A stretch of DNA of 37,473 nucleotides from a virus (Duplodnaviria; Caudoviricetes), in IMG/VR virus record IMGVR_UViG_3300020043_002771, positions 1 to 37,473 of that record. The stretch is one strand, 5' to 3'. The notes below the pieces were generated by a model that was given only the letters and a program-made list of their open reading frames with translations, ran no database searches and was not told the origin of the DNA. A program made the position numbers and the translations under genes. Below are positions 1 through 37,473 of the stretch, in pieces. Position 1 is the stretch's first letter, and each line of letters begins with the position of its first letter.

Positions 1-121
1 GGCTTTGCCCACATTCACGTTGAGAAAAATGGCGATTATGAGGTCAACAACTTGCGAATAGTGGAAAATAAAATCCGATAATGATGAGATATTTATTTAT
101 ATTGCTGCTATTGGCGAGCTG
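1..121 (+). repeat. Inverted variant copy of 17141-17260 (end of metallophosphoesterase and start of spanin gene)
   Basis: The + strand reads GFAHIHVEKNGDYEVNNLRIVENKIR* then MRYLFILLLLAS. It matches the reverse complement of 17141-17260 with about 10 substitutions and one indel (hand count). Confidence 0.93.
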
Positions 122-272
122 GGATTGTAAACGTCTGAGAATAATCCGTGAATAGGGTTGAAATTTCTCGAAAATTGGCGATGCTCGAAGTGACCGAAAT
201 TTTTTCGTCGTTGAATAACTCAATCCTATGGCCAACGCCATCGACATAAATATAAAGTTGTACTGTCTGCAT
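108..272 (-). pseudogene. Truncated 5' fragment of the large tail protein (second copy of 29445-31772)
   Basis: Reads MQTVQLYIYVDGVGHRIELFNDEKISVTSSIANFREISTLFTDYSQTFTIPA, then hits the inversion junction and stops. Confidence 0.85.
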
Positions 273-661
273 TATACGATGTCGTTAATTATGTTATACG
301 AGTACTCGAAGTCAATTGTGTAGTTGATATTTTTGTCTTTTAATCTCGTTTTTAGAGCAGTTGATTTGCTCTTAACGTTTACAGGTTTCTCATCAAGGAG
401 CACCGTTTGGCTGAGCATTAAATCGGTAACAATTTCCGCGTAGCTCTCGTCAACCCAACCCGTGTTGAGAGTGACCGATTGCTTACCGCTAAAATTGAAT
501 GATTGAAACTGATTGCGAAGTGGGTTGTAATCAACCGCGTCGGGCAATAGTTGAAAAGTAGAATTTTCAGTTTGTAAGCTATTTGTCTGCGCTTTGAAAA
601 AAGTTAAAAATTGCCATCCTCCAAATCGGTTAATAAATGCGCATTGTACTGGCGTATATTT
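121..661. repeat. Direct repeat of 31621-32161 (offset exactly 31,500 bp)
   Basis: Ungapped line-by-line match with about 33 mismatches in 540 nt (about 94%, hand count), nearly all synonymous. Similarity ends abruptly after ...GGCGTATATTT. Confidence 0.95.
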
Positions 662-1381
662 TGCCTCGCAAATTGGCTTGAAAACGAGTGGCCCATCGGT
701 TGGGAAATTGCCAACTGCTACCCATCGAATTTTCGTAAGTGATCCAAGTGGGTAATCGTAGAACGGCCCAAAGAATGGAATCTTAAACATATAAATGTCG
801 GCAGGATTAGTCCCCGATTTTAGTATTCTTATTTCCTCGTTGCTGCCATCAATCTCATCATAAGACGCATAAACATCGTCAACACTATCGTAGTCAATTA
901 GCACGTTAAAATATCCGACCTCGCCATCGATTAAGCCTTCCTCATAGTAACCCGTGATTTTATCATTGATTAAAAAGGCGATGTCGGTTTCGTTGTCTTG
1001 ATTGAATCCGCCTAAGTAGTTCGTATAACCCTCAACCCCTACAAAACTCTGACGAGTTAAGCGGTCGTAGTCCTTTTCGCCTTCTAATCGATAGGACAAA
1101 TCCGCAGCGACATAAACCCAGTTGGAATAGTCCTCCTCAATTGTCGGAGTAGTTGGTAAAGTTGGGTTGATACACTCGATTTTTTCCGCTACAAATGGCG
1201 CAATGTTAAAAACGATATTTGTTTGCGTTGCTGATACGATTTTCTTTTGCAGCGTATAACTCGGATTGGTCGGCATTGTTTCACCTTTGTGCCAAATGTA
1301 TAGCTCGAGCTTCGCCTCCGCTTGCCCTGCCTCGTCAATTTGTAAAAAATAGGGCGATCTAACGTTTAATATTTTCATCAA
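272..1381 (-). CDS. Minor tail / distal-tail-like structural protein (module A)
   Basis: 369 aa, between the tail-completion gene and the large tail gene. The C-terminal ~130 aa are nearly identical to 31772-32845. Confidence 0.65.
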   Translation of the reverse strand: MMKILNVRSPYFLQIDEAGQAEAKLELYIWHKGETMPTNPSYTLQKKIVSATQTNIVFNIAPFVAEKIECINPTLPTTPTIEEDYSNWVYVAADLSYRLEGEKDYDRLTRQSFVGVEGYTNYLGGFNQDNETDIAFLINDKITGYYEEGLIDGEVGYFNVLIDYDSVDDVYASYDEIDGSNEEIRILKSGTNPADIYMFKIPFFGPFYDYPLGSLTKIRWVAVGNFPTDGPLVFKPICEAKYTPVQCAFINRFGGWQFLTFFKAQTNSLQTENSTFQLLPDAVDYNPLRNQFQSFNFSGKQSVTLNTGWVDESYAEIVTDLMLSQTVLLDEKPVNVKSKSTALKTRLKDKNINYTIDFEYSYNIINDIV

Positions 1382-1889
1382 TTACATATTTTAAAAACTG
1401 TTCTAAATCAAGGCCGTACTTTTCAGCGACCACCTCGTCAAATTGTTTGTATTCTAACTCAAAAGCCGAGCGGAAAAACCTCGTTTCGGGTGTTCCTGTC
1501 TTATTTATCGAGCGAGTTATTGCTCCGACTAACGCTTTGCGGCTTGTGAATTGTCCGCTTGCGCTTCGGGTGCCTTTGAGTCCCTTACGAACCACCCATT
1601 TATCAATCGCGCCTGTTGACGCGTTGGCCTTGTATGGCGATTGTGGAGCCTTATTGCTTGACTGACTCCCTTTTGTTCCGTAGTCCAATAGCTTCCAGTA
1701 CGACTCGGCAAAGAAATCAAACTCTAAAGAGTTCGGGTTTATCTTTGTTTTGAACGTGAGCGACCTCGATAGGTTTCCGCTTGCGTTGTGCGTGCCATAT
1801 TTACCACCACGTTTGAGGTTGTCCTGCGCTCGCTGAACAACTAACGCGCCAAATTCGTTGAGGGCCTGTTGAACTATTTTAGTTTCCAT
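1359..1889 (-). CDS. Tail completion / neck protein (HK97 gp10-like, module A)
   Basis: Basic 176 aa protein with SGNLSRS, DYGTKG and a terminal FF..AFE motif. Paralog of 32842-33372. Confidence 0.6.
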   Translation of the reverse strand: METKIVQQALNEFGALVVQRAQDNLKRGGKYGTHNASGNLSRSLTFKTKINPNSLEFDFFAESYWKLLDYGTKGSQSSNKAPQSPYKANASTGAIDKWVVRKGLKGTRSASGQFTSRKALVGAITRSINKTGTPETRFFRSAFELEYKQFDEVVAEKYGLDLEQFLKYVIDENIKR

Positions 1890-2343
1890 CGCAGCAAACT
1901 GAAAAATCGTCGTTTGGTACGCTCAATTCGATGTCACACTTCCAACCGTCTAACGCATTTGTGAACGCCATAAATATCGGCTGCAACGTTGGCTCGTTCA
2001 AAAGCTCAATGTCATCGTCGTTGCGTCTCAAATTCATTTTCGTGATCATGTAGTTGAGTATCGCGTGACAGGTGTTTAGGTTATCGAGTTCGTTGTCATT
2101 GCCCAAGAATTTGTCTTTGACTTGCACCTTTGACATATTGCGAATATCTACAACGGCCACCTCAAATGTGAAAGTCACAATGCCATTACTAACGACTGAC
2201 GATAGTACATTGATGTGAGCGAGTGGGAATATATTTTTTTTGACGTTGTCAATTATATCAGTTCCGTGAGTGATTGTATTTAAAAGCGGTGCGCTTTCGA
2301 GCGTTGCCTTTATGTAGTCGATTGCTTGATAAAATGATCTCAT
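1879..2343 (-). CDS. Putative tail terminator (module A)
   Basis: 154 aa, acidic and beta-rich, with FPLAHI. Positional and sequence paralog of 33366-33791 (YPISHI). Confidence 0.55.
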   Translation of the reverse strand: MRSFYQAIDYIKATLESAPLLNTITHGTDIIDNVKKNIFPLAHINVLSSVVSNGIVTFTFEVAVVDIRNMSKVQVKDKFLGNDNELDNLNTCHAILNYMITKMNLRRNDDDIELLNEPTLQPIFMAFTNALDGWKCDIELSVPNDDFSVCCDGN

Positions 2344-2607
2344 TATTTCATTTGCTTTTTAATTTGCTTAATTTCCTCTTGTGCCTCGTCGATTAGGTAA
2401 GATAGTAGCGTGAGTGACTCATGAAGTGGCTCCTTTCCCACGTCTCGAAGGTGGATATTAAGCTCTCGCGCAATTCTAATAAACGATTGATACCAACCCC
2501 ACCTTTCTCCAAAACCTCCTCCAAATTCAGTCCCTCCCTCGCTGCCTTGTCCTCCAAATGCAATAGGGTATTGCTCAATAATTCTTTGCTTAAAGTCCAA
2601 AAAAAAA
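2343..2607 (-). CDS. -1 frameshift extension of the chaperone (G/GT-like, module A)
   Basis: The -1 frame opens at the T9 run: LFFLDFKQRIIEQYP...WGWYQS. Its stop overlaps the next start at 2343. Confidence 0.75.
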
Positions 2608-3085
2608 GCATTGAACCTATAACGACATCCATTCGCACCTCGTTAAATAGTTCGGCCTTTTCATCGTCGCCATCATACTCCTCGATTTGGTAAAAAGGAT
2701 CTGCCCATTTAGTAATCGGACGATATAGCACCGACATCAAAAGCGGGATGTTCTCATCGTTTCCAAGTAGCGTGTCGATGGTTGCGTGTTCCCCGAGCGT
2801 CATCTTATCCATGTTCGGAATAAATCCGTAGTTGATGCCGTTCATTTTGAACGTGCGAACGAGCTTCGGCTTTTGATCCAATACTTTTGCAATAGTCTCA
2901 ATAATATCAGTAAAATCATTCACAGGAATTTTCATTACATCGGCCACGCTAAGATTGCAAAATATTGCCACCATTTGAATACAAACGAAGGTCTCATCGT
3001 CTTGGTTGTCTTTTAATACCTTTTGATATCTCGTGTATTGAGACAATTTTATTTCGGATAGGCTTGTGGGAATTACTACTCTCAT
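2393..3085 (-). CDS. Putative tail assembly chaperone, zero-frame product (module A)
   Basis: 230 aa with YGFIPN..MTLGE and a T9 slippery run at 2599-2607. Paralog of 33847-34527. Confidence 0.65.
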   Translation of the reverse strand: MRVVIPTSLSEIKLSQYTRYQKVLKDNQDDETFVCIQMVAIFCNLSVADVMKIPVNDFTDIIETIAKVLDQKPKLVRTFKMNGINYGFIPNMDKMTLGEHATIDTLLGNDENIPLLMSVLYRPITKWADPFYQIEEYDGDDEKAELFNEVRMDVVIGSMLFFWTLSKELLSNTLLHLEDKAAREGLNLEEVLEKGGVGINRLLELRESLISTFETWERSHFMSHSRYYLT

Positions 3086-3114
3086 ACTTATATAACTGAA
3101 AAATGTTGTTTTGT
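3086..3114 (-). promoter_or_regulatory. Putative phage late promoter ACAAA-N10-TCAGTTATA-N5-ATG
   Basis: Same motif and spacing as at 24690-24718 and 27362-27390. Confidence 0.75.
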
Positions 3115-3126
3115 TTATTTTTTGAA

Positions 3127-4392
3127 CTACGTTATGATAACTTTGCGAACTGGCTTTAATTCAAAATATATCCGCATCATTAAAGCGTCGGAATAATCGG
3201 GAGATCGTCCTATTTTCTTTTTTATTTCGTCTTTGTTTATTAAAGCTATTTTTGTGGCATCAGTTTCTCTTGCTAATCTTACCATTTCAAGCTCCTCAGT
3301 CAATTGCTCAGTTTGCTTTTCATTGCAATTTATGTATATTTCATTTCGGTTTACGGTCTCGGCTAATTTATAATAGCATTGAGTTTTAATATTTTGGAAA
3401 TTTTCCTCTTTGTTATTGTATTTTATAGGTTTAGCATTATTGGTAAATCCTAAGCATTTTAAATAATCCTTAACTCCTCCGCCTACTCCATCCTCATCCA
3501 CAATTATATTGTTTCGGTTTACGTTATATTTTTCGGCTAACTTATTTATAGCGTCGACGCTTTCGTCAACCCTTGAAACTTGCATTTCAAAAACTTCTAC
3601 AACCCTAAATCCATCCCAACAAAATATTACTGTTTTGTCTCTACCTAATCGAGCGATATCCGCAGTAATATATTTTATACCGCTTTCAATATGTGTGTTT
3701 GAAAATAATTTTACTATGCTTTCATTGGTCATTAATTGGCCTTCGTCTTCAGATTGTTCGGCCTCATAAAGTTCCTTAAATATTTTTTCGGGTAAATCTC
3801 GTTTTGCTTGTAGTATTTCCTCCTCCTCAATAATACCCTCAGCAACTGCATCCCAACAAGTGACTTTAAAATATTCGTATTCTTTATCGGTTTTGGCTTT
3901 TTCCTTTAATCTATGCACCCAGTTTGAAATGCCACCAAAATTGCCTATTAACTTACAAGGAGCATTTGTTGAGGTTAATGTGGAACGCAAAGCAAACCAC
4001 GCTTCCTCTCTTGCTCTTGGTGCCTCGTCAAATACACAAGCGTAAACATCCTCCCCATACAAATTATCAGGCTTTTCTGCCGACTTAAAATGTATTTCCG
4101 CTCCATTTGGGCAATAGATAATTAAATTTGTCTCGTTAAATTTATACAATTTTGTAGCTGCCAAATATCGTCTAAGTCGATTAAATGCGATTTTAGATTG
4201 ATTAAATACAGGAGCAACCCACCAATAGTTATGGCCTTGTTGGTTTTCATTTTCATGCGCTTTACCAAATAGCCATATAATATGAGAAAACGTTTTACCT
4301 ACTTTGGTTGAAGCCTCAGTAATAGTAAAACGTGATTTTGAGTTTAATATTTTTTTTTGGTATGTAGTTAAATTTGGAGGTATTATGTCCAT
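3127..4392 (-). CDS. terL: Terminase large subunit (module A, Terminase_6-like)
   Basis: Atypical Walker A EASTKVGKT, Walker B VFDEA, and nuclease motifs ITADIARLGRD and SPDYSDALM. Confidence 0.9.
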   Translation of the reverse strand: MDIIPPNLTTYQKKILNSKSRFTITEASTKVGKTFSHIIWLFGKAHENENQQGHNYWWVAPVFNQSKIAFNRLRRYLAATKLYKFNETNLIIYCPNGAEIHFKSAEKPDNLYGEDVYACVFDEAPRAREEAWFALRSTLTSTNAPCKLIGNFGGISNWVHRLKEKAKTDKEYEYFKVTCWDAVAEGIIEEEEILQAKRDLPEKIFKELYEAEQSEDEGQLMTNESIVKLFSNTHIESGIKYITADIARLGRDKTVIFCWDGFRVVEVFEMQVSRVDESVDAINKLAEKYNVNRNNIIVDEDGVGGGVKDYLKCLGFTNNAKPIKYNNKEENFQNIKTQCYYKLAETVNRNEIYINCNEKQTEQLTEELEMVRLARETDATKIALINKDEIKKKIGRSPDYSDALMMRIYFELKPVRKVIIT

Positions 4393-4652
4393 TTACTCAT
4401 ATCAATTACAGGAATTGTGACTCCTTCAACATCGATAGTTTGATCAGGTTTGCCAACGGTATACTCTAAAAACAATTTAGCCGCTGGAACGTCTTGATCT
4501 CCGATTGCTTTTATTTTAAGCATTGTTAAAACTTGAATAATGTCTTCGGTATTAAATGCCTCATTAATTTCCTCTTTGAATTTGTTTTTTCTTTTGTCAT
4601 CAGGCCGAGTTGCTTTTGTGCTATGTCCGCCATTATTTTTTCTATTATCCAT
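4383..4652 (-). CDS. terS: Probable terminase small subunit (module A)
   Basis: Overlaps the terL start. MDNRKNNGG N-terminus and AKLFLEYTVGKPDQ motif. Paralog of 36022-36291. Confidence 0.7.
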   Translation of the reverse strand: MDNRKNNGGHSTKATRPDDKRKNKFKEEINEAFNTEDIIQVLTMLKIKAIGDQDVPAAKLFLEYTVGKPDQTIDVEGVTIPVIDMSKWT

Positions 4653-4664
4653 AATTAATACAAA

Positions 4665-4883
4665 TTAACTATTAATATTGAATTGTCCTATTATTACTTG
4701 ATTAACTGGTATATTTTCGTCGGTTTGTATCTTAAAATCGCGGTATTCCTTGAGTTTTAAAATATCATACAGGTTTTTAGATAGCCAAAGCTCGTTGTGA
4801 GTGACGTCTTCGGGTTTATTATCAATTAATTTGTCTAAAAAATCAATCAGTAAATAGAATTCCTCTTGCTTTTGTTTTTTCAT
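4665..4883 (-). CDS. Hypothetical protein
   Basis: ORF in the operon. The MKKQK start is likelier than the track start at 4916. Confidence 0.5.
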   Translation of the reverse strand: MKKQKQEEFYLLIDFLDKLIDNKPEDVTHNELWLSKNLYDILKLKEYRDFKIQTDENIPVNQVIIGQFNINS

Positions 4884-5148
4884 TGATTTTGTCGACTTGC
4901 TCTTGGTTGTTGTCATAATGTTCTTTTATGCCGTATTTGATAACGAATGACCATTTGTCTCGGCCGTTAGTGTAGTAAATTGTGTCGATGCCTAACTTTT
5001 TGGCCGTTGATTCGAGATCGCTATTATTGCCGTCAATAGAGCGAGCAGTAAGAATACGGACGTCTTTACCATCTTTTATAAATTTAGCAGCTATTGCCTT
5101 ACCTTTTGGCGTTGACAACGTGCCATCATAATCAAAACTAATTGGCAT
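4843..5148 (-). CDS. Small HAD-superfamily phosphatase-like protein
   Basis: Motif I SFDYDGTL, motif II ILTAR, a conserved K, and motif IV HYDNN. Confidence 0.75.
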   Translation of the reverse strand: MPISFDYDGTLSTPKGKAIAAKFIKDGKDVRILTARSIDGNNSDLESTAKKLGIDTIYYTNGRDKWSFVIKYGIKEHYDNNQEQVDKINEKTKARGILFTD

Positions 5149-5512
5149 AATTATACAATTTGTATAAATCTTTAATTATTTGCTCGTGTACTTTTGAGCA
5201 GTTTGGGCAGTTGCTATTGTCTAAACCGAAATAATTGAGATATAAGGCGTTTAAATAGGTTACATCGTCAAAGTTTAACTCAGTGCGTTTTCCATCGATT
5301 ACACGCTGCCCTTTAAGCTCAAGGAACTCCTTAAACATTTCTTTATCGGGTTGAGTCATTTCGCTTTTAACTCGTTTGAAGTTAAATAAACGATTCAGTC
5401 CGAATTGACGCTCTTTGCATCCTTGACAAGGCTCAATCCCAACTGAGTCGGTAATGTTAGCGATGACATCGCCCAAGCCTTGAATTTCTTTTTTAGTCCT
5501 TCTTTTTGCCAT
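5138..5512 (-). CDS. Conserved Cys-rich (zinc-binding?) phage protein (module A)
   Basis: GLGD..., CQGC and CPNC motifs. Paralog of 36871-37236. Confidence 0.7.
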   Translation of the reverse strand: MAKRRTKKEIQGLGDVIANITDSVGIEPCQGCKERQFGLNRLFNFKRVKSEMTQPDKEMFKEFLELKGQRVIDGKRTELNFDDVTYLNALYLNYFGLDNSNCPNCSKVHEQIIKDLYKLYNYAN

Positions 5513-5921
5513 TTATTTTTGATTTGACCATCTTATTAACTCGATGGATTGTTTGTATGTGTATGCCTGTTTGTCGGCTGAGTTCACGCTGGCCAACCAA
5601 AGTTGAAAGCTCAAACATCGTGCGCTCGTACCAAGTTAGACCTTTGATAAGTGCCTTGTAATCAATTGGCTCAATATAAATTTCATCCTCAATCTCTATA
5701 TTGCTAAAATCGACTATTATATCCTTTTGCTGCTTTGTATAGTCATAGAATAAGTTTCTTAGAACTGTATAAATATAACCATCTTTTATAAGATTGGTAT
5801 TTTCATATAGTTTAAGATACATCTCTTGTACCAACTCATCCGCTAAGTCCTTGTCTTTGCAAATTTGGAAAGCCATCTTTCGCCATTGGGCATCCTTTTT
5901 GGCTAATTCCTCGAGCATCAC
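5493..5921 (-). CDS. Phage ECF-like RNA polymerase sigma factor
   Basis: Region 2-like LADELVQEMYLKL...LRNLFYD and region 4 HTH RELSRQTGIHIQTIHR. Confidence 0.8.
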   Translation of the reverse strand: MMLEELAKKDAQWRKMAFQICKDKDLADELVQEMYLKLYENTNLIKDGYIYTVLRNLFYDYTKQQKDIIVDFSNIEIEDEIYIEPIDYKALIKGLTWYERTMFELSTLVGQRELSRQTGIHIQTIHRVNKMVKSKINGKKKD

Positions 5922-6151
5922 AAAGTCATTGGATTAAAATATTCCGATAAAAATAGCAGCAGGGCCTCGTTATTTTCGATATAGTAGACCGTGCCTTGTA
6001 CTACGATACAAATCTCGCTTTCGTTCTCAACCCAGTAGCCGTTGATTGCGTCGACCATTACCCGAAACTCCACAAATGATCCGCCCATTCCAAGAGTGTC
6101 GTCCTCTTGTTCAAGCCACATCTGCGTACTTATCGTGTGTGGTTTTACCAT
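5918..6151 (-). CDS. Hypothetical protein
   Basis: 77 aa ORF with ATGA coupling to the sigma gene. Confidence 0.6.
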   Translation of the reverse strand: MVKPHTISTQMWLEQEDDTLGMGGSFVEFRVMVDAINGYWVENESEICIVVQGTVYYIENNEALLLFLSEYFNPMTL

Positions 6152-6155
6152 AACG

Positions 6156-6347
6156 CTACAAACCTAATAAATATTTCGATACCAAACTATTTTTTATCTC
6201 AATTATTTCTCCACTATCTATATAACGGCAAAAAGCGGTATTGTAACAAAGTCCGCTAATATAAAACTCACGCCCTTGCTTATTGATGTAGATCGGTGCG
6301 TTGATTGGCACCTCGAGGCCTTTGTATATTTTCGAGCCTGCTCTCAT
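6156..6347 (-). CDS. Hypothetical protein
   Basis: 63 aa ORF with ATGA overlap with the upstream gene. Confidence 0.55.
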   Translation of the reverse strand: MRAGSKIYKGLEVPINAPIYINKQGREFYISGLCYNTAFCRYIDSGEIIEIKNSLVSKYLLGL

Positions 6348-6553
6348 TGTTTAAATTTTAGTTTCGTCTCGTGGTGTATAATTTCGCGGTCAAGGTAGTG
6401 CATCGCTTTGCGTAGGTCCTCAAGGTGTGCGCCTTTGCGTCTCGCCCTTACGATATACTTGACTGCATTGCCCTCGTTAAAGTTGAGGTCGTAGTCTTTA
6501 ATGATGTCGATGACGTCATATTGCTGCTGGTTGTCGTAGTGTTTTGGTGTCAT
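6344..6553 (-). CDS. DUF3310 (SaV-like) protein
   Basis: PKHY...VIDII...FNEGNAVKYIVRA..KG..EDLRKA.HYL signature. Confidence 0.85.
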   Translation of the reverse strand: MTPKHYDNQQQYDVIDIIKDYDLNFNEGNAVKYIVRARRKGAHLEDLRKAMHYLDREIIHHETKLKFKQ

Positions 6554-6554
6554 A

Positions 6555-7190
6555 TTAAAATAGTTTTGTTTGATTAGTATGATTATTTATGCGCTGCATC
6601 GCTTTGTCAAAATACTCTTTATCTAATTCGCAAGCCGTTAGGTCAAATCCATAATCGTGGCAGGCGATAGCGATACTTCCGCTTCCTAAATGAGTGTCGA
6701 GTATTTTATCGCCTTGTTTTGCGTATTTGTCAAGGAGCCATTTGTAAAGAGCAACAGGTTTTTGTGTTGGGTGTATTCGTGTTTCTTGTTCTTGTTTTTT
6801 ATATCCGCTCCAAAGAAATTCAAATTTATCTACTTTGTTTATTATAGAACAAAATGCTAATTCGCCTTGAGTATAAGTTGGCATTGTTTCTTTTTTATCC
6901 CAAAAAATATAACCACCAATTAAACCAAAATAATTGCCGCCCCATATAATTTGATTTTTAGAAACCCTAAAAAGCTCATCAAAGTATTTTGAATTAGGTA
7001 TATCGTTATCCCAATTTTTTGATTTATATCCTACTTTCTTTTTTCTGCTCCAAGTTTGATTTTTAGGAGTGAACTTTTCTTTTGCTGCGTTAATGCCATA
7101 AGGCGGGTCTACTATTGCAAGTTCAAAATAATTGTCAGGGTAACGAGCCATTAAGACCATATTGTCTTCGTTTGAAATAGTTAATGCCAT
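6555..7190 (-). CDS. N6-adenine/N4-cytosine DNA methyltransferase (beta class), copy 1
   Basis: DPPY catalytic motif precedes HPTQKP and the SAM motif LDTHLGSGS. C-terminus QTKLF. Confidence 0.92.
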   Translation of the reverse strand: MALTISNEDNMVLMARYPDNYFELAIVDPPYGINAAKEKFTPKNQTWSRKKKVGYKSKNWDNDIPNSKYFDELFRVSKNQIIWGGNYFGLIGGYIFWDKKETMPTYTQGELAFCSIINKVDKFEFLWSGYKKQEQETRIHPTQKPVALYKWLLDKYAKQGDKILDTHLGSGSIAIACHDYGFDLTACELDKEYFDKAMQRINNHTNQTKLF

Positions 7191-7441
7191 ATAAAATCAG
7201 TGTCAAAGTCAGTCCATATTTTTACAATCGCTCCTGCGGCTTTTAGTTCCTCAATGCGCAGCTCTTGAATGGGCGATAGCTTCCCTCCTTCGCGTTTCAC
7301 TTCTATAAACATCGCCTTACCGTATTTGATTGCCAGCAGGTCGGGAATACCGTTGGTCGATGTCTTAATCAGTTTCGTGACATACCAACCACGCTCAATC
7401 AGTTTGCGTTTAATCTTTGTTTGGATCTGCTGCTCGTTCAT
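7181..7441 (-). CDS. VRR-NUC domain nuclease
   Basis: EQQIQ...NGIPDL...FIEVK...GKLSPIQ PD-(D/E)xK pattern. The true start is probably MNEQQ at 7441. Confidence 0.88.
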   Translation of the reverse strand: MNEQQIQTKIKRKLIERGWYVTKLIKTSTNGIPDLLAIKYGKAMFIEVKREGGKLSPIQELRIEELKAAGAIVKIWTDFDTDFIWH

Positions 7442-7455
7442 TGTATTAAATTTTG

Positions 7456-7560
7456 TAGTCAGGACAGGATTCGAACCTGTACAACTCGTTTGTCCTTTGG
7501 AACGAGTACTCCCAATGGTTGCGACCCATACGCTGCGTTTTCCTTTCCGCTCTCTGACTA
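7456..7560 (-). ncRNA. Oversized tRNA-like RNA
   Basis: Closing stem TAGTCAG/CTGACTA, D-like arm GCG-GAAAGGAAAA-CGC, perfect T arm ACAGG-TTCGAAT-CCTGT, and an expanded two-hairpin centre. Confidence 0.65.
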
Positions 7561-7565
7561 ATAAA

Positions 7566-7646
7566 CAAACACCCCTCAATTGACCGCCAAGTGCAAAAGA
7601 AGGGTGTTGTTAGTTGTGTGTTTTCTCTTGGCGGTGGTCAAATATA
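7566..7646 (-). promoter_or_regulatory. Host-type promoter (TATATTTG, 7639-7646) with a structured leader
   Basis: Bacteroidota -7 element, then interleaved pairings ACCGCCAAG/CTTGGCGGT and AACACCCTTC/GAGGGGTGTT. Confidence 0.65.
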
Positions 7647-7663
7647 CAAATTTATTTTAATAA

Positions 7664-8317
7664 TCAAAATAATTTTTGCTGAGCGACGTGGTTATTAATA
7701 CGCTCCATCGCTTTGTCAAAATATTCCTTATCTAATTCGCAGGCCGTTAGGTCAAATCCATAATCGTGGCAAGCTATTGCTATACTTCCACTTCCTAAAT
7801 GCGTGTCGAGTATTTTATCGCCTTGCTTTGCATATTTGTCAAGTATCCATTTGTAAAGGGCAACAGGTTTTTGTGTTGGGTGTAATCTTATTTCCTTGTT
7901 TTTCATATCTTGTTGAAGCATTCCACTCCATCTTATTTTTACTTTACGAACTGAAGTATTAAAATTTGTCCAAGCTAATTCACAATCCGCCATACTAAAA
8001 TCTCCATTATCTTTATCCCAAACAATAAAACATGAAGTTGCACCTAAATAATCTAAAAAATAATTGCCGCCCCAAATAATTTGATTTTTTGAAATTCTTA
8101 AAAGTTCATTAAAATAATCTTTATTTGGAATTGAATTGTCCCAATTTTTTATACCATAATTTTTTCTAGGAGCAAAAGATTTTCCTCCATCACCAATTGT
8201 AGAAAACCCATTTTTACTAACCCCAATCCCATAAGGCGGATCTACTATTGCTAAATCAAAATAATTGTCAGGGTATCGAGCCATCAAGGCCATATTGTCT
8301 TCGTTAGTTATTGTCAT
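7664..8317 (-). CDS. N6-adenine/N4-cytosine DNA methyltransferase (beta class), copy 2
   Basis: DPPY, HPTQKP and LDTHLGSGS motifs. C-terminus QQKLF. Confidence 0.92.
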   Translation of the reverse strand: MTITNEDNMALMARYPDNYFDLAIVDPPYGIGVSKNGFSTIGDGGKSFAPRKNYGIKNWDNSIPNKDYFNELLRISKNQIIWGGNYFLDYLGATSCFIVWDKDNGDFSMADCELAWTNFNTSVRKVKIRWSGMLQQDMKNKEIRLHPTQKPVALYKWILDKYAKQGDKILDTHLGSGSIAIACHDYGFDLTACELDKEYFDKAMERINNHVAQQKLF

Positions 8318-9530
8318 TTTGTTTAAATATTTTTAGTGTATAATCTTTTTTTTGCTGCACTGTCTTATAAATATCGTATTCGATTCCGCCTTTTGAGAAA
8401 ACCCAAAAGACCTCGTTATTTAAACGCTCTTTTGTTGTTAGCCTCGCACGGCTTTGCCAGTAACTTGTCGCACTAAAATCGATATTATAGTAAACCAAAT
8501 ACTTTGCATTTTTTAAAGATATCCCTTCCCTGCCGGAAAGTATCTGAAGCGCGATGTTTTTATCGGTTGCGTCGAACTCCTCGACTGAATTTGTCAAGTA
8601 ATCGGCTCCAAATACTTGCAGCAGCGCATCCCATTCGGCCTTGAATTTATAAAAGATTGCGATTTTCTCGCCTTTAAACTTCTCCTTGATAAACTTAGCC
8701 TTTGAGTCATCAATTACTTTAGACGTGCCATCCTCAAATTTACAAGTCCCACTCGATAACTGGTGTATTTTCTGCATGAGCTTCACGCCTGTATCCCCTA
8801 AAATAACTTGCCCTTGTCCATTACGAACGATTAAATCCTTTTTAAGGCGTCGAATGACCTCGTAAGTGATTGGATGCATCTCGCACTCCAGCACCATCTC
8901 GTTGACGCTTGTCGTAAACCCTGCCTCTTTTTGTGTAAAAGTTATAATATACGGCCGTGTGGATCGTCTAACTTGATTCTCTTTTGCGTTTGAGTAGTCC
9001 TTGACAACGGCATAGCCTAAGCGTTTTTCTTTGATGTCGACGTACTCAGCCGCCCACTTATAAAAATTCGCATAGTTTTTGTAAGGCGAGTGATCACTTA
9101 CCCAAAACTGATGGTACCATTGCGAGTAACTCTCGGGCGTTGGCGTTCCACTTAGGAATATCATCGGAAGTTTACTGAAACGCTTTTTAAACTCTTTTGC
9201 CGTTGCGTTTGGCTTAGGAAAGGCACCAAAGCGATGATGTTCGTCATGTATGATTAAATCAAACTCGCCATTGACTAAATGTAAACTCTCATCGTTTATG
9301 ATTGTTAAATCAAAAGTAAACCCGAAGTTGTCGTAGTCCCATTGAATACTGGAGATGGCTTTCTTTTTTGTTAAAAATAATACTCGCTTGGCTGCAAATA
9401 ATTGCGCCGTATTTAAAGCGGTCAAACTCTTGCCAGTTCGCACTTCCATCGCCAAATAGACGATGTGTTTATTTCGCAAAATCTCAACCGCCTCAGCTGA
9501 TATTTTTGTTTGGTAGTCACGCAAAATCAT
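8304..9530 (-). CDS. SF2 (SNF2-like) helicase
   Basis: LRDYQ, Walker A MEVRTGKS, DEHH, LSGTP, SGREGISL and YWQSRAR motifs. Confidence 0.85.
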   Translation of the reverse strand: MILRDYQTKISAEAVEILRNKHIVYLAMEVRTGKSLTALNTAQLFAAKRVLFLTKKKAISSIQWDYDNFGFTFDLTIINDESLHLVNGEFDLIIHDEHHRFGAFPKPNATAKEFKKRFSKLPMIFLSGTPTPESYSQWYHQFWVSDHSPYKNYANFYKWAAEYVDIKEKRLGYAVVKDYSNAKENQVRRSTRPYIITFTQKEAGFTTSVNEMVLECEMHPITYEVIRRLKKDLIVRNGQGQVILGDTGVKLMQKIHQLSSGTCKFEDGTSKVIDDSKAKFIKEKFKGEKIAIFYKFKAEWDALLQVFGADYLTNSVEEFDATDKNIALQILSGREGISLKNAKYLVYYNIDFSATSYWQSRARLTTKERLNNEVFWVFSKGGIEYDIYKTVQQKKDYTLKIFKQNDNN

Positions 9531-10132
9531 CTTAAAATATTTTGATTTACGTGTTTAGTAACTGCCCGAAGTTTACAATTCAAATTGTGAAAGCTAATAA
9601 AATCGTTTAATATTTCATTGTTTATAAAAATACTCGTTTGCTCTTGTACCATTATATTTTTAACCAATTCCTTTGGATTGTATCTTTTTATCCATAGCTC
9701 AAACATTTCGCTAAATTTTAAATCGTAGTGATCAATATTGATATTCTCTTTGGTTAAAATCTCGTCAGATATTGCGCATTTTGTAACGCCAAAAATTACG
9801 TTTTTATTTCTAAAATCTATAATTTCGGGAAGGATTGCAGTTCTGCAAGCTATTTTAATTCGTTCTAAATCGCTTTTACTATTGCCAGCAATTGCAGTTA
9901 AATAGGATATATCGACAACTGTATTGTCAATTCGTTCTATAAAAAAACAACGGTGTTTGTAATTGTCCTGTCCTATAAAAATACGCTTGCCTCCTTGGCC
10001 TCGTTTCTCTTGCCAATTAGGATGATTTTTAAAAACATTTACAAGGAAATCACGCTCCTCAATTATTGTATGATTCAAAGCGTATTTATTTAAAATCAAT
10101 TTACACTGGTCTTTTTGATATTTTTTTGTCAT
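9527..10132 (-). CDS. DCL/DUF3223-like domain protein with a possible HNH-like C-terminus
   Basis: HP..QEKRG.G...RCFFIERID....DISY matches the DCL pattern. The C-terminus has C..S...IDH...FH...LR......N. Confidence 0.65.
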   Translation of the reverse strand: MTKKYQKDQCKLILNKYALNHTIIEERDFLVNVFKNHPNWQEKRGQGGKRIFIGQDNYKHRCFFIERIDNTVVDISYLTAIAGNSKSDLERIKIACRTAILPEIIDFRNKNVIFGVTKCAISDEILTKENINIDHYDLKFSEMFELWIKRYNPKELVKNIMVQEQTSIFINNEILNDFISFHNLNCKLRAVTKHVNQNILR

Positions 10133-10386
10133 TTTAGTAAAAATTTATTAGAAATTCCTTTCGCTAATTGTACGAGCCTGTCGGCTTCGATTGTTTTGCC
10201 AACTAATATTTCCTCGAGCTTGCTCAATTGCTGCTCTAACCTCATCAACTCCTCGCTCTTTTTCACTTGGATTGATTTCTTTTTGTTGCTTTGCCTTGAC
10301 AAGGTCTTGCATTTTTTGTCTAAGGCTGAAAATTCCGCTTGTAACTCGGTCAATTTCAATTTTAATTCGTTCAATTTCTCGCTCAT
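10129..10386 (-). CDS. Small coiled-coil protein
   Basis: Leu heptads in MSEKLNELKLKLTELQAEF. The stop overlaps the next ATG. Confidence 0.55.
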   Translation of the reverse strand: MSEKLNELKLKLTELQAEFSALDKKCKTLSRQSNKKKSIQVKKSEELMRLEQQLSKLEEILVGKTIEADRLVQLAKGISNKFLLK

Positions 10387-10409
10387 CCTGTGTTGATTTT
10401 CCAACGTCG

Positions 10410-12689
10410 CTAAATGGATTCATTTTTTAACTCTTTGATGTATTTATAAATCATTTGAAGTGATACACCTAATTGCTCAGAAACCTCTTTTTTGTTTAGA
10501 TCGGGATTTGCCTCAAATAAAATTTGGAATTTCTCCTTTGTCGATTTGTTTGAGTTTGATTTTATTACCGTTCTAATCTCGGCCACTTCAATCGAGTCGA
10601 TTTTTACCTTTTTAGCCATGGCAATAAAATACTTTGACAATTTCTCGGCCTTTAAAATTGAGTCCTTCGATATCTCCTCAAAGTTGTAGCTATCCAATCC
10701 AATAGCATTAAACGTATGGAGTAAAAGTGCAAAGCGTGGAATGTATGATTTTTGCTTTGGCAACATTGATTTCATATACTCATTTTCCTCGTTTGAGTTT
10801 TGGATGCTTGTAATCTCGTTAAAAATACGCTTCCATTCAATTTTTGCCTCTGCCCCAAATCGAACGATTTTAGGCTCGATATTTCCGTCCTCATCCCTTT
10901 TTATCATCCGATGCTTAACGGCCTCAAAAAACGCAATTATAGTATCGCTATACCATTGGATTGTATTGCTATCCATTTCCCTATCATTGTACTGCTCAAT
11001 AGCTAACTCGGGAAATGATAAAAGCATCCTGTCCATAAAACCATTGTCTTTGTTATCGTCAGTATAAAACGAGTTAAAAATAGTCGGTTGGATGCCTCCG
11101 AGTACTGGGATTAATGGCTTTGCAACAAATGATCCAGCGCGAGTCATTCGGTTGAGGTTTACGGATTTACCGCTCCAAGTTGAAAGCCAAAACTCGAGGT
11201 CGCTTCCTGCCTTATATTTATTCATATCCTTAAACCAACCCGCAAGCTCATCCTTAAAAACGCCAACCGATATATCGTTTTGTTGGTGTAAATCAACCAA
11301 AGCCTCAATTGTTATATCATTGGCAATAAATTGTTTTTTAGTTGGTTTCATAACCTCGGGATATTCCTCTTGCTCCTTCTTTGACAAGTTAGAATAAAAC
11401 TCATATTTCTCGTATTCCTTAATAAAATTCGCAATCTCTCGGTTGTTAATTTTCTCAATTGGGAATATGATGTTTGAGATTGAAGGAGTTTTTCCTATAC
11501 CTGCTTTTCCTACAATTGCAACCCAAATTGTCGCAAGCTCACGCCATCCTTTTTTAACCTCGATTTGCATAGCGTTGCCAATACTTAATGAAATCATCCA
11601 AAGAAGTGAGCAACCCATATAATCAATTGAACTATCCAACGTCTCGGAGCATTCAGAAATATATGATTGAATTGGCTTCGGGAATATATCAATCGGAAAT
11701 TCGAGATCGGATTTATTAATTACAATTTTTTCCTTCGGCTCAAGTGCTTTATTTACTATTCGTGATCCGTAACCTTCGGAATATAATTTAGACGCTGCGG
11801 ATTTCATATCATCATGATGATATTTTCTAGCGTAGGCAGTGAACGGAGTATAAAGAGTTTCGTGTTTATATTGGCTGCCTGTTGAAAATAAATACATAAA
11901 GCCAGTATCTTTAAAAACATAACCCGAATGTGGAGAAGTTGCTCCATGGCGTTTGATTACATATTTTTTTGATAGGTTGCCAACGATTGTAAATTCATCG
12001 CCTATGATTGAGAAAATATCGTTGCGCTGGTTAAAATCATCCCAAGTCGTTAAATCGGATTCAATATAAATTTTTTTATCTCGTTTGATTTCTATGGGTT
12101 TCTCATCAATGTAGTTATACATTTTTGAGAATGTCATTATAATCTCACGGTCATCGTCTGAAATGTAATCGATTTGATGGTAGTTCTTTTTAGATACTTT
12201 ATTCTCGGGATAAGTAAAAATATATCCGCCAACTCCGCGAGTTTCTAAAACGGCTTCCGAGTGGCCTTTAAGTCGAGCCAATTTAATATTTCCCTCTACT
12301 CGTTTCGATTTGTAAAGGATATGATATCCCGCATTTTTAGTTTTGTAAATTACAACCTTATCGTCAAAGTCGAGAATATTGTCACGAAGGTAACCAGTGT
12401 ACTCGTCCCAAAAATCCTTCTGCTCTTTTGCGGTTGAAAAAACTTTCAAATCAATATCGACACATTCGAGGTCATCAAAGCCTGTAACGATTCCAAAATT
12501 GGTAGTTGCAGGAATTTCAGTTTTATCCTTCCTAAAAATACCGCCTTTATAATTATAATGCCGCATGAATTTATCATATTCAAGCCGCTGAGTTTGTTGT
12601 GCCTTCCATGGGAAGTTTGGCACCTTGTCATCGCCAACTGTTATTAGCGAAAAGTTATCATAAAATAACTTGAGTTTGTTTTGATCCAT
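10410..12689 (-). CDS. Bifunctional prim-pol primase fused to a DUF3987-type P-loop domain and C-terminal HTH
   Basis: KVP..PWK, GIVTG...VDID and T...GYHILY (prim-pol); GKAGIGKT and FKDEL (P-loop); terminal KKEVSEQLGVSLQMIYKY (HTH). Confidence 0.88.
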   Translation of the reverse strand: MDQNKLKLFYDNFSLITVGDDKVPNFPWKAQQTQRLEYDKFMRHYNYKGGIFRKDKTEIPATTNFGIVTGFDDLECVDIDLKVFSTAKEQKDFWDEYTGYLRDNILDFDDKVVIYKTKNAGYHILYKSKRVEGNIKLARLKGHSEAVLETRGVGGYIFTYPENKVSKKNYHQIDYISDDDREIIMTFSKMYNYIDEKPIEIKRDKKIYIESDLTTWDDFNQRNDIFSIIGDEFTIVGNLSKKYVIKRHGATSPHSGYVFKDTGFMYLFSTGSQYKHETLYTPFTAYARKYHHDDMKSAASKLYSEGYGSRIVNKALEPKEKIVINKSDLEFPIDIFPKPIQSYISECSETLDSSIDYMGCSLLWMISLSIGNAMQIEVKKGWRELATIWVAIVGKAGIGKTPSISNIIFPIEKINNREIANFIKEYEKYEFYSNLSKKEQEEYPEVMKPTKKQFIANDITIEALVDLHQQNDISVGVFKDELAGWFKDMNKYKAGSDLEFWLSTWSGKSVNLNRMTRAGSFVAKPLIPVLGGIQPTIFNSFYTDDNKDNGFMDRMLLSFPELAIEQYNDREMDSNTIQWYSDTIIAFFEAVKHRMIKRDEDGNIEPKIVRFGAEAKIEWKRIFNEITSIQNSNEENEYMKSMLPKQKSYIPRFALLLHTFNAIGLDSYNFEEISKDSILKAEKLSKYFIAMAKKVKIDSIEVAEIRTVIKSNSNKSTKEKFQILFEANPDLNKKEVSEQLGVSLQMIYKYIKELKNESI

Positions 12690-12804
12690 AAGATTAAAAA
12701 TAAAATCCCTTCAATTTCATCGTGGCAGCGATTACTCTTGAAAGGATTTGTAAAATAATTCCGTAAAAGTAATATATCTGCCAATAAATTACCACACAAA
12801 TATA
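12690..12804 (-). promoter_or_regulatory. Host-type promoter (TATATTTG, 12797-12804) and kissing-loop leader RNA of the primase gene
   Basis: Two hairpins with complementary 6-nt loops TGGCAG and CTGCCA. The second has an AGTA/GAA internal loop and is followed by a T-tract. Confidence 0.7.
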
Positions 12805-12825
12805 GGTATTAATTTTAATAAAACA

Positions 12826-13081
12826 AGCTTTAAACCATTTTAAACTTTTTTAAACTTTTTTTAAACCAAATTAAAAAGTCATTCGTTTGATTTATAGTGT
12901 TTTAACATAAGATTTTAAACTTTTAAACCAAGTTTAAAGGTTTTTTAGTAAAAAAAATTTTTTTTTAAAATAAAAAATAAATCTATTATAAAAATATTTT
13001 AAACTTTAAAAGGTTTAAAGTATTGATTTATAAAGTTTTAAACTGCGAATTTAGTTTAAAATAGTTTAAAATGGTTTAAAG
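12826..13081. repeat. Putative replication origin: AT-rich region with TTTAAAC/GTTTAAA iterons
   Basis: Non-coding, between ssb and primase. Tandem TTTAAAC copies on the left, inverted GTTTAAA copies on the right, A/T tracts in the centre. Confidence 0.7.
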
Positions 13082-13084
13082 AAT

Positions 13085-13109
13085 AAAAAAGGCGATCCGT
13101 AGACCGCCT
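13085..13109 (-). terminator. Probable intrinsic terminator after ssb
   Basis: AGGCG/CGCCT stem followed by T6 on the minus strand. Confidence 0.55.
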
Positions 13110-13133
13110 AATTCAACTATTTAACCAACTTTA

Positions 13134-13808
13134 TTAAAACCCTAAGTCATCAACGTCAACCTCAACCTCGATTTCAGCCACTACTGGCTCCGATTTTGTG
13201 AGGTAACTCTTTAAATAAGCCTCCAAAGTGTTAAACGCTTCGTCGGCAAGGTCGGCCTCCGCTCCATCAAGTGAGCAAAGATATCCGAATTTTGGAGTTG
13301 TGTATTTAACGCTGCCTTTTTTAGCCTCGTCAAAACCAACTACGCTTACCCACTCGTCAACTAAACGGCTTTTACTCTTTGCGGTAAAATCGCCCCACGT
13401 TTGACAGGCTGCTCCTTTTAATTGAATGTTTGCAATCTCGCCACCCTCGAGCATTATATAAATACTCTTAACGTAATGACCGCCTGCAGCCTTTGCTTTC
13501 TCTTTGATGTCTTTGTAAAGACCTCGCGCAATCTCGTTGCCTTTGAATGGCTTAACAATCATTTCATCCTTTGAGATGTACTTAACCTCGTTTGAATAAA
13601 TACCGCTTTCGGTTGCATCGTTCCAACCTTTTACGGTGTGTAGTTCATCGAGAACTAAGAATTTAAACGGAAGCTCAACGCTCACATTTGTCTTTGTCTC
13701 TTTGTCGTAGTAAGCAAACGTTTTCTCGTTGCTTTTCCACTCAAAAAATTTTGTTGCTGGGTTTGTTGTTGGCTGCGAGAATGCAGCGCGTCTGTTTGAA
13801 ATACTCAT
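13134..13808 (-). CDS. Putative single-stranded DNA-binding protein
   Basis: Beta- and aromatic-rich core, acidic tail ending DVDDLGF, next to the origin. Start probably MSISN. Confidence 0.6.
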   Translation of the reverse strand: MSISNRRAAFSQPTTNPATKFFEWKSNEKTFAYYDKETKTNVSVELPFKFLVLDELHTVKGWNDATESGIYSNEVKYISKDEMIVKPFKGNEIARGLYKDIKEKAKAAGGHYVKSIYIMLEGGEIANIQLKGAACQTWGDFTAKSKSRLVDEWVSVVGFDEAKKGSVKYTTPKFGYLCSLDGAEADLADEAFNTLEAYLKSYLTKSEPVVAEIEVEVDVDDLGF

Positions 13809-13880
13809 AATATTATTTTTTTGTGGCACGAAATGAAGCAGCTCGAGCCTTGCTGCGGTTATTATGATAATGCTAAATTA
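13809..13880 (-). promoter_or_regulatory. Leader with an H-type pseudoknot upstream of ssb
   Basis: GCAGC-AA-GGCTCGA-GCTGC-TTCATT-TCGTGCC, then an A-rich spacer to the ATG. Promoter-like TAATTTAG upstream. Confidence 0.55.
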
Positions 13881-14004
13881 CTGATTTATATTTGTCTGAC
13901 AAAATTTTTTTATATAAATCGTTCACTCGTTCGGAATTTACTCCGCGTTTATAGTAAAAATTCATTACTCTGCGGATCCGAGTTAAAGGTGTGAAATTAG
14001 CCAT
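13873..14004 (-). CDS. Small hypothetical protein (43 aa)
   Basis: Hand-translated MANFTPLTRIRRVMNFYYKRGVNSERVNDLYKKIL...; fills a gap in the operon. Confidence 0.5.
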   Translation of the reverse strand: MANFTPLTRIRRVMNFYYKRGVNSERVNDLYKKILSDKYKSVI

Positions 14005-14093
14005 CCGATTGCGGTTAAGATTAGTAAAATAACGGCCGCCTCAAACGCAGCTCGCGTCACAAAGATCAACTCTTTTTTGTTTTGTGGTTTCAT
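13983..14093 (-). CDS. Small membrane peptide (36 aa)
   Basis: Hand-translated MKPQNKKELIFVTRAAFEAAVILLILTAIGWLISHL. Confidence 0.45.
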   Translation of the reverse strand: MKPQNKKELIFVTRAAFEAAVILLILTAIGWLISHL

Positions 14094-14466
14094 AAGTATC
14101 TATTAAATTAATAATTTGTTGCATAAGTTCCTCGTCTTCGATTGGATTGACTCTTTTGAGCATCACAAAGTAGGGCGAGTATTGGTTGATTAGTTGCAGC
14201 CGTAACTCCTCAAGGTCGGGCCTTCTAAATCGCACGTCACTCTCGTATAATTTCACGTTATAAAGTACGGTTGCGTGGTCGTACGGCCTGTGTTGTCGAA
14301 TTACATCGCGAACGTCTACGAGCTTATACTTTAAATCAATACGCAGGATGTAACAAAATAGGCTGCGAGCATCAACGACTGGAAGCGTGCGACCTAACTC
14401 AAACACGTCAACCGATGTGGCGTGTTTGATGTTGGTTGCTATTTCTAAGGCCCTACGATAACTCAT
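14041..14466 (-). CDS. DnaA C-terminal (domain IV)-like DNA-binding protein
   Basis: R...VVDAR..FCYI.R...DHATVLY resembles the DnaA RDHTTV signature. Start probably MSYRR. Confidence 0.7.
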   Translation of the reverse strand: MSYRRALEIATNIKHATSVDVFELGRTLPVVDARSLFCYILRIDLKYKLVDVRDVIRQHRPYDHATVLYNVKLYESDVRFRRPDLEELRLQLINQYSPYFVMLKRVNPIEDEELMQQIINLIDTYETTKQKRVDLCDASCV

Positions 14467-14662
14467 ATAAATCAATATATCGGTATGAATTTGTAAATCC
14501 GCCCCAATCAACAACGACTGGCAGCTCTTGCGTTCTGCGTTTATCTTTTGACTCGTTGCCAATTTCTACAACGTAGCCATACTTATCGCGTGGGTTGTGG
14601 CGATCCTCCAACGATGCGAAAATACTTGTCTCTCTTAATCTTACTTTTTGTCCTACTTGCAT
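14453..14662 (-). CDS. Small SH3-like hypothetical protein
   Basis: MQVGQKVRL...G.VVEI...VDW pattern. Confidence 0.55.
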   Translation of the reverse strand: MQVGQKVRLRETSIFASLEDRHNPRDKYGYVVEIGNESKDKRRTQELPVVVDWGGFTNSYRYIDLYELS

Positions 14663-14686
14663 TTTTTTATTTTTTAAATTATTTAA

Positions 14687-14944
14687 TTATTCTCCCCCCC
14701 AATGTGGTGTTGCTATATCGCAAATAAATCTCGGTGCAAATCCAACCCATTCAGAGCCATCGTAAACAACAGGGAAGTAAACGTAGTTATCTCCCCAAGC
14801 AGTAAAGCTTTTACCTTCTGATCTTCCATAACCAGTATTAAACTTAACGTCTAAATCTTCGTCTGATAATGTGGTTTTCATATTATCAAAATTATCGCCT
14901 GTCTCAATAAAGGCTTCTTTTAACATTTCTCCCCAACTTTCCAT
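14687..14944 (-). CDS. Conserved hypothetical phage protein
   Basis: 85 aa with F..GYG..EG..FTAW...VYFP..YDGSEW. Confidence 0.7.
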   Translation of the reverse strand: MESWGEMLKEAFIETGDNFDNMKTTLSDEDLDVKFNTGYGRSEGKSFTAWGDNYVYFPVVYDGSEWVGFAPRFICDIATPHWGGE

Positions 14945-14948
14945 GATA

Positions 14949-15398
14949 TTAAAATTTTAATGTTATTGATGATTTGCGTGGCGTTACCGATACCTGTGGC
15001 ACCTCGTTACCATACGCGTCGTAAATAATTTGCGTTTGCTTTAAAGCCAATTTCAGCAGCTCCTCGCGCTCTTTAAGGTCGGCCTTGAGTTGCTGATAAA
15101 TCGGATCATCTCCAAAGTTTATCGTTTCGCCTCCGTTTACTGGTGTGAACTCGACACCGTAGCAGGTCATCTTTTCTTCGGGCAAGTGCTTACGCATTTC
15201 CGCGTCGGCTGAATTAACGACCTCTTTAAGTCGGCAAATGTTCGCCATGAACATGTGCTTATCCACTTCGCCGCTCTCGATTACGTTGTCGACCATTCGT
15301 TTGCCTGTTAAGATTGCGTCTTTTTTTGTGAATGATGGCTCGTACATTGTGATGAGTTGTTCTGAATTTTCAAGGAATAGTTTTGCTGATGCTCCCAT
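14949..15398 (-). CDS. Hypothetical replication/recombination-region protein
   Basis: 149 aa ORF with an AT-rich leader. Confidence 0.7.
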   Translation of the reverse strand: MGASAKLFLENSEQLITMYEPSFTKKDAILTGKRMVDNVIESGEVDKHMFMANICRLKEVVNSADAEMRKHLPEEKMTCYGVEFTPVNGGETINFGDDPIYQQLKADLKEREELLKLALKQTQIIYDAYGNEVPQVSVTPRKSSITLKF

Positions 15399-15399
15399 T

Positions 15400-15820
15400 T
15401 TAGTTAAGTTTTAAATAAGCGTTACACATTTTTTTGTTGTCTGAATAGTAAACCGATTTTACGGTCTTGCGCATCCATTTGTCGAACTTCTTGGCCTCTT
15501 TGAGGTCTATTTTTTTTTGCTCCATTTTAATGATATTATTTCGATTGATTGTTTGATTTCGTTTTCAGCGTCTGCTGGTATTAATTTGTGAAGTATTTTT
15601 GTGGCTACTCCTTTGCCAAACTTTGGTTTGCGTCCTGCGTTTCTTTCGTTTCTCATTTTTTAAAAGGTAATTCCTCAATTTTAAAAATTCGTTTATAAAC
15701 TATTGGCGACTGCGTAAACACAAGTAAGGCATCGACAATATTCTCTGCTTTGATTTCGTGTTGATAATCCCAGCATTCATCTCGATGCTCGGCGTAATAA
15801 CTAAAAAGATAAGTTCTCAT
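15400..15820 (-). CDS. Three coupled small early ORFs (about 41, 49 and 55 aa)
   Basis: Hand-translated MRTYLFSYYAEH... (15820-15653), MRNERNAGRKPKFG... (from 15656, possibly DNA-binding) and MEQKKIDLKEAKKFDKW... (from 15525). Confidence 0.5.
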
Positions 15821-16013
15821 ACATTCGGGCCAATCTTAGGCTAATATTAAAGTTAACTGCCATTCTTTTTTTATGCCAACTGTTCATATCCCAACCAAAC
15901 ATTTTTTCGTGTTCGTTAAACCTTCTTAGGTGGTCGTTGTAGCGTCGGTCTGCTTCTTTGTAAGCCTCAAGTATTTTTAAGGCGCGTTCGTGTTTTTTAA
16001 TTTGTTCTTCCAT
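15801..16013 (-). CDS. Hypothetical early protein
   Basis: 70 aa ORF in the early cluster. Confidence 0.6.
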   Translation of the reverse strand: MEEQIKKHERALKILEAYKEADRRYNDHLRRFNEHEKMFGWDMNSWHKKRMAVNFNISLRLARMYENLSF

Positions 16014-16109
16014 TATGATCTAAAAATTAGTTGACCGATAAAATAGGCGGCCATAATTAAACAAAAAATGTACTGCGGTTTGCGATGTTGTAAAAAGTAT
16101 TTCATAGTT

Positions 16110-16322
16110 TTAATTTTTAAAAGTTTCATTATAATAATCTTCTCCATTTTTAATATGCTCAACCCATTGCACATCATAAGCTTTTATAATTTGCTGCTTT
16201 TCTAATTCAAAAAACTTATAATAATCATTTATAAATTTTCTACCTTCTAAAGTATTTGTATTAAATAAATTTGGGTGTTCAATTTCTAATTGACTAAATA
16301 ATTCTTGTATTGCTGTTTTCAT
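16110..16322 (-). CDS. Hypothetical early protein
   Basis: MKTA...EKQQIIKAY...EDYYNETF pattern, of a kind recurrent in Bacteroidota phages (from recall). Confidence 0.7.
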   Translation of the reverse strand: MKTAIQELFSQLEIEHPNLFNTNTLEGRKFINDYYKFFELEKQQIIKAYDVQWVEHIKNGEDYYNETFKN

Positions 16323-16365
16323 AGTTTATTTTTTAATTTATTTTCAGTTATTTTTTTTTATAAAA

Positions 16366-16427
16366 GGCGGATATAGGACTCGAACCTATACACTATTTAA
16401 ACTATTGCCTATTTCAGTCAATCCGCC
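16366..16427 (-). ncRNA. Minimal tRNA-like RNA lacking the anticodon arm
   Basis: Perfect 7-bp acceptor GGCGGAT/ATCCGCC, D-like arm ACT...GG...AGT, and perfect T arm ATAGG-TTCGAGT-CCTAT. Only about 11 nt lie between the D and T arms. Confidence 0.65.
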
Positions 16428-16437
16428 TTTTTATATT

Positions 16438-16611
16438 TTAAAGATTAATACCTCTTAACATTGTAATTTTTGCTAAATGATTGTCGTCTGAGCAATTAAA
16501 TTGTTTTTTTAATTCAGCTATTTTATTTGAGTTTAATTGTGTTTTAATAACTTTTAAATTTCTGTTATAAACTAATGCTTGATTTTGATATTCTAATTTT
16601 AAAGTTGTCAT
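16438..16611 (-). CDS. First early ORF (57 aa)
   Basis: Hand-translated MTTLKLEYQNQALVYNRNLK..., directly after the early promoter. Confidence 0.55.
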   Translation of the reverse strand: MTTLKLEYQNQALVYNRNLKVIKTQLNSNKIAELKKQFNCSDDNHLAKITMLRGINL

Positions 16612-16646
16612 AGTGTTTGTGTTTTTGTTTGTTGTTATTTCTTCAG

Positions 16647-16680
16647 CAAATATATAACAAGAAATTAATTAAACAACAAT
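16647..16680 (-). promoter_or_regulatory. Early host-sigma promoter
   Basis: TATATTTG (-7) with upstream TTG (-33-like) at the head of the early cluster. Confidence 0.7.
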
Positions 16681-16722
16681 AAATTAAAAAAAGTTTGATT
16701 TTAATGCTTATTTATACAAATT

Positions 16723-17178
16723 CTAAATAAAACGTGAGATAAAAATGCGGCGGTAGATGTAGAGAATAACCGCAATTATAAGGATCAACCAAAGCCACCA
16801 AAACGATTGAGTGCGCTCGGTGTGTTTCTTACTCGATTTCGTGCTATTTGTTGCACTTTGTTTAGTATTTCGTGTATTGTGTAGCGTTGTAGATTTCGAG
16901 CCTTTAAATCGGCTTATTTGCGTTCGTTTCTTAACACGGCCGTTTTTGATTGTTGTCTTTTTGCCTTGACTGTCTATAATAACAATAGGTTTAAGAGTGT
17001 CAACTGGCGTGATCTCAAACTCATCCGTGCAAATTGTGCTATCGATGTCCTCTTTTGTCTCGATTTTAGTCGAGTCAACAACTGAAATCTCGCTTTTTGT
17101 CTCGGTCTCGGTTGTGCTTTTGTTTACTTTACGCGCTCCGCAGCTCGCCAATAATAGCAATATAAATAAATATCTCAT
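16723..17178 (-). CDS. Probable unimolecular spanin (lipoprotein with C-terminal TM helix)
   Basis: Lipobox LLASC, Thr/Ser/Lys-rich middle, C-terminal FWWLWLILIIAVILYIY. Last gene of the lysis cassette. Confidence 0.7.
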   Translation of the reverse strand: MRYLFILLLLASCGARKVNKSTTETETKSEISVVDSTKIETKEDIDSTICTDEFEITPVDTLKPIVIIDSQGKKTTIKNGRVKKRTQISRFKGSKSTTLHNTRNTKQSATNSTKSSKKHTERTQSFWWLWLILIIAVILYIYRRIFISRFI

Positions 17179-17179
17179 T

Positions 17180-18184
17180 TTATCGGATTTTATTCTCTAC
17201 AATTCGCAAGTTGTTGACCTCGTAATCGCCATTTTTCTCAACGCGAATATGCGCAAAGCCGTTGTTCCAATTGTTATATGGCATATATTCGGGAGATAAT
17301 CCACAAAGCGCACCGACTGACCAAGTTGTGGTCACATCTCCGCTGAGATTAACCTCAGTATGCTCGCTCGTTCTATGGTGATGGCCTATGATACAACTCT
17401 CTTTGGCTTTCATATAAAGTCCACGCGCTGGGTTAACAGGCGGAGCAAATCCGCTGAAAAACTCATGGCCGTGTAATAGTGGCAATTTACCCGCCTTTGC
17501 GATTTGTTTACTCTTAACCTCTTGCACTCCGAACTCGCCAAAGCGTAAAATTGTGGCCAATTCAAAGTCGGGTATTCCCAACAACTCGGGAGCTTGTAAT
17601 TTTAGGAAGTTCTGCCAACGATCCTCGTGGTTTCCAATCTTATAATATATCGGGCATTGGAAATGGTCTTGTAAATTCTTTAAAAAGTTGCGTGTCATCT
17701 CCAACTCGTCGGCCATATTTCGCAATCGACGATCCTTGATAAATCGAGAGAGCATATACATGTCGATAGTGTCGCCATTTAAGTACACGCAATCGACCTT
17801 CTCAGCCTTGCCGTAGTCAATCGCCAATCGGAGAGCGTCGTTGTTTTGATACGGGAAGTGTATATCCGTTAAAAATAGGATATTTTTGTTTGGTACGATG
17901 ACTGTGCCTTGTTTCTCGTAATCGCTTTCGGGTAGTTCGAATTCTTTTGACATAAATTGTTTTTTTTCTTTTTCAGTCCGTTCTCCGATTGCGTCTTTTT
18001 GCTGCCTGTCTCCCTTCTCGTTTCGGTGCGTTCTCACAATTCCGCGAGCGTTGTCTATACTTGTGAAGTCAATCGGGTAGTCTTGGTGCAATAGCCTTGA
18101 GATTGCCATCGTTGAGGCCTTTGGAAACTTTGCGATATACTCTCGAGCGATTTCGCCCTTGTATGTGATTTTGCTATTCTCCAA
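17180..18184 (-). CDS. Calcineurin-like metallophosphoesterase
   Basis: DIH, GD..D, GNHE, HGH and GHHH motifs. Confidence 0.9.
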   Translation of the reverse strand: MENSKITYKGEIAREYIAKFPKASTMAISRLLHQDYPIDFTSIDNARGIVRTHRNEKGDRQQKDAIGERTEKEKKQFMSKEFELPESDYEKQGTVIVPNKNILFLTDIHFPYQNNDALRLAIDYGKAEKVDCVYLNGDTIDMYMLSRFIKDRRLRNMADELEMTRNFLKNLQDHFQCPIYYKIGNHEDRWQNFLKLQAPELLGIPDFELATILRFGEFGVQEVKSKQIAKAGKLPLLHGHEFFSGFAPPVNPARGLYMKAKESCIIGHHHRTSEHTEVNLSGDVTTTWSVGALCGLSPEYMPYNNWNNGFAHIRVEKNGDYEVNNLRIVENKIR

Positions 18185-18623
18185 AATATATATCAGCTTC
18201 GGCTTTACGTCTGATTGTGAGACCTTTTAAAACGTTTCCGCCTGCCTTGTTCCATTTCATAAACTCCTCACGGATTGACGGATCAAAGTGGTTGAAGTTG
18301 ACCTTACGCAATAGCGTTGATTTTTCAAAGTTGGCAGGGCCGATGTTGTACGTTAGTGAAACCAGCGCGTTAAATTGTCCTTGATCAAGCGGAGCCGTCA
18401 CAAGTTTACTCACTTTGGCCGCAAATTTGTCCGCTATCGTCTTAAACATCTCAAACGCTTCGAGTTCCGTGATTGGTTGGTCGAGTAAACTCACGCGCTT
18501 GCCGTTACTATAAAAAGTATTCCCGTAGCCAATCGTAGGCACCTTAATCGAATCGAGGTAAGGCTTAGAACTAAACCCCTCAAAGCGACAAATCAAGCGA
18601 TAACCTGCGGTATTTAGTTTCAT
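18174..18623 (-). CDS. Endolysin, GH24 phage lysozyme
   Basis: FEG.....YLD....TIGYG catalytic triad, QFNALVSL.YNIG and GL..RR..E. Confidence 0.93.
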   Translation of the reverse strand: MKLNTAGYRLICRFEGFSSKPYLDSIKVPTIGYGNTFYSNGKRVSLLDQPITELEAFEMFKTIADKFAAKVSKLVTAPLDQGQFNALVSLTYNIGPANFEKSTLLRKVNFNHFDPSIREEFMKWNKAGGNVLKGLTIRRKAEADIYFGE

Positions 18624-18913
18624 TTGCTGAATGCTTTAAATAATAAGGTCACAAGTGCAGCGGTAAACGCTACGGCGATGACTTTGGCTTGTTTGATGTA
18701 AACCTTAAGCTCGGCATCGTTATCCTCCAAATCAATTACTCGACTATCGATGTCCGATATTTTCCAAACAAGGCCACGAAATCCGTTGAGGTCATTACCT
18801 AAAAGAGCTTGCTTGATTTCTTTTATATCAGCTGAGCGAGTCTCGGAATCTTTTTTAATTTCTTTGATGTGTTGCTCAATGCGATCCAGTCGCTCGCTTT
18901 CAATATTGCTCAT
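18620..18913 (-). CDS. Holin/antiholin-like protein (coiled coil with C-terminal TM)
   Basis: One C-terminal hydrophobic helix and ATGA overlap with the endolysin. Confidence 0.55.
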   Translation of the reverse strand: MSNIESERLDRIEQHIKEIKKDSETRSADIKEIKQALLGNDLNGFRGLVWKISDIDSRVIDLEDNDAELKVYIKQAKVIAVAFTAALVTLLFKAFSK

Positions 18914-19107
18914 GCGTTAAATTTATTCGGTTGTGAAAGGTACAACTTAATCCCTCCCAATACTATAACTGAAATTTTAAGGATTGTTCCTACGTATACC
19001 GGTAAACCTAATTGACTAATCAACTCAACAAGCAAATCAGTCGTTTGGTCTAAGATTCCTAAAACGATTAAAACAATCGGCAGTAAATGCTCCTTAATTT
19101 GTTTCAT
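18910..19107 (-). CDS. Putative holin
   Basis: 65 aa with two hydrophobic segments, upstream of the endolysin. Confidence 0.6.
   Translation of the reverse strand: MKQIKEHLLPIVLIVLGILDQTTDLLVELISQLGLPVYVGTILKISVIVLGGIKLYLSQPNKFNA
18964..18987 (-). promoter_or_regulatory. Possible internal late promoter ACAAT-N10-TCAGTTATA
   Basis: One mismatch to the late motif with the same spacing, about 50 nt upstream of the 18913 start. Confidence 0.5.
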
Positions 19108-19231
19108 CGTCTTGCAGTTTAGCCGCTAATTTATCCAATATTTGGGACAAAGCAACAACGTCAGCCATTTGATAAACTCCCGCTTTTACTGCAATTTCAA
19201 TCGCTTGCTTAATTACGTTTAATTCTTCCAT
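19094..19231 (-). CDS. Small helical protein (45 aa)
   Basis: Hand-translated MEELNVIKQAIEIAVKAGVYQMADVVALSQILDKL... Confidence 0.55.
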   Translation of the reverse strand: MEELNVIKQAIEIAVKAGVYQMADVVALSQILDKLAAKLQDDETN

Positions 19232-19233
19232 CT

Positions 19234-19485
19234 TTAAAAAGTTAAAATAATTATTCCTTTATCATTTGCAACGCATTGCTCAACCCAAGTGTTATCGTTG
19301 CCCCAATTCTTAAACTCGTCATCGGTTAGCGTGTAATTCCAAGACGCACAAACTACACCCTCCTCAGTTAATAGTTCGTTGTAAGTTGTGCAAGTGTTTG
19401 CATCGGTTGGAAAGTTAAGGATTAAAACTTTAAGTTGTGTCGCTTCGCCTGTAAAGGGAAAGTTAATCGGTTGTATTTGTGCCAT
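19234..19485 (-). CDS. Small tail-fibre-associated protein
   Basis: 83 aa directly after the fibre gene. Confidence 0.55.
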   Translation of the reverse strand: MAQIQPINFPFTGEATQLKVLILNFPTDANTCTTYNELLTEEGVVCASWNYTLTDDEFKNWGNDNTWVEQCVANDKGIIILTF

Positions 19486-19490
19486 AAGTA

Positions 19491-21566
19491 TTATATTAAT
19501 GTGAATGTTTTAGTCACTCCGCCTATTTGCATTTTTAGATTTGTTCCATCAAACCAAATATCTCCGTTTGTTGGTGTTGTTGGTGCAGTTCCGCTTGGTA
19601 TTCTAAGCGAAGCCTTTGCCGTTGTTGATGCGCCTAATATAGTTATTCCGCTTGCCACTTCAATAGCTCTAAAATCAGCAGCAGCCGTTAAAGTAGGATT
19701 AATAAATAAACATCGTGTTATACCATTTGCGCCGCCTGTTTGATTTATTGTAGGGTCAATTAAAAATGAATTAAAAACACCTGTTCCGCTTGTTGGTATA
19801 AATCCTCTTGAAATATTTACTATTGTTCTTATTCCTGTTAAATTATTGGCATTTCCTTGTGCATTGCTTAAAACAACATCTGTTCCTGCATCATTTTGCG
19901 CTAAATTACCTCTAACAATAATTTGTTCTCTACCTGTTGTGCCACTTGGAAATACACCTGCAATTCCTGTTCCTACTGTTGCTCCAACAGTTAAAGAAAC
20001 AAAACCACTAACCCTCGCCGTACCGTTTACGTCTAATTTATAGCCTGCGTCGGTTGTGGTGTTTAATAAAAGATTTCCTGTTGATGTGATAGACATACGA
20101 GCGGCTGCACCGCCAACATCAAAACGAATTAAACTCCAATTCCCACTGCCAAATAATAATTCATTTGAAGCCGTTGAGCCAAAAACATTAGAAATACCTC
20201 CGCCACTTGTAATACTTCTAAGATTATATCCATTACCAAATAATATATTGCCTCCAACAACTTGTAATTTTTCTTGTGGTGAAACCGTTCCAATCCCTAA
20301 ACGATTATTTGTGTCATCCCAAAATAAGTTGCTATTGTCTTGCGCTATTGTCGTGCCATTTGAAAATAAAACGCTGCCGCTTGTGAGTGCAGGTAAAGTA
20401 AATTTATTATTAAATGTATTCCAATTAGTTGAACTTAAATAACCATCGGTTGACGTTGTCGCTTGCGTTATAGATAGCGTTCTATTTGCTGATAAATCAC
20501 CGCCGCCGCTTAATGGTGCAGTTGTGCTAATTGTACGTGCATCCGTTACAGGTGTAAACCCTAACCAAGACGCAATTGTCTTATTTACCCAAAGCGTGCC
20601 ATCAAATCCAAGTAAATGCCCGTTTATTGGCGTGGTTGTAATCAAATCGACGTCGTGAATTTCTTTTAATTCAAACCCGTTTTGCACCTTAACAAATATC
20701 TCACCATTCCCTGCGCTTACTTTTGTAACTATTCCGATAAAAACTAAGTGAGCAGGTGCATACGGTTTATTAGCAAGTCCATAAATTAAAGCACCATTTA
20801 CACCTAACCAAACAGGATCTCCTGCCGTAGCCGATGCCGTGTTTAATCCCTCAAGTAAACCCTCAGTTATCACAAACCCCGTTTGAGTGCCTCCAGTCGT
20901 TGTGATATCCGATTGCATTAGCCCCATAGTTTTGCTCGATGTCGCTTCGCTTGCATTACTTGCGCGACCTACGAGCATATTCGTACCATTTGAACCCGTC
21001 ACATATACCGCAGTCCCTTTGGTTATCGTTCCGCTTAGTCCGTTATTTTTAACGGTGTGTTTTACTACCGATGTCCAATCCGCATAGTTTTCCTGCCACG
21101 TTGCATTGTAATCAGTCGCGTCAACTTTGGTCAAAATTTGCCCTGCCGTTCCACCTATTGGCAGTCCATTTGTAGGTACAGGCACATCGGCCAAAGTGAT
21201 GAACGGATTAATTCCGTCCTCGCCGTCGTTTGTCAAATCACTCGTTGCAGTTGGTATTGTCGGCTTGTTTAAAATTTCAGCCACGCCTGTCGTCGCATCC
21301 CAGTCGGAATTGACTTGAGCCGCAGGGATTGTAGGCTTGTTTTTAATGTAGTCGGGAGCTTGGTTGTCAGTTTGTGTCCAATCCGACTGCACTTGCTCGC
21401 CAATTATGCGGTTGATATTTACCACATAATTATTCGGATTTGCTACGATGTCAACCACATCGACCGCAGCTTGTACGTTGATGTCGATGGTCTCAACTAC
21501 AACGGCTGCATTTACGACGATGTCGTTGATTGTGTCTTGTACTATAATGTTAACGTTGTCCGCCAT
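19491..21566 (-). CDS. Tail fibre / receptor-binding protein
   Basis: Gly/Thr-rich mosaic: QSDW/NSDW..I.NKPTIP repeats, GGTAGQILTK, APLSGGGDLSANRT, WDDTNNRLGIGT..P, YKLDVNGT. Start probably MADNV. Confidence 0.85.
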   Translation of the reverse strand: MADNVNIIVQDTINDIVVNAAVVVETIDINVQAAVDVVDIVANPNNYVVNINRIIGEQVQSDWTQTDNQAPDYIKNKPTIPAAQVNSDWDATTGVAEILNKPTIPTATSDLTNDGEDGINPFITLADVPVPTNGLPIGGTAGQILTKVDATDYNATWQENYADWTSVVKHTVKNNGLSGTITKGTAVYVTGSNGTNMLVGRASNASEATSSKTMGLMQSDITTTGGTQTGFVITEGLLEGLNTASATAGDPVWLGVNGALIYGLANKPYAPAHLVFIGIVTKVSAGNGEIFVKVQNGFELKEIHDVDLITTTPINGHLLGFDGTLWVNKTIASWLGFTPVTDARTISTTAPLSGGGDLSANRTLSITQATTSTDGYLSSTNWNTFNNKFTLPALTSGSVLFSNGTTIAQDNSNLFWDDTNNRLGIGTVSPQEKLQVVGGNILFGNGYNLRSITSGGGISNVFGSTASNELLFGSGNWSLIRFDVGGAAARMSITSTGNLLLNTTTDAGYKLDVNGTARVSGFVSLTVGATVGTGIAGVFPSGTTGREQIIVRGNLAQNDAGTDVVLSNAQGNANNLTGIRTIVNISRGFIPTSGTGVFNSFLIDPTINQTGGANGITRCLFINPTLTAAADFRAIEVASGITILGASTTAKASLRIPSGTAPTTPTNGDIWFDGTNLKMQIGGVTKTFTLI

Positions 21567-21568
21567 GC

Positions 21569-21892
21569 TTATCGTGTGATATCGTCGGTTATTGTAAAGA
21601 GTCCGCTGATCCAAGTATCAACCTCGCCACTGGCTTGAGTGATTTGAATATCATATTTATAGGTACAGGCTTGTATGTCGATGATTTGCTCATCGATACA
21701 AAACTCGCCATTGGTAGCGTCAAAAATAGTGATTGGCACCTCAAGCGCAACGACTCCGCCTGCCTCTTTTCTGAGCTGCATTTTGACATCGCCACCAGTT
21801 AGATTGAGAGGTGCCTCGTTAACGTTTATTTGAAAGTCCGTTTGTTTGAACGTGTCCCCTCTTTTGGTCGTGAAATTTAATGTCGATGCCAT
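21569..21892 (-). CDS. BppU N-terminal-like baseplate/fibre adaptor
   Basis: RGDTF...LNLTG...KMQLR...YKYDIQ...G.F.I..DIT pattern. Confidence 0.7.
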   Translation of the reverse strand: MASTLNFTTKRGDTFKQTDFQINVNEAPLNLTGGDVKMQLRKEAGGVVALEVPITIFDATNGEFCIDEQIIDIQACTYKYDIQITQASGEVDTWISGLFTITDDITR

Positions 21893-21955
21893 TTTTTAAA
21901 AATAGTTTTAATTTTTTGATGTTTTCCTCAGTCCGTTTGTCTACTTTCCGCATAT

Positions 21956-22465
21956 TTAGTATGGTTTATCGAGCCACCATTTGCCACACACTAAACGCGA
22001 GCGCAAAGGATTGACGATGTTATTGGAATTACTTACGTATTCGGGTAAATGAAATTTATTTAACCATCTCAACATTCGGTCTTGATACATTTCCGACTTC
22101 AATCGCATATTATTGACCAAGTAATCGACCTCAGTTTTATCAACCGCCACCGAGTTATCGGGTTGCGACTTAAATATACCGTTGTTATTTACTTTATAGG
22201 CCCCAATTAGGAGGTATTCTACTGCGCTTGCAGCGATTAAAAAAGGCTTGATGTAATCTTCGTACAAAGTCAAATAATCGTCGATTAAATCGTCGTTATC
22301 GAAGTCCTCGCAAATTTTATTGTATAACGTCTCGCCTAAAATCTCCTCCAATCGTGTGCGCTGAGCGTCTGCGATACAGGGGATATATAAGTCGATGTCA
22401 ATATTACCACCCAACATGGTATTTTTTGTGAGTTCGTTTTCTTTAAGTAGTATAATAGTTGCCAT
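21956..22465 (-). CDS. Putative head-tail adaptor
   Basis: Helical 169 aa protein directly after the portal, with AQ...L..ILG..LY. Confidence 0.6.
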   Translation of the reverse strand: MATIILLKENELTKNTMLGGNIDIDLYIPCIADAQRTRLEEILGETLYNKICEDFDNDDLIDDYLTLYEDYIKPFLIAASAVEYLLIGAYKVNNNGIFKSQPDNSVAVDKTEVDYLVNNMRLKSEMYQDRMLRWLNKFHLPEYVSNSNNIVNPLRSRLVCGKWWLDKPY

Positions 22466-24376
22466 TTATTGACGATAGTTTGGAGTTAATGACCAAAAAT
22501 TGTTTGACTCTGACGCAGTTTGTGCAACTTCTGGCTCGTTTTCTTGCCATCTCGCCATTGGTCGGTCTGCTGGATCAAGGTCTAAAATCATTTTTCGTGC
22601 CTCGTTTACGCTTATTTGTTTGTTGTTTTTACGCAAATATATCTTTCTCATCCAAAAGTGATTGCAATTGACGCCACCTTTATAGAGCCAAATGCTATAA
22701 TCGTCTGCGCCTTGTGGCCCAAATCCCTTATTAACACCTTTTGAGCCTGCCATTTCGATGTCCTCTTTGCGATAGGTACGTCCTGCGCTTACCATTTTTT
22801 GACAAAAGTCACGTTCTGCACCCAAACGGCCCTCGTAAGTATAGCGTATTTTGAAAAGCATCGTGTCTTGTTCGCTTGTGACATTTGGAAAACTTGCAAA
22901 TGACTTGGCTAAGTTCAAAGTTATTTCGTTTATTTCTAAATCGCCTCGCACTGGAATAGCGTCAACCTCAACCCACTCGTCTTCGTCTACAATTTCGCCC
23001 ATCTCGATAAGCGCGTCAGCAACCTCCGAGAGTCCGTTGTCATCCTTTAAGCAACAAACGTGTTGACTTAATTGCGTAACCGCTGCGGCCTGTTGCGAAA
23101 ATAACGCTTGCGCCACGCTTGCAGGGATATTTAAGAATTGAACCAAGAAAACAATCGCTTGCTCTTGTGTTAAAATACCCTCTTTTACTTTTGCGAAAAT
23201 ATCAATCGCCGAAGCGATTTGCGCACCGTTGTAAGAAACCGCTGCGTCGCTTGTCGTTTTGTCGAGGCCTGCATTTGTTGCGTCTGAAATAACTAAATCT
23301 TCAGCGCGTAAGCTCTCAAATTGTAAGTCCAAAGTAATACCATTCACGGCAAAAACTTCCATCAATCCGTCGAGGATTATCTCTTGCTTTGGTTTGATTA
23401 CGTTGATCATTAACTCCTCAAATCCTACTTTGATTTCGTCAGCCGTAGAACTAAATCCTTTTGAGGATGAAATACCTACGAGCATTTGAGAGGTTAATTT
23501 GTGCGACGTGCAAAGTTGTTGTCTTGCCTCCTCGCTCAAATATGCGTATTGTTGGTGTGCATCGCTAACCTCCAAAGCGGAGATCGTGATTTCTGAATCT
23601 TTGTTGTCGTTCCAATTTAAAAAGAATGCACCAGCGTTTTGTGATCCTGTTAAGTGATTACGGATTTGGCGTGTATTTTCTTGGATTGTCTCAATCGACT
23701 CTTGCACGCCTGCATTCATATTAATAATGTGGCCGAAGCTCAATCCGTTTTGAATGTGGTTGATTGAGTAGTTGCTAATTTCCTCCTCCATGCGCGCCCA
23801 AGAAATTCCCGACACATAACTTGGATTGGAATAGTAAAATTGGCCTACTTGGTAATCGCGAATGATATAAATTTCTGAGCGTTCGCCCATCCCTTCGCCA
23901 TAACCAAAGGCGTCAATGCGCTCGGGTTTATATTTGTTTACGTTTGCAAAATCGTAACTATAATAGTATCCTGTTATATCGCCCTCCTCGTTTGCAACTT
24001 CGGGAGCAATGCGTTGTTTTGCTACGTGAAAGCAACGTTGAATTTTGTTGTTTACATATTTGATTTCTATTGAAGCCTCGCCAAACATCTCGAAATCCTT
24101 GCATATTTTTCTTAAATCTTTCTTTGATAATAGCGAAATAATCGCGGCCCATTCGCTTGGCTTGCGTGCTTTGTCTTTTGATGTCAATCCCTTGCCATAA
24201 ATGAACTGCGAATAACTATCAATGATTGCCGAATTTGTAGGCGATCCGTTATAGGCGTCAATAATGACTTGATAAAACGAGTTTTTGTCTCCATTTAATA
24301 CCCATTTTTTACCGCTTACCTCCTTAATTTCGGGACGTATGTAGTTCGATAGGTTTATTACTTGTAATTTTTCCAT
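22466..24376 (-). CDS. Portal protein with C-terminal extension
   Basis: S.TNSAII...IYGKG, YYS.PSY, LTGSQNAG and VIKPKQ motifs. C-terminal RDFC...YKGGVNCNHFW domain. Confidence 0.8.
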   Translation of the reverse strand: MEKLQVINLSNYIRPEIKEVSGKKWVLNGDKNSFYQVIIDAYNGSPTNSAIIDSYSQFIYGKGLTSKDKARKPSEWAAIISLLSKKDLRKICKDFEMFGEASIEIKYVNNKIQRCFHVAKQRIAPEVANEEGDITGYYYSYDFANVNKYKPERIDAFGYGEGMGERSEIYIIRDYQVGQFYYSNPSYVSGISWARMEEEISNYSINHIQNGLSFGHIINMNAGVQESIETIQENTRQIRNHLTGSQNAGAFFLNWNDNKDSEITISALEVSDAHQQYAYLSEEARQQLCTSHKLTSQMLVGISSSKGFSSTADEIKVGFEELMINVIKPKQEIILDGLMEVFAVNGITLDLQFESLRAEDLVISDATNAGLDKTTSDAAVSYNGAQIASAIDIFAKVKEGILTQEQAIVFLVQFLNIPASVAQALFSQQAAAVTQLSQHVCCLKDDNGLSEVADALIEMGEIVDEDEWVEVDAIPVRGDLEINEITLNLAKSFASFPNVTSEQDTMLFKIRYTYEGRLGAERDFCQKMVSAGRTYRKEDIEMAGSKGVNKGFGPQGADDYSIWLYKGGVNCNHFWMRKIYLRKNNKQISVNEARKMILDLDPADRPMARWQENEPEVAQTASESNNFWSLTPNYRQ

Positions 24377-24380
24377 AAAA

Positions 24381-24689
24381 TTATACTTTTAAAACTCCTT
24401 TATTGAGTTCAAAATTCTCTAAGTCGGTTTGAGCCGTTGCATATGCTTTGCCTCGATATATTAATTCGTCATTTTCGTTGATTGTAACCTCAAACGATTG
24501 GCCCTCTTTCATTATCGGCTCGTCAAAAACCAACACTAAAACGTTGTTTTGGTAATAAACGCCAGTAACGGCGATTTCGTGAGTGATGTCTTTGGTTTCA
24601 TCGCGTAAAAAAAACGTGATTTCGCCACTATTGTAGCCTCTCGGGATGCAACGAAATTGATAAGGCGCAGTTAAATTGAATATCCACAT
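24381..24689 (-). CDS. Small beta-rich structural protein
   Basis: 102 aa, first gene after a late promoter. Confidence 0.6.
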   Translation of the reverse strand: MWIFNLTAPYQFRCIPRGYNSGEITFFLRDETKDITHEIAVTGVYYQNNVLVLVFDEPIMKEGQSFEVTINENDELIYRGKAYATAQTDLENFELNKGVLKV

Positions 24690-24718
24690 ACTATTATAAC
24701 TGAAATTTGTTGATTTGT
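24690..24718 (-). promoter_or_regulatory. Putative phage late promoter
   Basis: ACAAA-N10-TCAGTTATA-ATAGT-ATG. Confidence 0.75.
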
Positions 24719-24720
24719 AA

Positions 24721-24750
24721 CAAAAAACGCCCCTTGAAGGAGCGTTTTTG
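24721..24750 (-). terminator. Intrinsic terminator after the major tail gene
   Basis: AAAAACGCTCC/GGGGCGTTTTTT hairpin. Confidence 0.75.
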
Positions 24751-24770
24751 AGAACAAAACTATGAAAGAA

Positions 24771-25295
24771 TTAAGAAACAACTTCCTCAGAAACCAAAGC
24801 ATATAATGCAGTTACCATCGCACTCGTTAAGAATGGAGATAAGTTTGACTCCTCAGCAGCGATTGTCAAGGTGTAACCGCTAAGGTCTGCACCTGCTCCG
24901 CCTGTAACTTTTGTGCAGTTTGACATTGTGCCATTTGTTGCACCAATCAACATAATATTTCCGTTGTAATCCTCAACAAAAACTTGAGGACGTCCTGCGC
25001 AAATAAGTTGTACTTGAGCTTGTAAGTCAGCTGACAATTTTGGAAGTGTAACGGCCAAAGATTGAGCGTTTACAAAAGTTCCGTTGTCTTCTGAACTTGT
25101 ACCAGTTTCGGTCAAAGCGTTTGTTGTCGCTTTTACCTCGTATTTGAACACCTCTGCAAGTGTTCCAAGTGCGGTCAATTCTTGAGCTGCAATCGTGTAT
25201 CCGTAGTCGGCATAATTTGCAAAATACAAATTCTTAATTCCGCCACGTTGATCACGGCATCCAAGTAATTTTCCCGCTGAAATAAGACAGGCCAT
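24771..25295 (-). CDS. Major tail (tube) protein
   Basis: MAC.I..G....C....GGIK..YF, S.DNGT and TG....DLSGYTL motifs. Follows the capsid gene. Confidence 0.7.
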   Translation of the reverse strand: MACLISAGKLLGCRDQRGGIKNLYFANYADYGYTIAAQELTALGTLAEVFKYEVKATTNALTETGTSSEDNGTFVNAQSLAVTLPKLSADLQAQVQLICAGRPQVFVEDYNGNIMLIGATNGTMSNCTKVTGGAGADLSGYTLTIAAEESNLSPFLTSAMVTALYALVSEEVVS

Positions 25296-25312
25296 AAATT
25301 TTTTATGTATTT

Positions 25313-25338
25313 AAAACCGCCCCAATTAAGAGGCGGTC
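25313..25338 (-). terminator. Terminator/stabilising hairpin after the capsid gene
   Basis: ACCGCCTC/GGGGCGGT stem followed by Ts. Confidence 0.7.
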
Positions 25339-25348
25339 TTTGTTAATA

Positions 25349-26251
25349 TTATACTGCTAAAGTCAAGTAAACAATTTCCTCAGCGTTGTAGTATCCAACA
25401 CCTACGTTGTAAACTACTTTACCGCGAACTTTACCAGTCAATAAACCGATTTCGTCCTCGTCTACCAAAGCAACTTGGTTGTGGTCAGCAGTCAAACCTG
25501 TTGCGAAAACTAAGTTTTTACGCTCGTAGATAACTACGGTGTTTGCAGGCAATCCGTTTAATACGGTCATTGTGTGACGTCCGAAAGTTAAAGCGAAGTC
25601 GTTGTTTCCGTTTCCGTAAACAATACCTTGAGTTGACAAGTAGAAAGCGTAGTATTGAGCAACGTCGGGAGATACTGCGAATACTAAATCTTTGTTTCTC
25701 AAAGCGATTGGCACGGCAGCCAAAGCTGGTTTCAAATATTTAGCCAAAACGTTTGCCTCAGTTACGGCAGCGTCAGCGGTTGGTTTGTTTACATCTCCAT
25801 CAGCATCGAACAAAGTCAAGAACCCGTCGAAGTTAGTTGATGACTGCCAAATGTCAGTCTCCAATTTCTCTCCGATAGCACCCAAAACTTCAGCTTGGAT
25901 AGCGTCCATAATGTCAGAAGGAGCGGTTGGGTTAGCAGCACCTGCTCCCATAATTCCATCAGACCAAGTAGCTCTGAAATCCTCTTTACAAACGTCAAAA
26001 TCGTTTTTGAATTTGAAAGGCTCGATCAAGTTTTCGTTTAATACGATTGTCCCAGCAGGAGCAAATCCGCAAGTATAAGCAGTTGTTCCGTCAGTGTATG
26101 CGATTTTACGCAATGACAATTTGTAGTTTACATTTTCAGCGATAGTTACCGCATTTTTTTCGATAGTGTCAATCGTTTTGAACGCTTGACCGATGATCAT
26201 ACCGGCATCACGGCCAGCGTAATTAGATGATACAGTTGTAGTTGTAGCCAT
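25349..26251 (-). CDS. Major capsid protein
   Basis: 300 aa after the protease/scaffold gene, with E..IW......FDG and NL.F.T.L motifs and a high-expression codon style. Confidence 0.8.
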   Translation of the reverse strand: MATTTTVSSNYAGRDAGMIIGQAFKTIDTIEKNAVTIAENVNYKLSLRKIAYTDGTTAYTCGFAPAGTIVLNENLIEPFKFKNDFDVCKEDFRATWSDGIMGAGAANPTAPSDIMDAIQAEVLGAIGEKLETDIWQSSTNFDGFLTLFDADGDVNKPTADAAVTEANVLAKYLKPALAAVPIALRNKDLVFAVSPDVAQYYAFYLSTQGIVYGNGNNDFALTFGRHTMTVLNGLPANTVVIYERKNLVFATGLTADHNQVALVDEDEIGLLTGKVRGKVVYNVGVGYYNAEEIVYLTLAV

Positions 26252-26254
26252 TTT

Positions 26255-27361
26255 TTAGTTTAAATTTTTAAGATTGTTTTGAATTTTTTGTGTTCTTGTC
26301 AATTTGACGTTTGAGTTTGAAACCTCTTTAACTTCGGGTTTCGCTTTTGTTGAAGCCTTAACCTCAACTTGAGTAGTTTTAACCTCAGCGATTTGAGAGC
26401 TTAACTCAGTTCTAACCGCTTCGATTTGTTTTGCTACCTCAACGCTCATTGAAGTAACGATTGATTTTACTAATGCAGCGAATTGATCCTCGCTTGACAT
26501 TTCCATAGGTGCCTCCTCAACAACTACTTCTTCAACCATTGCGTCTTTGATTTCAGCAATCACGCCTTCTTCGGTAATAACCAAAATGCGTCCGTCCTCA
26601 AGCTCATGCTCTCCAATTGGAGCAGGAACTTTGTCTCCGTTTTCAGCAACCACAAACACAGGCATACCTGCGTCGAATGATTCAGCCTCTAAAACGGTAA
26701 CACCATCTTTGAGCATCATGGTAGCCATTGTAACTTCTACGGCTTCCACTTGCTCAGCATCGCTCGATAAACTTACCGAAGCGAAACCTTCTTTTATCGC
26801 GTTAACGATTTCATTTAAATTCATACTATATTCACTTTTTAAATTTACTTTCTCTAAATCAAAAACCCCATCAATTGAGAAGCCTTTGACTTTACCTGTC
26901 TTAACGTAATCGTTCCAAATCTCGTCGTTGTTTACTTTCATAGCAGCAAACCACGTCCCAACTGGCTCATTAAATCCGTAGTGTACCGACTTGTCGTGTA
27001 CCTCGTCCATTTTAATCCACGTCTCAACAAATGTCACGTCTTCGATTTGTGTACCCGAATGCTCAATGGTTGAGTTGTTCTGATATCCTTGACGACTGAA
27101 ATTTTGTTGCACTTTTTTAATTGTCTCCGCAGGGAATACGATGTTAAATTCGTGTCCGTCTTGGTTTCTATATATTGGTTGGTTTGGTATTAATACCGCG
27201 CCCAATAAAATACGCTGCTCCTCGTTTATTGTAGCGAGTTTTATCTCTTTTTGTTTGGATAGTGTTACAAATTGCACACCAATAGCAGGATCAGAAACGA
27301 GTGACACCGCGTAGACGCCCTCGTTATCCTCCTCGTTAAATTTTACTTCATACGTTTCCAT
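26255..27361 (-). CDS. XkdF-like prohead serine protease fused to a scaffold domain
   Basis: SLV..PAI, G.VLIPN..IYR, EH, P.GTW and VKGFSIDG motifs, then an acidic P.GEHELEDG scaffold tail. Confidence 0.85.
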   Translation of the reverse strand: METYEVKFNEEDNEGVYAVSLVSDPAIGVQFVTLSKQKEIKLATINEEQRILLGAVLIPNQPIYRNQDGHEFNIVFPAETIKKVQQNFSRQGYQNNSTIEHSGTQIEDVTFVETWIKMDEVHDKSVHYGFNEPVGTWFAAMKVNNDEIWNDYVKTGKVKGFSIDGVFDLEKVNLKSEYSMNLNEIVNAIKEGFASVSLSSDAEQVEAVEVTMATMMLKDGVTVLEAESFDAGMPVFVVAENGDKVPAPIGEHELEDGRILVITEEGVIAEIKDAMVEEVVVEEAPMEMSSEDQFAALVKSIVTSMSVEVAKQIEAVRTELSSQIAEVKTTQVEVKASTKAKPEVKEVSNSNVKLTRTQKIQNNLKNLN

Positions 27362-27390
27362 ACCCTTATAACTGATTTTTAATTGTTTGT
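27362..27390 (-). promoter_or_regulatory. Putative phage late promoter
   Basis: ACAAA-N10-TCAGTTATA-AGGGT-ATG. Confidence 0.75.
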
Positions 27391-27461
27391 TATAAACTTT
27401 TTTTCGTTTTAAACTTTCAAGTTTAAAAACTTAACTCTTTTTTCAACTTTTAAATTGATTT

Positions 27462-29324
27462 TTACCCCCCAAGCGTTGCGCTTTGAATGATGTTGCGGTC
27501 TAAACTTTGGGCCGTTGTCACGTTATTTGCTACGACATAGGCTTGGACTGGTTGCTGCTGACGTCCCGCGATTGCGCCTGCCAATTGGTTAGTACCTGTA
27601 TTGCCAACGACGTTGAATTGTGGAGCCGTTGCTCCGCCGCCGCCTGTTGATCCGCCACCTAAATTTGGTGCGCTTGAGCCACTTGGATCGGTTGACATTA
27701 TTTTCTTAATTTGTAAGAGTGAAAACGCTCCAGCTAACCCCGCTTGGATGTAAGGATAAGCAGGGAATGTTCCTGTAATTGGAGAAGATTGAGCAGTTGT
27801 AAAAGCATTTTGCACTCCTTGATATCCGCTGATTGTCGCTTGTGCAACCGCTAACGCTTTACCAACTTTTGAGCCTTTCCCTGCTATCTCTCCAATCAAT
27901 GCAAGCGTGTTTTGTGCGATGTCGAGTTTGGCGTTTGCTACTGCTCGCTCGCGAATTTTTGTTTCCTCTGCTGCCTTCTCGTCTTTTTGCTTTTGCTCCT
28001 CTCTAATTTTATCCTCCTCGCTTGCGTATTTCTGCATTATAGCGGTACGCTCAACCGCAAAAGCATCGGTCAAAGTTGTAGTGTCTTGACCTAATTTTGT
28101 TGCAAGTGCAATTTGGTCTTGATATTTTTTATCAACTGCCGCAAGCTCAATTTCTTGTTGAGTCATTGTTGACTCAGTTATTACTTTTTGAGCGTCTTGA
28201 TTTGCTTTATAAAGTTCGTCCCATTTGTTTTGAATTTCCTCTGCCTTTTGTTTTTCAATTTCCGCTAAGGCTTCGGCTGCTTTTTGACGCTCTGCAAATC
28301 TTTCCTCTGCTGCTTTTTGCTCGGCTGCTCTTGCTGCTTTGTCTGCATCAGCTAATTGTTTGCCGTGTGTTGCTCGTAAAACGCGCTCGTCTTGCAACGA
28401 TTGGTCAAGTTTCTCTTGATCGTCAGCATATAATTTTTGCTTGCGTTTAATGTTATCAAGCTCGATTTGGTATGTGTCCTTGCCTGCCGCTTTAAGTACT
28501 GCAATTTGATTTTCAGTATCTTTTATTTGTTTTTCAAGCCTCTCTTTTGCTGCCGCATCTCTTTGGCTTTGGCGTTCTTTTGCTGCGCCTGCCTCGTAAT
28601 TACCAACTACATCAAAGCCTTTTTTAATCTCCTCAATCGCTCCTTTAAAATCTCCGCTAATTAATTGGCCCAACGCTTTGAATGGTGCAAGGATGTAACT
28701 TTTGATTACATTACCAGCTCCAAAGGCGTACTCTTTTAACTTGTTAAAAATCTCGCCTACGTTATTAAGTGCAGGAAACGCCTCTTTTACTGATTTAACA
28801 ATTGCCTCCCAATTAGCCACAATAAGACCAAGAGAAACTACAAGCAATCCAATACCTGTTGCTCCGATTCCTGCCTTGATTCCTTTTAGCGCATCGGTTG
28901 CAACCGCCTTGAGTTGTTTAAACGAGTCGCGACTTTCTCCAATAGCTTGCAATCCTTGAGAAAGTGCCATTGCGGATTGAACTTTTAAAAGCGACTCCTC
29001 TAAGTTTTTATTCTCAACACCTGCCAAATTGAGCGCACCTTGATACGCTGAAAAGCCAGCAGCAACACCCGACAAAGACGAGGTCAATGCCTTAAATTTT
29101 GCATCGGGATTGAAAGCGTCGGTCAAGGCTTTGGCGTCTCCGATTCGGTCTTTAAGTTCTCCCGCTCTTTTTGCTGCTTCAATGGCTTGAGCTGACGTTG
29201 CCCCAAATTTATCCGAAAGCGCAGCAACTTCCGCTTGCGCTTGTTTAAGCTGCGTGCGTAAACTGCCAACGGCTTGGTCGACATTGCCTTGTACTTTTAT
29301 GTCAATTACCTTCTCTATTGCCAT
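27462..29324 (-). CDS. Tape measure protein
   Basis: 620 aa, Ala-rich and helical, with TGIGLLVV.LG...ANW, a coiled coil and a terminal PVQAYVV motif. Confidence 0.85.
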   Translation of the reverse strand: MAIEKVIDIKVQGNVDQAVGSLRTQLKQAQAEVAALSDKFGATSAQAIEAAKRAGELKDRIGDAKALTDAFNPDAKFKALTSSLSGVAAGFSAYQGALNLAGVENKNLEESLLKVQSAMALSQGLQAIGESRDSFKQLKAVATDALKGIKAGIGATGIGLLVVSLGLIVANWEAIVKSVKEAFPALNNVGEIFNKLKEYAFGAGNVIKSYILAPFKALGQLISGDFKGAIEEIKKGFDVVGNYEAGAAKERQSQRDAAAKERLEKQIKDTENQIAVLKAAGKDTYQIELDNIKRKQKLYADDQEKLDQSLQDERVLRATHGKQLADADKAARAAEQKAAEERFAERQKAAEALAEIEKQKAEEIQNKWDELYKANQDAQKVITESTMTQQEIELAAVDKKYQDQIALATKLGQDTTTLTDAFAVERTAIMQKYASEEDKIREEQKQKDEKAAEETKIRERAVANAKLDIAQNTLALIGEIAGKGSKVGKALAVAQATISGYQGVQNAFTTAQSSPITGTFPAYPYIQAGLAGAFSLLQIKKIMSTDPSGSSAPNLGGGSTGGGGATAPQFNVVGNTGTNQLAGAIAGRQQQPVQAYVVANNVTTAQSLDRNIIQSATLGG

Positions 29325-29452
29325 TTTATTGCCTTTTTAAATAGTTGTAAATAGTTTTTTGTGTACTCATAACGCCCCTTAGCGATTGAGATTATTTCGT
29401 TGCTTTCGTATTGCTCCGCGATTTGGAGCATTTGTAAAATGTGATTAAGCAT
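29315..29452 (-). CDS. Small protein (45 aa) between the tail and tape measure genes
   Basis: Hand-translated MLNHILQMLQIAEQYESNEIISIAKGRY...; overlaps both neighbours. Confidence 0.55.
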   Translation of the reverse strand: MLNHILQMLQIAEQYESNEIISIAKGRYEYTKNYLQLFKKAIKWQ

Positions 29453-31772
29453 ATTGGTAAACTGGTATATAAATAAAAGTTCCTACTCCGTTTTTAAAGC
29501 CTTCTAAAATTATTGCATCCGTGCGATCTACGCCACTTGAATTTATAGGGATAGTCACGTTTAAAATAACATCCTCCTCGTTGTCGGTGCTTGTTGTATA
29601 GCTCAAAAATCCTGCTGGTGTTTTCACGTCAAATGTGTCCCAATTGTTTTTGAGGCAAATCACTTGCACGGTTTGCGCTGAATGGTTTACGATTAATGAT
29701 TGCACGTTTGCGGGCTTGTCTAATTCAACCAAAGACGTTTGATTTCGGTAATCACTTATTAACTCGAAATTGACTTCGCCTGTTGTGAGGTCGGTTGTCA
29801 TGGTGTTAATTATATACCGCTTATTCGACAATACAATTCGATCGTTTAATCTTATCGATGTAAGTAAAAAAGGCCCGAGTTGAGATTTCGCTTTGATTAC
29901 TCGAGTGCGTTGGTTATATAAGTTCTCAATATACTGCTGATAGTATCGATTATAAAGTCCCTTTGGTGCAGGTTGCAAATACCAAGGTGAAAACTCAACG
30001 CCCCAATTTAAAGAGTACAAATAAGACAAATCGCTTCCCATTGCGTTATACTCATTTGAGAAACGGTTGTAATTTGTGATTGCCGTCGGTGTGATTAAAG
30101 CCTCAGTCCATACTTGTATTCTATCGCCACCCACCAAAGGATCGGGCAATAGGCCATTTAAGTACATAAGCACAGGCTTTGGCGTATATGGTTGCAAATT
30201 TATATTTATAAAACTGCACGTCTCAAAGTTGTAACCCGTTGTTCGCTCACACATTGGATTTTCAAAAGGCAATTTTACCTCGTATTTTTCAGTAAATGCC
30301 GAGTTTGGATTGTCGAAAAACAAATCGCCATACTCCAAATTGTTTAAATTTCGGTATTTTGTGTTTAAAATATTCTCCGATTTCTCGTATTTGAAGTCCA
30401 ATCGCTTGAATAATTTAGGCTTTGAAATGTCGATTGTGTCCGCTTGAGTGTATTCGGTAATATCTACAATTCGACCGCGTTGGTAATACTCCTCCAACGT
30501 CTGAAAAAAGAAAGTATTTTCGCCTGTTGGTATAATTACAAGGTTGAACATTTTAACAAATGCAGTCAAAAAGTCGTTTATTTTAAGCTCGGGCATAAAT
30601 TTAGCGACGTCCATTACTGGAGTAGTTGCCAATCCGCTACCTGTTGCAACGTATGTGGTTGGAATAAGTGGATTTCCTGTCCAAGTTTTATAAGTCAAAG
30701 TGGCGGAGAAGTTAAAAACGGCCGCGTCTGAGTCGACTATAAAATACCAGTTATAAGCTCCTTGATCATTTACATAACTCTCGTCGTAAAAATTGACTGT
30801 TGCGCCTCCGATTAAATTCGTGTAGGTATTAAAAAGCAATCCATTTCGGTAAACTCGTATATTAAAATTCACGCCGCCTGTTCCTGTAATTGTAAGCGAT
30901 GCGGTTTGACGTCTAAATTGAGAAGTTGAAAATCCCCAACTCGTATAAAGTGAGCTTCCAAATATTGGCATCCCCGTTGTTGAGCTTGTAAACGTTACAG
31001 GAATTGAACTATTAAAAGTTGTCAATTCAGTACCATTTTTACAATAGAAATGCAAATTTGTAAATTGCTCGTTATCCTCGTCAAAGATTGAACCCGAAAA
31101 TCCAACGCCATACGTTGATTGTATGCGGTCAAAAATTTCCGATATAGGGATAGCAGGAAATAATTCATTCCATTTTACTGCCGTGTCATCTCCGTAGTCA
31201 ATAGTTACATCTGTCGGAAATCCGTCGTTGTATGTGTAGTGTATTTTGCTCCCAAATAAAGGGTATTTCACAACGTAGCCGCTTGATTCAATTCGGTCAA
31301 TGACTTCCGCTGGCGTGTATTGGTGTTGTATACTTGAGTAATCTAAACTGCCGATTTTATCCTCTAAAAACAAATCCGAAAGTTGAGACAAATTACCCAC
31401 AAAGTTGATTGTGTAGCTTTCAATGTAGCCATTTTTTTTGTTAGCTTGTTGCATTACAAATTTACCATCTCGGAAAGGCACCGTATCAATCTCGATAAAG
31501 CCGTAGTATTTGACGCGGTGGTCAAAGGCGTTGTCAACGTTTAACTGATTGTCAACGTTTGTATCTCCAACGGCTGACTCATACCAATGGCGAAAAATAG
31601 CGTTGTTATGCTTGCTCGCTGGGATTGTGAACGTCTGAGAATAATCCGTAAATAGGGTTGAAATTTCTCTAAAATTGGCGATGCTCGAAGTGACCGAAAT
31701 TTTTTCGTCGTTGAATAACTCAATCCTATGGCCAACGCCATCGACATAAATATAAAGTTGTACTGTCTGCAT
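29445..31772 (-). CDS. Large tail tip / baseplate hub-like protein
   Basis: 775 aa, beta-rich, with YSQTFTIPAS..NN and DFL....KMFNL. Adjacent to the tape measure gene. Confidence 0.7.
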   Translation of the reverse strand: MQTVQLYIYVDGVGHRIELFNDEKISVTSSIANFREISTLFTDYSQTFTIPASKHNNAIFRHWYESAVGDTNVDNQLNVDNAFDHRVKYYGFIEIDTVPFRDGKFVMQQANKKNGYIESYTINFVGNLSQLSDLFLEDKIGSLDYSSIQHQYTPAEVIDRIESSGYVVKYPLFGSKIHYTYNDGFPTDVTIDYGDDTAVKWNELFPAIPISEIFDRIQSTYGVGFSGSIFDEDNEQFTNLHFYCKNGTELTTFNSSIPVTFTSSTTGMPIFGSSLYTSWGFSTSQFRRQTASLTITGTGGVNFNIRVYRNGLLFNTYTNLIGGATVNFYDESYVNDQGAYNWYFIVDSDAAVFNFSATLTYKTWTGNPLIPTTYVATGSGLATTPVMDVAKFMPELKINDFLTAFVKMFNLVIIPTGENTFFFQTLEEYYQRGRIVDITEYTQADTIDISKPKLFKRLDFKYEKSENILNTKYRNLNNLEYGDLFFDNPNSAFTEKYEVKLPFENPMCERTTGYNFETCSFININLQPYTPKPVLMYLNGLLPDPLVGGDRIQVWTEALITPTAITNYNRFSNEYNAMGSDLSYLYSLNWGVEFSPWYLQPAPKGLYNRYYQQYIENLYNQRTRVIKAKSQLGPFLLTSIRLNDRIVLSNKRYIINTMTTDLTTGEVNFELISDYRNQTSLVELDKPANVQSLIVNHSAQTVQVICLKNNWDTFDVKTPAGFLSYTTSTDNEEDVILNVTIPINSSGVDRTDAIILEGFKNGVGTFIYIPVYQYA

Positions 31773-32845
31773 TATACGACGTCGTTAATTATGTTATACG
31801 AGTACTCAAAGTCAATTGTGTAGTTGATATTCTTATCTTTTAATCTCGTCTTGAGAGCGGTCGATTTGCTCTTCACGTTTACGGGTTTATCATCAAGTAG
31901 CACCGTTTGGCTGAGCATCAAATCAGTAACAATTTCTGCGTAGCTCTCGTCAACCCAACCCGTGTTGAGAGTGACCGATTGCTTACCGCTAAAATTAAAC
32001 GATTGGAATTGATTGCGAAGTGGGTTGTAATCCACCGCATCGGGCAATAGTTGAAAGGTCGAGTTTTCAGTTTGCAAACTATTTGTCTGCGCTTTGAAAA
32101 ACGTTAAAAATTGCCACCCTCCAAATCGGTTGATAAATGCACATTGTACTGGCGTATATTTAAACTCTTCAATTGAATTAATATTAATGCTAAATAAAGT
32201 ATCTTCACCAAAAAATACTCTTATCTTATTAACTGTGTAAGGATTAACTAAGTTTGTATTTACGTAAGGAATTTTGAATAAAATTATTTCATTACCTCTG
32301 TTGTTTAATGTTTCGATATGTGTATTTATACCATTTGTATAATTTACATTTAAATTAGAAGTTGGGTCTGTTTCACTTTGAACTAATACATTAAAATAGC
32401 CATTATCATCGTTCTTTATTATATCTACACTTAGTAATTGATTTAAAAATTTAAAAGATGCACTTATTGGAGATTGATTTCCTTGCATATAATCCGTAAA
32501 TCCATTAAGTCCCACATAATTTTCAGTAGCTATTAATGTCAAATCCTTTGGGTCGGTTCCGCTAAAAGTTTCTACTTTGAACAAACACCAGCATTTAGGA
32601 TTTTCTTCTTCAATTACATTATTATTATCTGCTGAAATAGGGTCTATAAATTCTTGCAATTGGTTTGAAATATTATAAACGCATTCTCTATTTACCAAGC
32701 TGGGAACTGATTTACTAAATGTGTAACTTGGCATCGTTGGCTCAGCATCTCCTTTATTCCAAATGTATAACTTTACTTGCGTAAACAATTGCCCCGCTTC
32801 ATTCACAACTATTTTAAACGGACTTCTAACTTGTACTATATTCAT
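31772..32845 (-). CDS. Minor tail / distal-tail-like protein (module B)
   Basis: Paralog of 272-1381: near-identical C-terminus, divergent N-terminal two thirds. Confidence 0.65.
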   Translation of the reverse strand: MNIVQVRSPFKIVVNEAGQLFTQVKLYIWNKGDAEPTMPSYTFSKSVPSLVNRECVYNISNQLQEFIDPISADNNNVIEEENPKCWCLFKVETFSGTDPKDLTLIATENYVGLNGFTDYMQGNQSPISASFKFLNQLLSVDIIKNDDNGYFNVLVQSETDPTSNLNVNYTNGINTHIETLNNRGNEIILFKIPYVNTNLVNPYTVNKIRVFFGEDTLFSININSIEEFKYTPVQCAFINRFGGWQFLTFFKAQTNSLQTENSTFQLLPDAVDYNPLRNQFQSFNFSGKQSVTLNTGWVDESYAEIVTDLMLSQTVLLDDKPVNVKSKSTALKTRLKDKNINYTIDFEYSYNIINDVV

Positions 32846-33372
32846 TTTATATCTTTTAAATTATAATCTACCATCGTTTCAACATCAGCCCCAAAAGCCT
32901 TAACCAAATCTACATCTATATATTTCTTATAACCAGCCTCAAAAGGTTTTGTGAAAAATAAACTTGGTTTAATTCCTTTGTGAAAAATTGACCTCGTTAT
33001 TAAATAAGCAGTCGATTGATAGCTTAGAAATTTACCGCTTTTTTTATCCCTAAATTGAAATCCTTTAGCACGTACCCATTTGTCAATCCCTTGAGTTAAA
33101 CCTCCTTTTACACCCGTTCCAGAACCAAACTTAAAAGGACTATTCGGAGCTTTTAAACTTGAAGTTTTACCTTTCACACCTTGATCTTGAAACGCTCCAT
33201 AGTCATCCATTTTAAAACCTACAATTGTAAAGTTATTTTCAGTCACTATCTCGCCTTTTAAGCTATTGTAAAGGTCTTTACTTACGTTCTTACCGCCCTT
33301 TGTAAGATTGCTCCTTGACTGCTGTATTACATAGTCACGGAATTTCTTAATAACGCTATCAACTTCTAACAT
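32842..33372 (-). CDS. Tail completion / neck protein (module B)
   Basis: Paralog of 1359-1889, with DQGVKG, APNSPF and FFTKPFE. Confidence 0.6.
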   Translation of the reverse strand: MLEVDSVIKKFRDYVIQQSRSNLTKGGKNVSKDLYNSLKGEIVTENNFTIVGFKMDDYGAFQDQGVKGKTSSLKAPNSPFKFGSGTGVKGGLTQGIDKWVRAKGFQFRDKKSGKFLSYQSTAYLITRSIFHKGIKPSLFFTKPFEAGYKKYIDVDLVKAFGADVETMVDYNLKDIK

Positions 33373-33791
33373 ATAGTCATATCGTTTGGAACGGTTAAAT
33401 CAAAAGTAGCGGTACAACCTGCCACTTTGTCCTCAAATCTATCCCGAAAAAATTCATAAGAAGGTGCGCCTTCAATTACATAATTATCATCCGTAATTCT
33501 ACCACGTTTTAACAGTTCACAAAGCCTAACGCCCACCATAGATTGGGTATTCATTACGTACATTTCGTTACTATCATCATCATTGACTAAATCCATCGAT
33601 ATTACGCTTATATTGTAGTTAAAAGCGTTACCATTTTCACGAAAACTATTGATAATTATGTGTGAAATTGGGTATATATCACGCTTATTTGTCGCCACAT
33701 TAAAGATTGAGCCACTTGAAACGGTGTTACAAAACTCGTCTTGCTTTAATTGTTCCGTAATTGCATCTACTATTTGTAAAATTCCTTTCAT
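33366..33791 (-). CDS. Putative tail terminator (module B)
   Basis: Paralog of 1879-2343. Confidence 0.55.
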   Translation of the reverse strand: MKGILQIVDAITEQLKQDEFCNTVSSGSIFNVATNKRDIYPISHIIINSFRENGNAFNYNISVISMDLVNDDDSNEMYVMNTQSMVGVRLCELLKRGRITDDNYVIEGAPSYEFFRDRFEDKVAGCTATFDLTVPNDMTIC

Positions 33792-34043
33792 TTTTTTAGC
33801 ATTTTCATTTCTATTTCTGTTTTTTCCTTCTCAAAAGTTAAAAAAACTAAACTTTGATGAAGTGGAAGTTTGGTCGCATCGTCAATTCTAAAAGCGTTTC
33901 CTTTAGCGAGAGCATAGAGGCTGTTATACCATCCCCATTTTGCCCCAAATTGTGCTGTTGCAGAATATTCTGAACCTCCTGATTGTTCTCCAAATAGTTC
34001 AGGGTAGAGTTCAACAATGCGTTGGCTAAATTGTAAAAAAAAA
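33788..34043 (-). CDS. -1 frameshift extension of the chaperone (module B; not in the ORF track)
   Basis: From the T9 run: VFFLQFSQRIVELYPELF...FGAKWGWYNSLYALA...LPLHQSLVFLTFEKEK...MLKK*. The stop overlaps the next ATG. Confidence 0.8.
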
Positions 34044-34527
34044 CAATCGAACCGAGTACGGCATCGAGTGGTGCAAACTTCATAACTTCGCTATATGTGA
34101 TTGTACCTTGGTACGGTTGTATATCGTATTTATCTTTGCCTAATCGTTTTGTAATTGGGCGGTACATAACAGCCATCGCCTTATGCATATTGTCCCAATC
34201 AGATATATACTTTGTTAAATCAATATATTCTCCATTTGTGATTTCGTCAAGGTTAGGAATAAATCCAAATTCAACGCCACCCATTTTAAATGTTGGTACG
34301 TATTTATGTTCCTCCTGGAACATCTTACTAAGGCTTTCAGAAATTTCGTTTACATCTTTGTAGCGTATCTGTGCCACGTCTTTTAAATCGATGCCACAAA
34401 AGATTTGTATCATTTTTTGCTGCACAAATTCAGGGTCATCGTTTGAGTTGGCGACCGTTAAAAATGCCTGATATTTTGCGAGTGTAATCTCGTTTAATTT
34501 CGTTGGGATAGTTAGTTCTAATTTCAT
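33847..34527 (-). CDS. Putative tail assembly chaperone, zero-frame product (module B)
   Basis: Paralog of 2393-3085, with a T9 run at 34035-34043. Confidence 0.65.
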   Translation of the reverse strand: MKLELTIPTKLNEITLAKYQAFLTVANSNDDPEFVQQKMIQIFCGIDLKDVAQIRYKDVNEISESLSKMFQEEHKYVPTFKMGGVEFGFIPNLDEITNGEYIDLTKYISDWDNMHKAMAVMYRPITKRLGKDKYDIQPYQGTITYSEVMKFAPLDAVLGSIVFFYNLANALLNSTLNYLENNQEVQNILQQHNLGQNGDGITASMLSLKETLLELTMRPNFHFIKV

Positions 34528-34557
34528 AACTACAATACGAAAATTTAACGTTTTTGT
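34528..34557 (-). promoter_or_regulatory. Variant late promoter ACAAA-N12-TCGTATT-N6-ATG (module B)
   Basis: Same position as 3086-3114, with the same upstream box and a different downstream box. Confidence 0.5.
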
Positions 34558-34560
34558 TAT

Positions 34561-34594
34561 AAAAAAAAAGCCTTACATTTCTGCAAGGCTTTTT
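34561..34594 (-). terminator. Intrinsic terminator
   Basis: AAGCCTTGCAG-AAA-TGTAAGGCTT hairpin with a T9 tract. Confidence 0.8.
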
Positions 34595-34613
34595 CCACTA
34601 ATACAAATAAAAA

Positions 34614-34769
34614 CTAATTAACCAAAATACTAAAAAAATTATAACCAATAAACAACTCTTTAAATTCTTTCAAAGCATCAATTGAATTTCTAGCTTCAAT
34701 TGTTTTAACTTCAAAATCCTTTTCATTATCACCCCAACGATGCCAGCCTGTAATTTTATATTTTTTCAT
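34614..34769 (-). CDS. Moron-like small protein (51 aa)
   Basis: MKKYKITGWHRWGD..., preceded by a TATCTTTG promoter element (34782-34789) and followed by a terminator. Confidence 0.6.
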   Translation of the reverse strand: MKKYKITGWHRWGDNEKDFEVKTIEARNSIDALKEFKELFIGYNFFSILVN

Positions 34770-34832
34770 TTTATTTTTTATCAAAGATAATGTAAAACTA
34801 ATCAATATAAATTTTTTTTAACAAAACTTTAA

Positions 34833-36041
34833 CTAATAAATAAAATACTTTCCTTTGTTTGGATTATCTAAATTGTAGATCACATTGTAACGAATTGCAT
34901 CGATTATGTGATTCCAATTATCAACGTACAACTTTGATGCTTTGTTTAAATAACAATAGTTGTTAAATTCTTTTGCAATATTTGAGCTATTATTTTCTAC
35001 TATAATTTCATAGTCCTGCATTCTTATTATACCGCTTTCAATAGTTCCCTTTTTAACCGCTTGGATATTTACGCCCGTATGTTTTAAATCGTCAATCAAT
35101 CGAGGCTCTGCACTATCGGCAATTATTAATTTACCGTTTGTTTTAAGTTTTAACAGTTCCGCTAATACGTGCGTTTTAAGACCACGTTCATAAATATGTT
35201 CCTTAACGTATATAATCTTTTTATCTTTATCAATAGCAACCTCAGCGAGGGCGTCAGGGTCAATACTAAATCCAAAGTCCATACCGAAAGATGACTGTAA
35301 CCCATTAGGATTAAACTCTCCGAACTTCCAATTCGTAAATACAACCCCCTCAGCTTTGTTTAACCAACCCCCAAGTATAACGTGTTCGTATTTCTTTGGA
35401 TTGTTCTCTTTAATCTTTAAAATTTCAGCAAGGAAACTTTCGTCTAAATTCTCTTCATTATCTAAGTAGGTCGTGTGTATGTAGGTAGTGTTACCTTTGA
35501 TTCCATTAAAGCCCTCAGCAACGCCCTCACTTTCAAAGAAACGTTTATAAATCCAATGCGTTTTAACAGTTGGATTTAAAATTAATATGATTCTATTTTG
35601 TACGCCCTTTTGTCTTATTGAAAGGTTTATTTTATCGAATATAGCTTCGTCAATCAATTCTTCCGCTTCGTCCAAAATCCAAGTGGTTACACCCTGCAAT
35701 GATTTTAAGTTCGCTGTTTGGTCACCGCTTGAGGTTTTAATCCCTTTGAATATTATATCAGTCCCTGATTTTTTATTATGAATTTCGCTTTTGTTAATAT
35801 CAAAAATATCGTTTGCCTCAAGTAAATCTATTTTCTCTTGAAACTCAGGTATAATTGATAAATGTGCTGAGGTCATCGTTTGTCTTGTAAACAAAATCTT
35901 ATGACCGCTTTGAAACGACAAAGTTGAAGCCATTGCCCCAACTTCAAAAGATTTACCACTACCACGTCCACCCGTAACAATAAAGTACCGGGTGGCATTT
36001 TCATAAAGTGGTATGTATTTTTTATTTAAAGTTAATGACAT
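34833..36041 (-). CDS. terL: Terminase large subunit (module B, PBSX/XtmB family)
   Basis: GGRGSGKS, LDEAEE, LNP, GMDFGFSIDP, DSAEPR and NHIIDAIRY motifs. Confidence 0.93.
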   Translation of the reverse strand: MSLTLNKKYIPLYENATRYFIVTGGRGSGKSFEVGAMASTLSFQSGHKILFTRQTMTSAHLSIIPEFQEKIDLLEANDIFDINKSEIHNKKSGTDIIFKGIKTSSGDQTANLKSLQGVTTWILDEAEELIDEAIFDKINLSIRQKGVQNRIILILNPTVKTHWIYKRFFESEGVAEGFNGIKGNTTYIHTTYLDNEENLDESFLAEILKIKENNPKKYEHVILGGWLNKAEGVVFTNWKFGEFNPNGLQSSFGMDFGFSIDPDALAEVAIDKDKKIIYVKEHIYERGLKTHVLAELLKLKTNGKLIIADSAEPRLIDDLKHTGVNIQAVKKGTIESGIIRMQDYEIIVENNSSNIAKEFNNYCYLNKASKLYVDNWNHIIDAIRYNVIYNLDNPNKGKYFIY

Positions 36042-36291
36042 CTTTTAAATCGAAATCGTTAACTGTTAAATTAGTCGTTTGGTCAATCACTTGTTTAGGC
36101 ATACCATAACGATACTGTAACCACGTTTTAATTGCATTAACGTCCTTTTGTTCTATTTTTAAAGCGAGTGCGCTCCAAACTTCCTCAGGCACTAAAATAG
36201 CATCCATAGTATCAATTAAAGAAATCAATTCATCTTTCTTTAAACGCCCTGAATTTGCTCTTGCACCCCCGTTATTTTTTCTTTTATCCAT
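36022..36291 (-). CDS. terS: Probable terminase small subunit (module B)
   Basis: MDKRKNNGGAR.NSGR and WLQYRYGMPKQ motifs. Overlaps terL. Confidence 0.7.
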   Translation of the reverse strand: MDKRKNNGGARANSGRLKKDELISLIDTMDAILVPEEVWSALALKIEQKDVNAIKTWLQYRYGMPKQVIDQTTNLTVNDFDLKDVINFK

Positions 36292-36469
36292 AATTGATAT
36301 AATTTGAAATCCAATTTATTTTTTACTAACTAATTCAGCGATTTTATTATTTAAATATTGTTTTTCTTTTATTAATTCATTAATTTGATTTTGCTGAGAA
36401 TCGTTAATCATATAAATCTGTTTAATTAACCTCGCTATAATTTCTTTTTTTTTCATAATATTTTTTTAG

Positions 36470-36539
36470 TAGCGTAGCGTGGAATCGAACCACCTCCCTA
36501 GCTTATGAGACTAAGATGCAACCTTTACACTTTAACGCA
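36470..36539 (-). tRNA. Degenerate tRNA with a CAT anticodon (Met/Ile2-type, possibly a pseudogene)
   Basis: D arm GTGT/GCAT, anticodon arm TTAGT-CTCATAA-GCTAG, T arm GTGG-TTCGATT-CCAC. Several acceptor mismatches and no encoded CCA. Confidence 0.6.
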
Positions 36540-36870
36540 ATATTTTAATAATAATAATTTACAATTGAAACTCCTAAAACTGTTTTAACTTTATGCTTTA
36601 ATTCCTTGCATAACTTTTTATAATTTTCTTTACTCAAAATTATAGCTTTTGGATTATTAAATCTGTTAGCGTGTAATTGTTGTATTAATAAATCATACTT
36701 TGGTCTAAATACTTGTTTCATATTTTTTATTTTTAAAAATTGTCAGCCTTTCCCACCTGTTCTTACTAACTTGCTAATTATACTTTTATTTGTTTAGCTC
36801 CCGATACCACGATACTGTAAAGTGTACCTGCATTCCCTTTAGTTCTCTTTACTTTCTAAAGCCAGTATTT

Positions 36871-37236
36871 TTATACATACGTTTCAAAAACCCTTTTTAA
36901 ATTAGCAACGTAATCCCTCCAGCAACTTTCGCATCCTTCAATTTCTAAATTGATACCAAATGTATTAATATAGATTTGATTTAAGTCACGCTTTAGAATA
37001 GGCGTTAATTGTTGGTTCGTTTCAAAGAACGCTTTTAATTCTTTATAATCGTATTCGTCCAAACAATTAACATTTTTAAAGTTTGGGAACTTTGCATTTA
37101 ATAATTCTTTGCGTTTGTCGCATCCGCAATCAAAACCTGTCAAACTATTGAAAAGTTCAACTACTTTTTTAATTCCTACAACTTCAGCAACTACTTCTAT
37201 TTCGTCGCCCAATCCTTTAATTATTTTCTTTGCCAT
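36871..37236 (-). CDS. Conserved Cys-rich phage protein (module B)
   Basis: GLGD, DCGCDKRKE.LN..FP and CESC motifs. Paralog of 5138-5512. Confidence 0.75.
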   Translation of the reverse strand: MAKKIIKGLGDEIEVVAEVVGIKKVVELFNSLTGFDCGCDKRKELLNAKFPNFKNVNCLDEYDYKELKAFFETNQQLTPILKRDLNQIYINTFGINLEIEGCESCWRDYVANLKRVFETYV

Positions 37237-37473
37237 ATTGTATTAATTTTAATTTGCATTTTTTAAGTGTTCTATAAACCATTCCGTAATCGTAATGGTA
37301 TTTAATAGCGAACTTTCGTAGGCTTGTTTTCTCTTCTATGTATCTAAGATAAAAAAGTTTCTCAAACCAAGTCCACGTATCTATAAATGTTAAGATATCT
37401 GAAACATCAATTTTTTGCGGTTCTTGAATAGAAATTATATTATCTATTATTTCAACGTTATTTTTTTTTGAAT
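37217..37473 (-). CDS. 3' part of a sigma-factor-like gene (module B, cut by the window edge)
   Basis: Hand-translated ...TWTWFEKLFYLRYIEEKTSLRKFAIKYHYDYGMVYRTLKK..., aligning with TWYERTMFEL...RELSRQTG of 5493-5921. Same overlap geometry with the next gene. Confidence 0.65.
   Translation of the reverse strand, partial: SKKNNVEIIDNIISIQEPQKIDVSDILTFIDTWTWFEKLFYLRYIEEKTSLRKFAIKYHYDYGMVYRTLKKCKLKLIQYGKENN

Follow-up and report, generated by a model that had tools for sequence, protein, structure and literature searches.

A two-hairpin kissing-loop leader RNA upstream of replication and nuclease genes in Bacteroidota phages, a possible ligand-free attenuator

Introduction

Little is known of how Bacteroidota phages control their genes. 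The locus considered here, a leader of ~95 bases on the minus strand of a viral genome, 5′ of a primase-helicase gene, raises the question of what kind of RNA would head a phage replication operon and how it would act on the genes behind it; in most of the relatives examined, the same element heads replication and nuclease genes. The window, meaning the whole stretch of DNA analysed, is an entire virus record of 37,473 bases. The original prediction, made from these letters, had described a promoter, two hairpins with complementary 6-nt loops, an AGUA/GAA motif, a U-tract and an ATG, and all of these lie on the minus strand where it had placed them. It had read them as a tertiary-structured element acting in cis, either an attenuator or a protein- or ligand-sensing switch.

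Anatomy of the leader and its operon

The elements of the leader, in their order of transcription, are as follows.

12824..12826, minus strand: predicted -33 TTG, 19 nt 5′ of the -7 box (sequence)
12797..12804, minus strand: predicted Bacteroidota sigma-A -7 box, TATATTTG (sequence and the published TAnnTTTG box)
12769..12792, minus strand: hairpin 1 (P1), whose first base is the predicted +1 (sequence, fold, covariation)
12778..12783, minus strand: kissing word X, UGGCAG (TGGCAG in DNA) (sequence, covariation)
12750..12768, minus strand: A/U-rich single-stranded linker of 19 nt (~90% A/U)
12703..12749, minus strand: hairpin 2 (P2), with a terminator-like lower stem, loop E, a 4-bp upper stem and a 6-nt tip (fold, covariation)
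12715..12737, minus strand: loop E/sarcin-ricin internal loop, GAGUA (12737-12733) opposite GAAA (12718-12715) (sequence)
12723..12728, minus strand: kissing word X′, CUGCCA, the exact complement of X (sequence)
12696..12705, minus strand: U-rich tract belonging to the predicted intrinsic terminator (sequence)

The predicted promoter follows the TTG-N19 rule, and a spacer of 19 is also the most frequent among the relatives described below (16/69). Its box corresponds to TAnnTTTG, given in PMC9723704 as the Flavobacterium sigma-A box at positions -12 to -5, so that +1 would fall on 12792, where hairpin 1 opens. This hairpin contains a U.U mismatch and is weak by itself (-3.0 kcal/mol), its predicted fold closing a 4-nt loop unless the kiss forms. 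Hairpin 2 has a folding energy of -16.3 kcal/mol and is followed, 13 nt 3′ of its stem, by the ATG at 12689; it is absent from the list of a simple terminator scan of the window because its loop exceeds 8 nt. The promoter motif alone is common in the window (58 sites, with 52 expected) and the folding energy of the whole leader is not beyond chance (z = -1.19; 25 of 200 shuffles were equally stable), so the case for the leader rests on comparison. A generic leader detector applied to the 37-kb window finds this leader alone.

The surrounding features are these.

10410..12689, minus strand: primase-polymerase (Prim-Pol)/DUF3987 helicase gene with a C-terminal HTH, the first gene behind the leader (Pfam, PHROGs)
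8304..10132, minus strand: next genes of the likely operon, encoding a DUF3223 protein and an SF2 helicase (Pfam, PHROGs; putatively co-transcribed)
12810..13085, no strand: AT-rich TTTAAA-repeat block, a candidate replication origin
13082..13109, minus strand: terminator of usual type for the gene upstream; it would shield the leader promoter (terminator scan)

Methyltransferase genes follow those for the DUF3223 protein and the SF2 helicase, and the AT-rich block carries a 29-nt inverted repeat (97%; 12828-12856 / 13053-13081). This arrangement supports the proposed position in cis, at the head of a replication operon and beside an origin-like block. Elsewhere in the window, a weak Rfam tRNA match (7456-7559, minus strand; 29.7 bits), not found by ARAGORN, overlaps an endonuclease-like ORF.

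Conservation and covariation of the kissing pair

Comparison with related leaders provides the principal evidence for an RNA structure. A pattern that fixed only TATATTTG, GAGTA, 14 free bases, GAAA and TTTT, run against 62 of the 64 parts of a viral-contig collection, returned 119 loci with 81 distinct cores. Every core with a lower stem of at least 8 pairs (69/69) holds the exact complement of its own 6-nt tip within its first 40 nt, compared with 2/12 of the cores lacking such a stem; as a control, the tips of other codes fitted 2 times in 1242. These 69 cores use 19 different kissing codes, the first letter of X′ being C in 18 of them. A metagenome pattern, which fixed four of the six tip letters and whose set overlaps the viral-contig set, likewise gave the own-tip complement in 20 of 20 distinct cores, with 0/40 cross fits.

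The remaining anatomy was counted among the same 69 relatives. The G-C-bounded stem measures 8-9 bp in 65/69, the U-tract has at least 6 U of 8 in 67/69, an ATG stands 7-25 nt behind in 62/69, and the linker up to the G-C-bounded stem spans 16-22 nt in 62/67. Of the 67 relatives with a P1, 60 have its first base on predicted +1 or +2. An ORF of at least 45 aa lies within 90 nt in 66/69, and every member with enough flank directly precedes a gene. An antisense promoter word occurs in 8/66 leaders, a count without a control.

Two alignments were made: a long-P1 set holding the window and 12 of 17 representatives (L201, L219, L249 and L272 left out, L241 moved), and a short-P1 set holding 20 of 25 representatives and L241 (L190, L242, L270, L271 and L279 left out). 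Paired cells amount to 97.8% and 97.7% respectively, versus 30-52% in slid controls, and all four helices (kiss, P1, upper P2 and lower P2) covary in both, with two-sided changes at 4/6 and 5/7 pairs of the kiss. Pairing of the lower stem is partly built in since that stem was the selection filter; the kiss, P1 and upper stem were not used as filters. G.U pairs make up 78 of 621 lower-stem cells, which favours a sense-strand RNA; A.C would have failed the lower-stem filter, and only 2 of 71 complement-positive cores failed it. The kissing loop proposed for the window is thus borne out by the loop-loop covariation that had been suggested as its test, and the RNA structure of the leader is, judged by this comparison, almost certainly real.

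Relation to known RNAs

The suggested search of Rfam matched no family over any leader, whether in the window at the gathering score, the leader at E<=10, 20 homologue loci at E<=1 or the region of phage P2559S at E<=10; for guanidine-IV and Gd4v this exclusion is qualified, as Rfam 15 may or may not contain a Gd4v model. We found no description of this leader family in the literature searched, whose coverage mostly excludes subscription journals. On this comparative evidence the leader is a real, conserved and uncatalogued phage RNA.

Nevertheless, several described RNAs resemble it in part. The original prediction had pointed to lysine riboswitches, with which the leader shares a loop E, a loop-loop contact and, putatively, control of attenuation (PMC3082890). 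That link did not hold. The lysine riboswitch has a five-way junction, a kink-turn, a P2-L4 contact and a separate terminator (PMC3082890), none of which is present here, and loop E here lies within the terminator arm. The lysine riboswitch was rejected as an assignment, the leader fold being two hairpins and a linker.

The closest architectural match is to guanidine-IV (GGAM-1/mepA) and Gd4v, which likewise have two hairpins, a loop-loop pseudoknot and a 3′ hairpin serving as intrinsic terminator (here by sequence anatomy), with a linker that shortens as the terminator closes. As described for guanidine-IV, the two-hairpin layout gives antitermination (PMC11611296; PMC7736828), the kissing loop being proposed to hinder terminator closure as the linker shortens (PMC11611296; PMC7736828; PMC9788692). 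The differences are considerable: guanidine-IV and Gd4v have highly conserved ligand-binding loop nucleotides, whereas the kiss here is plain Watson-Crick with 19 codes (53 in the wider set); they lead transporter-type genes, whereas phage replication and nuclease genes follow here; and, unlike theirs, P2 here holds loop E. A small-molecule riboswitch of lysine- or guanidine-like type could draw on the shared layout and on the near-constant C at the start of X′, but without an Rfam match, invariant loop nucleotides or a junction, and with replication and nuclease genes downstream, it is very improbable. The ligand-sensing part of the original prediction fares no better, in that the kissing letters vary and 0 of 44 scanned downstream ORFs encodes a transporter or amino-acid enzyme.

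Leader-encoded complementarity coupled to premature termination is also the principle of phage P1 c4. The same holds for phage P4 CI RNA with seqA-seqC and for Gifsy-1 IsrK, where it lies 5′ of phage replication genes (PMC4825925). The P4 system, however, employs a processed RNA pairing two sites in trans (PMC4825925), whereas here there is one tip pair in cis and a leader of ~95 nt, and no second target was found. An immunity RNA of the P4 CI/c4 type was rejected, neither a second target near the window's gene starts nor downstream enrichment being found. On these comparisons the leader appears to fail membership of the guanidine-IV, lysine and P4 CI families alike.

Unnamed candidate RNAs reported in the same gene contexts by Fremin et al. 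2023 (PMC10690425) can be set beside the leader by description only. DNAVirus_4940 (85 nt, freshwater, before PriCT_1/VirE_N/DUF3987) and DNAVirus_1203 (96 nt, before NUMOD4/HNH) share both gene context and size, and DNAVirus 773, 3557, 8377 and 8401 share gene context; 4940 and 1203 are classed there as non-terminators (PMC10690425). The main text of that paper contains neither the word 'kissing' nor such a family. Compared by gene context and size, some of these candidates may overlap the leader family.

Distribution and downstream genes

The breadth of the family was assessed in a sample not selected for the leader, namely the best 80 of 364 primase homologues, of which 73 had upstream DNA and 7, starting inside the gene, were dropped. 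The generic detector found a leader within 900 nt upstream in 46/73 of these (near-duplicates included), 31 of them directly upstream, with 3/73 inside the gene and 3/73 on the opposite strand as controls; no leader was detected within 900 nt in the other 27/73. Across 46 related phage records, some partial, there were 61 leaders at 3181 promoter words versus 6 at 3141 reversed words, at least one being present in 42/46 records and two or more in 15.

Leaders also precede initiators, helicases and homing endonucleases. Among 44 scanned of 50 distinct downstream ORFs, 15 encode HNH or GIY-YIG nucleases, 6 initiators, loaders or replisome organisers, 3 SF2 helicases and 2 primase-helicases, with 7 belonging to other or unknown families and 11 lacking a match; none encodes a SugE/MATE-type transporter. 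Hence the element does stand in front of primase homologues, as originally described, but it is not primase-specific.

Primase homologues occur in Bacteroidota MAGs. Of 5 MAGs with a primase homologue, 2 contain model R1, which was not found in the genomes searched among 151 of one Bacteroidota family (24 candidates scored in each). No close cultured relative was found for the window's primase or its own leader; a loop-E member is carried by the cultured Croceibacter phage P2559S (NC_018276), 5′ of gp48/gp49. Three sequencing runs of the same study gave low-complexity matches only and are uninformative on expression.

Some further variants were observed. In P2559S (L411, 12022-12125) the annotated start of gp48, 12076, falls within the terminator arm and so overlaps the leader; the ATG 3′ of the U-tract is the more likely start. 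In a subfamily of six loci (L032, L033, L034, L048, L051 and L066), P2 is uninterrupted, the first loop has the form GUCG-AA-7-nt, and the linker holds a further hairpin of AACGUU type. Others, L073-L079, carry a different leader 5′ of the primase (TACATTTG, a short GGACGG hairpin and a TATACGT...ACGTATA stem), in which no kiss was detected.

Loop E and its possible role

AGUA/GAA is a sarcin-ricin/loop-E sequence (PMC1865062), as the original prediction had said, and here AGUA lies opposite GAA between two helices that covary. A query naming only the promoter and one code class recovered loop E in 18 of 23 architecture-positive cores (98 cores in all, from half of the collection, several contigs being shared with the viral-contig pattern search). 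In many primase leaders its place is taken by a different internal loop, 2x2 or 3x3, or by uninterrupted helix. By sequence comparison, loop E is real but confined to one branch of the leader family, and is not the core of the system. The P2 arm has a median length of 16.5 with loop E and 16.0 without, in a detector that demands 12 pairs.

Loop-E-type motifs are often protein contacts. It is conceivable that termination is decided by a protein, from phage or host, bound to loop E or to the kissed fold, a reading to which the retention of loop E in 18/23 unselected matches of one code class and an HTH gene travelling with one allele would lend themselves. Against this, many members have no loop E, the downstream proteins are mutually unrelated and an HTH partner gene is absent from the corresponding place in the window; we regard a protein-gated switch as quite unlikely.

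A model for ligand-free attenuation

How, then, would the leader act? On balance we lean towards a kissing-loop attenuator that needs no ligand and operates as the guanidine-IV platform does. The attenuator-type layout originally suggested is supported by the terminator-like anatomy, no invariant pocket is visible in the leaders, and the ON direction of the switch is drawn from analogy. By that analogy the tip contact likely hinders the stop hairpin and would set the amount of DNA-replication gene transcription, only part of the transcripts likely passing into the replication genes.

Host sigma-A polymerase would start at 12792, and hairpin 1 would fold first, displaying X. X′ would emerge from the polymerase ~17 nt before the U-tract and pair with X. 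The hairpins would then stack into a stiff rod of ~30 steps, which the ~19-nt linker must span; spanning would strain or delay closure of the terminator lower stem, giving polymerase read-through, as proposed for guanidine-IV. Were the lower stem to close first, an RNA of ~95 nt would be released. Loop E would serve as a stiff spacer within the rod, for which other internal loops or plain helix could substitute. Folding kinetics (depending on polymerase speed, pausing, Mg2+ and temperature), rather than a metabolite pocket, would decide between the two outcomes.

Computed folds are compatible with this order of events. When transcripts are cut 10 nt past X′, the minimum-energy fold contains X:X′ in 60/69; that of the longer transcript contains the terminator stem in 59/69. 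A rough worm-like-chain estimate with assumed constants puts linker strain at ~2.4-5.0 kcal/mol, which by this estimate would be enough to bias a kinetic race and not to exclude coexistence. Two points count against the model here: the estimated strain falls short of terminator stability, so that free RNA could hold the kiss and the full stem at once, and fixed read-through could also come from a weak terminator of plain design, without any kissing architecture.

That the linker can span kiss and full stem together, at an extension of ~0.7 of contour, suits a rather different proposal in which the kiss promotes termination, or compacts and protects a short transcript, so that the product would be a long-lived small RNA or the OFF valve would be tightened. 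The start of P1 at the predicted first nucleotide would also fit, as would the 15/44 downstream genes encoding nucleases, whose expression would need limiting. However, members with enough flank all sit directly before a gene, and the only tested RNA of the same layout, guanidine-IV, is an ON switch, making this proposal unlikely.

Linker lengths bear on the attenuator model. Five code groups with an extra linker hairpin have 29-39 nt in total yet keep 14-18 unpaired, which suits a rule of distance better than one of time. Taking all subfamilies together, longer stacks do not come with longer linkers (rho -0.28, p 0.055); within 18 loop-E codes rho is only 0.44-0.47 (p 0.05-0.07). Scaling of linker with stack is thus not supported, which counts against a simple ruler. 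A conserved strand invasion from P1 into loop E, suggested by the window's partial folds, was not significant among 54 leaders (p 0.08). With its varied arms and linkers, the family would supply dozens of natural examples, free of ligand, of the kissing-loop antitermination proposed for guanidine-IV, on which the blocking of a terminator by a kiss can be put to direct test.

Kissing codes and module exchange

It is tempting to consider that the codes also act in trans. A released ~95-nt RNA could, via its X′, pair with X of nascent leaders, block the cis kiss and raise termination, giving copy-number control or same-code exclusion by the logic of P4 CI or plasmid attenuators. Indeed, the P4 leader RNA terminates transcription of its own replication genes (PMC4825925), and our leaders are diverse in code, 53 being found among 107 leaders, with 0 of 24 within-genome leader pairs sharing one. 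This last figure is not significant against 35/537 between genomes (~1.6 expected). Moreover, entropy over 42 hairpins is lower for the kissing word (1.01) than for the stems (1.36 and 1.47), and the code is common to 63-72% of leader pairs with 8-9/9 identical stem letters, so there is no sign of diversifying selection on codes. No second target site was found, a downstream fit occurring in 1/65 versus 30/1170, and intramolecular pairing should outcompete pairing in trans. We consider such feedback rather doubtful. The same reservation attaches to the fuller proposal that these are a widespread and uncatalogued class of phage attenuators in which a fixed-length RNA strut mechanically holds the terminator open without ligand, the released RNA jams matching leaders in trans, and the 6-8-letter codes are exchangeable, origin-linked copy-number or exclusion groups, which we hold to be rather improbable. 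Many non-cross-pairing codes would in any case be useful regulatory parts for Bacteroidota.

The near-identical records L002 and L008 fit a role in trans, as they carry a different leader, origin block and tandem-HTH gene. Against the window, their flanking genes are 90-94% identical, the leader 64-66% and the AT-rich block 77-78%; they have an inserted tandem-HTH gene, and their module shares 88-93% identity with its counterpart in L006, a more distant record. Since both were exchanged together in L002/L008, origin block and leader appear to move as a unit. The tandem-HTH gene (83 aa; L002 ~2750-3001, also in L006 and L008) lies between leader and primase and travels with the other leader code and origin allele.

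Joint movement with the AT-rich block, and the ATG 13 nt 3′ of the stem, might suggest instead translational control, or a DNA or primer structure of the adjoining origin. The conserved U-tract, the G.U pairs and loop E (which favour a one-strand RNA) and the members that lead nuclease and small unknown genes all argue otherwise, leaving this explanation highly improbable.

At the two ends of the window (272-4652 and 31772-36291) lie divergent copies of one module, including a pair of terminase genes with hardly any alignable sequence, two copies of phrog_32199 (36% identity), and phrog_35281, 29822, 30964 and 38011, each present twice. The contig may be chimeric or over-extended; in the leader region, collinearity with relatives holds over 6.3 kb.
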